Assembly: GCA_964634365.1 (NCBI GenBank) | Contig: CAZWJU010000001.1 | Coordinates: forward strand, 167,028 to 231,027 | From: an uncultured Candidatus Saccharibacteria bacterium | Lineage (GTDB): Bacteria > Patescibacteriota > Minisyncoccia > Phycocordibacterales > UBA9973 | Length of the DNA stretch: 64,000 nucleotides | Direction of reading: 5' to 3' | Shown: positions 1-64,000 of the stretch, in pieces | Layout of the letters: each line of letters begins with the position of its first letter | Position numbering within the stretch: position 1 is the first letter of the stretch | Made by a program: the position numbers and the translations under genes | Notes under the pieces: model-generated | What the model was told of the DNA's origin: nothing | The model's input: only the letters and a program-made list of their open reading frames with translations | Databases searched by the model: none

Positions 1-274
1 GTTTTTTAGCTTTTTCCATTCTATCTTCTCCTGTATCTGCGTCACCGAGGTTGTCTCCTGTAAGATGACCTACGTCCGTTAGGTTCATTACATAATCTAC
101 GTCAAAACCGTTGTATTTTAGAGTTCGGTGGACAATATCACCTAAAATATAAGTACGCCAGTTACCAATAGTCACATAGTCGTAGACCGTAGGACCACAT
201 GTATATAACCCCACAGTGTTGCCTGTAGATTTAAATTCCTCTATGTCTTTGGTAAGTGAATTATATAGTTTCAT
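1..274 (-). CDS. cysS: Cysteinyl-tRNA synthetase, N-terminal part (runs off the window start)
   Basis: The minus-strand translation from the ATG at about 274 gives [16 protein letters not shown]...[14 protein letters not shown]...[19 protein letters not shown], which matches the CysS N-terminus with an HIGH-region TIGN variant. There is no in-window stop, so it is absent from the ORF track. Confidence 0.7.
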
Positions 275-317
275 TGAGTCGATTATAGCCTGATTCTGTA
301 ATCTGACCAAATAGTAT

Positions 318-346
318 TGACTTTTTAAGCCTTTTCGCATAATATA
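318..346 (+). promoter_or_regulatory. Candidate sigma70-type promoter for rplU (TTGACT-17-TAATAT)
   Basis: The sequence ttgactttttaagccttttcgcataatat lies about 10 nt upstream of the rplU ATG. This region is divergent from cysS. Confidence 0.4.
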
Positions 347-356
347 TAGCTGTTAT

Positions 357-716
357 ATGGCAACAAAGAAAGCAACAAAAAAATCAGTTTCAAAGAGCGA
401 GGAATTCGCTGTTATTTCTACTGGCGGAAAACAATACAAAGTTAGCGCCGGGGATACTCTAACAATCGAAAAATTGCCTGGTAAATACAGCGCAGGAGAC
501 GAAATAGCCTTTGAAAAAGTACTCTTAGTAGATAACGGTAAAGACACAACTATCGGAACTCCTTATATATCTGGAGCGAAAGTAATGGCAAGCTTTATAG
601 AAAACGGCCGTCACCAAAAAGTTATCGTTATGAAATACAAGCCAAAAAGTCGTTACAAAAAGACAAATGGCCACAGACAAGAATTCACAAAAGTTAAAAT
701 CACAGCTATAAAATAA
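357..716 (+). CDS. rplU: 50S ribosomal protein L21
   Basis: The 119-aa product has the TGGKQYKV motif typical of L21. Confidence 0.9.
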   Translation: MATKKATKKSVSKSEEFAVISTGGKQYKVSAGDTLTIEKLPGKYSAGDEIAFEKVLLVDNGKDTTIGTPYISGAKVMASFIENGRHQKVIVMKYKPKSRYKKTNGHRQEFTKVKITAIK

Positions 717-745
717 AACCACTCAATTGAGTGGTTTTATTTTTA
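716..745. terminator. Intrinsic terminator (bidirectional; shared by rplU and convergent recR)
   Basis: The hairpin aaaccactcaattgagtggtttt is followed by a T-tract. Confidence 0.7.
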
Positions 746-1354
746 GTGCCTGTTACCAAGAGCATTTTTCAATGTATCACTATCTGCGTATTCAGGCTCG
801 CTTCCTGTAGATAGACCTCTTCCGAGTGAAGTAATCAGTATGTTTTTCTCTGTGCATAAATCCCTCAGTAAATTTCTAATATATGAATCAGTATGTTCTC
901 CGTCCGGAGTAGCAGGAAAAGCTAAAATAACTTCTTTTAGTCCACCGCCCGCAGATTCACTTATTGATCTTACCAGTTCACGTTCTCGGATGTGACTTTG
1001 TACATTTTTCTCGACAGGAGGTACGAGGCTACCTAGTATAAAATATTTACCCTTGTGTGCATGTGTACGCTTGAAGCTTTCACAGTCAGAATCTTTTTCT
1101 ACAACAAGTAGAGAAGTCAGGTCTAGATTTGTTTTTCTACACACATCACACAGACTTTCGTTGTTTTTTGCAAAGTGTATAAAACAAGACGGGCACATAG
1201 ATACGTTTGATTTTAAATTTGTTAGTTCTTTTATGAGCTCTTTTTTATATTCATCTGGAGCATTCAATAAAAAATATACGAAACGCCTCGCTTGGCGAAC
1301 ACCAATACCAGGGAATCTTTTGAAAATATTTGCGAGATTGTCTATTGGATCCAT
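743..1354 (-). CDS. recR: Recombination protein RecR
   Basis: The product has an FPGIG helix-hairpin-helix, a C4 zinc finger CPSC..CDVC and a Toprim region. Confidence 0.9.
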   Translation of the reverse strand: MDPIDNLANIFKRFPGIGVRQARRFVYFLLNAPDEYKKELIKELTNLKSNVSMCPSCFIHFAKNNESLCDVCRKTNLDLTSLLVVEKDSDCESFKRTHAHKGKYFILGSLVPPVEKNVQSHIRERELVRSISESAGGGLKEVILAFPATPDGEHTDSYIRNLLRDLCTEKNILITSLGRGLSTGSEPEYADSDTLKNALGNRH

Positions 1355-1372
1355 TTTTGTACTTTTTATATT

Positions 1373-2773
1373 CTAAAACATATCATTGTCGTCAATCTGT
1401 CTTGGCTTTGGTGGGGGAGTAAAACTTCCAAGATCTCCTTTTTCTATAGGTAGATAAGAACCGGTCTTGTCATCAAAATACAAGTCTACCTTGCCGGTAG
1501 GACCATTTCTGTGTTTTTCAATCAATATTTCTGCTAGGTTTGTTCGCTCAGATTGATCTTTGTATTTATCTTCTCTGTGTATGAACATCACAACGTCAGC
1601 GTCTTGTTCAATAGATCCCGAATCTCGGAGGTCTGAGAGTCTAGGCTTTCCACCACGAGATTCAACCGCACGAGAAAGCTGTGATAGTGCAAGTACTGGA
1701 ACATCCAAATCACGAGCAAGACCTTTTAGGGATCTAGATATCTCAGTAACTTGGTTCACCATCGAATCATAATTTTTAGATGTTGTCATGAGCTGTAGAT
1801 AGTCGACTATAATCAAACCTAAACCGTGCTCACTTTTTAATCTTCTTGCGGTAGCACGCATTCTCATAATAGAGTTTCCAGCTTGGTCATCGATAAAAAT
1901 CGGAGCCTTAGATAGCTTGTCTAGCGCGTCACGTAGGTTTGAGAATTCAGAATCAGCAGATAGTCTTCCTGTGCGAAGATTCCAAGCATCTACACGAGAC
2001 TCAGACGCGAGCATTCTGTCCACTAATTGTTGGGCACTCATCTCAAGAGAGAATATTCCTACTGGTATATTCTCTCTTGTTGCGGCCATACGAGCAATAT
2101 CGAGCGCGAGCGCTGTTTTACCCATAGACGGACGTGCAGCTAGAATAATCAGGTCTGAATTTTGCAATCCTGATAACATTGTATCCAAATCTTTGAATCC
2201 TGTTGGTACACCACGGAGCCCACCTTTTGTTTCGTGTAATTTTTCTATACGCTCCCATGCAGTAGAAAGTGTCTGTCTGATGCTTACAAATTTTTGTCCT
2301 TTTGGACTAGATGTAATACTGAAAATTCTTTTTTCAGCAGTATCCATAATATCTTCGATTGTATCGTCGGACTCACTAAAACCTAAATCTGAAACATAGT
2401 CGGCTGCGTCTATCAGTTCACGAAGTATATATTTTTTTGCAACTATGGACGCATAGTGCATAGCATTTGTAGCAGACGGCACAGATGCTACCAGTTCAGA
2501 CAAGTAACTCGCGCCACCGATATTTTCGAGCTCTTTTCTCTCAGACAATAGATTTGTCACTGAAACTAGGTCTATAGGCTGGTTTTTTGCAGCAAGGTCA
2601 AGCATCGCCTGAAATATAATCTTGTGTCTTGTACTATAAAAAGCATCTGTAGACAGAGTTTCTGCAATATCAATAATCGCTCCAGGCCTAACCATAAGCG
2701 AACCTAAAACAGCCTTTTCACTCTCTGTGCTTTGTGGTGGGACACGGATTTTATTGTCTTGTAGTTTCGCCAT
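1373..2773 (-). CDS. dnaB: Replicative DNA helicase DnaB (start probably the internal Met, MAKLQDNK...)
   Basis: An N-terminal DnaB domain is followed by a RecA-like domain with Walker A GxxxxGKT (ARPSMGKTA) and the DnaB signature IIVDYLQLM. Confidence 0.9.
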   Translation of the reverse strand: MAKLQDNKIRVPPQSTESEKAVLGSLMVRPGAIIDIAETLSTDAFYSTRHKIIFQAMLDLAAKNQPIDLVSVTNLLSERKELENIGGASYLSELVASVPSATNAMHYASIVAKKYILRELIDAADYVSDLGFSESDDTIEDIMDTAEKRIFSITSSPKGQKFVSIRQTLSTAWERIEKLHETKGGLRGVPTGFKDLDTMLSGLQNSDLIILAARPSMGKTALALDIARMAATRENIPVGIFSLEMSAQQLVDRMLASESRVDAWNLRTGRLSADSEFSNLRDALDKLSKAPIFIDDQAGNSIMRMRATARRLKSEHGLGLIIVDYLQLMTTSKNYDSMVNQVTEISRSLKGLARDLDVPVLALSQLSRAVESRGGKPRLSDLRDSGSIEQDADVVMFIHREDKYKDQSERTNLAEILIEKHRNGPTGKVDLYFDDKTGSYLPIEKGDLGSFTPPPKPRQIDDNDMF

Positions 2774-2893
2774 TGGGCTTGATTGTACCACATGAATTTT
2801 TTTATAAAATCCATAAAAGTGCATTTAAAAGTTAGTATCGTGTGGATTCTAAAATATTTCATAATTCTTGATATATTTGCTAAAATTAAGTCT

Positions 2894-3901
2894 ATGCAAA
2901 ATAACAAAACTATTGTACTAACAGGAGATAGACCAACCGGAAGGCTCCACTTGGGACACCTTGTAGGATCTATACAAAAAAGAGTTGCTCTGGCAGAAGA
3001 ATCAGACAAGTCTTTTTACATGATTGCAGACATCCAAGCTCTAACTGACAACGCAGACAATCCTGACAAAGTTCGCAATAACGTACTAGAAGTAGCGCTC
3101 GACAATCTAGCATGTGGCCTAAAACCTGAAAAAACTATTATGTACATCCAGTCAGAAATTCCTGAGATCGCAGAACTAACAGTATTGTTTATGAACTTAG
3201 TCACTTTAGCGAGACTAAAAAGAAATCCTACAGTAAAAGCTGAGATGCAACAGAAAGGCTACGGTGAAGACGTGCCGGCAGGTTTTTTAGCTTATCCAAT
3301 ATCTCAAGCTGCTGATATTTTAATTATGAAATCAAATCTAATCCCAGTAGGAGAAGATCAGTTTCCAGTTATCGAACAAGCAAATGAGATAGTAGATACT
3401 TTCAATCGTCTTTATGGAAATGTTTTTGATCGTATAAAACATATTAGTGGTGATACAGCAAGACTTGTGGGGACAGATGGCAACGCAAAAATGTCTAAAT
3501 CTCTCGGCAATTGTATATACTTGGCGGATAGTGATGAGACTATAGAAGAGAAAGTTATGGGCATGTATACAGACCCAAATCATATTCGCGTGGAAGATCC
3601 TGGTAAAGTAGAAGGGAATGTAGTTTTTACATATCTAGATATTTTTGACCCAAACAAAGATGAAGTTGCAGATCTTAAAAAACAATACGAAAAAGGCGGG
3701 CTCGGTGATGTAGTACTTAAAAAAAGGCTCATAGAAGTCCTAAAAGAAATAATCTCTCCGATACGCGAAAGACGAGAGCAACTCGCAAAAGATCCAAAAA
3801 TGATCATGGATCTACTTGAAGAAGGAACAAAAGAAGCTCGCAAAGTTGCTAGCGAAACTATGCGTGAGGTTCGTAGTGCACTAAAAATAGATTATTTTTA
3901 G
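2894..3901 (+). CDS. trpS: Tryptophanyl-tRNA synthetase
   Basis: The product has TGDRPTGRLHLGH (HIGH) and KMSKS motifs. The start was set at MQNNK (the ORF-track upstream extension looks non-coding). Confidence 0.9.
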   Translation: MQNNKTIVLTGDRPTGRLHLGHLVGSIQKRVALAEESDKSFYMIADIQALTDNADNPDKVRNNVLEVALDNLACGLKPEKTIMYIQSEIPEIAELTVLFMNLVTLARLKRNPTVKAEMQQKGYGEDVPAGFLAYPISQAADILIMKSNLIPVGEDQFPVIEQANEIVDTFNRLYGNVFDRIKHISGDTARLVGTDGNAKMSKSLGNCIYLADSDETIEEKVMGMYTDPNHIRVEDPGKVEGNVVFTYLDIFDPNKDEVADLKKQYEKGGLGDVVLKKRLIEVLKEIISPIRERREQLAKDPKMIMDLLEEGTKEARKVASETMREVRSALKIDYF

Positions 3902-3960
3902 TAAATTGACTTTTAGTAAAAAACTTATATAATGTGAGTAGATAAAAGCTTTTTCGTAAT

Positions 3961-5772
3961 ATGAATATAAAAAATAAAGAAAAAAAATTGGCTTTCAAGG
4001 ATTACAGAGACGGCATTAGAACAATCTGGCAGTTGATCACGGTGAAATACAAAAGAGAAATCTGGACACTTGTGATACTGTCTTTTTTTATTGCCATACT
4101 CGACGGTATAGTACCTCTCATATCTGGTAACTTCTTCGATAGACTCGTAGAGGTCAAAACAAATGCGAGCGCCGTATGGATATCGCTTGGCGTATTGATT
4201 GTAGTCACAACCATATCTTCTTTTGGTCAAAGATGGAAATACACTAAAAGCGACCTGGTAAACTACAAAATCATAACTGACTACCATGCAAATGTTGCAG
4301 CGAAACTTGTTCGTCTACCTATGTCATATCTAAACAGTAGACCGATGAGTGAGATCGAGCAAAAGTGCCAAAGAGCAGGGAACAATCTCGAGAACATGTT
4401 CCGAGATGTTTTAATAGAAATTCTTCCTGCTTTTTTAGGTATAATCGTAGCTTTTGTAACGGTCTTCACTATCAACACAACACTTTCGCTTATACTTCTC
4501 GGCGGGGTCTTGGCTTACATACTCGTAATACTGCAAACAGTGGGAGATGGTGCAAAGCTCCAACGCGAAAACCAGAAGCAATGGGTTAACGCATGGATCG
4601 CAAGATCAGATGGCTTGTACAATATTCCAACAGTAAAACAATTTGCTGCCGAAGATTTTGAAACAGAAAAAAATAGAAAGAACTTTACGGAAAAAGTCTT
4701 TGGTGCGCAGTTTAATCTCTGGAAGATGTGGAGCAAGATAAATCTCTGGCAGAAAATTATTATCTTGGTTACACAAACTATTGTTCTGTCTATGTCAGTA
4801 GGGTTTCTAAAAAACGATATTCTCTCTGCCGGACAAGTGATAGCTTTCAATGCTTATGTTGGTATGGTGTTTGGTCCGTTTTTACGCATGGGAAATATGT
4901 GGCGAACAATCCAAAATTCGATCATCAACGTACATGATGCAAACGAAATACTATCCATGACACCAGAAGATTATACGAAAGACAGCGCTGCTGCTAAAAA
5001 AATTAGCGGTGAAGTTGAGTTTAGGGGTGTCACTTTCTATCACGATGAGAGAAAAGTTATTTTGGACAATTTAAACTTCAAGGCAAAAGCCGGTTCTGTT
5101 GTCGCCTTTGTCGGTAAAACTGGATCAGGTAAAACATCTCTTACAGAACTAATATACCGATTCCACGAACCAACAAAAGGAGAGATCCTTGTAGATGGCA
5201 TAAATATTGGCGAATACAATCTAACATCTCTAAGATCTCAAATTGGAATCGTTCCACAAGAGCCTGTTCTTTTCGATTCAACTATCCGAAACAACATAAT
5301 GTATCCAAAAAGTAAGGTTAGTCAAAAAATTCTTGATGAAGTTGCTCGCAAGGCAGATTTGCTTGAATTCATAAAAGATCAACCTGATGGATGGGATACG
5401 GTAGTTGGAGACAGAGGCGTAAAACTATCTGGTGGACAACGCCAACGTATTGCAATCGCTCGAGCACTCTTGGCGAATCCTAAAATTTTAATTTTAGATG
5501 AATCTACATCAGCACTTGATGCAGAAACTCAGAAAAAAATTGAAGATTCTCTAAGGGAGCTCATGAAGGACAAAACTACTTTCATAGTTGCACACAGACT
5601 TAGTGCGGTACGCGATGCAGACAAAATATGTGTACTCCACAAAGGCAAGATTGTCGAAGAAGGAAATCATGAGGAGCTAATACAGATTCCAAATGGACGA
5701 TACAGAAAACTATATGAACTTCAGTACAGAGAAGCAGAGATAATCGAAGCTGAAAAAGTACTAGAAGAATAA
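3961..5772 (+). CDS. ABC exporter, fused permease/ATPase (MsbA/multidrug-like)
   Basis: A six-TM N-terminal half is followed by Walker A GKTGSGKTS, the LSGGQRQR signature and Walker B ILILDE. Confidence 0.85.
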   Translation: MNIKNKEKKLAFKDYRDGIRTIWQLITVKYKREIWTLVILSFFIAILDGIVPLISGNFFDRLVEVKTNASAVWISLGVLIVVTTISSFGQRWKYTKSDLVNYKIITDYHANVAAKLVRLPMSYLNSRPMSEIEQKCQRAGNNLENMFRDVLIEILPAFLGIIVAFVTVFTINTTLSLILLGGVLAYILVILQTVGDGAKLQRENQKQWVNAWIARSDGLYNIPTVKQFAAEDFETEKNRKNFTEKVFGAQFNLWKMWSKINLWQKIIILVTQTIVLSMSVGFLKNDILSAGQVIAFNAYVGMVFGPFLRMGNMWRTIQNSIINVHDANEILSMTPEDYTKDSAAAKKISGEVEFRGVTFYHDERKVILDNLNFKAKAGSVVAFVGKTGSGKTSLTELIYRFHEPTKGEILVDGINIGEYNLTSLRSQIGIVPQEPVLFDSTIRNNIMYPKSKVSQKILDEVARKADLLEFIKDQPDGWDTVVGDRGVKLSGGQRQRIAIARALLANPKILILDESTSALDAETQKKIEDSLRELMKDKTTFIVAHRLSAVRDADKICVLHKGKIVEEGNHEELIQIPNGRYRKLYELQYREAEIIEAEKVLEE

Positions 5773-5776
5773 ACCT

Positions 5777-5812
5777 AAAACCGCGAGTTTAAAACTTGCG
5801 GTTTTTTATTTT
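5777..5812. terminator. Intrinsic terminator after the ABC exporter
   Basis: The hairpin aaaaccgcgagtttaaaacttgcggtttttt is followed by a T-tract. Confidence 0.7.
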
Positions 5813-5819
5813 TAGAGTA

Positions 5820-5990
5820 CGATAAATATATCCACTGATCCGCTGACAACGGGGAGGAAAAGTCAAATATTTCAAGGTCATCTCGCTCGAAACGAGACTG
5901 ACGAAGTAGGGTGGCACCGCGTTTCAAACATGAATCGCCCCTGCGAATTTACAAACTAATGTAAGTTCGAAGAGGCGATTTTTGTTTCCT
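5820..5990 (+). promoter_or_regulatory. T-box riboswitch leader upstream of aspS
   Basis: The canonical T-box sequence AGGGTGGCACCGCG lies at 5908..5921. It is followed by a terminator hairpin (atcgcccc ... gaggcgat plus TTTTT at 5934..5986) that the T-box can pair into. An upstream GACAAC at 5845..5850 is the candidate specifier. Confidence 0.55.
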
Positions 5991-6007
5991 CTAGAGCTCT
6001 AAAAAAT

Positions 6008-7303
6008 ATGGTGAAAGCTATACATGTTTCTGAATTAAAAAATCATAGTGGTGAAAATGCTACTGTGCAAGGTTTTGTACATACACTACGTGTGCAAAGT
6101 AAAATTATCTTTCTAATAATCCGTGATGTTACCGGAATCGCTCAGACAGTCGTGGAGATAAAAGATCCGGAAGTATTTGAGATTGCAAAAAATCTATCGC
6201 ATGAATCAGTTGTGCGAATCAGTGGTTTGGTAAAAGACGTACCCCAAGCCCCAGGAGGATTTGAAATAGGTGTAGAGTCTATAGAAGTTTTATCAGTTGC
6301 AAATCCTGAACTTCCGATTCCAATTATTGAAAAAGGAAACGAGGAAACAGAGGCTCCAACACGTTTTGACTACAGATGGATTGATTTGCGCAAACCTGAA
6401 AAAACAAAAATATTTAAAGTTTGGACTGAACTTGAAAAAGGTTTTAGAAAATACTGGGATGAAAATGGATATACTCAGCTATACTCTCCATCTTTTATGT
6501 CTACTCCATCAGAAACTGGAGCTGAAGTTTTCGAAGTAAACTATTTTGACCGCAAGGCATATCTTGCTCAATCTCCACAGTTCTACAAACAAATGGGTAT
6601 CGCATCTGGTTTTGAGCGTGTGTTTATAGCTGGTCCAGTATTTCGCGCAGAAGAATCATTTACAACTCGCCATATGACAGAGTTTACTGGATGGGACTTT
6701 GAGATTGGTTTTATCGAATCACACCACGATGTTATGGACCAAGAAGAGGGCATGATAGTCGCAGGTTTTGAAAATTTAAAAGCAAAATTTCCAGAATTAA
6801 ATATAGAAGTTCCAGCTCGTCCATTTCCACGAATCAAAATGACTGAAGCAAAAGAAATCTTGGCAAAAGAGGGGATCGCAAGCTCTGAAGACCATGACCT
6901 TTCTCCAGAAGAAGAGCGCGCGATCTGTGAATATGTAAAGCGCGAGCGAAACCATGAATTTGTATTTATATGTGATTATCACAAATCAAAATCTGCTTTC
7001 TATCACATGAGACTTGAAGAGGGATCTGATAGATCTCGTCGCGCAGACCTACTCTTCCGTGGTATTGAGATCACAACTCTCGCTCAACGCGAACACAGAA
7101 TTGAAATACTTGAAGCTCAAGCAAAAGAAAAAGGGATGTCACTTGAGGCACTCTCTGACTACCTAAACTTCTTCCGTTATGGATGCCCTCCGCACGGAGG
7201 TGCTGGTATAGGCCCAGGACGTCTCATAATGAAGATTCTTGACCTTCCAAACGTCCGCGAAGCAACATATCTACCAAGAGATGTTAAGAGATTAAATCCA
7301 TAA
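6008..7303 (+). CDS. aspS: Aspartyl-tRNA synthetase, short archaeal/eukaryal-type class IIb (AsnRS not excluded)
   Basis: The 431-aa product has an OB-fold N-terminus and class II motifs FRAE and GGAGIGPGRL. GatB in the same window argues for a non-discriminating AspRS. Confidence 0.8.
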   Translation: MVKAIHVSELKNHSGENATVQGFVHTLRVQSKIIFLIIRDVTGIAQTVVEIKDPEVFEIAKNLSHESVVRISGLVKDVPQAPGGFEIGVESIEVLSVANPELPIPIIEKGNEETEAPTRFDYRWIDLRKPEKTKIFKVWTELEKGFRKYWDENGYTQLYSPSFMSTPSETGAEVFEVNYFDRKAYLAQSPQFYKQMGIASGFERVFIAGPVFRAEESFTTRHMTEFTGWDFEIGFIESHHDVMDQEEGMIVAGFENLKAKFPELNIEVPARPFPRIKMTEAKEILAKEGIASSEDHDLSPEEERAICEYVKRERNHEFVFICDYHKSKSAFYHMRLEEGSDRSRRADLLFRGIEITTLAQREHRIEILEAQAKEKGMSLEALSDYLNFFRYGCPPHGGAGIGPGRLIMKILDLPNVREATYLPRDVKRLNP

Positions 7304-7315
7304 AAATACAAGAAA

Positions 7316-8338
7316 CTAAAGGAGGTCAAGGAGTAAATCCTTGGCTTCTTTTAATTTACCCTCATCAAGATTTGATATCGTATCAGCATCTGAGTGATAC
7401 ACGGTCATAAGCTGATCAATATTTGAATAAATCGTAATCATTTTATTTTTATATTTATCAAATTGCCTAATTGGAAAAGCTAGATATATTATTTCTGGAT
7501 TTGAATCTAATTTAGGAGATCCGTTTCCTACACAATCTATGGGTATAATTTTCTCTGCAATATCAAAAAGATTCGAATATTTATCTTCAAATACTCTAAA
7601 ACCATGACCCCAATATGTAGGTCTGTCATAAGATAGTTCTTCGTTTGGGTCAAATACAAAAAGTGATTCTTTTATGATTTCTGGGTTCTCGATTATCGCA
7701 CTGAGTGCAACAGCGACACCAGAAGCATTATCAATCGCACCTACAGATATTGAATCGTAGTGGGCAAAGATTATATTTTTTGGATCTTTCAAATTACCCA
7801 CCAATATGTGAGCAACTTCTGTTTCAATTTTTTCTACTTTTACATCACCTTCAATATTTTTTGCATTTATTATTTTAGGTATATCTTTTTTTGATACTGC
7901 AATTGCTGGTGCAAAATAAAAATTTGAACATGAAATTTCTTCAGAATATGGATTAAAATTGATATTCTTGTTATCAAGGTTAAATCTAGACGGGGTTGTA
8001 GAGCTTAAAATACAAGACTTGGAATCAATCTTGCCTTCAGTATACGAGCAACCTTTACACTCAACACTTACTCCATCAACAACTAAAACAGAACTACAAA
8101 CTGGGACGACAGATTTAAATCTATCTAAGACAAAAGGGATACTACTGCTATTCAATGTATCTTCTATATATTTTTGAACCATTAAAAGATCGGCCCCTTG
8201 TCGATTTTTATACTTTACGATCTCTTTGATTATATCTGTTATATTTACCATAATTTTATATTTTAAATAAAATATTCCCCAGTACCAATAATAAGTACAC
8301 GGTAAGCACTGGGGAATACCAATAATTAAGAATGCCAA
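7316..8338 (-). CDS. M28-family zinc peptidase-like protein (start uncertain; may be the Met at about 8254)
   Basis: The M28 ligand motifs are present: AHYDS, GAIDNASG, NEE and YHSDAD. Confidence 0.6.
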   Translation of the reverse strand: MAFLIIGIPQCLPCTYYWYWGIFYLKYKIMVNITDIIKEIVKYKNRQGADLLMVQKYIEDTLNSSSIPFVLDRFKSVVPVCSSVLVVDGVSVECKGCSYTEGKIDSKSCILSSTTPSRFNLDNKNINFNPYSEEISCSNFYFAPAIAVSKKDIPKIINAKNIEGDVKVEKIETEVAHILVGNLKDPKNIIFAHYDSISVGAIDNASGVAVALSAIIENPEIIKESLFVFDPNEELSYDRPTYWGHGFRVFEDKYSNLFDIAEKIIPIDCVGNGSPKLDSNPEIIYLAFPIRQFDKYKNKMITIYSNIDQLMTVYHSDADTISNLDEGKLKEAKDLLLDLL

Positions 8339-9306
8339 TCGATAACTGCATCTGCTATATCAGAAAAGAACGAAACAGAATCTCCAGTTTTTTTATCTAA
8401 AAAACGAGATGTTATAGAATCGATCGCACTCGGACAATTAATTACATGCTTAGGCATACATAACATTTTATCATCAAGCGGTGGAACTTTCAGAACCAGA
8501 GGCTTAAATCCTGTACCACTTTCTATCAAGTTCACAGTGCTTTCAAAAAGCTTTTTAGCCTCACTAACCTGAGAAAGTTCGTTGTCATAAGTCTCAAGCA
8601 GAATCATAGAACCATCAATAAACCAACTAAAATACAAAGGATAATACCAATCAGAAATTGGACGATAATTTACACCCTCAATATCAACTTCTGATATATG
8701 CTTTTTCTTTGAAACTCTATTTTCAATAGAGAATACATAATCAGGTTTTTTTACTGATGAACGAACGTAGATCCTATCTAGATTTGATACGTCAACCAAT
8801 GCATCACTTTCACCAAATACTTTAGCGCGTAACCCAAAATGAAATTCCGGCAAGGTCTCTCCTGGTATATGTGAACTAGTTTTAATCATAGACAAAGGCA
8901 GTCCTGAATAATCCATAATTGACCCGTCGACGATACGCTCACCATAAAAATACAAATTCTTTTTTCTACCATAATCAGCCCATTTGAAATTTAAATAAGA
9001 TCTTTTTTCGTGATTATTGGGAGAAAAAGTATCGTCTAAAAAAGGCAGGGATAATAGGGGATAACCCAAAACATTGGCACCTATCTTGCAAGCCAAATCC
9101 TCTGTCCTTACAGAAGGAATCTGCCTACAAAGCGTCAGGTGAGTTTTATCTCCATCTAATCCAAAATATTTTTTAGTAATTCCGATAAAATCTTTTATTC
9201 CATAAGATCTTTCGATCCAGGAATTAATAGATTTGTGAATTTCGTCTCGTCTAACAAGACGGTCTTTAATAATAGACTCAAGAGTTTCTAATTTTGTGAT
9301 GTACAT
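8326..9306 (-). CDS. Uncharacterized protein, no recognisable domain
   Basis: This 326-aa ORF is coding-like and overlaps the downstream M28 gene by 13 nt, so the pair is likely an operon. Confidence 0.55.
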   Translation of the reverse strand: MYITKLETLESIIKDRLVRRDEIHKSINSWIERSYGIKDFIGITKKYFGLDGDKTHLTLCRQIPSVRTEDLACKIGANVLGYPLLSLPFLDDTFSPNNHEKRSYLNFKWADYGRKKNLYFYGERIVDGSIMDYSGLPLSMIKTSSHIPGETLPEFHFGLRAKVFGESDALVDVSNLDRIYVRSSVKKPDYVFSIENRVSKKKHISEVDIEGVNYRPISDWYYPLYFSWFIDGSMILLETYDNELSQVSEAKKLFESTVNLIESGTGFKPLVLKVPPLDDKMLCMPKHVINCPSAIDSITSRFLDKKTGDSVSFFSDIADAVIDWHS

Positions 9307-9327
9307 AAGACATGTAATTTAAATTGT

Positions 9328-9360
9328 GAAAAGAACAAAGCCCCTCTAATATCAGGGGCT
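9328..9360 (-). terminator. Intrinsic terminator-like hairpin in the 5' leader of gene 8326..9306
   Basis: On the minus-strand RNA the hairpin AGCCCCUGAUAUUAGAGGGGCU is followed by UUUGUUCUUUU, about 21 nt before the start codon. Confidence 0.5.
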
Positions 9361-9494
9361 CGTGTTTGAGTTTAAAAATATTTTAGCTATTACTAGTTAG
9401 GCAAAATAATTGAACGCAAAAATGAACCCCCGATTTTTCCTCGGTAATGTGTCCATTTAAAATTCATTTTTGCTACTATATTCATGTACTTCGG

Positions 9495-9522
9495 AGTATA
9501 CCTAGGGTGTAAATTTTGTCAA
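9495..9522 (-). promoter_or_regulatory. Candidate promoter TTGACA-16-TATACT (minus strand) driving a ~180-nt leader
   Basis: The reverse-complement of 9495..9522 reads ttgacaaaatttacaccctaggtatact. Confidence 0.45.
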
Positions 9523-9581
9523 TGTGTATAAATAAATCCGAAGCTTTTAATATCTAGTTTTTTAGCTTACAATAGCTCAAT

Positions 9582-10325
9582 ATGGAAGATGCGCCTACAA
9601 ACATCTATACAATAAAAACTGAAGCTTTTTCAGGTCCTTTTGACCTACTGCTCGAGCTAATCGAAAACAAAAAACTCTTTGTAAATGAAATCTCACTTGC
9701 AGAAATAACCGCCGATTATATAGAACATGTACGCAAGATGGAGTCGCTCAATCTAGGCCAGGCAACACACTTTGCAGTTGTTGCAGCTACATTGATTCTA
9801 ATCAAATCAAAATCTCTACTACCAAACCTTCCGCTTACAAAAGAAGAAGAAACTTCAATTGACGATCTAGAACTCAGACTAAAACTTTACCAAGCTATCA
9901 AAGATATTGCTCCTTTTATAAAAGAGAAGTATGGAAAAACAGTGCTTTTGTCGCTACCAGATAGACCAGTAGGATCAGTTCTATTTAGTCCAGATAAAAA
10001 TCTAAAAAAAGAAAGTGTCGAGTCCGCAATACGAAACGTACTCGGGTCTTTGCCAGTGAAAGTAAACTTACCTGAGGTAACAGTAAAAACAATGGTAAGT
10101 ATAGAAGAGATGATTTCTTCTCTTGAAGAGCGCATAACAAACACTATGACACTTTCTTTTAAAGAATTTAGTCATTTAGATAGCAAAGAGGTAAAGGAGG
10201 TAAAAATCCATACAATAGTTTCGTTCCTAGCGCTACTAGAGCTTGTGCGGACCGGAATTATTGATGTTGTGCAAACAAATGCGTATGATGATATAACAAT
10301 TAGTAAACAAATAGAAAATATATGA
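9582..10325 (+). CDS. scpA: Segregation and condensation protein A
   Basis: The product has an FSGPFDLLLELI N-terminal motif and a kleisin-like fold. Confidence 0.85.
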   Translation: MEDAPTNIYTIKTEAFSGPFDLLLELIENKKLFVNEISLAEITADYIEHVRKMESLNLGQATHFAVVAATLILIKSKSLLPNLPLTKEEETSIDDLELRLKLYQAIKDIAPFIKEKYGKTVLLSLPDRPVGSVLFSPDKNLKKESVESAIRNVLGSLPVKVNLPEVTVKTMVSIEEMISSLEERITNTMTLSFKEFSHLDSKEVKEVKIHTIVSFLALLELVRTGIIDVVQTNAYDDITISKQIENI

Positions 10326-10882
10326 ACATAGAACTTGATGCAAAAATTGAAGCCCTGCTTTTTTCAAAAGCTGAACCAGTAAGCATAAAAGAACTCATGA
10401 AGACTTTTGGTGAGAGTGAGACTAAAGTTACAGAGGCTTTGGATAAACTACGCGAGAATCTATCAAACAGAGGAGTGCGACTACTTTCTCATGATGGACT
10501 ATTTACTCTTTCTACTGCTCCAGAATGTTCTGTATTTTTAGATGAAATCAGAAGAGAGGAGCTATCAAAAGACCTTTCAAAGGCAAGTTTGGAAACTTTG
10601 TCCATAATCCTGTATACAGATAAGCCAACTCGCGGAGACATAGATTACATCAGAGGAGTAAACTCAAGTTTTATATTAAGAAATCTTCTTGTTCGTGGAA
10701 TGATAGAAAAAGATATCCATCCAGATGATAGTCGTAAATTCATATATAAACCTACTTTAGATCTTCTAAGATTCTTGGGAATAACCAATCTGACAGATCT
10801 GGAGAATTTTACAGAAACAAAAGAAAAGCTAAATGCATTTCGATCTTCCCAGAACGAAGAAAACCTAAAAGAAGAAGCATAA
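10322..10882 (+). CDS. scpB: Segregation and condensation protein B
   Basis: The start overlaps the scpA stop by 4 nt, and the product has a winged-helix ScpB pattern. Confidence 0.8.
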   Translation: MNIELDAKIEALLFSKAEPVSIKELMKTFGESETKVTEALDKLRENLSNRGVRLLSHDGLFTLSTAPECSVFLDEIRREELSKDLSKASLETLSIILYTDKPTRGDIDYIRGVNSSFILRNLLVRGMIEKDIHPDDSRKFIYKPTLDLLRFLGITNLTDLENFTETKEKLNAFRSSQNEENLKEEA

Positions 10883-10883
10883 A

Positions 10884-11834
10884 ATGTACCCGAGCCGCAC
10901 GACAATTTTTATTACGCTGTTTTTAACATTGGGTCTTTTGGTGATTTTTATCAACCAAAACAAAAAAAATGAATATTTAGAAATTGAAAAACAGATATTA
11001 GAATCGCAGTTAGTAAGCACTAAAGAAAAAATTTTTAATGAAATAAAAATCGATGCAAAATCGTTTGTCATAAAAGATATTGATTCGGGAGAGGTGATAT
11101 ATCAAAAAAATATGTATAAAAAGATGCCTCTGGCTTCACTAACAAAGCTAATGACTGCCTATGTATCGCAAAAATATGCCCCAAGCGACTTGAAAATAGA
11201 AGTTAACGAAAAAGATCTGGGGGCAATAGGGGACGCAAAGTTAAATCCTGGTGATAGCTGGCAGCTAGAAAACATATTGTCTTTTGCTTTGGTAAATTCA
11301 TCGAACGACGCAATAGAATCAATCGACAGAAACTTGTCTGCTTATTTTGGAGGAGAAAATAAGTTTGTAAAAAAAATGAATGAAGAAGCGGACCGTTTAG
11401 GTCTATATAGTATGGAATTTTTCAATGCCACTGGTTTAGATGTAGAACAAGCTAAAAACGGAGGCTATGGTTCTGCAAATGATATAGCAAAACTGACAAT
11501 AGCAGTGTTCAGTGACTATCCACATATACTAAAAGACACAGCTTTTCCAAAATCAAAATTTACATCTCTTACAAACAAAGAATATGAATCCATAAATACA
11601 AATACTTATATAGAAAAAATATCACCCATCCTTGCCTCAAAAACAGGTTATACAAATTTTGCAGGAGGCAATCTTGTGATCATAAAAGAAATAGAGGGCA
11701 GGAGAATCGTCTTGGTGGTAATGGGCTCAACTTATGAAGGCAGATTTGTTGATATGTCTATGTTAATCCATGCCACAGAAGAATATTTATATGCAAAAAA
11801 GGCTTATGATACAAAAAATTTAGCAAATAATTAA
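10884..11834 (+). CDS. D-alanyl-D-alanine carboxypeptidase (PBP5/6-like serine peptidase)
   Basis: An N-terminal TM is followed by SLTK (SxxK), SSND (SxN) and KTG motifs. Confidence 0.8.
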   Translation: MYPSRTTIFITLFLTLGLLVIFINQNKKNEYLEIEKQILESQLVSTKEKIFNEIKIDAKSFVIKDIDSGEVIYQKNMYKKMPLASLTKLMTAYVSQKYAPSDLKIEVNEKDLGAIGDAKLNPGDSWQLENILSFALVNSSNDAIESIDRNLSAYFGGENKFVKKMNEEADRLGLYSMEFFNATGLDVEQAKNGGYGSANDIAKLTIAVFSDYPHILKDTAFPKSKFTSLTNKEYESINTNTYIEKISPILASKTGYTNFAGGNLVIIKEIEGRRIVLVVMGSTYEGRFVDMSMLIHATEEYLYAKKAYDTKNLANN

Positions 11835-11855
11835 CACAATTGTTATACTGCTTAT

Positions 11856-12914
11856 ATGATAATAAATATAATCAAAGTATTTATACCAACCACAATAGCA
11901 TTCTTCTTAGGTATAGGGATGACCCCCTTCCTGATGCGTTTTTTTATAAAAAATAGACTTTGGAAAAGACATGCTAGAAGCGACGAATCTATCAACGCAG
12001 ATAAAATTTCTCCAACATTCTCTGCTCTACACAATACAAAAGAAGAGCTCGCCACTCCAAGAATTGGCGGGGTCATAATATGGCTTGCAACACTTGGAAC
12101 GGCGCTCATAATATTTTTGATATCAGTCTTTGTACCAAACGAACTAACAGACAAACTCAATTTTATAAGTAGAAATCAAACCCTACTCTTGTTGTTTGCG
12201 ATGCTTATATCTAGTCTTATAGGTTTAACAGATGACCTACTGACTATTTTTGCCAAACCAGGTGTTTTTGCAAATGGATTTCCTAGAAAATACATGGTCT
12301 CAATCGTCTTGCTTATCGGACTGATTGGTGGTTTGTGGTTTTACTATAAACTTGGAATATCAACCATAGCTATACCTGTTCTAGGGATACTTCCATTTGG
12401 TGTATTCTTCATACCAATATTTATGGCTGTTATATTTGCAGTTTTTTCAAGTGGAGTGATCGATGGCATAGACGGCCTAGCAGGAGGTGTTATGGCAACT
12501 ATATTTGGAGCATACGGAACAATTGCACTTCTACACAATCAAGTTGATATAGCAGTATTTTGCGCTGTTGTAACTGGAGCTATACTATCTTTTTTATGGT
12601 TCAATATTCCTCCAGCAAGATTTTATATGGGGGAGACAGGAATGCTTGGACTCACGGTAACTCTAACTATAGTGGCATTTTTAACAGATACAGTTCTACT
12701 ACTTCCAATAATTGCTTTCCCTCTATTTGCAACAGCACTATCATCAGCAATACAAATATTTTCAAAGAAATATTTCAATAAAAAAATATTCAAAGTTGCA
12801 CCACTGCACCATCACTTTGAAGCGCTCGGATGGTCAAGAGCAAAAATAACAATGAGATACTGGGTAATATCTGTAATATTTGCAATTATAGGAATAGTTC
12901 TATCTCTACTATAA
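11856..12914 (+). CDS. mraY: Phospho-N-acetylmuramoyl-pentapeptide transferase
   Basis: The product is a polytopic membrane protein with the PLHHHFE signature. Confidence 0.9.
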   Translation: MIINIIKVFIPTTIAFFLGIGMTPFLMRFFIKNRLWKRHARSDESINADKISPTFSALHNTKEELATPRIGGVIIWLATLGTALIIFLISVFVPNELTDKLNFISRNQTLLLLFAMLISSLIGLTDDLLTIFAKPGVFANGFPRKYMVSIVLLIGLIGGLWFYYKLGISTIAIPVLGILPFGVFFIPIFMAVIFAVFSSGVIDGIDGLAGGVMATIFGAYGTIALLHNQVDIAVFCAVVTGAILSFLWFNIPPARFYMGETGMLGLTVTLTIVAFLTDTVLLLPIIAFPLFATALSSAIQIFSKKYFNKKIFKVAPLHHHFEALGWSRAKITMRYWVISVIFAIIGIVLSLL

Positions 12915-12916
12915 AA

Positions 12917-14029
12917 ATGTCTAAATCTGGTAAGAATTCAATAGACAAAGTTTTCTTAGGGATTGTTGTGGCTTTAGTTATTTTTGGTTTAATATCTTTT
13001 ATATCTGCATCTTTAGGAATACTAGCTAAAAACGAAGAGAAATTTTACGGAGTATTGTTCAACCAGCTCGTACTTGGTCTCTTAGGTGGATCTATCGCAC
13101 TTTTGGTCTGCATGAAATACAAATATGATTTCTGGAGAAACAATTCTTTTTTAATATTTTTAGGATCAATTGTATTAACTCTACTTGTTTTTGTACCAGG
13201 CCTTGGGCTTAGTCACGGAGGAGCAAGGCGCTGGATTTCAATTTTTGGATTCTCTTTGCAACCAGTAGAATTCTTGAAAATTGGTTTTGTTATGTATTTT
13301 GCGGCTTATTTATCTTGGATAAAAAGCAAAGTTTCGGATTATAAATTCAGCATACTTCCTCTAGTATTGATGATTGGTGTTATTGCTTCTGTGCTACTAG
13401 CTCAACCAGACACAAAAAGTCTTATGCTCATAATAGCCGTAGGTGCATCTATGCTTTTTGTATCTGGTATACCGATAAAATACATAGTCTTACTAGTTTC
13501 TATTGCTGCGGCTGGTCTTATAGCGCTGGCTATGTTTACTCCTTATCTAACGGAACGCATAGAAACTTTTCTAGATCCAAGTAGTGACCCTAGCAACTCA
13601 TCTTATCAGCTCCAACAATCACTGATTGCTATAGGATCAGGGGGTATGTTCGGACGAGGCTTGGGACAGAGTATTCAAAAATTTAGCTATCTACCAGAAC
13701 CACAAGGTGACTCTATATTTGCAGTTATAGGAGAAGAATTCGGTTTTGTGGGATCTGTATTGTTGCTTGTACTGTACGTGGCTTTTGTCATGCGAGGACT
13801 ACATCTCGCATACAGAGCACCGGATTCTTTTAGTAGACTTTTTATAGTTGGAATTGTTATACTTTTTGGAGCACAATCTTTGCTGAACATAGCATCTATA
13901 GTAGGACTGTTTCCACTCACAGGAGTTCCGCTTGTTTTTATCAGTCACGGAGGAACATCCTTGCTTATTTCACTGGCTTCGATTGGTATAATACTAAACA
14001 TGTCAAAATATCAACGCAAAATTAATTAA
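12917..14029 (+). CDS. ftsW: SEDS-family peptidoglycan polymerase FtsW/RodA
   Basis: The product is a 10-TM SEDS protein. The start was set at MSKSG, 3 nt after the mraY stop. Confidence 0.85.
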   Translation: MSKSGKNSIDKVFLGIVVALVIFGLISFISASLGILAKNEEKFYGVLFNQLVLGLLGGSIALLVCMKYKYDFWRNNSFLIFLGSIVLTLLVFVPGLGLSHGGARRWISIFGFSLQPVEFLKIGFVMYFAAYLSWIKSKVSDYKFSILPLVLMIGVIASVLLAQPDTKSLMLIIAVGASMLFVSGIPIKYIVLLVSIAAAGLIALAMFTPYLTERIETFLDPSSDPSNSSYQLQQSLIAIGSGGMFGRGLGQSIQKFSYLPEPQGDSIFAVIGEEFGFVGSVLLLVLYVAFVMRGLHLAYRAPDSFSRLFIVGIVILFGAQSLLNIASIVGLFPLTGVPLVFISHGGTSLLISLASIGIILNMSKYQRKIN

Positions 14030-14032
14030 TTT

Positions 14033-15160
14033 ATGAGAATACTATTTACAGGAGGAGGAACCGGTGGGCACTTTTACCCAATAATCGCAATCGCCGAAGC
14101 ATTGAACAAAATAGCAGATGAAGAAAAGATTTTAAAATCTGAACTTTACTATATGTCTACTGAGCCTTATGACAAACAGGCACTTTTTGAAAACAATATA
14201 AAATTTATACAAGTAAACGCTGGTAAACTTCGTATATATCCTTCTCTTAAAAACATAACTGACATTTTTAAAACAGCAACAGGATGTATGGAGGCTGTTT
14301 TCAAGATATTTGCCCTGTATCCTGATGTGGTCTTTGGTAAAGGTGGTTTTGCTAGTTTCCCAGCATTGTTTGCTGCAAGAATTCTGCGCATACCAGTAGT
14401 TATACATGAATCAGACTCTGCTCCTGGTAGAGTAAACAAATGGGCAAGTAAATTTGCGAAACGTATCGCAATATCTTTCCCAGAAGCCATAGAGTCTTTC
14501 CCAAAAAACAAAACTGCTTGGACAGGTCAGCCTGTTCGCAGAGATATATTGCGAGGAGTAAAAGAAGGTGCACATGAATATTTTGGATTTGATCAAAATA
14601 TCCCTGTAATACTAATCCTAGGAGGTTCACAAGGTGCACAAAAAATAAACAATGCGCTTATAGACGCACTACCTGTTCTCTTGCCAAATTTTCAAATAAT
14701 TCACCAAGTTGGTCCAAAAAATATCGAGGATATTACAGAGACTGCAAACGTAATCATCGCAAACAACGAATTCAAAAAAAGATACAAGCCTATCGGATTC
14801 CTAAGCCCGCTTGCAATAAAAATGGCTGCCGGTGCTGCAAACATAATAGTATCTAGAGCTGGTTCAACTATTTTTGAAATAGCTGGCTGGGGAGTGCCTT
14901 CGATTATAATTCCTTTCGACAAATCAAACGGAGATCATTCTAGAAAAAATGCATACACTTATGCAAGAAGTGGTGCATGTGAAGTAATAGAAGAAACCAA
15001 TCTTTCTCCAAACTTACTCGCTGCAGAAATAACTGCAATAGTAGGGGATAGTACAAAAATAGAAAAAATGAAAAAAGCCGCACAAGATTTTGCACGACCT
15101 GAAGCAGCAAGTTCTATCGCACGAGAAATAATAAATCTAGCACTAAAACACGAACAATAA
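14033..15160 (+). CDS. murG: UDP-GlcNAc:lipid I GlcNAc transferase MurG
   Basis: The product has the GGTGGHFYP motif and a GT28 fold. Confidence 0.9.
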   Translation: MRILFTGGGTGGHFYPIIAIAEALNKIADEEKILKSELYYMSTEPYDKQALFENNIKFIQVNAGKLRIYPSLKNITDIFKTATGCMEAVFKIFALYPDVVFGKGGFASFPALFAARILRIPVVIHESDSAPGRVNKWASKFAKRIAISFPEAIESFPKNKTAWTGQPVRRDILRGVKEGAHEYFGFDQNIPVILILGGSQGAQKINNALIDALPVLLPNFQIIHQVGPKNIEDITETANVIIANNEFKKRYKPIGFLSPLAIKMAAGAANIIVSRAGSTIFEIAGWGVPSIIIPFDKSNGDHSRKNAYTYARSGACEVIEETNLSPNLLAAEITAIVGDSTKIEKMKKAAQDFARPEAASSIAREIINLALKHEQ

Positions 15161-15199
15161 AAAAGCCACCTGATCATATAGTGAGATCGGTGGCTTTTA
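15159..15199. terminator. Bidirectional intrinsic terminator (murG on the plus strand; candidate sRNA on the minus strand)
   Basis: The sequence AAAAAA-gccacctgatcatatagtgagatcggtggc-TTTT forms the terminator. Confidence 0.7.
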
Positions 15200-15298
15200 G
15201 GCATTCGGGTTTTGTTACACCCGAGGGGTACCTCCACTGTCAGTTTACTAAGACACCACAACCGGGAGGGTCGTTGCGGTTCCTGCGCTCAGATCTGT
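15159..15298 (-). ncRNA. Candidate small RNA (GC-rich, ~140 nt) of unknown class
   Basis: A minus-strand promoter TTGACT-17-TGcTACTAT (-35 at 15334..15329, -10 at 15310..15305) precedes a GC-rich segment with hairpin cgggt-gtaacaaa-acccg. The unit ends at the terminator shared with murG. Confidence 0.35.
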
Positions 15299-15374
15299 TT
15301 CCAATATAGTAGCATATTATAAATATTAAGTCAAGTATATTTAAAAAAGCCTTATAATTTGGTATACTTTTCAA

Positions 15375-16817
15375 ATGTCTACACAAAAGAAAGTTGTAAC
15401 TCGTTTTGCTCCAAGTCCAACTGGCTTTATGCATATTGGAGGTGTTCGCACTGCACTTTTTGCATGGGCTTTTGCTCGTAAAAATAACGGTACTTTTATA
15501 TTGCGAATCGAGGACACAGACAAAGCTCGTGAAGTAGAAGGTTCAATCGAACACATAATAAAATCACTGAAGTGGCTTGGTATAAGCTGGGATGAAGGAG
15601 TAGATATAGGAGGTCCGAATGCGCCATACCTACAGTCTGAAAGACTAGACTCTTATAAAAAATACGCACAGATTTTGATTGAAAAAGGTTTAGCTTATGC
15701 AGATCCGTACACAGAGGCAGAAGTAGAAGAGTTCAGAAAAAAATCCGAAGCAGAGAAAAAACCTTTTCTGTTTCGTGACTACAGACCTATAAATCCGCCG
15801 GCTTGGGATGGAACTATGCCACTTCGTCTAAAAGTTACAGATATAAAATCTTATCATTGGACAGATCTGGTAAGGGGCGAGCTTTCTGCTGGACCTGAAG
15901 CAGTCGATGATATTATTTTGATAAAAAGCGATGGATATCCAACATACAATTTCGCTCACATAATAGACGACCTAGAGATGGGTGTAACTCATATTATGCG
16001 CGCCGATGAGTTTATCTCATCGACTCCAAAGTTTTTGTCTATTTATGATGCACTTGGAATTGAGCGCCCTCTATTTGCAACCCTTCCGCCAATTATGTCT
16101 CCAGACGGCAAGAAAAAACTTGGTAAGCGTGATGGAGCAAAAGACATACTAGACTACAAAGAAGAAGGATATTTGCCTGAAGCTATGATAAATTTCCTTG
16201 TCTTTATAGGTTGGAATCCAGGAGATGAGCGCGAGATCATGACACCTGGTGAATTTATAGAAGCTTTTGAAATAGATAAAATTCAAAAATCAGGCGGGGG
16301 ATTCAACATAGAAAAACTAAACTGGATAAATCGCGAGCATATTAAAAAACTAAGTGACGAAGAATTTTTAAATAAAATTCAAGAATACATCCCTGAAAAT
16401 TTTAGAAGTAAAATTGAAAAAAATATTTCTGTTCTTATAAAAGAAAGGGTAGAAAAATTTTCTGATATAAAAAATATGTTTGAAAAAGGGGAATTGGATT
16501 ATTTTTTCGACAGACCAAAATACGACCCAAGCAAGTTGATATTCAAAGACTCTACAAAAGAAAGTATTACTGAAAATCTAAAGCATGGATACGACCTATT
16601 GAACAGTATAGAAGAGAAAAACTTCAATCTAGATTTTATAAAAGATACAATGATGAAAAGTCTAGAAAAAGAAAAGCGCGGACCAACCCTTCACCCTATA
16701 CGCATAGCACTATCTGGACTTGATCAATCCCCAGACCCATTTACCATCTCATCGATATTGGGTAAAAAAGAAACACTAGAACGTATCCAAACTGCAATAG
16801 AATCGCTTGTAAATTAA
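15375..16817 (+). CDS. gltX: Glutamyl-tRNA synthetase
   Basis: The product has PSPTGFMHIGG (HIGH) and KLGKR motifs. A TATAAT -10 lies at about 15353. Confidence 0.9.
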   Translation: MSTQKKVVTRFAPSPTGFMHIGGVRTALFAWAFARKNNGTFILRIEDTDKAREVEGSIEHIIKSLKWLGISWDEGVDIGGPNAPYLQSERLDSYKKYAQILIEKGLAYADPYTEAEVEEFRKKSEAEKKPFLFRDYRPINPPAWDGTMPLRLKVTDIKSYHWTDLVRGELSAGPEAVDDIILIKSDGYPTYNFAHIIDDLEMGVTHIMRADEFISSTPKFLSIYDALGIERPLFATLPPIMSPDGKKKLGKRDGAKDILDYKEEGYLPEAMINFLVFIGWNPGDEREIMTPGEFIEAFEIDKIQKSGGGFNIEKLNWINREHIKKLSDEEFLNKIQEYIPENFRSKIEKNISVLIKERVEKFSDIKNMFEKGELDYFFDRPKYDPSKLIFKDSTKESITENLKHGYDLLNSIEEKNFNLDFIKDTMMKSLEKEKRGPTLHPIRIALSGLDQSPDPFTISSILGKKETLERIQTAIESLVN

Positions 16818-16826
16818 GATTATAAT

Positions 16827-18140
16827 ATGAATTTTAAAAATAACACCAAAACAATTGTCTTTACGGTAATTATATTTGTGTTGTTTTTGTCTTTTGTAAT
16901 TAACAAAGCAGATGCCGATATAGCTAGCGACTTATCATCTAAAATAGAATCTCACACGAACGAAATAGACAAACTAGAAGCTGAAATAGCTAAATATCAA
17001 ACTGAATTAAACAATACGAGTAAAAATGCTCTATCTTTAAAAGGATCCATCAATGAACTCGATATATCAAAGAAAAAATTACAAGCTGAAATATCAGTCA
17101 CTGAAAATAAAATAAGCTCAACAGAGCTACGCATTCAGAAACTTAGCCTAGATATTGGAGACAAATCAAAAACTATAGATGTAAACCAACTTGCCATAGC
17201 TAGAAACATAGCAAAGATACATGAACTAGACTCAAACCCTCTAATCGTAACAATGCTTTCAAACGAACGCATTGCTGATGTATGGAATGAAATAGAGTCT
17301 TTAAAACGCATACAATCTGATGTGTACGACCACACTAAAGATGTTATAGCTGTACGCCACGGGCTCGAAGGTGATCGCAATGAAGAATTGGAAGCAAAAG
17401 AAGAGCTACTAGCTTTAAAAGATGAACTGAACGGTCAGAAGAAAGTTTTAGACATAAATATTAAAGATAAAAATAAATTACTTAGTGAGACAAAAAATCT
17501 AGAGTCAAATTACAAAAAGATATTGGCTGATAAGCTTGCGCTGAAAGCAGCTTTTGAAAAAGAACTTCAAGATTATGAATCTCAATTAAAATACGTACTA
17601 GATCCTAGTAAGATACCAACAAGAGGATCTCATGCACTCGGATGGCCACTTACAAACGTATTCATAACTCAAATGTTCGGAAAAACTGTAGACTCCGTAA
17701 GACTCTACACATCTGGATCACATAGTGGAACTGATTTTAGAGCTAGTATCGGAACACCAGTGCTAGCTATGGCAAGCGGTACAGTCGTGGAGAGCGGAGA
17801 TACAGATGCGACTTGCCGTGGTGCATCTTTTGGAAAATGGGTATTTATAAAATATGACAATGGATTGGCTAGTACATATGGACACTTGTCTTTAGTAAGT
17901 GCCAAAAATGGTGCGAGAGTAACACCAGGCCAAATCGTAGCTTATAGTGGAAACACAGGACACTCTACAGCACCACACTTGCATGTTAGTTTATATCCTA
18001 GTGATGCTGTGGACGTATCAGGAAAAGAAAGTATTGCTTGTAAAGGAAAAATACTTGTACAACCGAGAGCTGCGACAAATGCCTATTTAAACCCGCTAGA
18101 TTATATGCCAAGCTACACAAGCTCTATGATTAAAAGCTAA
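16827..18140 (+). CDS. Murein hydrolase activator/peptidase, EnvC-like coiled coil plus C-terminal M23 (LytM) domain
   Basis: A signal anchor and long coiled coil are followed by an M23 domain with HSGTDF and HLHVSLY motifs. Confidence 0.8.
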   Translation: MNFKNNTKTIVFTVIIFVLFLSFVINKADADIASDLSSKIESHTNEIDKLEAEIAKYQTELNNTSKNALSLKGSINELDISKKKLQAEISVTENKISSTELRIQKLSLDIGDKSKTIDVNQLAIARNIAKIHELDSNPLIVTMLSNERIADVWNEIESLKRIQSDVYDHTKDVIAVRHGLEGDRNEELEAKEELLALKDELNGQKKVLDINIKDKNKLLSETKNLESNYKKILADKLALKAAFEKELQDYESQLKYVLDPSKIPTRGSHALGWPLTNVFITQMFGKTVDSVRLYTSGSHSGTDFRASIGTPVLAMASGTVVESGDTDATCRGASFGKWVFIKYDNGLASTYGHLSLVSAKNGARVTPGQIVAYSGNTGHSTAPHLHVSLYPSDAVDVSGKESIACKGKILVQPRAATNAYLNPLDYMPSYTSSMIKS

Positions 18141-18174
18141 AAAACACCCTATCAAAAAGGTGTTTTTTGTTTTA
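18140..18174. terminator. Intrinsic terminator
   Basis: The hairpin aaaacaccctatcaaaaaggtgtttttt forms the terminator. Confidence 0.7.
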
Positions 18175-18431
18175 TGTATTACAACACAATTATATATGTA
18201 GTCAAGAGCGGGTAGGGCACGCAGATTCTAGAAATCAACAAAATACAATAGATCCAAACCACAAAATACTAATACTAGGGTAGAGGATGCGCTTAAAAAC
18301 GATTCTGGGGCCTAATAGATATAGGTCTACAGGACGAAGTGAGCTAGACAATAAACCAAGTAAATAAAGGGCTTATTTTAAAATATAACGTCGTAAAAGA
18401 TATATTGTGCGACGTTAGTATTCTAAATCCC

Positions 18432-19337
18432 CTAGGAGGAAACGCAAGCATTAAAGGTTGCTACGCCTGCATTGTAATCTGCTATATCTTCTTTAAGATT
18501 TGTAACAGCAGTGTTATATTCGTTTATCAGAGAGTTGTACTCCTCTACTAGGTCATTGTACCCACTAGACCACTTGTTTGTATTATTGACTTCCTCTAAC
18601 TTCAAATAAATATCTTCTTCCAAATTTTCTATTTCTAGTTCTTCTGTATCAATCTTTGACTTTAGGTCACTATCTATACCTGGGCAAGAATCAATAGACG
18701 CTCCAAAATGCTGTACTAGTATCCATGAATCAAATCCATCATACTTACCATAAACTATCCCGATCCCTATTTCTTTGAATTTTGGATTCAATATGTTTTC
18801 TTTGTGTGCTGGAGAATTCATCCACGCATCTACAACTTCAGACGCACTTTTAAAATCACCTCTGGCTAAATTCTCTCCGACAATTATGTATTCATAGTTT
18901 ACATCTTCCGCCAAGTCAGAAACTCCGATACCTTCTGGAGAGTCGTGTTCAAAGTATTGCCTATCCAACATGTCTTGCGCTTTCTTCTGTGCTGAAGAAG
19001 AAAGTTTTGTATTTTGATTTAAAATTGATACACCGACAGACTGTCTGTTCAAATTTGTATAGTATATGATGTTGGCTTGGTTTATCTGACTTGTACTACT
19101 AGTTGTTTGTGTACTATCTACACCAGTATCATCTCTTTCAAAAACAAGTGGATCTGGGAGGAGTTCCTTGAGCCCGCCAACCTCACTAGGTATTGAAAAT
19201 ATTTGATTCCCTATTTTTTCAATATCCGAATTTATTTCTGATCTAGAAAATAATTTATTATCTAAATTTAAAATTCCATACACAGAAAGTATTGTTAAAA
19301 TAAATCCTATGATTGATGTGATCCAGACTCTTCCCAT
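18432..19337 (-). CDS. Secreted/membrane-anchored CAP (SCP/PR-1-like) domain protein with C-terminal coiled coil
   Basis: An N-terminal TM is followed by a CAP domain with GENLARG and AWMNSPAHKENIL motifs. Confidence 0.7.
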   Translation of the reverse strand: MGRVWITSIIGFILTILSVYGILNLDNKLFSRSEINSDIEKIGNQIFSIPSEVGGLKELLPDPLVFERDDTGVDSTQTTSSTSQINQANIIYYTNLNRQSVGVSILNQNTKLSSSAQKKAQDMLDRQYFEHDSPEGIGVSDLAEDVNYEYIIVGENLARGDFKSASEVVDAWMNSPAHKENILNPKFKEIGIGIVYGKYDGFDSWILVQHFGASIDSCPGIDSDLKSKIDTEELEIENLEEDIYLKLEEVNNTNKWSSGYNDLVEEYNSLINEYNTAVTNLKEDIADYNAGVATFNACVSS

Positions 19338-19344
19338 CTTTTAT

Positions 19345-21231
19345 TTATTGAACAGTTACAGATTTGGCGAGATTTCTTGGTTTGTCTATATTGTTTCCTA
19401 ACTGCTTAGCAAAATAGTAAGCAAACAACTGTAATGGAATAACTTCGACAAGTGGATACATCAGAGCGTTGGACAGCTTTGGTATGACTATAACCTCGTC
19501 AGCATGTCTCATAACAGGAGCTTTTGCGCCCTCTTCGTCTGTAATCACTAGTATTCTTCCACCTTTTGATTTTATTTGCTCTATGGATATAGAGCCGATA
19601 GAAAACAAATCATCTTTCGGCAAGATCACGACAGATAGCGAAGATTCGTCTATGACAGCCATCGGTCCATGCTTGAGTTCACCCAGAGGGTAACTTCCCG
19701 CTTCCATATATGTAAGTTCTTTAAATTTAAGCGCGCCTTCGTATGCAATAGGCATATGTATTCCTCTACCTAAAAATTGAATTTTTTCTATATCTCGAAA
19801 AACTTCTGCTACTCTTTCTATTTCTTTATGATTTTCCAAAACCCTCTTCATCAATTCAGGAATAGCCTCGAGCTCTTTTACAAATGCTATACCCGCACTT
19901 TCACTCATACCATGAACTCTAGCTAGTGACAGACTAAACAAATAAAGTGTTATTGCTTGTGCTGTAAAAGCTTTTGTAGACGCGACACCAATCTCTGTCC
20001 CTGCGCGTGTATATATACCGGCATCACTCTCATGCGCTATTGCACTACCAACAACATTTACTATTCCTAGTGTAGTAAAACCTTTGCGCTTCATCTCCTT
20101 CAAAGATTCTAGAGTATCTGCAGTTTCTCCTGATTGACTGATACTTAAAAATACTGAGTTATCGGGGCTAAAGTTTTGTTTTCTATATCTAAATTCAGAA
20201 GCAATTTGCGCAGATACGTTTATAGGTGTCATACTCTCAATCAGCTCTTTGCCGAGCATACCTGCATTGTAAGCAGTTCCACAACCTACAATGTAAAGAT
20301 TTTCTATAGTTCTAAGTTTTTCTTTGTAATCAATAAGTCCACCTAAAACAGCCAAACCTCCATCTATGTTTGTTCTACCTAGTATTGTAGAGCGAGTTGT
20401 AGCTGGTTGCTCAAAGATCTCTTTTTGCATAAAAGTATCGAAATCCCCTTTCGATAAATCTTCGAGCAAAATACCTTCTATTATCTGTTCAGCTTTGTAG
20501 ACACGAGATCTTGCTGGTTGTTTGTATTTAAATATGTTGTGAGACATGTTCTCTGCATCAAGCTTAGCCATCTCGCCATCTTCTAAAACCAAATACCGAT
20601 CAGTGTACCTCAATATTGCATTTGTACTAGACGCAACAACAAACATCTCATTTTGTATTCCGATACTAATAGGACTACCATTTTTTACAACATAAAGATT
20701 TTTAGGATAATCTTTATGTATTATAGCTAGACCAAAACTCCCTTCTAAGAGAGACGCTGTCTCGACAATCGCGTCTTCTAAGCTTAAACCATTTTTGATT
20801 TTTTCTTCTATCAAATGTGGTACTACTTCTGTGTCAGTGTCGGACTTAAAATCATGTCCCAAGCTTTTCAAATTTTCTTTTAAAGACTCATAGTTCAATA
20901 TTGTTCCATTGTGAACAACCGCTATAGACTCTTCGCAATCAAGATGTGGATGAGCGTTTGATATTGAAGGCTTGCCGTGTGTTGCCCATCTGTTGTGACC
21001 TATTCCTACTGTAGTAAAAACTTTCTCTTCACCTATATTCTTCTTAAAACTACCGATGTCCATGTATTGACTTGGAGCACCCAAACATTTTCCTGTCTTT
21101 ATATTTTTCTTGTGAACAATCGCAATACCCGCACTATCATATCCGCGATATTCTAAATCTATTAGTGATTGAACCAAATTTTCTGATAACTCACTCTCTT
21201 CTTTTTTTAGTATTCCGATTATTCCACACAT
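19345..21231 (-). CDS. glmS: Glutamine--fructose-6-phosphate aminotransferase
   Basis: An MCGIIG N-terminal nucleophile domain is followed by two SIS domains. Confidence 0.9.
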   Translation of the reverse strand: MCGIIGILKKEESELSENLVQSLIDLEYRGYDSAGIAIVHKKNIKTGKCLGAPSQYMDIGSFKKNIGEEKVFTTVGIGHNRWATHGKPSISNAHPHLDCEESIAVVHNGTILNYESLKENLKSLGHDFKSDTDTEVVPHLIEEKIKNGLSLEDAIVETASLLEGSFGLAIIHKDYPKNLYVVKNGSPISIGIQNEMFVVASSTNAILRYTDRYLVLEDGEMAKLDAENMSHNIFKYKQPARSRVYKAEQIIEGILLEDLSKGDFDTFMQKEIFEQPATTRSTILGRTNIDGGLAVLGGLIDYKEKLRTIENLYIVGCGTAYNAGMLGKELIESMTPINVSAQIASEFRYRKQNFSPDNSVFLSISQSGETADTLESLKEMKRKGFTTLGIVNVVGSAIAHESDAGIYTRAGTEIGVASTKAFTAQAITLYLFSLSLARVHGMSESAGIAFVKELEAIPELMKRVLENHKEIERVAEVFRDIEKIQFLGRGIHMPIAYEGALKFKELTYMEAGSYPLGELKHGPMAVIDESSLSVVILPKDDLFSIGSISIEQIKSKGGRILVITDEEGAKAPVMRHADEVIVIPKLSNALMYPLVEVIPLQLFAYYFAKQLGNNIDKPRNLAKSVTVQ

Positions 21232-21244
21232 ATATTTATTTTAT

Positions 21245-21640
21245 TTAATAATTACAAGTTGATGACTTTGTAAAACCGGCACTTTCTGCCTCGGACGTAG
21301 AATTGAACCAAATCTTATTTTCTTCTTTGATTCTAGAAGCTCCGCTACATGAAGGCAGATAATATTTTGTACCACTTCTAGAGGCAACATATACACCATA
21401 AGAACTCTCAGATTCCTGGTATCCCCCACCCTGTTTTGAACCACTATAATCCTCGTATGTGGATACCTGACCTATAATAGATACTGTATCATTTTGCGCG
21501 GGCTTTTGGACGGACAATCTTCCCAGACCAAAAGAAGCGAGACATGTCAATACCAAAATCACAGAAAAGACTATTTCCAGGCCTATTTTCAAGCCCTCTA
21601 TATTACCCTTGATTTTTTTTGTATAATCACGTATACTCAT
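21245..21640 (-). CDS. Small membrane-anchored Cys-containing protein of unknown function
   Basis: An N-terminal TM is followed by a C-terminal GTKYYLPSCSGASRIKEENKIWFNSTSEAESAGFTKSSTC motif. Confidence 0.5.
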   Translation of the reverse strand: MSIRDYTKKIKGNIEGLKIGLEIVFSVILVLTCLASFGLGRLSVQKPAQNDTVSIIGQVSTYEDYSGSKQGGGYQESESSYGVYVASRSGTKYYLPSCSGASRIKEENKIWFNSTSEAESAGFTKSSTCNY

Positions 21641-21681
21641 TAATACTTATATTATAATAGTTTTAGTAATCAAGCGAACAT

Positions 21682-21954
21682 ATGGCACATCGAAAAGCGG
21701 GCGGATCAGCTAAAAACCTAAAAGACTCAAATCCTAAGTACCTTGGCACGAAGAAATACGACGGCCAGGCTGTTAATGCTGGAAACATAATAGTGAGACA
21801 AAGAGGGTCTAAAATACTCTCTGGGACAGGTACAAAAATGGGTAAAGATCATACAATTTTTGCTCTAGTACCAGGAAAGGTAAAATTTGGCTCAAAAAGA
21901 AAAGTTGGTTACGATGGACAAAAATCTACTAAGAAAATCGTAACAGTAATCTAA
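21682..21954 (+). CDS. rpmA: 50S ribosomal protein L27
   Basis: The product has MAHRKAGGS and IIVRQRG motifs. Confidence 0.9.
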
Positions 21955-21957
21955 ATA

Positions 21958-21994
21958 TAAAAAACAAAACCTCATTAAGAGGTTTTGTTTTTTA
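21958..21994. terminator. Bidirectional intrinsic terminator (rpmA / rplI)
   Basis: The hairpin aaaacaaaacctcattaagaggttttgtttttt forms the terminator. Confidence 0.7.
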
Positions 21995-22424
21995 TTGTGA
22001 GTTTAAAATCTCCCTTCTTCCCTTCTATCTCAACTTGTATTACATAGTCTCCAGTAGTTTTAAGTGGCTTATCTAATTTAATATATTTAGGATCTATATT
22101 TATTCTGAATTCTTTATTTAAAGCTTCAGATATTAGATTTGGACTTATACCTTTAAACAGGTGACCTGCTTCGTTTGCTTTTTCTTCGATTACTAGATTC
22201 TTTGAATTCAAATCCGCTAAAACTTTCTTCAGCAGACTATCCTCTATATCTTTATCGATTCTAGCCAGTTCTGCTATATGATTTAGATGCGCAACTGCTT
22301 TGTCTGTGGCAATTTCAGCAAATCTTTTTGGTATCAAGAAATTTCTGGCATAACCTTCATTTACATCAACAACAGCATTTCTTCTGCCTATTTTTGGTAT
22401 ATCTTTCAATAAAATTACTTTCAT
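21975..22424 (-). CDS. rplI: 50S ribosomal protein L9
   Basis: The product has MKVILLKDIPKIG and GYARNFLIPK motifs. Confidence 0.85.
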   Translation of the reverse strand: MKVILLKDIPKIGRRNAVVDVNEGYARNFLIPKRFAEIATDKAVAHLNHIAELARIDKDIEDSLLKKVLADLNSKNLVIEEKANEAGHLFKGISPNLISEALNKEFRINIDPKYIKLDKPLKTTGDYVIQVEIEGKKGDFKLTIKNKTS

Positions 22425-22427
22425 ATA

Positions 22428-23642
22428 TTATTTTAGATACTCAATTGCTTTTTGCATCTGTGTATCATTTTTATTTTCTAAGTCTTCTTTTGTTATGGAT
22501 ATATTTATATCTGGATCTAAACCATTACCGCTAAGTGAAACTCTATTAGGAGTTAGCCACTTTGCAATAGTCAGTTTTAGAGATGTAGTATCTGTTACAG
22601 GGATTAATTGTTGAACAGAGCCTTTACCGTAAGTTTTAGCCCCTATAAGAGTTGCCTTTTTGTATTCTTGAAGAGCTCCGGCAAATATCTCTGAAGCAGA
22701 AGCAGACCCCTCGTCTACAAGTACAACCATACTTAGGTCATCTTTCCCAATGCTGTATCCATGACTTCTATATACCACATCTTCAACATCTCCACCATAC
22801 GACTCTATTGCGACAACTTCACCCTTTGGTATAAACCAACTAGAAATATCAACTGCTCCATCCAAATACCCTCCTGGATTACCACGCACATCGACTATAA
22901 GTTTATTTGTATTTGATTTACTAAATTCATACATAGCCTGATTGAACAACTTTGTAGCATTGGATGAGAAGTTATACAGAGAAATTACAAATATTCCGTC
23001 TTCATTTAACTTATATGAAAGTGTAGGTATTTCTATAATCTGACGAGTTACAGAAACTTCTCTAGACTCCTCAGAATCCAAAGATAGCACTGTGAGTTTT
23101 ACTTCTGTACCAACTTCTCCGCGAATCAATTCTATTGCCTCATCTAGTGTCATATCGGCAGTAGAAACTGAATCTATTTTCAATATAAGATCACCTGATC
23201 TAAGACCCGCTTTATCTGCAGGAGTATTTTCTAGTGGTGCTATAACAACCAAAATTCCATCTTTCTGACCAATCTCGATACCTATACCACTGAATTCTCC
23301 ATTTATACTTTCTTCAAAAGACTTAGTTTCTCTGGGATCAAAGAAGTTTGAATGCGGATCACCTAAAGATTCAACTAGACCCTTTGTTGCACCCCAAACC
23401 TTATCTTGATTGCTTATATTTTTAGCATCTGGATATTTATCTTCAATCTGATTCCATACTTCCCAAAATGGAGAAAAGTCTGTTTCTTCTAGTAAGACTT
23501 CTGGCTCTTTGTTTGTTACTGCGACAACTTTATCTACCGCAGGACGATTACTATACCCAAAAGATACACCGGCAAAAAATACTAACACTAGTAAAACCAG
23601 ACTTACGATTACATATTTAAAATTTGATTTTATATTTTCCAT
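22428..23642 (-). CDS. Carboxyl-terminal processing protease (S41) with PDZ domain
   Basis: A PDZ domain carrying GLRSGDLILKID is followed by the S41 core VVLVDEGSASASE. Confidence 0.85.
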   Translation of the reverse strand: MENIKSNFKYVIVSLVLLVLVFFAGVSFGYSNRPAVDKVVAVTNKEPEVLLEETDFSPFWEVWNQIEDKYPDAKNISNQDKVWGATKGLVESLGDPHSNFFDPRETKSFEESINGEFSGIGIEIGQKDGILVVIAPLENTPADKAGLRSGDLILKIDSVSTADMTLDEAIELIRGEVGTEVKLTVLSLDSEESREVSVTRQIIEIPTLSYKLNEDGIFVISLYNFSSNATKLFNQAMYEFSKSNTNKLIVDVRGNPGGYLDGAVDISSWFIPKGEVVAIESYGGDVEDVVYRSHGYSIGKDDLSMVVLVDEGSASASEIFAGALQEYKKATLIGAKTYGKGSVQQLIPVTDTTSLKLTIAKWLTPNRVSLSGNGLDPDINISITKEDLENKNDTQMQKAIEYLK

Positions 23643-23646
23643 AATT

Positions 23647-24816
23647 TTATTCTTCTTTTAATGCTGCTTTAGTATAAGTGTTTGCTGGGTCCCATAGAAG
23701 CCATGAGTCTATACCTAACTCTTCTGTAGCATCTATCTGCTCTCTAACCATACCTGGAGTATACGTAGCACCTAGATTAAAATCTTGTAGCCAAGGCCTG
23801 AGTTTATTTATATCTTCTCCGATTACTGCAGTTCTATCTACCGCACCTTTCATGGAAATCTTTATAACCTCATATGGATTCGCTGCTGGGTTTGCAAAAC
23901 CATTCCATGTAGCAGGATAGTGAGACGGGTAAACCATAGGAGATACATAATCAAAATTTCTTACAGCATCTTCAAATATTTGCCCTATGTTTAGATCATC
24001 GGTATTGGTTGTAGTCATACCAAATATATCTGCTGATATTGGTATATTTTTTTCTTCAAAAGAGCTGTTCAAGTATTCAAAAAAAGACCTCATCACATCC
24101 GCTTTAACCTGTGTTCCACTTATTGGATAATAAATATCTTTCATGTTTCCGTCTGATGGAAATCGAATATAATCAAAATTCAACTCATCAAAACCTCTAT
24201 TGTAAGCTTCGTTACCTACAGCAACTGTATAATCCCAAACCTTTTTTGAACCAGCATCAATCCAGTGCATACCTTTTCTATCTCCCCAAGCAACGTTTTT
24301 ATCACTAGATTTTTTAACTGCCTCAGATGGCCATTCTTTAACTATATAAGGATCTTGGAAAACAGCGATTCGAGCTATGACGTATATACCTTTGGAGTGC
24401 AGTAATTCTATTAGAGCATCTACGTCTCTTATTCTATTCTCTGAAGCACCTATTTCTGTCAGATATGGATCGTTTGTCGCAAAAGATATTCTACCAGTTG
24501 AATCTTTTACATCTATAACTACAGTGTTTATCTCTGTTGTATCAATAATCTCAATCACACTATCTCTAAAATCAGTAGTGCCTGCTACCCAACTAGATAT
24601 ATACAAACCCTTAACTTTTTCTGGTGTTTCTATATGAGCAGCCTTTTTTTCTTCCGCTGGAACTTCTACCACATCTTCTTCTGATGCCTGTTTTTGTTCT
24701 GTAAAATTTACCGAGTTGTATCTGTTCGCAAAAACATACGGAACAGCAAAATATAACCCTACGGCTACAAAAATAAAAATTATTGCTGTTCCAGTCTTGT
24801 GAACAATCTTTCTCAT
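23647..24816 (-). CDS. Putative glycoside hydrolase-like TIM-barrel protein (GHL10/DUF4015-like)
   Basis: An N-terminal TM is followed by motifs NFDYIRFPSDG and YVSPMVYPSHY. The family assignment is tentative. Confidence 0.6.
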   Translation of the reverse strand: MRKIVHKTGTAIIFIFVAVGLYFAVPYVFANRYNSVNFTEQKQASEEDVVEVPAEEKKAAHIETPEKVKGLYISSWVAGTTDFRDSVIEIIDTTEINTVVIDVKDSTGRISFATNDPYLTEIGASENRIRDVDALIELLHSKGIYVIARIAVFQDPYIVKEWPSEAVKKSSDKNVAWGDRKGMHWIDAGSKKVWDYTVAVGNEAYNRGFDELNFDYIRFPSDGNMKDIYYPISGTQVKADVMRSFFEYLNSSFEEKNIPISADIFGMTTTNTDDLNIGQIFEDAVRNFDYVSPMVYPSHYPATWNGFANPAANPYEVIKISMKGAVDRTAVIGEDINKLRPWLQDFNLGATYTPGMVREQIDATEELGIDSWLLWDPANTYTKAALKEE

Positions 24817-25028
24817 ATACTATCGATTGTAGATATATTATCTTCTTTGTTTTTTATTGCTGGTTGTGAGCGTATAGATTTCTTGTAAAAAACATATGCT
24901 ATAAAACACACTCCGAGACCAGATAGGACAAATAAAATTCTACGCACAGAAACCGGAAATCCCAAAAATGATAATAAAGCTATCCAAATACCTAGGAAAA
25001 ATAAAATTCTTTCGTATGACATAATCAT
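24813..25028 (-). CDS. Small 2-TM membrane protein
   Basis: The 71-aa product is hydrophobic and overlaps the upstream gene by 4 nt. Confidence 0.4.
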   Translation of the reverse strand: MIMSYERILFFLGIWIALLSFLGFPVSVRRILFVLSGLGVCFIAYVFYKKSIRSQPAIKNKEDNISTIDSI

Positions 25029-25066
25029 AATTATATATTATTTTAAAATAATAAAGAAACTCTCTG

Positions 25067-25750
25067 TTACTTGCCACTGACGACAACCACAAACTCCCCG
25101 CGAACCTTATCTTTATTGGCTGAAAAATAATCCTGTATATACTGAGCACTACCCCTAACCACCTCCTCAAAATGCTTGGTAAGTTCACGACTGACCGCGA
25201 CTACTCGATTTTCATCTAAATGTTTTACAAGCTCTGTGATTGTCTTTTCTATTCTATGTGGAGATTCGTAAAACATAACAGTTCTTTTCGATTCAGATAT
25301 TTCTTTGAATAAAGTTTCTCTGCCTTTTTTGTGGGGCAAAAAACCTAAAAAAGTAAACTCGTTACCACTTATACCAGATATGGAATAAGCGCTGGTAAGC
25401 GCACTAGCGCCCGGAATTGCAACTATCTTCACCTCGTCTGGCAATTCTTTGTGAACTCTATCAACGAGCAACACCCCTGGATCAGATATAGCTGGAGTAC
25501 CTGCATCACTAACAAGCGCCACATCTTTACCTTCTTTTAGAAGCTCGATTATATGTTCTTCTTTGCCTTTTGTACTGTGACTATGGTAGCTAGTAGTCGG
25601 GGTGGATATGCCGTAGTGATCCAGTAAAACTTTTGTAGTCCGAGTATCTTCACAAGCAATAACTGAGACTTCTTTGAGTACACGAACAGCCCGGAAAGTT
25701 ATGTCTTCCAGATTGCCTATAGGAGTTGCGACGACGAAAAGTGTAGACAT
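25067..25750 (-). CDS. rsmI: 16S rRNA (cytidine1402-2'-O)-methyltransferase
   Basis: The product has the tetrapyrrole-methylase fold with ATPIGNLEDIT and ACEDTR motifs. Confidence 0.85.
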   Translation of the reverse strand: MSTLFVVATPIGNLEDITFRAVRVLKEVSVIACEDTRTTKVLLDHYGISTPTTSYHSHSTKGKEEHIIELLKEGKDVALVSDAGTPAISDPGVLLVDRVHKELPDEVKIVAIPGASALTSAYSISGISGNEFTFLGFLPHKKGRETLFKEISESKRTVMFYESPHRIEKTITELVKHLDENRVVAVSRELTKHFEEVVRGSAQYIQDYFSANKDKVRGEFVVVVSGK

Positions 25751-26161
25751 CTAAGAAAATATTTTAACTATCCAGTAGTAAATAAAAGTTGTAATAGCAA
25801 ATAAAACTCCTCCCCAAATAGTATCTACTAGAAGTATAGACTTTGGCCAATTCAGCAAAATTGCATAGTTTGTAAATTCATAAACAGCATAGACCAAAAC
25901 ACCAAACATAAAAGCAGATAGCAGTGCAGGACTCAGTCCCTTACTAGAAATAATAGGTGCAATAAAATATGCAAAAGACAAAGCTAGCGCTATGTATACA
26001 ACTAGCGCAGCGCCCATGTGTGTAGACAAAACCCCGTCTTTCATACGAGCAATCGGAGAAAGTGCGTTAGTATAAAAACCTTTCATCAAAACCCCTATCC
26101 AAAGATAATCCAAGCCGATCATTATGATAAATGAACCTAAAAATGAATATATGTATTGCAT
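25751..26161 (-). CDS. Integral membrane protein (DUF2177-like)
   Basis: The product has four TM helices and abuts rsmI. Confidence 0.55.
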   Translation of the reverse strand: MQYIYSFLGSFIIMIGLDYLWIGVLMKGFYTNALSPIARMKDGVLSTHMGAALVVYIALALSFAYFIAPIISSKGLSPALLSAFMFGVLVYAVYEFTNYAILLNWPKSILLVDTIWGGVLFAITTFIYYWIVKIFS

Positions 26162-26210
26162 GGATTTATTTTAACAAAAAACAACCCAAATTATAAGTAT
26201 TTTTAGATAC

Positions 26211-26239
26211 TTGACAAATGCATATAAATATGCTATACT
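26211..26239 (+). promoter_or_regulatory. Consensus promoter TTGACA-17-TGcTATACT (extended -10)
   Basis: The sequence ttgacaaatgcatataaatatgctatact matches the consensus exactly. Confidence 0.6.
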
Positions 26240-26245
26240 TCTTCT

Positions 26246-26385
26246 AGATGTTTAACACACCGGTTCATATCTATCTTTGTCGTTGGGACTTTGAGCTGTA
26301 GCTCACCCCAACTTCATGGAGAGGCCTAAGAAACCTCTCGTCAACTCACGGCTGCCCGATCAAAAGGGCGGCTTTGTTTTTATTT
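26246..26385 (+). ncRNA. Candidate small RNA 1 (~140 nt), unknown class
   Basis: The unit has its own consensus promoter, a nested hairpin gttggg..gagct-gt-agctc..cccaac, a hairpin gagagg-cctaagaaa-cctctc, and an intrinsic terminator ggctgccc-gatcaaaa-gggcggc plus a T-tract. There is no plausible ORF. Confidence 0.45.
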
Positions 26386-26398
26386 AAAATTAGTATAC

Positions 26399-26427
26399 TT
26401 GACAAATAAATACTAATATGCTATGAT
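26399..26427 (+). promoter_or_regulatory. Consensus promoter TTGACA-17-TGcTATGAT (extended -10)
   Basis: The sequence ttgacaaataaatactaatatgctatgat matches the consensus. Confidence 0.6.
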
Positions 26428-26433
26428 ATAGGC

Positions 26434-26555
26434 ATACTCGTACAAATGAACGCGAACATAAAATGCCGTGGACCCACAGTCTCGGCAAAAAACCTAGAGG
26501 GATAAAACCCTCAATCGACTCACAGCTATCCCGTAAGATGGCTGTGTTTTTTTAT
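26434..26555 (+). ncRNA. Candidate small RNA 2 (~120 nt), paralog of sRNA 1
   Basis: It shares the 3' architecture of sRNA 1: hairpin gaggg-ataaaa-ccctc, then tcgactcacagct, then terminator cagctatc-ccgtaa-gatggctg plus T8. Its T-tract overlaps the stop of convergent trhO. Confidence 0.45.
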
Positions 26556-27445
26556 TTAGCCAAAACTTTTTCAGTTTTTTTAGACAGACAGTCTTCCGAG
26601 CAAAACCCTTCCCCATTTTCTGTTAGACAATTTTCACAACATATAAAATGTTTGTGACAAAGTAGGTTCCCGCAGTTCACATAATTTTCTGAAGTGCTGC
26701 CACAGTTGTCACACTTTCCTATTGCCTCATGACTGTCGCCATCGAAGTGCATTACTTTTCTTTTATCAAAAACATAGAGGCTTCCTTTGAAATTTTCTCC
26801 TGGATATTTTTCCATATAACTTACTATTCCTCCATCGAGCTGATACACATCTTCAAATCCAACTTTCTTCAAAAATCCTGATGCCTTTTCGCATCGCACT
26901 CCACCAGTACATACTGTTAGTACAGTTTTGTCTTTTAGATCTTTGAGCTCATCTACCTTTTCTCGTAAGTCACGAAAATTTTCAAGCCCTGGGAAAATAG
27001 TTCCTTCGAACTTTCCACTTTTAAGCTCGTAGTCATTTCTCATATCAACAATATAAAAATCTTTGTTTTCTTCATACCATTTTTTCAAATCTTCTGGCTT
27101 CAATCTTTTACCAGTGAGCTTGTTTGGGTTTATGTCACCCTCTTTACCTAAATGCAGAGAGACTATCTCGTCGCGCACTTTCACAGACAGTCTAGGAAAA
27201 GCATCGCCAGTCCCCTCACTTCTCTTCCAGTGAATATCGGAAAAACCCCGGCGCTTACTCATCCAAGTTACGTATTTTTCTATATTTTCACTCTCACCTT
27301 CAAGCGTAGCGTTGATACCCTCTTCTGCTACTATAGTGCGTCCAGTAAGCCCTAAAACCTCGCATATACCCCTCTGCATACCCATTTCAACCTTAGGGTC
27401 CTTGATTTTAGTGTATTTGTAAAAAAGTAAAACTGTATATTTCAT
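26552..27445 (-). CDS. trhO: tRNA uridine(34) hydroxylase, rhodanese-domain protein (UPF0176/YceA family)
   Basis: The product has LLFYKY and GINATL motifs, a rhodanese CTGGVRCE active site and a C-terminal Cys-rich tail. Confidence 0.8.
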   Translation of the reverse strand: MKYTVLLFYKYTKIKDPKVEMGMQRGICEVLGLTGRTIVAEEGINATLEGESENIEKYVTWMSKRRGFSDIHWKRSEGTGDAFPRLSVKVRDEIVSLHLGKEGDINPNKLTGKRLKPEDLKKWYEENKDFYIVDMRNDYELKSGKFEGTIFPGLENFRDLREKVDELKDLKDKTVLTVCTGGVRCEKASGFLKKVGFEDVYQLDGGIVSYMEKYPGENFKGSLYVFDKRKVMHFDGDSHEAIGKCDNCGSTSENYVNCGNLLCHKHFICCENCLTENGEGFCSEDCLSKKTEKVLAK

Positions 27446-27469
27446 ATGATTAATATATACATTTTAGAC

Positions 27470-27500
27470 AAAAAAATAAACCCCTCTAGTGAGGGGTTTA
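27470..27500. terminator. Bidirectional intrinsic terminator (prs)
   Basis: The hairpin aaacccctctagtgaggggttt forms the terminator. Confidence 0.65.
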
Positions 27501-27504
27501 TGAT

Positions 27505-28503
27505 TTAATGAAATCCGTTTTTCATAAGCTCAGTCACAGAAATTCCATTGTGGATGTTTCCAATAACCCTTGCAAGAAGCTCGGAGCCTGAGACAATCTC
27601 CAGATTTTCAAATTTTTTGCCTGCTCCGATAATGCATGAATCTGTTGCCCAAACCTTCTTGAATGAACGAGATGATATATTTTCAAGTGCAGGCGGTGAA
27701 AATATTCCGTGGGTACACATAACATATACATCACGAGCTCCACGATCTTTGAGTGCGTCAAAAACTTTTGTTACAGTCCCAGCAGTATCAACCATATCAT
27801 CAACAATAACGCAATCCATACCGTTAACTTCACCCATGACATTTATCTTCGCAACCGCATTGTCCTTGCCTCGCTCTTTATGGGCAATTGCAACTTGAGA
27901 AGGCACACCTAGACGCTCAGCAAACCTTACTACATCTTTGGCTGCTCCTGCATCAGGAGACACGAAGCAAACATTTTCGACATCGATATTTTCTTTGATT
28001 ATTTCTGCCAACAATTCGGCAGTGTCGATGTTTTTCATATACTTACCCTCGGCAATTTTCGGTATACCCGCAATCGAAGGATTGTGAATCTTGAGTGTTG
28101 TAATATGATCAGCCCCAGACGCAATAATTAAATGGATCATCCACGCAGCCAATATTGGCTCGCGAAATTTACTCTCACGATCCTGTCTTGCATATGGAAA
28201 ATATGGGAGAACAAGGTTTACCCGGTGCGGCTCTCCACTTTTTAGAGCATAGAGGAGTGCTAGCATTTCTATGAGATCATCATTTAATTTTCCTTTACTG
28301 GCATCGATATGCGCAATAAGAAAAACATCGCAGTCACGGACTGTCTCTTCCTGATGAGTTAGAATTTCACCATCAGGATGCTCCACGAACATACTCTTAG
28401 ATACTCTGTCGAGATCTAAGTGACCGACAATACTCTCTGCCAAATCTTTGTTTCTACACAAAGAAAAAATCTTGATCGGATAAGGATTCAAATTTTTTAT
28501 CAT
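27505..28503 (-). CDS. prs: Ribose-phosphate pyrophosphokinase (start likely the internal Met, MIKNLNPYP...)
   Basis: The product has the PRPP-binding loop VIVDDMVDTAGT. Confidence 0.9.
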   Translation of the reverse strand: MIKNLNPYPIKIFSLCRNKDLAESIVGHLDLDRVSKSMFVEHPDGEILTHQEETVRDCDVFLIAHIDASKGKLNDDLIEMLALLYALKSGEPHRVNLVLPYFPYARQDRESKFREPILAAWMIHLIIASGADHITTLKIHNPSIAGIPKIAEGKYMKNIDTAELLAEIIKENIDVENVCFVSPDAGAAKDVVRFAERLGVPSQVAIAHKERGKDNAVAKINVMGEVNGMDCVIVDDMVDTAGTVTKVFDALKDRGARDVYVMCTHGIFSPPALENISSRSFKKVWATDSCIIGAGKKFENLEIVSGSELLARVIGNIHNGISVTELMKNGFH

Positions 28504-28543
28504 CTTTATTTGGTTTTTTGTGAAAAGAACAATCAAAATATAG

Positions 28544-28570
28544 CATACTTTACATAATTAGTAAAGTATG
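28544..28570. repeat. Perfect 9-bp inverted repeat catacttta-N9-taaagtatg between prs and the upstream gene
   Basis: The repeat is visible directly in the sequence and may be an operator or an AT-rich terminator. Confidence 0.4.
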
Positions 28571-28601
28571 TTGAAAATAGTACTGGAAAAAATACAGCTC
28601 T

Positions 28602-29417
28602 CTATGATCGTCTATGAAATCTCCCAAAAAGTTTCTTGCCTGGATAGAGCGGTATGAGCGGACTTGTTACTTTTTTGTATTCTTCGAACTCTACGTTGCC
28701 TACATACCTCGCCTCTGTCATAGGGATCCCGGAAACTTTTGTTATGAGGTATGTGATAGTTAGTGGACCGATAATTCCCCACCATGGAATCCCCGCAGAA
28801 AGAGAGATCAGCCACACACCCCACCACATAGTTACTTCGCCAAAATAGTTTGGATGCCGAGTTAGAGACCATAGACCACTTTTCATAATATTGCCTTTGT
28901 TTGCAGGATCTTTTAGAAAAGATGCAAGCTGTTTGTCTCCGACTGATTCGTATAGAAATCCGATTATCCAAACCCCCAATCCGACGACATCTAAAACTGT
29001 AGGAAAAAAACTGTCAGTATATTTGGATACAAGCATCACAGGAATTGAAATCAAGAGTAATAGAAAACCTTGTAACAAGAAAACTTGTAGGTAACTTCGT
29101 ATATAAAACCACCTTCCCCAATCCCCTCTCCATTTTGCATAACGAGGATCTTCGGCTTTATTCTTGTTGCGTTTGTATATATGACTCGCAAGTCTCATAC
29201 CCCATATAAAAACAAGTACTGAAATCAAAAGACTTCTCGGGTCTAGCTCGCCACCTATTATGTAGCTATATTTCAAAGAAACCAATGCGACAATAATAAA
29301 ACCAATTCCCCATCCAATATCTGCGATGTCGTTCCGCTTGTTTATGAGAGCAGCAACATACAATAAAGACATGTAAACAAATATTAACAGCGAACAAATT
29401 ATGAAAATATTTTGCAT
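28602..29417 (-). CDS. Polytopic membrane protein of the ICMT/PEMT/DUF1295 methyltransferase-like superfamily
   Basis: The product has multiple TM helices and a C-terminal RHPNYFGE motif. Confidence 0.6.
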   Translation of the reverse strand: MQNIFIICSLLIFVYMSLLYVAALINKRNDIADIGWGIGFIIVALVSLKYSYIIGGELDPRSLLISVLVFIWGMRLASHIYKRNKNKAEDPRYAKWRGDWGRWFYIRSYLQVFLLQGFLLLLISIPVMLVSKYTDSFFPTVLDVVGLGVWIIGFLYESVGDKQLASFLKDPANKGNIMKSGLWSLTRHPNYFGEVTMWWGVWLISLSAGIPWWGIIGPLTITYLITKVSGIPMTEARYVGNVEFEEYKKVTSPLIPLYPGKKLFGRFHRRS

Positions 29418-29454
29418 AAAATAATTTTAACAAAAATAGCCCCGGAGGGCTATT

Positions 29455-29889
29455 TTACATTCTGTATTTCTTTCTCTTCCATTTGTCGGCGATTTTTACG
29501 CGTGTGAGAGATCGCTCTAGTTCTGTTTCGTAGTGTTCGAAGTCTACATCCTCGGCATTGTGTTTCATCTTCATGATTTCATCTGCGCGAGCTTTTGCCT
29601 TAGATACTGCATCGTCAGTGATCTCAGATACATGCTCAGCGAAATCAGCAAGAACTTTTACCACGTTTCCAGCGACTTCAATAAACCCACCTGACACTGC
29701 CATAGGGATATATTCATCGCCTACTTTTGCAACAACGTCACCAGATGCAAGCGTTGAGATAAGCGGAATATGATCTGGGAGTATAGTGATCTCCCCTTCA
29801 GTTGTCGGCAAAGTCACCAAATCCACCGCTTCATCGAGCACGATGCGTTCTGGAGTGATGATCTTTAATTGTATTTTTTTAATGCTCAT
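29455..29889 (-). CDS. atpC: F1 ATP synthase subunit epsilon
   Basis: The product has the typical epsilon N-terminal beta-sandwich sequence and sits last in the atp operon. Confidence 0.9.
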   Translation of the reverse strand: MSIKKIQLKIITPERIVLDEAVDLVTLPTTEGEITILPDHIPLISTLASGDVVAKVGDEYIPMAVSGGFIEVAGNVVKVLADFAEHVSEITDDAVSKAKARADEIMKMKHNAEDVDFEHYETELERSLTRVKIADKWKRKKYRM

Positions 29890-29948
29890 AAATAATATAA
29901 CTTGGTAGTTTTTTTACTATAACTTCAAACCTATCACCTACAACCTGC

Positions 29949-31564
<1,616 letters not shown>

Positions 31565-31568
31565 AAAT

Positions 31569-32453
31569 TTAACTAACACTTGCCATTCCGGCACTAATTT
31601 CTGATATTTCTTTTGTGATCGCAGCCTGACGCGCTTTGTTGAACGCCAGTGTCAGATCATCGATCATTTCTCCTGCAGCTTCCGACGCATTCTTCATCGC
31701 CATCATGCGAGAGGACTGTTCAGACGCACTAGACTCTAAGAGCATTTGATACACCTGACTTCGTGCAAGTTTCTCTACAAGTGCAGACATGAGGACTTCA
31801 TACCCTGGCTCGAAAGTATAGGAATAGTTTGTAGAATGAGCCATTTGATCTAAATCTTCTACAGACTCTCGAACTTCATCTTTCGATATTGGAAGAAGCT
31901 GACGGACAACTGGTTTTTGAACAAGTGGATTTAGAAAATCTGTATAAGCAACAGATACCTTATCGTATTTTTCATTTTTGAAATCACTGATTATGAGATC
32001 TGCAATCGGCAATATTTCACGAAGTGTTGCGTTTTCTGGAAGCTCTAAGAACGAAGCGACGACATTTTGCCCGAGTCTTCGAAGTGCATTCTCGCCTTTT
32101 TTACCAACTGCAACGAAATCAATTTGCTGACCTTCGCTTTCACGGATCATTTGTAAAATCTTGCGGATAATCTGTGCGTTGTATGCACCACAGAGTCCAC
32201 GGTTGGAAGTTATGAGCACAACAAGAGACTTGCCACCTGTACGCTTTGTAAGTAATGCATGTTCTGATTCATTTTGAACAACAGACAGAGCCTCGAGTAG
32301 CGTCCAAGATTCGTGTGCATATGGACGAGACGAGACAGCTGAAGCAACGGCGCGCTTCATTTTGGAAGCAGAAACCAGCTCCATCGCTTTGGTTATCTTC
32401 TTAGTGTTTTTAACACTCTTTATTCGTCTTTTTATATCAAGTGATCCTGCCAT
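31569..32453 (-). CDS. atpG: F1 ATP synthase subunit gamma
   Basis: The product begins MAGSLDIKRRIKSVKNTKKITKAMELVSASKMKRA and has a conserved gamma C-terminus. Confidence 0.9.
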   Translation of the reverse strand: MAGSLDIKRRIKSVKNTKKITKAMELVSASKMKRAVASAVSSRPYAHESWTLLEALSVVQNESEHALLTKRTGGKSLVVLITSNRGLCGAYNAQIIRKILQMIRESEGQQIDFVAVGKKGENALRRLGQNVVASFLELPENATLREILPIADLIISDFKNEKYDKVSVAYTDFLNPLVQKPVVRQLLPISKDEVRESVEDLDQMAHSTNYSYTFEPGYEVLMSALVEKLARSQVYQMLLESSASEQSSRMMAMKNASEAAGEMIDDLTLAFNKARQAAITKEISEISAGMASVS

Positions 32454-32460
32454 AATAAAA
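32425..32460 (-). repeat. Repeat copy R1: atpG translation-initiation region (TAA-ttttatt-ATGGCAGGATCACTTGATATAAAAAG)
   Basis: This is one of three near-identical copies; see the findings. Confidence 0.8.
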
Positions 32461-32796
32461 TTAGGAACCTATTGAAAATAATAATATTATTCCTACAACT
32501 GCAAATACACAGTTAACAATCGAAACAGACATCAATGCTATATCTCCTTTTATACGTCCGACATTCTCAGTCTTTCGCATACAGCTTATCAGAGACTTAA
32601 TTACTCCACTAAGCGAAAAAATAATAGTCAAAACTACTAGAGAAATTAGCACAAGGAAAAATGGGCGTACCAAATCGCCAAGTTCAGCTTGTCTCGAGAT
32701 CAAAAAAGCAAAAGATAAGGATTCCAATATCCAAAGAATTGTCAGCGTGATATTTATTTTTATTAGTGTGTTTTTCATATCAAGTGATCCTGCCAT
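32461..32796 (-). CDS. Small 3-TM membrane protein, paralog C (the first 6 codons MAGSLD are a copy of the atpG start; the true start may be MKNT at 32778)
   Basis: It is paralogous to the two upstream ORFs in TM spacing and in the motif SLSGVIKSLISCMRKTEN. Confidence 0.5.
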   Translation of the reverse strand: MAGSLDMKNTLIKINITLTILWILESLSFAFLISRQAELGDLVRPFFLVLISLVVLTIIFSLSGVIKSLISCMRKTENVGRIKGDIALMSVSIVNCVFAVVGIILLFSIGS

Positions 32797-32806
32797 AAAT
32801 TAATAA
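32771..32806 (-). repeat. Repeat copy R2 (TAA-ttt-ATGGCAGGATCACTTGATATGAAAAAC)
   Basis: This copy is identical to R1 over about 27 nt except for 1 to 2 positions. Confidence 0.8.
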
Positions 32807-33141
32807 ATATTATTTTTGAATAAATTTGTAATTGCAAAGAAACCAACACTGCATACAAGAAGTGCTATCGATACAACACGCAACTTCCTTTCAAATCCCA
32901 ACATCAATGGATTATTCAATCGATTAATTTTTCTAGCACGCAGGAGACCTGAAACAGCAAAGACACAAGAGAACACTAGTAGGACAAAGGAAGAAATATA
33001 AGAAATCAGCATTGCCCAGAAAAAATATATATTCTGAGAATCAGCACCTAGGAAAAAAATAAGAATAATTACAACCCAAATTCCAACCAATATTTGATTG
33101 GTTCGGTAAATAAATTTTTCTGTTGTGTCTTTGTTTTCCAT
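32800..33141 (-). CDS. Small 3-TM membrane protein, paralog B
   Basis: The 113-aa product has the motif AVSGLLRARKINRLNNP between TM2 and TM3. Confidence 0.5.
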   Translation of the reverse strand: MENKDTTEKFIYRTNQILVGIWVVIILIFFLGADSQNIYFFWAMLISYISSFVLLVFSCVFAVSGLLRARKINRLNNPLMLGFERKLRVVSIALLVCSVGFFAITNLFKNNIY

Positions 33142-33154
33142 AATTGGTTAGGTT

Positions 33155-33190
33155 TATCTTTTTATATCAAGTGATTCTGCCATAAAATTA
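33155..33190 (-). repeat. Repeat copy R3 (TAA-tttt-ATGGCAGAATCACTTGATATAAAAAGATAA, forming a 9-codon mini-ORF MAESLDIKR)
   Basis: This is the third copy and differs by G to A at one position. Coordinates are +/-2. Confidence 0.75.
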
Positions 33191-33553
33191 ATGATTAAAT
33201 GAAAAAATAAATACGAGAACACAAAGTGTTAACATTCCCATAAGAATATTGGTAATTGAATACATAAACAATCCTTTATGCTTACCATCAAGAGGACTTG
33301 GGTTTTTTCTTTTAAAACCAGATAGGCGGATTATCGAAGAGATTCCAAATACTAATGAGAGTATCACCAAAAAAGGACTAATAAACATTAAAAACAAAAC
33401 AAAAATAATTCCGAAAAACGAAGTAGATTGACTAAAATATTCGCGATTATTTCCTATATTTTGGATCAATGTAATTATTAACAAGAGTACCCATGTTCCC
33501 CACAGGATTGAAATTATCTTATTTGTTTTTAGAATAAGATTTAATTTTTGCAT
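33188..33553 (-). CDS. Small 3-TM membrane protein, paralog A
   Basis: The 121-aa product has the motif GISSIIRLSGFKRKNPSP. The gene starts 3 nt after the atpA stop region. Confidence 0.5.
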   Translation of the reverse strand: MQKLNLILKTNKIISILWGTWVLLLIITLIQNIGNNREYFSQSTSFFGIIFVLFLMFISPFLVILSLVFGISSIIRLSGFKRKNPSPLDGKHKGLFMYSITNILMGMLTLCVLVFIFSFNH

Positions 33554-33555
33554 AA

Positions 33556-35058
33556 TTAGTTAAACGTGCTCTTAAAACTCTCAATCGTTTCTTTTAATTT
33601 AACTTCACTCTCATCACTCCACATTTTCTTCTCCACCACATCAGTCACAAATTCTTTACAATTTGCTTCTACATAGTCGATAAGCCCTGCTTCAAATTCC
33701 TTGATCTTCGCTACAGGTATCGTGTCCATGTATCCGCGAGTAAGTGCGTAAAGTGAGATTACTTGGTGTTGTACAAGCATCGGTGAGTACTGAGTTTGCT
33801 TGAGGAGTTCAACTGCACGGCGTCCGCGTTCGATCTGATTGCGAGTTGCTTGGTCAAGATCAGAACCGAATTGTGCAAATGCTTCTAGTTCACGGAACTG
33901 TGCAAGGTCGAGTTTCAAAGTTCCAGCCACTTTCTTCATAGCTTTGATCTGAGCAGAACCTCCCACACGAGACACAGAAAATCCGACGTTTACCGCAGGA
34001 CGAATACCTTTGTAGAAAAGGTCAGTTTCGAGGAATATCTGTCCGTCAGTGATAGAGATCACGTTTGTCGGGATGTATGCACTGATGTCTCCAGCTTGAG
34101 TTTCGATGATAGGAAGAGCTGTGATAGATCCTCCGCCGTGTTCAGGATTGCGACGACATGCACGTTCAAGAAGTCTTGAGTGAAGGTAAAAGACGTCTCC
34201 AGGATACGCTTCACGTCCTGGTGGTCGACGAAGAAGAAGCGAGATTTCACGATACGCAACTGCGTGCTTTGAAAGATCATCGTATATGATGAGCGCATCT
34301 TGGCCTTTGTGCATAAAATATTCTGCGATTGTAATACCTGCATAAGGAGCAAGGTATTGCATCGGAGATGGATCTGATGCTCCTGCCGAAACTATGACTG
34401 TATAGTCCATCGCTCCAGCTTCGCGAAGACGAGTTTCGAGTGCGCGGAGTTTTGAATCTTTTTGTCCGATAGCGACATACACGCAGATCATGTTCTGACC
34501 TTTTTGGTTCAATATTGTATCGATTGCGATTGCAGTTTTACCAGTTTGTCTGTCACCGATGATAAGCTCACGTTGTCCTCGTCCTACTGGAACAAGCGCA
34601 TCGATAGCTTTGATACCAGTTTGTACTGGTTGATCTACTGACTGACGAGTAATAACTCCCGGAGCGACGGATTCGATCGGCATATTTTTCTCTACCTTGA
34701 TATCACCTTTACCGTCGAGAGCTTGTCCGAGTGGATTAACAACACGTCCGACGATAGAGCCACCGACACCGATTTCAAGAATCTTACCTGTAAGACGAAC
34801 CTCCTGACCCTCTTTGATATTTCCGTAACCACCCAAGATGATAATACCTACTGTGTCGTCTTCTAGGTTTAAGGCTACACCTGTCGCACCATCTTCGAAA
34901 GTAACCATCTCAGACATCTTTACTCCGCGAAGTCCTGATACACGAGCAATACCATCTCCGACTTCAAGCACAGTACCTATCTCTTCACGAACAGCACCAC
35001 CATGGAAGCCGGCGATTTCATTTTTCAATTGTTCAATTATGTGTTTTGTGTTGGACAT
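33556..35058 (-). CDS. atpA: F1 ATP synthase subunit alpha
   Basis: The product has Walker [10 protein letters not shown]. Confidence 0.95.
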
Positions 35059-35095
35059 ATATTAGTATTTAGTGATTAGTAGTTAGCGAACAGAA

Positions 35096-35500
35096 TTATT
35101 TTAAGAGTGCTTGTCTAAATCTGTTTATTCGACCAGAGAGACTCGCGTCTATCAGATACTCGTCAGTTTTTATTTTCCATCCTGCAATCAGTTTTTTATC
35201 TATCTTTGTTTCTACCTCTACATCATCTGCCCCTACTTCTTTTTTAAAAATGCGAACTATTTCCTTTTCATGTGATTCAGATATTTTTTCTGGGAGCACA
35301 AGCTTCGCATAGACTATCTTTTTTTGACCTGTTGCTATCTTCTCGAATTTTTCCAGTATATTATCGACTTTTCCAAGCATCCTTCTTTTTTTCAGAAATC
35401 TTGCATATGTGTGTATGATTTTTGAAACATCTTCTACACTGTGACCTTTGGATATTTCGTACAAAATGTCAGCGTATTCGGTTGTACTATTTTTTTTCAT
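35096..35500 (-). CDS. atpH: ATP synthase subunit delta (OSCP), short form
   Basis: Its position and a C-terminal OSCP-like sequence support the call. Confidence 0.75.
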   Translation of the reverse strand: MKKNSTTEYADILYEISKGHSVEDVSKIIHTYARFLKKRRMLGKVDNILEKFEKIATGQKKIVYAKLVLPEKISESHEKEIVRIFKKEVGADDVEVETKIDKKLIAGWKIKTDEYLIDASLSGRINRFRQALLK

Positions 35501-35502
35501 TG

Positions 35503-36000
35503 TTAATTAAATTCTTTTACTGCTCCTTCTGATATCTTTGACTTTAGTTTTTCATCCATAACATCACCCAGTATCTTTTCTGCACTAGACACAACCAAGT
35601 GAGCCAACTCCTTTTTGGCCTCACCGAGCATTTTTGCCTTCTCTGCTTCAAGTTCCATGCGACCATTTTCGACAAGCTTTTGTGAATCTAGAGATGCTTT
35701 TACAAGCAAATCTTCGCGAATTTTTTCTGCATCTTTTTTTGCTTCGCTTATTAATACGAGAGATTCTTTGCGAGCCTCAGCAATAATCTTTTTATATTCT
35801 TCTTCAGTTTCTAAAAGCATTTCTTTATGCTTTTTTGCGTCTGTGAGACCAGTTGCGATCTTCACACTTCTTTCATCCATCAACTTGCCAAGTGGCTTGA
35901 TAGCAAATTTATACAATACAACAATCACTATCGCAAAGTTAACCATCTGAGCAATGATAAGTTTCCAGTCTATGTGAAATGTGTCTATAAGTGAATCCAT
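35503..36000 (-). CDS. atpF: ATP synthase Fo subunit b
   Basis: An N-terminal TM is followed by a long charged helix. Confidence 0.85.
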   Translation of the reverse strand: MDSLIDTFHIDWKLIIAQMVNFAIVIVVLYKFAIKPLGKLMDERSVKIATGLTDAKKHKEMLLETEEEYKKIIAEARKESLVLISEAKKDAEKIREDLLVKASLDSQKLVENGRMELEAEKAKMLGEAKKELAHLVVSSAEKILGDVMDEKLKSKISEGAVKEFN

Positions 36001-36016
36001 TTTTATAAAAAATTAA

Positions 36017-36313
36017 TTATATTTCTCCGTAATAGCTCTTGACCCTTTTTACAAATTCATCTACATCATCTTTGTGTAGCATGTAATCATGGTAAGAACC
36101 CGTACCTTTACCCTCTTTATCAAAAACATTTTTTAACTTCAAACCTTCGCCAAGATTTTCATAATCTGCATCTAGTCCATCAACAAATCTGCTTATGTAC
36201 TGGGTTTGTCTACCACCAAGAAGCTTTCTTGCTATGTCACTCATCTTTACAAACCCTTCCATGTCACAAGGTAAATTCTCGGGATTTTGATTTTCTTCAA
36301 TTTTTATTTTCAT
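36017..36313 (-). CDS. Soluble ~98-aa protein of unknown function encoded between atpE and atpF (start taken as MKIKIEENQ)
   Basis: The ORF lies on the operon strand and fills the 390-nt c-to-b subunit gap. It has no TM helix. The longer ORF-track version overlaps atpE. Confidence 0.45.
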   Translation of the reverse strand: MKIKIEENQNPENLPCDMEGFVKMSDIARKLLGGRQTQYISRFVDGLDADYENLGEGLKLKNVFDKEGKGTGSYHDYMLHKDDVDEFVKRVKSYYGEI

Positions 36314-36390
36314 ATTGAATCTGCAGTTAGCAGATAAAGATTTACGATTTTGATTGATAGGATCAAGCTCGTAAACCCAAAATCTACCAA

Positions 36391-36621
<231 letters not shown>

Positions 36622-36686
36622 TTATAATTTGCTCCACTTAAGTGGTTGCGGAGGCTCTATGATTTTCACAGAGTCTCCGTAAACAC

Positions 36687-37607
36687 CTATGCGTGAACAT
36701 GTTTTGCTTCGCTGTGTTCAGATCCGTGCTCTTCGTGGTCTTGTGATGCGATTGTGAAATACACGAGAGTGAGCATTGAAAATATCAATGCTTGTATAAC
36801 ACCTACAAGTATCTCCAAGAACAAAAACGGTATAGGTACTGCGTATGCAACAAGCGCTGCCATAGACGCAAGCAGAACCTCTCCAGCAAAAACGTTTCCA
36901 AAAAGACGAAAAGACAGAGATGCTATTTTTGCAAATTCACCAATTATTTCAAGCAATCCAACAAAGAATGTAATGGGCGCAACAATCAAAACAGTTGGTT
37001 CGTGACGAACCTTTGTAAAAATCTGCCCCAATGCCTTTAAATTAACATATTTATTGAACATTTTCCACCCACCAATTGTGACAATACCGAAGATATTTGC
37101 CCCTATAACCGATATGATCGCAAGGGCAATAGTTGTATTTATGTCTGCTGTACCTCCACGCAAAAATGGGATAAGAAGATTCTCTCCATGATGCTCCACT
37201 ACCTGACCAACTGACCCAGAACCTGGCAAGATCCCTAGCCAGTTGTTTATCAAAACAAAAAAGAAAAGTGATATAGATAGAGGAAAAACTTTTTTTGTAA
37301 GTTTGCGATCATTTGTAACTTGATCGGCCAAAGACAGAGCACCTTCGATTATGATTTCAAAAAGATTTTGCAACTTTCCTGGAATTTCTTTTAGATTTTT
37401 TCTTATAAGAACGGATAGTAGAACAATCACCAAAACAGCTCCCCATGAGGTAACGAGTGAGTTTGTTACTGGAAATTCTTTTATCTCTGCAACAGGTTCG
37501 GCGAAAAGGGTTATTTCATGAACAATCTCTTCGCTGTGTGAAGAAACTGATTGATCTGATGTTTCCAATTCACTGATTGGTTTAGCTGTTTCTGTGGTTA
37601 CTGACAT
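36687..37607 (-). CDS. atpB: ATP synthase Fo subunit a
   Basis: The product has RLFGNVFAGE (the essential Arg). Confidence 0.9.
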   Translation of the reverse strand: MSVTTETAKPISELETSDQSVSSHSEEIVHEITLFAEPVAEIKEFPVTNSLVTSWGAVLVIVLLSVLIRKNLKEIPGKLQNLFEIIIEGALSLADQVTNDRKLTKKVFPLSISLFFFVLINNWLGILPGSGSVGQVVEHHGENLLIPFLRGGTADINTTIALAIISVIGANIFGIVTIGGWKMFNKYVNLKALGQIFTKVRHEPTVLIVAPITFFVGLLEIIGEFAKIASLSFRLFGNVFAGEVLLASMAALVAYAVPIPFLFLEILVGVIQALIFSMLTLVYFTIASQDHEEHGSEHSEAKHVHA

Positions 37608-37608
37608 T

Positions 37609-37896
37609 TTATTTTACTTCTAATTTATTTTTGCTTTCATTTTCAATATCTGAAATAGCCTTCTTGGATTGTTTGACTATTAAAACCAGAGAAACCACAA
37701 AAGCTACGGCTATAAGAGAAAAGAAAAAAATCTTACCTGTACTAAAATATTTATCTAAAAATTTACCCAGCAAAACTGCAACGATTATCGGACCAGCTAT
37801 ATATCCTGATACTTGCACAAAAAACAAAACAGCACCGCGCCACCAAATAGTATTTTTTTTGTTATATTTTTCTATTTGTGTACTATTTTGATCCAT
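37609..37896 (-). CDS. AtpZ/AtpI-like small membrane protein preceding atpB
   Basis: The 95-aa product has 2 TM helices and sits immediately upstream of atpB. Confidence 0.5.
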   Translation of the reverse strand: MDQNSTQIEKYNKKNTIWWRGAVLFFVQVSGYIAGPIIVAVLLGKFLDKYFSTGKIFFFSLIAVAFVVSLVLIVKQSKKAISDIENESKNKLEVK

Positions 37897-37927
37897 TGAT
37901 TTTATTTGAATAGTTTATTTTTGAATA

Positions 37928-37937
37928 TTGTGATCAC
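37928..37937. promoter_or_regulatory. Perfect 10-bp palindrome TGTGATCACA about 35 nt upstream of the atp operon start
   Basis: The palindrome is seen directly and is a candidate operator. Confidence 0.35.
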
Positions 37938-38065
37938 ATATAATTTACTCGTCGTCACTCGTAAATTTCTGCGATCCCGCCTCGCGATTTTGTGTGCTCA
38001 CAAAATATCGCTCCGGCTCTCACTACGGTCAAAAAATTAAAGAAGTTTAATTTTTTGACTCTCAG

Positions 38066-38137
38066 TGAGCGTGGATGGAATCGGACCATCGACCTCTGTC
38101 TTATCAGGACAGCGTTCTACCACTGAACTACACGCTC
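38066..38137 (-). tRNA. tRNA-Ile (anticodon GAU), CCA not encoded
   Basis: The reverse-complement folds as a cloverleaf: acceptor GAGCGTG/CACGCTC, D arm GTTC..GAAC, anticodon stem CTGTC/GACAG with loop CTGATAA, and T arm GATGG-TTCGATT-CCATC. An upstream TTGCTA-17-TGcTATAGT promoter lies at about 38190..38220. Confidence 0.85.
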
Positions 38138-38212
38138 AAAAACTATGATTTGAAACAAAAATGCCAAACAGCTGGCGAAAAAACTATAGCAAAAAAAACG
38201 CATATTAGCAAA

Positions 38213-38250
38213 CAAAAAACCCTCAATTTAGTGAGGGTTTTTTGTTTTAA
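38213..38250. terminator. Bidirectional intrinsic terminator (RRM protein gene)
   Basis: The hairpin aaaaaaccctcaatttagtgagggtttttt forms the terminator. Confidence 0.7.
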
Positions 38251-38253
38251 AGC

Positions 38254-38562
38254 TTAGAATTCGCGTCTTTGTGGTCTGAAACCTCCTGAGCGTGCTCCGC
38301 CTTGTGGTCTATCACCTAGAGGACGTGCTTCGCTAACAGTTAGATTGCGTCCACCGAAATCTTTACCGTTAAACATTTCGATAGCAGAATCTGCATCTGC
38401 GTCTTGTTCCATCTCAACGAAGCCGAAGCCTTTTGAGCGACCAGACATTTTATCCATGATAATTGTTGCAGATAGAACTGCACCTGCTTGCTCAAAGTGT
38501 GACTTGAGCTCGTTGTCAGTTGTACTGTAAGGTAAACCTCCAACGTATAATTTTTTCGCCAT
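38254..38562 (-). CDS. RRM-type RNA-binding protein with Gly/Arg-rich tail
   Basis: The product has RNP2 LYVGGL and RNP1 KGFGFVEM. Confidence 0.85.
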   Translation of the reverse strand: MAKKLYVGGLPYSTTDNELKSHFEQAGAVLSATIIMDKMSGRSKGFGFVEMEQDADADSAIEMFNGKDFGGRNLTVSEARPLGDRPQGGARSGGFRPQRREF

Positions 38563-38745
38563 ACATTATCGTCACGCTCCTGCCTAAACAGTGCGGACAA
38601 ACTAATCTGAGTTTCCTCAGAAATTAATAAAGTACTCCGGTACTGTTTAACTCAAAACGTTGAGGCTTAAACCTCAAAACGAACAAGACTAACTAGACGC
38701 GAGAATACAAAAAGAAGTATACCACAAATATACTAAACCAACAAG

Positions 38746-39717
38746 TTATTCATCTTCTGCATCGCCAACAGTGCCTGATTCTAGACTGTCTATAATTTTA
38801 TCTATATTTCCAAGCATTATATTCGGAATATTGGACCAAGACTGTCTGATACGATGATCTGTAACACGATCCTGTGGAAAATTGTAAGTCCTGATTTTTT
38901 CACTTCTGTCCCCTGTCCCAATTTGATTTTTACGATCTGCAGAATATTTCTTTGCATCTTCCTCATCTTGGAGGGCCTGCAATTTTGCCGCCAAAATAGT
39001 CATAGCTTTTTCACGATTTTTAAGTTGAGTTCTCTCAGAAGTACAGCGCACATCTATACCAGTAGGTTTGTGAATAAGACGAACCGCAGTCTCTACTTTG
39101 TTTACGTTTTGACCTCCAGCTCCACCAGAACGAGAATATTCCATATCTAAGTCCGCCGGATTAATAACAAAGTTTACCTTTTTCTTTATCGGCAAAACTG
39201 CTACAGACGCAGTCGATGTGTGTATTCGCCCGTTTTTTTCAGTTGCTGGAACTCTCTGAACTCTATGTACACCAGTTTCGTAACGAAGTTTTTTATAGAC
39301 ATCTTTTCCGTGCAATTCAAAAGAAGCCTCTTTATACCCACCAGTATCGTTCATAGATTCATAGTTTTTTGTCCAAGACCATCCAAGTTTAGATGCATAT
39401 TTCTCGTACATTTCCGCAAGCTGTAGAGCAAAAAGTGACGCCTCATCGCCTCCTGCACCAGCTCTAACTTCAAGCACGATTTCATTTGGAAATTCTTCTT
39501 CTTCGATTTCGCGCGCAAGTATAGCTTCGATTTGTTTTATAACACCCTCTTTTTCTATACGGAGATTTTCAAGATCATTGTCCGCAAGCTCTTTCAAGCT
39601 TGGGTCAGAATCGAGTAGCTCTTTTACAGACAATTCGCTAGCTTCAATACGCTCAAGATTTTCAATTAAAAAACTTGTTTTATAATCTTTCTTTAATTCT
39701 TCTCGGTTTATTTCCAT
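38746..39717 (-). CDS. prfA: Peptide chain release factor 1
   Basis: The product has GGQ and PAT (RF1-type) tripeptides. Confidence 0.85.
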
Positions 39718-39788
39718 AGACTTATATTAACGCCCTAAATACAAAAAAGAAACCCTCTTGGTCTCTTTTTTGTATAAATTAATATTAT

Positions 39789-40001
39789 TTATTTTTTTGC
39801 AGCACTTTTTGCAACACGCTTTTTGAATCTATCTACGCGTCCTGCTGTGTCTAGAACTTTCTCGTTTCCTGTAAAGAAAGGGTGGCATTGGCTACAGATT
39901 TCAACAGTTATAGCTTCTTTAGTTGATCCTACAGGAAAAGACGCTCCGCATGCGCATGAAACTAGTGCGTTTGTATAGTGTGTTGGGTGTATGTCTTTCT
40001 T
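39789..40001 (-). CDS. rpmE: 50S ribosomal protein L31
   Basis: The product begins [10 protein letters not shown] and has Zn-ribbon cysteines. Confidence 0.85.
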
Positions 40002-40026
40002 CATATTTGAGTACAATAGCACGATT

Positions 40027-41409
40027 TTATAAACCTTGCAACGGGTCTATCATAGTCTCTTGGATAGTAGCTGCTTTAGCCATAACTTGGTTTCCATAGA
40101 AGGAATTTGCTGGTGAGGCCGAGTCACAAGATCTTCCAGAATAATATCTACAAGCTGCATTTCTCTCAGCTGTGTAAGTCTTTGCATTTGCACCCAAATC
40201 TCCCAAATAAATAGATGAGGCCATAAAAGCATCAGCCGGATTCCATGGATCAGGAGTTGCCTTGCCTACTGCTGCTCCAATTCTAGACTGGAACAGGGCC
40301 CATGTTGAAGGTATAAATTGTGCAGGCCCCATCGCTCCTCCGTAACCTACAGTCCAAGGACAAGAAACTCGAGTTTTATATGGATCTCTTCCTAGTGCTT
40401 TTGTAATATTCAAAAATGGAGTTACATCTCGAGTTGGCTTCATAACATTTAAAATTGTAGTTCCAGTATTTGCACCTACACCAGCTCCAGTAACTGGATC
40501 TGACAAATAACATGAACCAACGTTTTTACCCAGGTTAGACTCTTGGGTCAAAATAGCCAACACAAAAGCTGGTCTCACACCTGTCTTAAGAGAAGCAGCT
40601 TCTGCATACTTCAAAGCATCTCCGAATGGAATTGCTCCTGTGTCACGCAAAGCAAACAGAGCACTACGAATCTGTGCAGCCTTCTTTTGTCTTTCAGCTA
40701 AGACTGCCTGATATTCTTTTTCTTTATTTTTACTAATTGAAAGTAGTTTTTGCTTCTCGCTTTCTGATGTTTCAACTTTGCGTTTTGCACTCTCAATTTC
40801 AGCTTTTGCATCTAGCTCAGCATCTTGTTTTTTTCTTAATTCTTCTTTTTCATTTACAGTTATACCTTTTACCTCTTTGATTTCATCTACTGAAGATTTT
40901 ATGGATTCTTGTATTGAAGCAAAAGTATCTACGTCGTTATAAAAATCTGAGACAGTAGCGTTTGTAAGCATAACGTGCACAAAATTTGCATCATCTATCT
41001 GATGAGTCTTTCTGATCAGTTGGGCTAGAGATTCTTTAGTTTTAAAAAGTTTATCGTCTAAGTTAGTTATAGTATTGTTTTTTTCGTTTATCTCACTTGT
41101 TAATTTGCTTATAACAAGATTTTTTGCCTTTATGTTTAACTTGGCTTTTTCTATTTGAGTAGTTAGCACCTTTATGTCTCCAGATATAGAGGCTGATTGA
41201 CCTTTCTGGCTGTTTAATTCAGCTGTTTTTTGAGCTATTTCTGCCTCTAACTTAGCCAATTCAGCCTCTAGGACCTTTTTTTGATCCTCGGCTATAGAAA
41301 GCTCTGATGCATAGACCGTATTTGGTTCTGATGCATAAAAATAAGGAGCTCCTACTAAGCTAACCAGGGTCAATATAACTATTATTTTTGAAGCTAAATC
41401 CTTGAACAT
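40027..41409 (-). CDS. Coiled-coil protein with C-terminal lysozyme-like/lytic-transglycosylase-like domain (start taken at MFKDLASK)
   Basis: A signal anchor and long coiled coil resemble the N-terminus of the M23 protein at 16827. They are followed by the motif [10 protein letters not shown] and Gly/Ala-rich loops. Confidence 0.65.
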
Positions 41410-41485
41410 GTGGTTTATATTATAACATAACGAAAAACCCACCTGTCTTGTGACAAGTGGATTTCTCTTTGTTCTAAAATTCGTA

Positions 41486-42124
41486 TTATTCTGCAGCCTC
41501 TGCGCCTTCTTCGTCTTCTTTTTTACCTTTCTTTTCAACTTCTATTGCTGATAGATCAACTGGAGCTTCTTCTTTTTCTTCTTGCATAGGAGTAACTAGT
41601 GCGACAACTTCTTCTGGATCGGAAACCAAAGTAACACCGTTTGGCAAAGATATGTCTTTAGCGTGGATTTGGTCTTCTAGAGTCTTTAGAGAGCTCAAGT
41701 CTACATGCAATTCTTGTGGTAGATCCTTTGGTAGAGCACTGATTTCAACTTCATGCATAACCTTTACCAATGTACCCAAACCTTCTTTAACAGCATCTGA
41801 TATACCATCGAATTCTATAGGAACATTTACTGTAACAGCTTTGTTTGTATCGATAGCTAGAAAATCTACGTGTATAGGCGCTCCGCTAACTGGGTCAGTT
41901 TGCAGGTCGTGTATAAGTGTAGCCACTTCTCCGTCTGGAGTTTCGAGTGTTACCTGTGAAGACTCTCCTGCCTCTCTCCACACTTTTTTGAAAGCATTCA
42001 TATCAACTGTTATAGGTGTTGACTGTTTATTAAAACCATAAAAAACAGCTGGTATTTTGCCTTCGTTTCTAATATCTATTAGTTTGTCTGTAGCCTTTCG
42101 AGCTAATGCATTAAGTTTAAACAT
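41486..42124 (-). CDS. rplY: 50S ribosomal protein L25 / general stress protein Ctc
   Basis: The product has an L25 beta-barrel N-terminus and an acidic tail. Confidence 0.85.
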   Translation of the reverse strand: MFKLNALARKATDKLIDIRNEGKIPAVFYGFNKQSTPITVDMNAFKKVWREAGESSQVTLETPDGEVATLIHDLQTDPVSGAPIHVDFLAIDTNKAVTVNVPIEFDGISDAVKEGLGTLVKVMHEVEISALPKDLPQELHVDLSSLKTLEDQIHAKDISLPNGVTLVSDPEEVVALVTPMQEEKEEAPVDLSAIEVEKKGKKEDEEGAEAAE

Positions 42125-42166
42125 ACCAAGCTAGTATACTCAAAAAATTAAAATTGTAAAGCTTTA

Positions 42167-43903
42167 TTAGGAAGAGTGCCCCACGGTTGGACCATTTGGG
42201 CTAATAATATGGCTTTCTAGATAATTTTTATCCTCAAAAACTTTTTTATGTGGATTAAATATACCTTTTGGATCAAAAGTCTTCTTTATAGACTCAAAAA
42301 GAGAGCAGACTTCGGGACCATACATTTTCTTCAAAAATGGGGTTCTAATCAGGCCATCGTTGTGCTCTGCGTCTATTGAACCATGATATGAGAGCACAAG
42401 ATCGTAAACCTTTTCAGAGAGTTCCATTATGATGGGTCTAGTCTTTGGATCATTGAAGTCCATCAGTGGGATAATATGAAAGTTACCATTGCCAGCATGG
42501 CCCGCAATTGTATAAGTAATACTCTTGTACTGATTTAAGATTGTGTTTAGTTTTGGTAAAAATTCTGGCAAATGTTCTGGTCGGACAATTATGTCATCTA
42601 TAAAAGGAGCAGTCCTGCGACCTTTTACATGCTTGCGAAGTAGAGCAAAACTATCTCTGCGTATTGTCCAATACTTTTCTGCTTCTTGTGTGCTTTTTGT
42701 AACCCGTCCTCGTAACTTAAATGGAGTAAGTTTATTCAAGACATCTCTGCATTGTGAGTCCAGTTCTTCTTCGGTACTGCCAGTATATTCGATTAGTAAA
42801 ATCAATTTTGGAACACCTCCGGTGAGTATGAGCCACAATTCAGGCAAAAAAGACAAACCGAATTTTATAGTTCCAAAAAATCCCTTGGTTTTAATAAAGT
42901 CCATGAAAAATCTAACAGCAAGCATAAAAGTCTTGTTGTCGTAACTTTCTATGGACTCTGGATTTGTTTCAAGTATTGTATCTACAACCTCGCCCAACCT
43001 ATCTAGTTTATCTAAAAACACTACAGCAAGCTTTGAGGACATAGGTTTTTCTACTAGATAAAAAGTTATTTCTGTATTTATACCAAGTGTCCCCTGGGAG
43101 CCAACTAGTAGTTTTGTAAGATCAAAAATATTTTCTTGTTCGTTTGTATTTTTCTTTAAAACATTCCAAATATAGTAGCCTGCTGAATTTTTTGAAACAT
43201 TTGGACGTGCGGCGTCGATTGTAGCCTGATTGTTTTCTATAAGCTCAAAAATCTTTTTATGAACTTGCCCTTCTATATCAACCTGTGCAATTTTCGAATA
43301 TAGCTCTCTTCTATTTTCTGGAGCAATATTGTATGTGTGACCATCGGATAAAACAGTACGCAGACTTGCTACATAGTCTTCAGTCTTTCCATACCTTAGT
43401 GTAAGTTCCCCACCAGAATTGTTTCCGACCATTCCACCAACTGCGTTTATGCTTTTAGATGCTGTATAGGAAGGTAGTAGCAGATTCAACTTTTCTGCCT
43501 CTTTTTCAAAATCTCTATAAAAACATCCAGGTTCAACTACTGCCTTGCCCACAACTGTAACCGGCTTTGCCCCAGGAAAAAGAGGCTGGATAGTAAACGG
43601 GATTACTCGTTCAATTTTCTTGATCTTGTTCATGTACTTTGTGAAGTCCATGATTATGGATTCGTTTAGAGGACCTCCTGACATACAAGTGCCCGCTGCA
43701 CGCGCAGTAAGAGATAGGTCTGGATACTTTGACTTGTTGTCGTTTACCCATTGAACAAGATTTTCTATATCTTTTTCATTTTTAGGAAATACAACTAATT
43801 TTGGATGAACTTCAAAAAGACTCGCGTCATGCGAATATTTAATAAGCGTCTCCGCACTATCATCTACATCACCTTCAAAAAACTTTTTTATTTCGTCTTT
43901 CAT
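42167..43903 (-). CDS. FAD-linked oxidase (FAD_binding_4 plus C-terminal oxidase domain; GlcD/D-lactate dehydrogenase-like)
   Basis: A GG-rich FAD-binding N-terminal domain is present in a 578-aa product. Confidence 0.75.
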   Translation of the reverse strand: MKDEIKKFFEGDVDDSAETLIKYSHDASLFEVHPKLVVFPKNEKDIENLVQWVNDNKSKYPDLSLTARAAGTCMSGGPLNESIIMDFTKYMNKIKKIERVIPFTIQPLFPGAKPVTVVGKAVVEPGCFYRDFEKEAEKLNLLLPSYTASKSINAVGGMVGNNSGGELTLRYGKTEDYVASLRTVLSDGHTYNIAPENRRELYSKIAQVDIEGQVHKKIFELIENNQATIDAARPNVSKNSAGYYIWNVLKKNTNEQENIFDLTKLLVGSQGTLGINTEITFYLVEKPMSSKLAVVFLDKLDRLGEVVDTILETNPESIESYDNKTFMLAVRFFMDFIKTKGFFGTIKFGLSFLPELWLILTGGVPKLILLIEYTGSTEEELDSQCRDVLNKLTPFKLRGRVTKSTQEAEKYWTIRRDSFALLRKHVKGRRTAPFIDDIIVRPEHLPEFLPKLNTILNQYKSITYTIAGHAGNGNFHIIPLMDFNDPKTRPIIMELSEKVYDLVLSYHGSIDAEHNDGLIRTPFLKKMYGPEVCSLFESIKKTFDPKGIFNPHKKVFEDKNYLESHIISPNGPTVGHSS

Positions 43904-44637
43904 TTAGATCCTTCTATTATATCTAAAACATCCTTTGCAGAATTTTCTCCGATAAATCTTTCAAAAAGATGTAGATTGTCTAGATTGTATAAAATAGCAA
44001 CAACAGAAATTATAGAGACCACAAAGGCTGCTTTCAATACCGAGCCCAAAAGAAAACCAACAGAAGGGATCACTGTCACAGTTGCCAACAAAATAAACAT
44101 AAAGAAAAATATTAAAAACCACTGAAAAACTGGAATTCGTTCCTGAAAAATCATAACCATATTTTTTCTGAGAACCTGACAATCACCTAAGTTAGACAAG
44201 ATTCTTCCTAGAGACTGGTTTCTTAGACTTTCTTGTTTTTCATTGCCGATTTCAGTCTCTAAAATATCATGCATCCTAGTTATAGTGTTTGATTTATGGG
44301 TAAAATGATAATCCCATGATTTAGAATCAACCACTTTCTGATAATGATCTTTTATTATTTCTCCAAATTTATCTTGTATAGATTTGGAAATATTTCCAGA
44401 AACTCTATAGATTCCCGACATCTTACCGTCAAATGTACTTATAATCTCACGAATTTTTGTATATCGATTGCCCTGTCTTGTAATAAAAAATCCTGTAAAA
44501 ATCGAGAAGAAGAAAGTGGTAATAGTTATAAAAACTCTATCTGTATTTTCAGCACCAACAGGCACAGTAAAATATATGTATGACAAGATAATAAAAAGCA
44601 GGATCAATGCTATTTCAATTTTGTTGCGTATATGCAT
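43900..44637 (-). CDS. Membrane protein of unknown function
   Basis: The product has 2+2 TM helices and overlaps the upstream gene by 4 nt. Confidence 0.5.
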   Translation of the reverse strand: MHIRNKIEIALILLFIILSYIYFTVPVGAENTDRVFITITTFFFSIFTGFFITRQGNRYTKIREIISTFDGKMSGIYRVSGNISKSIQDKFGEIIKDHYQKVVDSKSWDYHFTHKSNTITRMHDILETEIGNEKQESLRNQSLGRILSNLGDCQVLRKNMVMIFQERIPVFQWFLIFFFMFILLATVTVIPSVGFLLGSVLKAAFVVSIISVVAILYNLDNLHLFERFIGENSAKDVLDIIEGSK

Positions 44638-44641
44638 AAAC

Positions 44642-45514
44642 TTATTGAATATGATTAAATAATTTTAATCTATTTTCTACCACCTCTTCTATCGCGTCTA
44701 CTGCTGGCCCAAGAATTTTTGATGGATTTATCTCGTTTGGATTTATATCTATACTTTCATCTACAGCATCTCTAAAAGCAAGTCTGATTTCTGAGTTTAT
44801 GTGTACAACTGAAATCCCAGCCTTGATCGCATTTGTAAAATCTTCATCACGCAAGCCTGAGCCACCATGGAGCACGAGCGGTATTTTTACAGTATCTTTT
44901 ATTGTCTTTACGAGACCTGCGTCGATATGAGGCTTGCCACTTTTTATAAGTCCATGAATTGAACCTACTGACGGAGCAAACATATCTATACCTGTACTTT
45001 CAACAAATCTTTTCGCATCTTCAGGTTTCGTTAAAACTCCTGCACCTTCTGGAATAGAATCTTTTATATCAGAACCGGATCCAATATATCCAAGCTCAGC
45101 TTCGACTAAAATATCACGACCAGTATTTTTACTAACTTCGCGAGCATAGTCTACACACTGTTTTGTGATTTTTACATTTTCATCGAAAGATAATTTTGCT
45201 CCATCAAATATGACCATATCAAATCCAGCGTCTATGCATGCTTTGACCGATTCAAAAGACGCATGATGATCAGCATTTAGAAAAATAGGATAACTGTCGC
45301 GTTCACGAATAGTTTTTACGAGCGCTGCGACTTCTTCGAGTCCAGCAAATTTTTGCTCTCCTTCTGATACACCAATTATTACTGGGAGACTAAGTTTCTT
45401 GGCTGCGTTGTATATTCCATGTAGAGCTTCTAAATTTGAAATATTGAAGTGACCAACAGCAACACCACGATTATCTGCTTCCTGTATGTATTCTCGTAAA
45501 TTTTTCATATACAC
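44642..45514 (-). CDS. fba: Fructose-bisphosphate aldolase, class II
   Basis: The product has the VAVGHFNISN motif and the LHGGSG loop. Confidence 0.9.
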   Translation of the reverse strand: MYMKNLREYIQEADNRGVAVGHFNISNLEALHGIYNAAKKLSLPVIIGVSEGEQKFAGLEEVAALVKTIRERDSYPIFLNADHHASFESVKACIDAGFDMVIFDGAKLSFDENVKITKQCVDYAREVSKNTGRDILVEAELGYIGSGSDIKDSIPEGAGVLTKPEDAKRFVESTGIDMFAPSVGSIHGLIKSGKPHIDAGLVKTIKDTVKIPLVLHGGSGLRDEDFTNAIKAGISVVHINSEIRLAFRDAVDESIDINPNEINPSKILGPAVDAIEEVVENRLKLFNHIQ

Positions 45515-45561
45515 AGTATACCCTATAGAATAATCAGCTCAAACTTTGTTATAATACTCGT

Positions 45562-46569
45562 ATGTTATTCAGCAAAAAACCATATGACTTTGTAGCAATC
45601 GGCGACGTAGTAACCGATGCATTTATTCGCCTAAAAGATGCTTCGACACATTGCAAGCTTGATCAGAGTGCGTGCGAGTTGTGTGTACGTTTTGGAGATA
45701 AAGTTCCATTTGAATCTGTAGAGGTAATACCTGCAGTAGGAAACTGCGCAAACGCTGCTGTTTCCGCAAGTCGCCTTGGTTTAAAAAGTGCTCTTATATC
45801 AACAGTTGGAGATGATCAAAATGGAAAAGAGTGTCTAATGGCCCTAGAAAAAAATAGGGTTTCAACAGACTACATGAGAGTAAATAGCGAATATCCTACA
45901 AACTATCATTATGTACTGTGGTATGACGTAGAGAGAACAATACTTGTAAAGCATGCGCCTTTCCCTCACTCTCTGCCTAAAAATATGCCTGGACCTAAAT
46001 GGATATATCTAACATCGCTTGGCGACAACTCTGTAGATTTCCACGAAGAGATTGCAGGATATCTAAAATCTCACCCAGAAACAAAACTCGCATTTCAGCC
46101 TGGAACTTTTCAAATTAAACTTGGTACAGAAAAATTAAAAGATATATATTCTGTTACAGAAATATTTTTCTGTAATGTCGAAGAAGCACAGAGAATTTTA
46201 AATTCACAAGAATCTGATAAATTGAAACTTATGGACATGCTCCACACTCTTGGTCCAAAGATAGTTGTGATGACAGACGGGATAAACGGAGCTTATGCAC
46301 GCGAAGAATCCGGCACAAGTTGGTTTATGCCTGTATATCCACACACACCATTTGAACGTACTGGAGCTGGTGACGCATTTGAATCTACGATTGCATCAGC
46401 TCTTGCTATGGGAAAAACTCTCAAAGAAGCTTTGTACTGGGCTCCTATAAACGCGATGTCTGTAACACTACAAGTGGGCGCACAAAAAGGACTCCTAACA
46501 AAAAATCAAATTGAAGAAAAATTAGCACAAGCACCTGCTGACTACAAACTAAAAAACTTGCGAAACTAA
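45562..46569 (+). CDS. PfkB-family carbohydrate kinase
   Basis: The product has the C-terminal TGAGDAF motif. Confidence 0.8.
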   Translation: MLFSKKPYDFVAIGDVVTDAFIRLKDASTHCKLDQSACELCVRFGDKVPFESVEVIPAVGNCANAAVSASRLGLKSALISTVGDDQNGKECLMALEKNRVSTDYMRVNSEYPTNYHYVLWYDVERTILVKHAPFPHSLPKNMPGPKWIYLTSLGDNSVDFHEEIAGYLKSHPETKLAFQPGTFQIKLGTEKLKDIYSVTEIFFCNVEEAQRILNSQESDKLKLMDMLHTLGPKIVVMTDGINGAYAREESGTSWFMPVYPHTPFERTGAGDAFESTIASALAMGKTLKEALYWAPINAMSVTLQVGAQKGLLTKNQIEEKLAQAPADYKLKNLRN

Positions 46570-46615
46570 TTTGACGTTTTCAAAATACAGTAGTACAATT
46601 CGAAAAAAGTAAAAA

Positions 46616-47116
46616 ATGGTTTTAAATGAAGGTAATTTGAAACGCCTATCCTCTGACTCAGCGGATAGAGCTATAGATTTTTGCATTAAAGCAAGTGAAG
46701 GTAAAACCAATATAGTTGGTGGAAGATTTAAAATATTTCTGCCTTATATTGAATCTCTCGGAGAAGTGTCGTTGCGTTGGAAAGAAATCAATCGCGATAT
46801 AGTATGCAAGGAAGCAATCTTGCGAACGCTTTTGCGAGATATTGATACAGAACTTGAAATCAGAAAAGTTCTTGTGTGGCACCTGAACGATGTGAATATT
46901 TTTCTCGACATCTGTGGGATGAAAAAATCCCGCCTTTCAAAGAAAGACAAGACCAAAGCCGAGTATATCGAATGTATAATTGCTGATTTGAAAATCTCAA
47001 AGCAATATCTCCAAGCACAGCTGAAAAACATAGAGGAAAAAATATTCTCCATGAAAACAGAACAGGAACATTCGCACTGTGTACTTGTAGAGATGAGAGA
47101 TAGATTGCTAAACTAA
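46616..47116 (+). CDS. Hypothetical protein
   Basis: This 166-aa ORF is coding-like, has no recognisable domain, and is followed by a terminator. Confidence 0.45.
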   Translation: MVLNEGNLKRLSSDSADRAIDFCIKASEGKTNIVGGRFKIFLPYIESLGEVSLRWKEINRDIVCKEAILRTLLRDIDTELEIRKVLVWHLNDVNIFLDICGMKKSRLSKKDKTKAEYIECIIADLKISKQYLQAQLKNIEEKIFSMKTEQEHSHCVLVEMRDRLLN

Positions 47117-47117
47117 C

Positions 47118-47146
47118 AAAGGTCCCACTTGGGACCTTTTAATTTT
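47118..47146. terminator. Bidirectional intrinsic terminator
   Basis: The hairpin aaaggtcccacttgggaccttttaatttt forms the terminator. Confidence 0.7.
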
Positions 47147-48149
47147 ATCTCTTCAATATTTTCTCAATAGCATCTTTGATAGCATCTTTACCCATACCAT
47201 AATGCTCTATAAGCTCATTTGGAGTTCCAGACTGACCAAACTTATCTTTGACTCCTACAAATTCTATTGGCACCGGGAACTCTTCAGCTAAAACTTCAGC
47301 AACAGCAGAACCCATCCCGGCGCTTGCCTGGTGCTCTTCTACTGTAACTATTTTTTTTGTCTCTTTTGCGAGCGCCACAACTCCCTCACGATCAATAGGT
47401 TTTATAGTTGCTAAATTCATAACCTTTACCTTAATCCCCTTTTTTTCCAAATCGCGTGCTGCAAGTAGAGCATTGCGAACAAGAGCGCCTGTTGCAATCA
47501 CTCCAACATGAGCCACTCCCTCTGGTTCATAAAAAATCTGTGATCTACCAATTTGAAACGGGGTTTCGTCTGTAGTCATGATACCAGTCTTCTCGCGAGC
47601 AAGACGCAAATATGCAGGTTTACCAATTTTCGATAAAGCCACTGTCGCCTTGCGAGCCTCTATCGCATCGCATGGAGAGACCACGATCATGTTTGGCATT
47701 GCGCGCATGATTGCAATATCTTCGATCGCTTGATGTGTTCCACCGTCTGGTCCAACAGACACTCCAGCATGAGAGCCGACTATTACTACAGGTCTATCGT
47801 TGTAAGCTATGGTCGTACGAATCTGCTCCCAGTTTCTACCCGGACTAAACATCGCATAAGACGAACAAAAAGGGATCTTGCCCATCGCAGCCATACCAGA
47901 AGCTACTGTTACAAGATTTTGCTCAGCAACACCTATTTCTATAAATCTATCTGGAAATTTACTTTTAAATTTATCCATCTTGGTACTCTCGGTTAAGTCA
48001 GCACATAGGGCGACAACCCGATTGTTTTCTTCGGCTGCTTTTACAAGCCCATCTCCAAATCCCGCACGAATCGGAACTTGCTCCACATCGTCGTTCCAAA
48101 CTTTTGTGTTTAGTTTTAGTTTAGGGTTTAGCATTTTATTGATGTTCAC
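47145..48149 (-). CDS. Transketolase, C-terminal (pyrimidine-binding plus C-terminal domain) subunit
   Basis: This is a split transketolase that overlaps the N-terminal subunit gene. Confidence 0.9.
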   Translation of the reverse strand: MNINKMLNPKLKLNTKVWNDDVEQVPIRAGFGDGLVKAAEENNRVVALCADLTESTKMDKFKSKFPDRFIEIGVAEQNLVTVASGMAAMGKIPFCSSYAMFSPGRNWEQIRTTIAYNDRPVVIVGSHAGVSVGPDGGTHQAIEDIAIMRAMPNMIVVSPCDAIEARKATVALSKIGKPAYLRLAREKTGIMTTDETPFQIGRSQIFYEPEGVAHVGVIATGALVRNALLAARDLEKKGIKVKVMNLATIKPIDREGVVALAKETKKIVTVEEHQASAGMGSAVAEVLAEEFPVPIEFVGVKDKFGQSGTPNELIEHYGMGKDAIKDAIEKILKR

Positions 48150-48999
48150 TTTTAATCTTGCCTCCTAAAGTTCGGAGCTCTTTTAATGCCATATCTGCTT
48201 GTTCTTTGTTTGGTGGTATGCCGTGCCATTTGAAATCTCTTTCAAAATCTTTTACTCCCTTGCCTGGAATTGTACGGGCGATTATTACGGACGGTTTTTC
48301 ATATACAGCTTTTGCCTTCATAATCGCAGAATCTACCATTTCAAAATTTTGCCCATCTACTTCTTGGACATGCCAATTGAAACTCTCAAACTTTTTCACT
48401 AAATCATCTAGTGGCATTATGTCTTCGGTATAACCATCTATTTGAATATTGTTTCTATCTACTATAGCGATTATGTTGTGGAGTCGCTCTTTTGCGCCGA
48501 GCATTACCGCCTCCCAATTATTCCCTTCGTTTAGCTCTCCATCACCTAAAAGGCAGTAAAAATATTTATCGCTCCGATTACCAGAATCGATCCTCTCAGC
48601 CAGAGCCATGCCGATAGTTTGCGACAAACCAGAACCAAGTGGCCCGGAGCTGGTCTCAAGCCACGGCATAAATTCGCGATGCGGATGACCTTGCAGACGA
48701 GAACCAAATTTTCGAAGGGTCTTCAATTCTTCAACTGGAAAATACCCGGCGTGCGCCATTGTTGCATAATACACAGGACAAATATGTCCATTTGAAAGCA
48801 CGAGTCGATCACGCTCTAGCCAGTCAGGTTTTTTAGGATCATGTTTTAGTGTATTGAAAAAAAGTAGAGTAAAAATATCTGCCATACCAAGTGGACCAGC
48901 AGTGTGTCCACTTCCTGCTTCTACGAGCATTTCAATAATAGACTTACGTATATCGTTCGCCTTTAACTCTAGCTCTTCGATTTTTTTATCACTCAACAT
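48136..48999 (-). CDS. Transketolase, N-terminal (TPP-binding) subunit
   Basis: The product has the GDGELNEG TPP motif. Confidence 0.9.
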   Translation of the reverse strand: MLSDKKIEELELKANDIRKSIIEMLVEAGSGHTAGPLGMADIFTLLFFNTLKHDPKKPDWLERDRLVLSNGHICPVYYATMAHAGYFPVEELKTLRKFGSRLQGHPHREFMPWLETSSGPLGSGLSQTIGMALAERIDSGNRSDKYFYCLLGDGELNEGNNWEAVMLGAKERLHNIIAIVDRNNIQIDGYTEDIMPLDDLVKKFESFNWHVQEVDGQNFEMVDSAIMKAKAVYEKPSVIIARTIPGKGVKDFERDFKWHGIPPNKEQADMALKELRTLGGKIKSEHQ

Positions 49000-49018
49000 C
49001 TATAAAGATATTATAACA

Positions 49019-49717
49019 CTATCCTAGATTTTTTAGCGCGCTTATAACAGCACGGGGGTCAGTAGACTTCCAAATCACAGAACCAACCACAAGTGTATTC
49101 GCTCCAGCTTCTATTATTTTCGGTGCAGTTTCTAAATTTACAGAACCATCTACACTAATAGACAAATCTTTGTACTGATTTCTGATAGTGCGTATCCTAT
49201 CCAAAACACGCTCATCGAATTCTTCACCTTGGAATCCAATCTTTTTAATCCCCATTAGCTGAACAAAATCTACATAATTCAAAAAAGGATATACAACCTC
49301 AATAGGAGTGTCGTTTCCTATCGAAATACCAATCTTCAAAATTTCACGAGTATACATATCTATTCCTTCTAAAAAATTCTTGAAATTATCTCCATCTCGG
49401 TCTTCTGCTTCTAGATGAAATATGATTCTCTTTACTCCCATTTTTATAAAAGTATCAAACTGTTTTTCAGAGTTTCTAACCATCAGGTCAAATTCAAAAT
49501 CTACTCTATCCCAAAAAGGCAAGCCTTCTTCTTCGGCTAAAATTTGTTCGAACTGATAATCATCGTTTCCATTGTATGGCCAAGTCGTATCTGGTACAAA
49601 ATCTCCATCCATCAAATCTAGCTGGACACTAGAAACCAAATCGAATACTAATCCGACTTTTGATTTTATATCTTCAATACCTTTCGGCATTATTGCGGGG
49701 ATTATCTCTATGCTCAT
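49019..49717 (-). CDS. rpe: Ribulose-phosphate 3-epimerase (start taken at MSIEIIPAI)
   Basis: The product has a TIM barrel with DLMDG and HLE..D motifs. Confidence 0.8.
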   Translation of the reverse strand: MSIEIIPAIMPKGIEDIKSKVGLVFDLVSSVQLDLMDGDFVPDTTWPYNGNDDYQFEQILAEEEGLPFWDRVDFEFDLMVRNSEKQFDTFIKMGVKRIIFHLEAEDRDGDNFKNFLEGIDMYTREILKIGISIGNDTPIEVVYPFLNYVDFVQLMGIKKIGFQGEEFDERVLDRIRTIRNQYKDLSISVDGSVNLETAPKIIEAGANTLVVGSVIWKSTDPRAVISALKNLG

Positions 49718-50160
49718 TGTCCTTGGTCTATTTTTATAATTCTGCGAACATGACGCTCGTCGCCTGAAAAAGGCCTCTCTAACCACAGACGCACTGCTTC
49801 CATAACCTCACTTTCTAGTACCATTCGAGCTCCGATAGATAAAACATTTGAATCATTGTGTTCTCGTGATAGAGCTATGATATCAAGAGCGCCTCCATAA
49901 TACACACATGCTCTGACACCCTCTATGCGGTTCGCAACTATTGCCTCACCTTCTCCAGAACCACCAAGTACTATGCCTCGCGCTCCGCTTTCACCAGCCA
50001 CAGCGAGTGCTACTGGTCGACAAAAATCTGGATAATCATCTGCTGAATCGTAAACATGCGCACCAAGATCAACCGCCTCGTGACCAAGTGATTCTATAAA
50101 TGGCTTCAGCTTCTCTTTTAGTTCAAACCCTGCATGATCTGTTCCTAAGTATATTTTCAT
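49714..50160 (-). CDS. rpiB: Ribose-5-phosphate isomerase B
   Basis: The product begins MKIYLGTDHAGFELK. Confidence 0.9.
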   Translation of the reverse strand: MKIYLGTDHAGFELKEKLKPFIESLGHEAVDLGAHVYDSADDYPDFCRPVALAVAGESGARGIVLGGSGEGEAIVANRIEGVRACVYYGGALDIIALSREHNDSNVLSIGARMVLESEVMEAVRLWLERPFSGDERHVRRIIKIDQGQ

Positions 50161-50170
50161 GTCTATATTT

Positions 50171-50482
50171 TTAATTTATATCTTTTGGTCGAATCTCTCC
50201 TACTAAATATTCCTCTCTATCTAATGGTCCGTCGTCGCTAAGCTTGAAAGAGGTATTCAAATCTTCTGGTTGAACATTTTTCAAAAGTGACTTTGTTATC
50301 CCATCCTCTTCAAAAAATTCAAGCTCATAGCTTACACCAAGCTTTGAATTAAAATATTTTTTTACCAAATTTGTCCCGGCTTCGCCTGTTTTTATAACTC
50401 TCATCTTTGCCGGAGCTTCACTTGGATTACTTGTCGGTGCTGTTTTTTTATTGAAATTAAAATTGAAATTAAGTCCCATCAT
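50171..50482 (-). CDS. Hypothetical protein
   Basis: The 103-aa product has no recognisable domain. Confidence 0.4.
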   Translation of the reverse strand: MMGLNFNFNFNKKTAPTSNPSEAPAKMRVIKTGEAGTNLVKKYFNSKLGVSYELEFFEEDGITKSLLKNVQPEDLNTSFKLSDDGPLDREEYLVGEIRPKDIN

Positions 50483-50487
50483 ATATA

Positions 50488-51078
50488 TTAGTTTAACGTT
50501 TCTTCTAAAATAATTTTTCTGCTAAAGCCCCCTCTTTTCTCAAACTTTTCCAGTCTTCTAAAATCTATCTCTTGTTTTGAAAAACCTTTATAGGCAATAA
50601 TCGCATCCAAGACTTCTAATACATCTGCAACTTCATCTATATTCTTGTCTTTTGCTAGCTCAGAAGCTTCTTCTTGGAGTTTTGTAAAAAGTTTATCTTC
50701 ATACTCTAGATCATCTGCAATATGAGTCTTGAAATCAACTCCGTTACTAGCGAGATGCTCTGGTATCAGATCTCTGACTAACTTATTGTAAGAAACTTTA
50801 ACCATATCTCCTATTTGAACCGCTGACATCTCGGCTTGTTCATTGTGTGTACTTATCTCATGTTTTGGCAACAGTAGAGATATAAAATAAGACAAGATAA
50901 AAGAATTGATCGCCAAAAGAATTGTTTCAAATATATTTCTGATTGTAATACTGTCTATAAAATTCCCTATTGAACTACTTTCTCCTACATTATATGCAAC
51001 TAAAACAACAGTCCCCCCTAACAAGAAGACTACAAGCCAAGAAATCAAGTGTTTTTTTGTTGGATGCATGATATCCAT
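50488..51078 (-). CDS. Membrane-anchored MazG-like NTP pyrophosphohydrolase domain protein
   Basis: An N-terminal TM is followed by the all-alpha EExxE motif region EEASELAKD..EVADVLEVLDAI. Confidence 0.5.
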   Translation of the reverse strand: MDIMHPTKKHLISWLVVFLLGGTVVLVAYNVGESSSIGNFIDSITIRNIFETILLAINSFILSYFISLLLPKHEISTHNEQAEMSAVQIGDMVKVSYNKLVRDLIPEHLASNGVDFKTHIADDLEYEDKLFTKLQEEASELAKDKNIDEVADVLEVLDAIIAYKGFSKQEIDFRRLEKFEKRGGFSRKIILEETLN

Positions 51079-51139
51079 AGTTTATATAGAATAGTCTACC
51101 AAGAGCTATTTTATATAGCAACAAAAAAAGACTACTGTA

Positions 51140-51469
51140 TTATCTTGCAATAGTCTTAAATTCTTTATGCTTTTGTTTGAGAATTATGGTTGTAAACATC
51201 CTATAATACTCAGTCAGCATATAAATACACTCGTGCTCGTTCCCACCTGTTTCCTCGATTATCTCGTTCCAATAAAGAAAATAGTATGTCTCAAGTTTAA
51301 CGGGAAAAGTCGGGTTTCCCATTCCGCAAAAAATGTAGGAATATTCCTCATCCACATAACTCATACCATCTTCAGCCCACACTCTCTCAAAATGATAAAC
51401 CAATTCTCTGTTTTCAAAATAAAGATAATAAAGAACGTTGACGATATTGCACTTAATATCCTGTTCCAT
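51140..51469 (-). CDS. Hypothetical protein
   Basis: The 109-aa product is Tyr/Glu-rich and has no recognisable domain. Confidence 0.4.
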   Translation of the reverse strand: MEQDIKCNIVNVLYYLYFENRELVYHFERVWAEDGMSYVDEEYSYIFCGMGNPTFPVKLETYYFLYWNEIIEETGGNEHECIYMLTEYYRMFTTIILKQKHKEFKTIAR

Positions 51470-51499
51470 TTTATTTTTTTAATACTATATCAACAAATT

Positions 51500-51533
51500 T
51501 AAAAATACCCTAACTGAGGGTATTTTTAAATTT
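51500..51533. terminator. Bidirectional intrinsic terminator (gap)
   Basis: The hairpin aaaaataccctaactgagggtattttt forms the terminator. Confidence 0.7.
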
Positions 51534-51539
51534 GTTGAG

Positions 51540-52562
51540 TTATTTTATAGTCTCTCCTGTCTTGATCACATGATCAACGAGTGTATATGTATACCCCATC
51601 TCATTGTCATACCAGCCCATTACCTTCACTAGATTTCCATCAACAACCCTGGTCATCTCTAGGTCAGCGATAGACGCATGAGAGTTACCCAATATATCGC
51701 TTGATACTAGTGGTTCGTTTGTAACTGCAAATAAGTCACTCCAGTGTGGGTCGTTAGATGCATCTGTCAGGATTTGATTCACTTCTTCTTTTGTTGTGTT
51801 TCTTTTTGCAATAAATGTTATGTCTACTATAGATCCAGCTGGAACTGGGACACGAATCGATATACCATCGAACTTGTTTTCTAAAACTGGAAAAGCTTTT
51901 GTAACTGCAACCGCAGCGCCAGTAGATGAAGGGACTATATTTTGAGCAGCAGCTCTTCCCTCTCGCAAATCTTTTTTACTTGGACCATCAACTAGAGCCT
52001 GAGAAGCAGTATATCCATGAACTGTATTTAGTATAGCTTTTTCAATCCCGATTTTTTCATGAAGTATTGCAATCAGAGGAGAGGCTGCATTTGTTGTACA
52101 AGATGCGTTGGATGTTATCTCGCATGTTCCAAATTTATCTTCGTTTACCCCAAGCAATATTGTCTCACCCGGGAATGATCCATCTCCTTTTGAAGGAGCA
52201 GATATAACAACTTTTTTCGCACCACAATCTAGATGGAACTTAGCTTTTTCATATGCTGTAAAAAGTCCTGTAGATTCTACGACTACATCTATACCGAGTG
52301 GTCCCCATGGGAGTTTTGTAGTGTCTTTTTCGGAAATAAACTTGATACGCTTACCATCTATAACAAAATCTGCACCATCCACTTCTACTTTATGACCCCA
52401 AGACCTATAAACCGTATCGTGACGCAAGAGGTATGCAAGACTCTCGATTGAACCGAGGTCGTTTACTGCGACTATTTCAATATCTTCACGCTCCCAAGCA
52501 ATTTTCAAAAAAGCTCGACCGATGCGACCAAAACCATTTATAGCAACTCTTATTTTTTTCAT
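51540..52562 (-). CDS. gap: Glyceraldehyde-3-phosphate dehydrogenase
   Basis: The product has INGFGRIGR and the SCTTN active-site cysteine. Confidence 0.95.
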   Translation of the reverse strand: MKKIRVAINGFGRIGRAFLKIAWEREDIEIVAVNDLGSIESLAYLLRHDTVYRSWGHKVEVDGADFVIDGKRIKFISEKDTTKLPWGPLGIDVVVESTGLFTAYEKAKFHLDCGAKKVVISAPSKGDGSFPGETILLGVNEDKFGTCEITSNASCTTNAASPLIAILHEKIGIEKAILNTVHGYTASQALVDGPSKKDLREGRAAAQNIVPSSTGAAVAVTKAFPVLENKFDGISIRVPVPAGSIVDITFIAKRNTTKEEVNQILTDASNDPHWSDLFAVTNEPLVSSDILGNSHASIADLEMTRVVDGNLVKVMGWYDNEMGYTYTLVDHVIKTGETIK

Positions 52563-52651
52563 TTGTTTATTATAACACTAGATTATTTTGTTCAATAGTG
52601 CACGTATTTAAGTAATATTAAAACAAAAAGAGACCAAATAGTCTCTTTTTG

Positions 52652-53155
52652 TTATTTATCCTCGCTTTCTATTGCTCGCTTGATCTCTTTTATATCAGTT
52701 TTTTGTTTCATTTCTCTAAGCTCTTCGTCATCTTCAGGAGATAGACCCAAGTGGTCATGTATCTCGTCTAACATGTTTAATATTCTTGTGATTTCTGCTT
52801 CTGCGCGTAGATTAAGTTCAAAATCAACTTCCTCGCGCATATCAGCAATCTTTGAAGATCGGTTTTGGCTCATCAAAACTATCACTGACAAAAATATTGC
52901 CTCAAGAGATACAGTCATGGTGAGGAAAGTAAATGGGTACGGATCAAAAGGAACAAGCCCACGTATAAGACCAGTATTCCAAACAATCCATATTATAAAT
53001 ACAATAATATTTATAACCAAAAACCAAGTTGAACCAAAATTTTCAGTTAACATATCAGCAAAACGCCCCATCTTGGTTTTCTTGTCTTTTATGCGAGCGC
53101 GAAAACCTACAATAGTCTCCGTCTTTGAATTTATATTTTTATTTGGTTCGTACAT
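52652..53155 (-). CDS. DUF1003-like 2-TM membrane protein
   Basis: A 2-TM core is followed by a charged C-terminal helix typical of DUF1003. Confidence 0.5.
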   Translation of the reverse strand: MYEPNKNINSKTETIVGFRARIKDKKTKMGRFADMLTENFGSTWFLVINIIVFIIWIVWNTGLIRGLVPFDPYPFTFLTMTVSLEAIFLSVIVLMSQNRSSKIADMREEVDFELNLRAEAEITRILNMLDEIHDHLGLSPEDDEELREMKQKTDIKEIKRAIESEDK

Positions 53156-53157
53156 AT

Positions 53158-53646
53158 TTATTTGGCCTGATATGAAATAACTATATCATCTTTGTCTCTC
53201 AAAATAGTATCTTGAAAAGTATCAACCATCTCTCCATTTACAGATACGACAATCTCATGAGTATCGTCTGTTTGAAAAGATAGGATATGTTGACTATCGA
53301 AAGGTTTGTCCCAAACTGCAAAGAAATCTCCTAAAGTAAAATCTTTCTCTATTGGCGACTCAACATGGATCACACCTCCACCCTCATGAGTGTGTATAGA
53401 ATTCATACACGTAACCTTTACTCCTATGTTTGGCGGAATATTTTGTTTCTCTCCGTTTATGATTATGGTTAGGTTTGGATGAATATGAAATTGTGTAGCC
53501 ATGTCTGTAGTACATAGAAGCGCAACTTCCCTACTGGTAAGAGGATCTTCAATACTTTTTTGCTCATCTATCTTGAAAAAACCAGTCAAAGCCAGTAACG
53601 CTAGTGCGATTATAATAACTAAAACAAAAATACTTTTTTTACTCAT
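53158..53646 (-). CDS. Secreted/anchored protein of unknown function
   Basis: The product has a signal anchor and an HTHEGGGVIHVE motif. Confidence 0.45.
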   Translation of the reverse strand: MSKKSIFVLVIIIALALLALTGFFKIDEQKSIEDPLTSREVALLCTTDMATQFHIHPNLTIIINGEKQNIPPNIGVKVTCMNSIHTHEGGGVIHVESPIEKDFTLGDFFAVWDKPFDSQHILSFQTDDTHEIVVSVNGEMVDTFQDTILRDKDDIVISYQAK

Positions 53647-53652
53647 ATTTTT

Positions 53653-54267
53653 CTACAAAAAATTTATTATGATCATAGCTATAGACATCGCTACCATGAT
53701 TAGATTTTCTACTACTGTTACATATGAAAGTGGTAAAGAGAATTTTGTACCTGCACAAGCGCATTCAATATTTGCACCACTCTTCAATACTTTGATTATA
53801 CCTAAAGTCTGAATACCAAGCATCGGAATCGTAAGCAAGGAAACAATCGTAGAAGCACTGTGAAAATGGAGCAGTAAGCCAAAGAAGAAAAATACAAAAG
53901 GATACAATCCCGCATACCAAGAAAACTTTTGTGCTATTGGATCATATTTCTTTAGAGTCTCGCTTGTAGAAGATAGTGAGTTAAGCTGCAAAGCTCCGAA
54001 AAAAATAAAGAATCCAGCCATAAAATCGTTTAGTATGTTGTCGAGTCCGTAGTTTGAAATAAAATAATATCTACCGAACATATACAAAAATATCAAACCC
54101 GCTAATACAAAAAGTATTCTGTAGGTTTTTAGAGCGGAAACAATCTGTGACTGATTTATCTTTTTTGATCCACTTGGAGCATGATGTTTGCAGTAGTTGT
54201 GCACCAAACCATCTTTATCTACAAACAAATGTGTTGCATCCATTGAGCAAAGTTCGCATTTAATCAT
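53653..54267 (-). CDS. Membrane protein with N-terminal CxxC and C-terminal CxC motifs
   Basis: The product has CELC..C..H at the N-terminus, 4 to 5 TM helices, and a CACAG tail. Confidence 0.45.
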   Translation of the reverse strand: MIKCELCSMDATHLFVDKDGLVHNYCKHHAPSGSKKINQSQIVSALKTYRILFVLAGLIFLYMFGRYYFISNYGLDNILNDFMAGFFIFFGALQLNSLSSTSETLKKYDPIAQKFSWYAGLYPFVFFFFGLLLHFHSASTIVSLLTIPMLGIQTLGIIKVLKSGANIECACAGTKFSLPLSYVTVVENLIMVAMSIAMIIINFL

Positions 54268-54276
54268 ATGTAGTAT

Positions 54277-55710
54277 TTATTGTAGCACCTCTTTTAATAT
54301 TTTCTGCACGAGCGCAGGGTTCGCAGAGCCTTTTGTTTCTTTCATGACATTACCGACAAGCGACATAATTGCATTTTCTTTACCTCCTTTGTATGTGGCT
54401 ACAATCTCTGGATTTGCATCTATAACTTTCTGTACGATTTCTTTTAATTGTCCTTCGTTACTGATTTGAGTAAAACCATATTTTTGAGAAATACTAACTG
54501 GATCACCGCCTTCGATAACCATAATACGCAACGTATCTTTAGTTCCTCTAGATGTTAGTTTCTGATCTGTATACATTGATATTAAGTCGGCGAAATATTT
54601 TGGATTCGGTAATTTTATTTCATTATTCTCCTTCCTAATCCCAACAAGATCAGAGGTTATATAATTTGAAGCTACGGTAATTTTTTCTTTATGAATCAAC
54701 TCCTTTGCAACCTCCTCAAACCAAGCACCAAGCTCTGTATCGTTTATATAACTTTCTATATCTTCATCTTTAATTCCAAAATCATTTTTATAACGCTCTC
54801 TTTTCTGTGTTGGCAATTCTGGAAGATCAGATTTTATTTTTTCAATATCAAAAAGCTTGCTGAGGTAAAGTTTCGGGATGTCTGGATCTGGAAAATATCT
54901 GTAGTCTTGTGCATTTTCTTTGCTACGCTGTGAAAAAGTAGACTGTTTCGCTTCATTCCAGCCACGAGTTTCTTGTACTATCTCACTTCCCTTGCCAGCT
55001 TCGATAAGTTTTATCATGCGCTCTGTTTCAAAAAGTATCGCGCGCTCGGCACTACGAAATGAATTCAAATTTTTCACCTCTACTTTTGTCCCATATACAC
55101 TCTTGTCGTCTGAGACAGACATATTCACTTCTACGCGCATTTCACCTTTGTCCATATTTGCTTCTGATACTCCAAGGTATAGGAGCACGAGCTGTAACTC
55201 ACGAGCAAATCTCCCAGCTGCTTTGGAAGCCAATTCTGCAGAATCAAATGTATGAGGTTCAGTAACAAGCTCCATAAGTGGCACTCCTGCGCGATTGAAA
55301 TCTACAAGTGAGAAATCTCCTCTATCGTGTTTTGAGTTAGCAGTATCTTCTTCGAGGTGTACACGCGTAATATCAAAATCCGCCAAGTGCCCACCAGAGA
55401 CTATTGGATATTTATACTGACTGATCTGGTAACCTTTTGGTATATCTGGATAAAAATAATTCTTGCGATCAAATTCGGTAAAATCAGCGATATTGCCATT
55501 TATAGCGAGACCGACTTTGATCACGTTCTCGATAGCCTTTTTGTTTGGCACAGGCAAAGTACCCGGATGCGCCATACACACAGGACAGATGTTTGTATTT
55601 GGCTTTTTCTCATTTGGATCATTTTTGCAAGCACAAAACATCTTACTAGATGTAGCGAGCTCTGCGTGTATCTCAAGTCCAATTGTTGTATAAAAAGTCT
55701 TTTCCACCAA
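54277..55710 (-). CDS. gatB: Asp/Glu-tRNA(Asn/Gln) amidotransferase subunit B
   Basis: The product has ICPVCMAHPGTLPV and a YqeY-like tail. Confidence 0.9.
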   Translation of the reverse strand: MVEKTFYTTIGLEIHAELATSSKMFCACKNDPNEKKPNTNICPVCMAHPGTLPVPNKKAIENVIKVGLAINGNIADFTEFDRKNYFYPDIPKGYQISQYKYPIVSGGHLADFDITRVHLEEDTANSKHDRGDFSLVDFNRAGVPLMELVTEPHTFDSAELASKAAGRFARELQLVLLYLGVSEANMDKGEMRVEVNMSVSDDKSVYGTKVEVKNLNSFRSAERAILFETERMIKLIEAGKGSEIVQETRGWNEAKQSTFSQRSKENAQDYRYFPDPDIPKLYLSKLFDIEKIKSDLPELPTQKRERYKNDFGIKDEDIESYINDTELGAWFEEVAKELIHKEKITVASNYITSDLVGIRKENNEIKLPNPKYFADLISMYTDQKLTSRGTKDTLRIMVIEGGDPVSISQKYGFTQISNEGQLKEIVQKVIDANPEIVATYKGGKENAIMSLVGNVMKETKGSANPALVQKILKEVLQ

Positions 55711-55790
55711 AAAAGTATAACAAAAATAATCTATTTTTATTAATTGACACAGTGTGACAAAAGTAGTACTTTGAAGACAAATGCACTTTA

Positions 55791-56735
55791 ATGAAAATCA
55801 AAAATAACCCAATCTACTCTGGTATATACGGAGAGATGGTCGGAAGACCATTTGAATTTGCATATTTTTACGTTACGAACAAAATAAATCCAAAAAACGA
55901 TAGTGATATCGATCCTGAAAAATATGCATTACTGCTTCCTATCTTGCGTACAGGAATGTATGAAAGAATTCATGCAGCTATAGGAAAATATTTCCCCACA
56001 AAAATAAAATTCTTGGAGGAATTTGTATACGGTGGAAAAACCCTAGTATATACAGATGATACTGTGATGACAGTTGCTACTATGGAGGCACTGCTTTTAG
56101 ACAAAGAAAATCCTGACTTCCAAAAAGCATACCTGAAGTGGGTAAAAAATTATCCAGATGCTGGTTATGGCGGAATGTTCCGCAAATGGATTAGGAGCAA
56201 AGATCAAAAGCCATACGGCAGTTTAGGAAACGGTGGTGCAATGAGAGTTTCTCCTGTTGCTTTCGTATCAGACGATATACTCGAGGTCGAGCGACTTGCA
56301 GAACTATCTGCAATAGTGACCCACGATCATCCCGAAGGGATTGACGGCGCCATAGCTGTAGCCGGATCAGTTTTCCTGGCAAAAAGACAGTTTGGGAAAA
56401 AATATATACATAAATATGTATCTGGATTTCCAAACTACAACATGCAAAGAAGGCTCGTGGATATTCGAAAAGATTATAATTTCTATTCTGAAGCACTGAA
56501 AAGTGTACCGGAATCAATAATCTGTTTCTATGAAGCAAGATCTTCAGAAGAAGCTATCCAAAATGCTCTCTCACTTGCAGGTGACACAGACACTATGGCG
56601 ATGATCGCAGGGGTAATAGCAGGATCATATTACAGAGACACCGCTGATTACATGGTTAACTATGTAAGAATGCAATTACCTGAAGAGATGAAAACAGTTA
56701 TCGATGCATTCGAAAATAAATTCATGAATGCATAA
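55791..56735 (+). CDS. ADP-ribosylglycohydrolase family protein (DraG-like)
   Basis: The product has the SLAGDTDTMAMIAG motif. Confidence 0.8.
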   Translation: MKIKNNPIYSGIYGEMVGRPFEFAYFYVTNKINPKNDSDIDPEKYALLLPILRTGMYERIHAAIGKYFPTKIKFLEEFVYGGKTLVYTDDTVMTVATMEALLLDKENPDFQKAYLKWVKNYPDAGYGGMFRKWIRSKDQKPYGSLGNGGAMRVSPVAFVSDDILEVERLAELSAIVTHDHPEGIDGAIAVAGSVFLAKRQFGKKYIHKYVSGFPNYNMQRRLVDIRKDYNFYSEALKSVPESIICFYEARSSEEAIQNALSLAGDTDTMAMIAGVIAGSYYRDTADYMVNYVRMQLPEEMKTVIDAFENKFMNA

Positions 56736-56770
56736 AAAAATCTGCCTATTTAGGCAGATTTATTTTTTAA
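56735..56770. terminator. Bidirectional intrinsic terminator
   Basis: The hairpin aaaaaaatctgcctatttaggcagatttatttttt forms the terminator. Confidence 0.7.
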
Positions 56771-57730
56771 TAGAGCAACAAGTTCATCGGATATTTTCTT
56801 TACAGATTTTTCGTCAAAAAGTGATACGGTAAATACTTTTTTCTTTAGCTTTGTAAATTCTTTGACCTTTGCTGCAAGCTCTTTCTCGTCAATCGCATCT
56901 GTCTTGGTGAGAATTATTATTTCATCTTTTTCACTCAAGCCTTCACCATAAGCTTCTAGTTCGCCGCGAACTTGTTTATAAGCTTTCATCATATTCATCC
57001 CATTTTCACAAGACACAAGATGAGCAAGTACCTTTGTTCTCTTTATATGTCTCAAGAATTTTATTCCTACACCCTTGCCTTCATGCGCACCTTCGATTAG
57101 TCCAGGGATATCAGCTATTATGTATCCATATAGATCGCCTAAGTTTGGATCAAGAGTAGTAAAGGCATAGTCACCTACTTTTGCTTTTGCATTTGTAATC
57201 GCATTTAAAAGACTGGACTTACCAGCATTTGGCAAACCCACAAACCCCATATCTGCAAGGATCTCTACAACAACTTTGAACTTCGCTTTTTCTCCGGTTT
57301 TACCTGGTGTAGCTTTTTCAGGAGTTGTGTTACGTGAACTTTTAAACTGTTCGTTCCCTCTTCCACCTGGGCCACCTTTCAAAATTTTCTCTATCTGCCC
57401 CTCTTCGCTAAGCTCTATTTCTAAGCCAGTATCCAAGTTTGTAATCTTGGTTCCTACTGGTAAATCAAAAGTAAAATCTCTTCCGCGTGCACCATGTTTT
57501 TTACCACCCATTCCAGCTTCACCTGGAAAAGCTTTGTAAGTCTTGTCTGCTACGTACTTTGAAAGCGCATCAAGGTCACGTATCGCGCGCACATATACAT
57601 CTCCTCCAGCTCCACCGTCACCACCAGATGGACCACCTTTTGGGATAAATTTTTCTCGACGCCAGCGAACAACCCCGTTTCCTCCACGGCCTGCTTCTGC
57701 GGTCAAAATCATCTCATCTATAAATCTCAT
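56750..57730 (-). CDS. obg: GTPase Obg
   Basis: A Gly-rich Obg fold begins MRFIDE, and the G domain has GLPNAGKSS. Confidence 0.9.
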   Translation of the reverse strand: MRFIDEMILTAEAGRGGNGVVRWRREKFIPKGGPSGGDGGAGGDVYVRAIRDLDALSKYVADKTYKAFPGEAGMGGKKHGARGRDFTFDLPVGTKITNLDTGLEIELSEEGQIEKILKGGPGGRGNEQFKSSRNTTPEKATPGKTGEKAKFKVVVEILADMGFVGLPNAGKSSLLNAITNAKAKVGDYAFTTLDPNLGDLYGYIIADIPGLIEGAHEGKGVGIKFLRHIKRTKVLAHLVSCENGMNMMKAYKQVRGELEAYGEGLSEKDEIIILTKTDAIDEKELAAKVKEFTKLKKKVFTVSLFDEKSVKKISDELVALLKNKSA

Positions 57731-57738
57731 TTTTTATA

Positions 57739-58080
57739 TTAGTTAAATTCTTTACCTTCTAATTTGGCAATAAGTTTTAATATTTCTTCTTTGTTGAGTA
57801 TTGAAATATTGTAGATATATCTTCCTCTCTCGTCTGGAAAACTAGATCTGTGATATGAAGCAAACCCTGCTCCATACTCACTATTTATCATATTGACTGC
57901 ACCCTTTATACTAGATTCATAGTATCCTCGCAAGTTATGCTTGCTTTCTATCTCACCTCTAATATTTTCAATATTTTCTAGAGCTTTCTTGAGTTTATCC
58001 AACTCTGAAATCTCCTTCTCTACCTTAGGAACACTTTGTTTATTTATATAATCCGGCTGATTAAAAATATCTAGTTGCAT
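57739..58080 (-). CDS. Hypothetical protein
   Basis: The 113-aa product has no recognisable domain. Confidence 0.4.
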   Translation of the reverse strand: MQLDIFNQPDYINKQSVPKVEKEISELDKLKKALENIENIRGEIESKHNLRGYYESSIKGAVNMINSEYGAGFASYHRSSFPDERGRYIYNISILNKEEILKLIAKLEGKEFN

Positions 58081-58081
58081 A

Positions 58082-58981
58082 TTATTTTTGATCTAAAGCA
58101 AGTTTAGCGAGGGCTACGGCTCCTTCACGTGTTTTTGTAACACAAAAAAATCTCTTATTATGACAAAAAACTGAACCCGTAACTCCAGTAATTTTTTCTA
58201 AATCTTCATCTACCAATCCTGCCCAGGTTTTTGGAAAATACATTCTGCTTTCAAATTGCCTAAACACAATCGGCACCATCTCGGCTCCCCATGTATTGTC
58301 TTGTCTTGGATAAACAACAATCATTGAATCTTTGTATTCATTTAAAACCTTTTTCCATGGAAGATACTGTGGCAACTCAATAATTCTTTTATCAGAAGTG
58401 TTTTTATATATATTTCGCACAATATCTTGTGCCTCAATCAGATCTTTTGTTTTTTTTATCATTCGACCAAGTACAACTTGTGCATACGAAACCAATTTAA
58501 CAAATTCAATATCTATATCTATTACCTCTTTCCAACTTGGTAAAAAAAGTGAATATAGGTTATGCAAATCAAAAGGCAATGCGTCTTCTCGAGTTGCTTT
58601 ATAAAGCTCAACTCCATTGTCTGGGGCATCGACTGCCTGCACAAGTTGAGAATCTATCTCCTCCGCAACCTCCTTGCTACCACAAAGTTTTTCTCCATAT
58701 TTTTTCCAAACCAATCCAAAAGATGCATAAGGAATTCCGTTTTCTCGGACCCCTGCTCCGCCTAACTGATGATGATCAAAACGCTCTCTTTCTTCGTCGT
58801 GTTCACCCCCAACATCCACAACAAAATCTGCTTTTTTTATTATTTCTTCATCTCGTGTACGAACTATTTTTATATTTTCATCTGGAAAACTCGCAAGTAT
58901 TGTCGCGCAAGCAAAAATATCATCGGCATGAAAACTTCCATTGTGAGCAACAAGTATCTTCTCCATATTAATCTCTATCAC
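58082..58981 (-). CDS. MYG1/UPF0160-family metal-dependent hydrolase
   Basis: The product has the HNGSFHADD motif. Confidence 0.8.
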   Translation of the reverse strand: MIEINMEKILVAHNGSFHADDIFACATILASFPDENIKIVRTRDEEIIKKADFVVDVGGEHDEERERFDHHQLGGAGVRENGIPYASFGLVWKKYGEKLCGSKEVAEEIDSQLVQAVDAPDNGVELYKATREDALPFDLHNLYSLFLPSWKEVIDIDIEFVKLVSYAQVVLGRMIKKTKDLIEAQDIVRNIYKNTSDKRIIELPQYLPWKKVLNEYKDSMIVVYPRQDNTWGAEMVPIVFRQFESRMYFPKTWAGLVDEDLEKITGVTGSVFCHNKRFFCVTKTREGAVALAKLALDQK

Positions 58982-59312
58982 CTAAAACTTTATCGCCAAT
59001 CCAGCTAAGTATAGACACTATGAGTGCACCAATCACCGCTGCTGTAAAATTATCTATACTAAATCCATCTATAAGCGTTGCCACGAACCAGAAAAACAAA
59101 CCGTTCAAGATTATAGAAAAAAGTCCGAGTGTGAGGATGTTTATCGGCAAAGTAAGTATCTTTACAACAGGTTTTACAATTAGATTTATAAAACCGAGCA
59201 CAGCACCGACTATAACTGCAGTAAGCAGTGTATCTACATGTATTCCATCTACAACATAAGGTACGGCCAAAACCGCAAGTGTGATTATGAGCCAATGAGC
59301 TAAAATTTTCAT
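58968..59312 (-). CDS. 4-TM membrane protein (phage-holin-4/YvlD-like family)
   Basis: The 114-aa product has four TM helices. Confidence 0.5.
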   Translation of the reverse strand: MKILAHWLIITLAVLAVPYVVDGIHVDTLLTAVIVGAVLGFINLIVKPVVKILTLPINILTLGLFSIILNGLFFWFVATLIDGFSIDNFTAAVIGALIVSILSWIGDKVLGDRD

Positions 59313-59337
59313 AAATATAGTTTTGAGCTACGAGCTA

Positions 59338-59706
59338 TTAGCTAGAAGCTTTCTTATCTAATAATTTTTTCATCATAGTCGATAACATTTTTTGTACTTC
59401 AGTTATTTTTAAATCTGCTAATTCATAATCCTTGTTAGGATATAAATCTCTGGCAATAATAATTTGTGTCTCGAGCTCTGCCACAGAACCTTGAGCAACT
59501 CTTAGAAAATGGGAAAAGTCTTTTCTTGTTGATCGTTGTCTACCTTCTGCAATGTTTGATGGAATACTTATCGCAGAGCGTCGCATTTGGGAAGTTAAGG
59601 AATATATTTCTGATTTAGGAAATTCTTCAGTTATCTTGTAAATAATCTTAACAAGTTCTATTGATCTTTGCCATACTATTAAATCTTTGTACGAATGTAT
59701 TTCCAT
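59338..59706 (-). CDS. Four-helix-bundle protein of the '23S rRNA intervening sequence protein' family
   Basis: The product has the motif WQRSIEL...IAEG typical of this family. Confidence 0.65.
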   Translation of the reverse strand: MEIHSYKDLIVWQRSIELVKIIYKITEEFPKSEIYSLTSQMRRSAISIPSNIAEGRQRSTRKDFSHFLRVAQGSVAELETQIIIARDLYPNKDYELADLKITEVQKMLSTMMKKLLDKKASS

Positions 59707-59737
59707 AAGCTCAAAGCTTGCACCTTATAGCTACCAG

Positions 59738-60193
59738 CTAAAATAATGAATCTACGACACTCTTTACATCTCCTCCGTCTGCTTTGCCTTTTAGGTCTTT
59801 CATAAGCTCTGCCATCAATTTACCTTTATCTTTTGGATCAGAGATACCGAGAGAATCTTTTTTATCACGAGCTATCTTTTCTACTTCAGATTTGTCCATC
59901 ATTTTTGGTAAATATACTTCTAGCACAGCTAGTTGTGCAGATTCTTCCAAAACCAAATCATCTCTACCTCCATTTTTAAATTGTTCTATTGAATCTTTGC
60001 GTTGCTTTGCAAGACGAGTTATAACAGCGAGCATCTCTTCATCGGTCAGCAAATCTTGCGGAGTGCGACCTTTAGACACAAGCTCGTTTGTCGCAGCTGA
60101 ACTAATACCACGCAAAACGTCTAGTCTCACCTGATCTTTAGCGAGCATCGCTTCTTTTATACTATCTTTTATTTGTTGTTGAAGATTTGACAT
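59738..60193 (-). CDS. GatB/YqeY-domain protein
   Basis: Its sequence is YqeY-like; the start was set at MSNLQQ. Confidence 0.7.
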   Translation of the reverse strand: MSNLQQQIKDSIKEAMLAKDQVRLDVLRGISSAATNELVSKGRTPQDLLTDEEMLAVITRLAKQRKDSIEQFKNGGRDDLVLEESAQLAVLEVYLPKMMDKSEVEKIARDKKDSLGISDPKDKGKLMAELMKDLKGKADGGDVKSVVDSLF

Positions 60194-60229
60194 ACAAATA
60201 TAATACCAAATCATGCTAGAATCTACTAT

Positions 60230-60952
60230 ATGCAATACAAACTTCTATTTTTAGACACAGAAACAACCGGCAATGAAGCAAAAGACCGTCTTTGCCAGAT
60301 TGCTTATAGCGACGGCAAGGCTCGTGTCGAAGCACTCTTCAGGCCCCCAGTCCCTATATCTATAGAATCTATGGCTGTTCACCATATCACAACCAAGATA
60401 GTACAGGACAAACCTGCTTTCAAATTCAGCACAGAACACGCATTTCTCGCAAAAAAATTCAAAGAAGAAGAAACCATAGTCGTAGCTCACAATGCTACTT
60501 TTGATCTTGAAATGCTCGCCAAAGAAGATCTGATACCTGACAAGTTTATTTGCACTTTGCGTGTTGCCAGATATCTGGACCCAGAAGAAAAGATCCCATC
60601 TTATAGACTTCAATACTTAAGATACTTTCTAGACATCGAGATTGACGCGACTGCACACGACGCACTCGGCGATGTGCTCGTACTTGAAAAATTATTTGAG
60701 AGACTTTTTAGAAAAATTGCCGATAGCGAAGAACTCACCGAATCACAAACTTACGAGAAGATGATAGAAATATCAAAAACTCCTTCGATTATCCGCACTT
60801 TTAGATTTGGAAAATACAACGGACAAAAAGTAGAAGAGGTTGCAAAGATTGATCGTGGATACTTAGAATGGATGCTCGCTCAAAAATCTGCAGTTGAAAG
60901 TGGAGGAGAAGACTGGATATACACACTCAATCATTTTTTAGGTAAAAATTAA
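60230..60952 (+). CDS. DEDDh 3'-5' exonuclease (DnaQ-like) with C-terminal DUF3820-like extension
   Basis: The product has Exo I FLDTETTG, an Exo II region, and Exo III HDALGD. Confidence 0.8.
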   Translation: MQYKLLFLDTETTGNEAKDRLCQIAYSDGKARVEALFRPPVPISIESMAVHHITTKIVQDKPAFKFSTEHAFLAKKFKEEETIVVAHNATFDLEMLAKEDLIPDKFICTLRVARYLDPEEKIPSYRLQYLRYFLDIEIDATAHDALGDVLVLEKLFERLFRKIADSEELTESQTYEKMIEISKTPSIIRTFRFGKYNGQKVEEVAKIDRGYLEWMLAQKSAVESGGEDWIYTLNHFLGKN

Positions 60953-60984
60953 AACGACCCACATGGGTCGTTTTTAAGTTTCCT
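60951..60984. terminator. Bidirectional intrinsic terminator
   Basis: The hairpin aaacgacccacatgggtcgttttt forms the terminator. Confidence 0.7.
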
Positions 60985-60986
60985 AT

Positions 60987-61304
60987 TCAATCATCACAAC
61001 CGCAGTCAAAAAATGCTGTGGTTTTTTCTTTGTGTTCACAATCGTAAACGGATATCTCCGGCGGTTTCGGCACACTTCGTATGCCGACAAACACCGCCCC
61101 GAGAACCGCCAGTACGAGGACCGCATAAGCAAGTCGGTAAACGACCGGTCGATGATTCTGAAACGGATAAATAAAATTATCCCACATTTTCTTGAACCAA
61201 AGACCAATTGATCTTCGATTTAATAAAATCGCCGATAGAGCGCTGAGGATAATAAAAAACCCGAGAAAAGCGAGCCCACCGGCCTCGCAAGATGAAATTT
61301 CCAT
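60987..61304 (-). CDS. Small 2-TM protein with C-terminal Cys cluster; locally GC-rich
   Basis: The product ends in the tail YDCEHKEKTTAFFDCGCDD, and the gene has GC clearly above the flanks. Confidence 0.4.
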   Translation of the reverse strand: MEISSCEAGGLAFLGFFIILSALSAILLNRRSIGLWFKKMWDNFIYPFQNHRPVVYRLAYAVLVLAVLGAVFVGIRSVPKPPEISVYDCEHKEKTTAFFDCGCDD

Positions 61305-61386
61305 AAGTTACGTTTTTTATTATTATAACTAAATAATAAAATTTGTCAAAAATTAAATCCCCCGCACTAGCGAGGGATTCTCAATT

Positions 61387-61674
61387 TTATTTTTTTACGA
61401 TCTTGTTTTTAAGATCCTGACTAAACCATCTTATCCACTTTGGCATATTGTGTTTAGTCTCCCAATCAAAGGCTCGCCAAACTCTCCACGCAAAAAAACC
61501 AAAGAAAACAAGTATGGCAATCCCTTTTGATAAATTTTCACCTAAGTCTAGTAGGTAAAAAAAATTTTTCAGTATTAAGCCTATTAAAAATGGTATACCT
61601 AAAAAATGAATCAAGAAAACAGGGATCAAAAACAAATCATATATAAGCTTTACAAGCTCAGTGTATATTTTCAT
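61387..61674 (-). CDS. Small 2-TM membrane protein
   Basis: The 95-aa product is hydrophobic. Confidence 0.4.
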   Translation of the reverse strand: MKIYTELVKLIYDLFLIPVFLIHFLGIPFLIGLILKNFFYLLDLGENLSKGIAILVFFGFFAWRVWRAFDWETKHNMPKWIRWFSQDLKNKIVKK

Positions 61675-61758
61675 TATTTAAACTTTATATAACTCTACTA
61701 CTATAAAAAAGCTGGTCAAACCTAACTATATTTTATAAATATTTGTTATAATTGGTAA

Positions 61759-62817
61759 ATGGAAAATTTAACCTTTGGAATTATTGGAGCAGTAGTCGCT
61801 GGTTTTTTAGTCTACTTGCTAACTAAAAACAAAAAAGATAATTCTGGCTCTACTGACGAATTATTGATTGAGCTCATTAAGAATGTTGACGCGAAGCTTG
61901 GGGAGTCACAAAAACAAATGAGCGAATCTATTCGTTATCAGACTTCAGAGTCTCAAAATCTTATTCATAAAATAACGGAGCAAATAAATAAAAGCCTAAT
62001 AGATGTTGTAAGGGAGCAAACAAAAACTAATGAAGCTACGACAAAATTCGTATCAATTGCAGAGCAATTGGGCAATCTTGAAAAAGTTCTTAAACACCAA
62101 AAACAACGTGGAAACTTAGGCGAAGCATCACTTGAACTTATCTTATCTAATATCCTGCCTCCCGATGCATTCACAATGCAATATATGTTTAAAAATGGCG
62201 AAAAAGTTGACGCCGTAATAAAGACAAAAGAAGGACTGATATCGATTGATGCAAAATTTTCACTTGATAATTATGAAAGGCTAATAAATGCAATCAGCGA
62301 TGAACAACGTTTAGAACTAGAAAATGATTTCAGGAAAGATTTAAAGAAAAGAATAGATGAGACATCCAAATATGTTAGAGAAACTGAGGGGACTCTCCGA
62401 TTTGCATTTATGTTTATCCCCGCAGAAGCAATATATTACGATCTATTAGTGAATGAAATCGGTGCAGTGAAGGTAAATACACGAAATTTGATTGACTATG
62501 CGAAGGAAAAAAATGTAATCATTGTCTCACCTACAACATTTGCCGCCTACCTTCAATCTGTGCTTTATGGTTTTAAGGCTTTTAAATTCGAAGAAACAGT
62601 AAAGGATGTTATGAAAAGAGTAGAAGAACTTGGTAAGCACTACAAAGCTTATGAGGAATTTCACAATAAACTTGGTAACTCTATAAACACAGTTTACAAT
62701 CATTACAATGCATCTGGAAAAGAGCTCAAAAAAATCGATAAAGATGTTTTGAAGATTACGGGAACATCAAATGAAATCGAGCCATTAATCTTAGATAAAA
62801 TGGACACCGAAGAATAA
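61759..62817 (+). CDS. rmuC: DNA recombination protein RmuC
   Basis: An N-terminal TM and coiled coil are followed by an RmuC C-terminal domain with FMFIPAEA. Confidence 0.85.
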   Translation: MENLTFGIIGAVVAGFLVYLLTKNKKDNSGSTDELLIELIKNVDAKLGESQKQMSESIRYQTSESQNLIHKITEQINKSLIDVVREQTKTNEATTKFVSIAEQLGNLEKVLKHQKQRGNLGEASLELILSNILPPDAFTMQYMFKNGEKVDAVIKTKEGLISIDAKFSLDNYERLINAISDEQRLELENDFRKDLKKRIDETSKYVRETEGTLRFAFMFIPAEAIYYDLLVNEIGAVKVNTRNLIDYAKEKNVIIVSPTTFAAYLQSVLYGFKAFKFEETVKDVMKRVEELGKHYKAYEEFHNKLGNSINTVYNHYNASGKELKKIDKDVLKITGTSNEIEPLILDKMDTEE

Positions 62818-63426
62818 ATGGAAGTTATATTAGGTACAATAGCTGGCGCAGGAGCAGTCGCTGGCTTAAAGAGAGTTTTCGATCGAGCACCGAAACGTAA
62901 AATCCCTGAAAACGGGATTGTATCGCCTGCGTCTGGAAAAGTTATCGAGATCACAGATATCAATCCAGCAAATTTTGAATTTATAAAAAAGAAAATTAAA
63001 AATTCTGTTTCACTTCCTGAGCTTGGACAGAGCGCGAAGATGATCGTAATAGAGATGAACATCCGCGACGTCCATGTTCAGCGCGCTCCGATAGACGGCA
63101 CAGTTATATATTCAAAACACTTTTCCGGTAAGCATAAAAATGTGATCCATAGTAAAAGTAAAAAAGACTCTGTATATATAAACGAAAAACAAATTACAGT
63201 TTTGAAAGGTGTAGATTTTTCAGTTGGCGTAATACAAGTAGCTGGATTTGTAGCTAGACGTATAAAATCCAGAGTGCATATGGGCCAAAATATTTCCAAA
63301 GGTGCAATCATCGGCAAGATTTCTTTTGGATCTCAAACTATACTCATCCTACCAAACACTCTAAGTATAAAAATAAAAATCGGGGACCGAGTCACTGACG
63401 GAGAAACCGTGATTGCACAAAATTAA
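62818..63426 (+). CDS. psd: Phosphatidylserine decarboxylase-related proenzyme (short archaeal-type)
   Basis: The product has an FGSQ self-cleavage motif near the C-terminus. Confidence 0.75.
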   Translation: MEVILGTIAGAGAVAGLKRVFDRAPKRKIPENGIVSPASGKVIEITDINPANFEFIKKKIKNSVSLPELGQSAKMIVIEMNIRDVHVQRAPIDGTVIYSKHFSGKHKNVIHSKSKKDSVYINEKQITVLKGVDFSVGVIQVAGFVARRIKSRVHMGQNISKGAIIGKISFGSQTILILPNTLSIKIKIGDRVTDGETVIAQN

Positions 63427-63455
63427 AACCACTTCAATTGAAGTGGTTTATTTTT
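63426..63455. terminator. Bidirectional intrinsic terminator
   Basis: The hairpin aaaccacttcaattgaagtggtttattttt is nearly identical to the rplU terminator at 716..745. Confidence 0.7.
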
Positions 63456-63972
63456 ATATATTCAAGATAAATTTACATTGACGGATCACATCTACAGGCC
63501 CACAATTCATCTCGATAAAATATCTCGCCCCGTCATACACATACTTTTCATGACCAGCATGAAGAGTAAGTCCGTCTGCTACAGGAATCCACGCGACACT
63601 TTTTACTTCATTTTTGTCTAAACCGTAAAAAGTATCGATGAATTTGTCTTTCGGTAAAAATGCAAAGTACACAGTCGTCTCAATCCAGGCATTGTCAGTG
63701 TTTCGATAATCGTCTGAATACTTTCGATACATCCTTTTCAACAGACGTTGATCGAAATTTTTAAATTGAGGAACTTCTTCGCCAAGCTCACGTAAAGCGG
63801 CTGTTACTTTTGACTCGCCTTTGTCTACCATTCCACCTACAACTGCATTCATACCATTGTCGGCACGCTTGATAGCTAAAAAACAGAGTAGGCCAGTTCT
63901 TGGGTGGATAGTTAACATTACTACATCTACCGCACGGTTGGCTCCCCAGTTATATAGAAGCCCGCGACCCAT
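63454..63972 (-). CDS. Nudix hydrolase (may extend beyond the window end)
   Basis: The product has the Nudix box GGMVDKGESKVTAALRELGEE. Confidence 0.7.
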   Translation of the reverse strand: MGRGLLYNWGANRAVDVVMLTIHPRTGLLCFLAIKRADNGMNAVVGGMVDKGESKVTAALRELGEEVPQFKNFDQRLLKRMYRKYSDDYRNTDNAWIETTVYFAFLPKDKFIDTFYGLDKNEVKSVAWIPVADGLTLHAGHEKYVYDGARYFIEMNCGPVDVIRQCKFILNI

Positions 63973-64000
63973 GATACCTGTCCTGCCACAAGGGTTTAGC

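Follow-up and report, generated by a model that had tools for sequence, protein, structure and literature searches.

The 64-kb window analysed here comes from a Nomurabacteria-like genome of the Patescibacteria and carries the operon for the F-type ATP synthase, in which three small genes, termed A, B and C, are located between atpA and atpG (Table 1). The operon is tightly packed, with spacers of just 3 to 12 nt, and no Shine-Dalgarno sequence was found before any of its genes. A TAA stop followed after 3 to 7 nt by an ATG is the generic gene junction of the operon and is not peculiar to the repeat described below. Of the 22 best-ranking atpG homologues, 20 share the atpG start (those named being P0001 to P0018 and P0020).

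Table 1. Features of the atpA-atpG region, in order of transcription, with positions in the window.
Feature	Positions	Strand	Remarks
atpA (alpha subunit)	33556..35058	-	Its stop codon bounds the variable interval on the left in every case
Gene A, 121-aa small membrane protein	33188..33553	-	First cassette after atpA
Copy 3, atpG 5' fragment (27 nt, 1 mismatch, G8A) plus TAA; mini-ORF MAESLDIKR*	33154..33183	-	27-mer itself at 33157-33183
Spacer of 12 nt separating copy 3 from gene B, acctaaccaatt	33142..33153	-	
Gene B, 113-aa small membrane protein	32800..33141	-	
Copy 2, atpG 5' fragment fused in frame to gene C	32770..32796	-	3 mismatches in 27; identical to atpG nt 1-20
Gene C	32461..32796	-	111 aa from captured ATG, or 105 aa from own ATG at 32778
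Copy 1, genuine atpG 5' end (MAGSLDIKR)	32427..32453	-	0 mismatches; preceded by a 7-nt spacer and the gene C TAA (32461-32463)
atpG (ATP synthase gamma subunit)	31569..32453	-	Pfam PF00231, E = 1.4e-89

An earlier sequence-only reading had reported three near-identical copies of the atpG start on the minus strand. This was confirmed by a pattern search with ATGGCAGGATCACTTGATATAAAAAGA, which returned three matches in the window, all on the minus strand, and none in any of 100 shuffles. A repeat search extended the repeat to 29 nt and placed the copies 343 and 387 nt apart. Each ATG was said to follow an upstream TAA by 3 to 7 nt, and the distances are 4, 3 and 7 nt for copies 3, 2 and 1, respectively. 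Inspection of the sequence also agreed with the reported structure of the two extra copies: copy 3 forms a 9-codon ORF, and copy 2 matches atpG through nt 20 and then enters the own start of gene C, ATGAAAAAC (at 32778), so that its reading frame continues into that gene as MAGSLD-MKNT.... Two details required correction. The mini-ORF is present, but it ends 12 nt and not 14 nt before gene B, and the one to two differences stated for the core apply to copy 3 (1 mismatch) but not to copy 2, which differs at 3 of 27 positions. All copies consist of atpG nt 1-20 or 1-27 and so reproduce part of one end of the flanking gene, and the flanks of the three copies have no alignable similarity. When all ORF starts in the window were scanned, no other gene start was found duplicated upstream. 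A CRISPR-like or tandem-repeat interpretation was rejected, given the spacings, the coding intervals and the identity of the repeat with the atpG start. The array was recovered in an independent assembly (L115, 100% identical over 4.7 kb) and the same B-C-atpG arrangement in seven further contigs from other sequencing runs; the array is therefore not an assembly artefact.

The description of the array as triplicated calls for a qualification: genes A and B are clearly homologous (hhalign 90%, E = 1.4e-6), but support for a relation of gene C to them is weak (E = 0.003-0.03). Protein identity between B and C, and between A and either of these, is 22-27%, and the units between the 27-mer copies are thus not same-age copies of one another. 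In L086, L091 and L095, a gene B orthologue (47-48% identity) stands alone between atpA and atpG, and gene C orthologues in L082, L093, L111 and L112 are 75-79% identical. The gene types, being so much further from each other than from their orthologues, predate the clade; unlike these older types, copy 3 was seen only in the strain group of the window. Gene C is fast-evolving, with 6-8 non-synonymous and 2-3 synonymous codon changes between strains. The search for the A/B/C family returned only 13 proteins, three clusters plus two marginal matches were found among 1.84 billion representatives, and no Pfam family was assigned to A, B or C in a window scan covering only the small ORFs of the operon and atpG. 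The family is accordingly an orphan.

The sequence-only reading had held that relatives lacking the repeat while keeping the paralogues would reduce it to a simple duplication scar. Such relatives exist for gene B (L086, L095), for gene C (L082, L093, L111, L112) and among sister strains. The latter are 95-98% identical to the window through B-C-atpG-atpD and keep both genes, and the mini-ORF ATG has become ATA in five of their contigs (L113, L114, L116, L117 and L120) and AGA, with three further changes, in two others (L118 and L119; AGAGCAGAGTCACTTTAT...). The B protein is identical in these seven contigs, with two synonymous changes. In L086 and L095, the B orthologue directly follows atpA and has no copy of the 27-mer. 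The C orthologues of the four relatives carry decayed relics of copy 2 at the same position: the relic reads ATGATAGGATCACTAGGT in L111, ATG------TCACTTAGT with a 6-nt deletion in L082, and ATACCAAGGATAAATTGAT in L112, where the ATG is absent and an in-frame TAA is present. The relic ATG is kept in frame with C in three lineages, and another decayed prefix is located after gene C in L111. Thus the copies decay or vanish in relatives that retain the genes, at a rate compatible with that of 4-fold sites. The 27-mer of atpG itself varies synonymously in L112, L083, L099 and L105, which indicates that there is no clade-wide constraint on its nucleotides. The suggestion that the repeat is under nucleotide-level selection, whether for coupling or re-initiation, RNA structure or an operator, finds no support in these comparisons.

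Bacterial operons use translational coupling by termination-reinitiation, including leader mini-ORFs, and the array resembles such arrangements in the TAA located a few nucleotides before each ATG and in the 9-codon ORF that ends 12 nt before B. If the atpG start had been selected as a functional module before the inserted genes, the mini-ORF would feed B and the captured ATG would start C, in an operon that does without Shine-Dalgarno sequences. The in-frame copy-2 relics of L082 and L111 are in keeping with this, as is a 45-aa ORF in L081 and L083 that begins with the 27-mer; the captured ATG is the only start available to this ORF and is kept despite 7 mismatches, and a stub can therefore be recruited as a start codon, as has happened in some cases. 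However, the conservation that defines coupling is missing, since the mini-ORF start is lost in the seven sister contigs without any change to the B protein, and the element is absent before the B orthologues of L086 and L095. The own start of gene C, ATGAAAAA(C/T), is conserved everywhere, a stop separates the relic from it in L112, and the stop-to-start spacing is that of any junction in the operon. Since Shine-Dalgarno sequences are missing throughout the operon, nothing singles out the 27-mer as a ribosome site either. Selection for such a translation module is judged improbable.

All three copies contain the small palindrome ATCA-CT-TGAT, but a structured RNA or protein operator built around it has next to no chance of being the explanation. 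A hairpin of 4 bp closed by a loop of 2 nt is not possible, and relatives have functional atpG starts in which the palindrome is disrupted (TCACTAGAT, AGTTTAGAT). Folding of the mRNA around each copy had been proposed as a check; for 101 nt around each copy, the folds were no better than those of shuffles (z = -1.07, +0.71 and +0.31, not significant). A scan of positions 31000-34000 against Rfam gave chance-level matches only, none with E < 0.68. Promoter-like sites were not enriched (14 against 9.3 +/- 3.2 expected), and none was common to the copies.

The near-identity of the copies could also be due to homogenisation, the other proposal of the sequence-only reading. The copies would then be old, dating from the duplications that produced A, B and C, and would have been kept atpG-like by short-tract gene conversion from the selected atpG copy, or reset whenever a crossover inside the 27-mer moved a cassette. 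Copies 3 and 2 differ from atpG at 1 of 27 and 0 of the first 20 nt, and the protein identity of the intervening units does not exceed 27%, nor can they be aligned as DNA. In the lineage of the window, copy 2 has no change in 20 nt; it carries 3-6 changes or indels in the four others, and in L118 and L119 the breakpoint of a gene swap falls inside copy 3. On the other hand, in L112 and L083 the changes in the relic and those in the resident atpG start are independent of each other, with no co-variation, copy 3 is visibly decaying in sister strains, and tracts of 20-27 nt are at the lower limit for RecA-type exchange. The identity is, moreover, already explained by neutral retention. Divergence of gene C at 4-fold sites is 11-36% between lineages, or about 0.1 per site per lineage, from which the neutral probability of no change in 20 nt is about 0.1; gene conversion is therefore not needed. 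The perfection of copy 2 would fit chance at this probability and would be compatible also with conversion or mild selection. Every strain carrying B-C has the same canonical atpG 27-mer. Overall, homogenisation is considered unlikely.

Partial copies of downstream gene starts recur independently in other relatives, with differing breakpoints, and the reverse-strand control gave 0 matches. A contig scan with atpG found only distant relatives (<=62% identity) and yielded L001 and L028. The 33-nt atpG copy in L001 has 10 differences from the resident gene, all of them synonymous (P about 5e-7), which identifies this stub as a diverged functional allele from another lineage. In L028, a Bro-N gene is fused to atpG codons 1-6. 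L083 has, in addition to its 45-aa ORF, two copies of the atpC 5' end and a copy of the atpD 3' end, a clear textbook case of a duplication junction. A metagenome scan with the 20-mer returned five loci, of which one was relevant (L091, of the same type as L086); the others were chance matches inside unrelated genes and were discarded. The length of the duplicated stub varies from case to case (18, 20, 27, 33 and about 36 nt).

The interval between atpA and atpG is a hotspot of cassette swapping, with breakpoints at the 27-mer copies. Between flanks that are 95-98% identical, its contents are A, B and C; a 174-aa gene, B and C; a 119-aa gene, B and C; or a 199-aa and a 45-aa gene. Gene A is thus replaced by an unrelated 174-aa or 119-aa gene in sister strains, and in L081, whose atpG is 97% identical, the 199-aa and 45-aa genes stand in place of A-B-C. 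Homology to the window breaks off at the atpA stop; its point of return is 33202, 33180 (inside copy 3, as in L118 and L119) or 32463. No Pfam match was obtained for the four replacement proteins scanned (174, 119, 199 and 196 aa). The locus thereby resembles the minimal mobile elements of Neisseria (Saunders and Snyder 2002, as cited and used in PMC1797815), in which closely related strains have alternative sets of unrelated small genes, none of them for mobility, at a single syntenic position with conserved genes on either side. Exchange would presumably proceed by transformation and homologous recombination in the flanks, which here is suggested by the breakpoint positions only. The present site differs in being inside an essential, co-transcribed operon, and in that some of the atp events add genes and thereby duplicate part of the right flank.

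The coincidence of swaps and copies raises the question of a dedicated recombination site, in which the 27-mer would be an attachment-like sequence or homology patch of a cassette system, either integron-like or RecA-dependent, that takes up and shuffles genes ahead of atpG. Cassettes begin with a copy in several genomes (B, C, the 45-aa ORF and the L111 tail), strain swaps end at a copy, and genes of the mobile-element type are found at such junctions, namely Bro-N in L028 and a PF05635 protein in L095; a gene pair in L004, judged from its ORF sequences, resembles a nucleotidyltransferase/HEPN toxin-antitoxin system. With integron arrays, the locus shares a row of small promoter-less genes, a repeat before each and one fixed site. 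It differs in having no integrase and no attC-type imperfect palindrome, the repeat being the start of a housekeeping gene and of variable length. The stub length is different every time, no inverted-repeat structure is present, and a copy is always missing from the cassette that directly follows atpA. The annotated operon neighbours in relatives are housekeeping genes with no recombinase among them; in the window, the Pfam scan covered the small ORFs of the operon and atpG. A recombination site in this sense is very improbable. In another reading, considered quite unlikely, the stubs would be more than passive scars and would turn each gene before atpG into a portable, self-expressing cassette. 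They would supply a start codon that works without a Shine-Dalgarno sequence, and a 20-30-nt patch of homology by which RecA-type recombination could insert, excise or swap cassettes at the atpG start in any related genome, in effect a recombinase-free, integron-like array within the ATP synthase operon of Patescibacteria.

The extra 27-mers are probably young, neutral junction scars of unequal recombination and not a conserved regulatory element. Tandem duplication and unequal crossover in bacteria leave a truncated copy of the flanking gene at the junction. The array shares with such junctions direct repeats that are the 5' end of the downstream gene, units of similar size between them, and scars that decay in relatives; in L083, the atpC 5' stub lies beside the atpD 3' stub, so that both junction partners are present. 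It differs from them in two respects. The units of the window were already strongly diverged (22-27%, with C marginal), so that pre-diverged genes were joined, and the L001 stub is a foreign allele with synonymous divergence, which points to recombination between lineages and not to simple duplication within a genome. The sequence-only reading had considered a tandem-duplication scar with its breakpoint just inside atpG; this is essentially supported, but the events would have joined existing genes and did not create the paralogues.

The recombination mechanism, the order of events and the neutrality of the copies can be inferred from these comparisons as follows. Two copies of the operon, on sister chromosomes or with one of them in DNA from a related strain, would have undergone unequal or illegitimate recombination, which placed additional genes upstream of atpG. 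Because the operon is so tightly packed, any insertion or duplication of a whole gene between atpA and atpG would almost inevitably break on the right a little way into atpG, and on the left at the atpA stop or close to it. The viable product would contain an intact atpG and a stub of it before the newly placed gene. By chance, the copy 2 stub would have been fused in frame with gene C, and the copy 3 stub would have met a stop, giving the 9-codon ORF. A possible trace of the left-hand partner of the copy 3 junction is the 12-nt spacer acctaaccaatt, which with the following ATG matches the atpA-stop junction TAAC[C/T]AATTATG at 11 of 12 positions; as the comparison was made by eye in AT-rich DNA, it is suggestive only. 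Genes A, B and C would have been distinct types before the clade radiated, and the stubs, being much younger than the cassette genes on either side of them, would still be near-identical to atpG in the lineage of the window for want of time to decay. Besides the perfect copy 2, the copy-2 relics that stay in frame and the stubs that serve as start codons, the right breakpoints weigh against the scar interpretation: all of them are short, 18 to about 36 nt into atpG, which requires selection against longer fragments of the gamma subunit or later trimming.

The repeat would thus be an ordinary by-product of rearrangement, and its annotation as a regulatory element, upstream ORF or RNA motif would be unwarranted. 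The mechanism is ordinary and the locus is interesting: the essential ATP synthase operon of a Nomurabacteria-like clade serves as a hotspot at which small, fast-evolving, lineage-restricted membrane proteins, and occasionally genes of selfish elements, are inserted, stacked on one another and traded among strains. These events can be read from the scars, which include stubs from foreign lineages and stubs from which a new small ORF now takes its start codon. Should the small proteins associate with the ATP synthase, the locus would be relevant to the question of how a core machine is diversified in the minimal cells of Patescibacteria.

Around the repeats, the minus strand carries an F-type ATP synthase operon with the order atpI-like, atpB, atpE, an inserted ORF, atpF, atpH, atpA, the small membrane-protein genes A, B and C, atpG, a 71-aa membrane ORF, atpD and atpC, and the nearest genomes are those of uncultivated Patescibacteria labelled Nomurabacteria or Paceibacteria. 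The 27-mer ATGGCAGGATCACTTGATATAAAAAGA, the 5' end of the atpG coding sequence, was found three times; shuffled versions of the window contained no match, and a repeat finder lengthened the element to 29 nt. Outside the repeat, the DNA of the three units could not be aligned, and their proteins were 22-27% identical. The anatomy described in the sequence-only reading (the atpG start, an in-frame fusion to C, and a nine-codon mini-ORF before B) was correct, except that the mini-ORF stop is 12 nt, not 14, from the B start and that copy 2 matches atpG only through nt 20, after which it runs into gene C's own start ATGAAAAAC. The array is regarded as real because an independent assembly was 100% identical to the window over 4.7 kb and several others had the same gene arrangement. 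No duplicated starts of other genes were detected among the gene starts of the 64-kb window.

Coordinates of the repeat copies and operon features in the window
Feature	Coordinates	Strand	Remark
27-mer copy 1	32453-32427	minus	0 mismatches
27-mer copy 2	32796-32770	minus	3 mismatches
27-mer copy 3	33183-33157	minus	1 mismatch
atpI-like	37896-37609	minus	
ORF between atpE and atpF	36017-36448	minus	~98 aa; likely true start an internal ATG near 36313
atpA	35058-33556	minus	
Gene A	33553-33188	minus	small membrane protein
Gene B	33141-32800	minus	small membrane protein
Gene C	32796-32461	minus	small membrane protein
atpG	32453-31569	minus	
Membrane ORF between atpG and atpD	31340-31555	minus	71 aa; ...WFLPIIP

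Functions of the 27-mer as nucleic acid were considered and found no support. Folds around the three copies were no stabler than those of shuffled sequences (z = -1.07, +0.71 and +0.31), the small palindrome, with 4 bp and a 2-nt loop, is unable to form a hairpin, Rfam returned nothing, and promoter-like sites were neither enriched nor common to the copies. A special ribosome site was likewise discarded: no gene of the operon has a Shine-Dalgarno sequence, none of the 20 starts inspected between 27000 and 40000 was preceded by a recognisable one, leaders in this region are A/T-rich with many genes beginning 2-10 nt past the preceding stop, and TAA-N3-7-ATG is the generic gene junction of the operon.

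A search with the atpG protein recovered a clade with the common N-terminus MAGSLDIKRR (66-97% identity), among whose contigs the atpA-atpG interval is highly variable. There are no genes in the interval in L099 and L105 (atpG 68-71% identical to that of the window), and in L086, L091 and L095 (73-74%) a B orthologue alone adjoins atpA, without the 27-mer. A C orthologue follows a pyrophosphatase-like gene in L082 (80%) and another small gene in L111 and L112, and lies directly upstream of atpG in L093 (90%) and L094 (87%), whose contigs end within it. A 45-aa ORF follows a 196-aa gene in L083 (74%) and a 199-aa gene in L081 (97%). Seven contigs of sister strains, from other sequencing runs, were 95-98% identical to the window across B, C, atpG, atpD and atpA, but where the window has A they carry a gene of 174 aa or 119 aa that is unrelated to it. 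Their homology to the window picks up again at 33202 or at 33180, the second of these points lying inside copy 3, and that of L081 at 32463, just before atpG; on the opposite side it ends at the atpA stop in every case.

Other features of these operons were also recorded. Lineage-specific small genes sit at several junctions beyond atpA-atpG: the ORF between atpE and atpF had no match in a Pfam search, the corresponding junction of L112 is occupied by a 100-aa gene, and a 73-aa gene separates atpH from atpA in L111 and L113. The 71-aa ORF has an identical homologue in L094, and its homologues in L099 form a tandem pair (6908-7263; 59 and 58 aa, stop and start overlapping) in which no stub, or partial copy of a gene start, was visible. 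Genes of selfish-element type lie at operon junctions in relatives: a pair that, by its ORF sequences, resembles a nucleotidyltransferase/HEPN toxin-antitoxin in L004 (5355-5986, atpA-atpG), a 23S-rRNA-intervening-sequence protein (PF05635) in L095 (6971-7294, atpG-atpD) and a Bro-N protein in L028 (2702-3538, atpA-atpG). In L016 (4275-5665), atpA seems to be split, with residues 4-304 matched by tblastn and the C-terminal part lying in another ORF; a frameshift, a misassembly or an insertion may be the cause. A single 106-aa membrane protein then precedes atpG. The atpG homologues P0001, P0003, P0005 and P0020 show variable low-complexity insertions among close relatives, such as GADNRSTEGADKRSTKGSDEGG in P0005 and the 7-aa KLETTNY in P0001 relative to the window.

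The extra copies decay in relatives. Copy 3 reads ATAGCAGAATC... in the 174-aa sister group and AGAGCAGAGTCACTTTATATAAAAAGA in the 119-aa group; both have lost the mini-ORF start codon, although gene B shows two synonymous changes and encodes an unaltered protein. A copy-2 relic precedes every C-type gene in a state that differs per relative: ATGATAGGATCACTAGGT (MIGSLG) in L111, ATG------TCACTTAGT (MSLS, a 6-nt deletion) in L082, ATACCAAGGATAAATTGAT (ATG absent, in-frame TAA) in L112, and barely recognisable in L093, with gene C's own start ATGAAAAA(C/T) conserved across all four. Divergence of C at 4-fold sites between the window and these relatives was 11-36%, or roughly 0.1 per site per lineage, so a neutral 20-nt stub is ~10% likely to remain untouched in one lineage, and a copy 2 as intact as the window's is no anomaly under neutrality. 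Since atpG's own 27-mer varies at synonymous sites in L112, L083, L099 and L105, its sequence as such is unconstrained.

Types A and B are homologous (hhalign probability 90%, E = 1.4e-6), and C aligns with both collinearly but weakly (E = 0.003-0.03). The family is tiny and lineage-restricted, comprising 13 proteins by word-indexed profile search, and three clusters plus two marginal matches when 1.84 billion representatives were searched exhaustively with an HMM; no Pfam family was found for A, B or C. With its orthologues window B shares 47-48% identity, against 22-25% with C, so the gene types predate the clade. Between the window and L113, L116, L117, L118, L119 and L120, strains whose DNA is ~98% identical, gene C has 6-8 non-synonymous and 2-3 synonymous codon differences, which indicates relaxed or diversifying selection; atpG across these strains has 9-10 synonymous and 2-3 non-synonymous differences.

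All retrieved loci were scanned at the peptide level for upstream ATGs after which 6 or more of the first 10 residues of the conserved gene downstream recur; matches occurred in several independent situations, and the reverse-strand control gave none. In L001 (atpG 62% identical), a 33-nt copy of the atpG start follows an inserted 278-aa gene and carries 10 differences from the resident start, every one of them synonymous (probability ~5e-7, with 23% of random substitutions synonymous), so until its import the stub served another lineage as a working atpG start; ~76 nt (1650-1725; ccgatagcagaaccttcacatcgaatgcatgttcgg...) separate the two. The Bro-N-domain gene of L028 opens with the first six codons of atpG. 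The 45-aa ORF opens with the canonical 27-mer (1 mismatch) in L083, whose own atpG start is synonymously recoded, and with a 7-mismatch relic in L081. It ends (L083 5859-5996, L081 1154-1291) with an apparent second atpG copy, ATGGCTTTTGATATAAAAAAAGAACTTTAA (MAFDIKKEL*, compared with MAGSLDIKR), and may thus be a small protein built from two stubs and one transmembrane segment. The atpD-atpC spacer of L083 holds two copies of the atpC start, one of them beside a duplicated atpD 3' end, so that both sides of a duplication-type junction are marked; 8360-8560 in this spacer is GC-rich, containing an extended perfect inverted repeat (CCCCCACACCTATTTTTT ... AAAAAATAGGTGTGGGGG) and then repeated GGGAGCCTGTAA motifs, and looks like a structured RNA or small element. 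Stub lengths vary by case (18, 20, 27, 33 and ~36 nt), which favours breakpoints of illegitimate or unequal recombination over a site-specific enzyme.

The extra 27-mer copies are probably junction scars. With operon spacers of only 3-12 nt, a rearrangement adding a gene between atpA and atpG would usually break just inside atpG; the only survivors would be products with an intact atpG, and an atpG' stub would be left before the relocated gene. The stubs would be far less diverged than A, B and C owing to their difference in age. Copy 3 occurs in a single strain group, and copy 2 is no older than the ancestor shared by the C cassettes; because the gene types predate the clade, these events brought together genes that had already diverged, plausibly from different strains, for which L001 and L083 give direct examples, and are distinct from the duplications that gave rise to the family. 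Gene conversion, or crossovers within the 27-mer that reset the copies, may contribute to copy identity, given that the swap breakpoint in L118 and L119 falls inside copy 3; active promotion of cassette exchange by the 27-mers is improbable. Some stubs have come to serve as start codons, in the 45-aa ORF and possibly in C of some lineages. The 'minimal mobile elements' of Neisseria are alternative genes between conserved flanks, exchanged by homologous recombination (PMC1797815). The atpA-atpG interval similarly behaves as a site of exchangeable genes between conserved flanks, but differs from those elements in its position within an essential operon and in the additive nature of some of its events.
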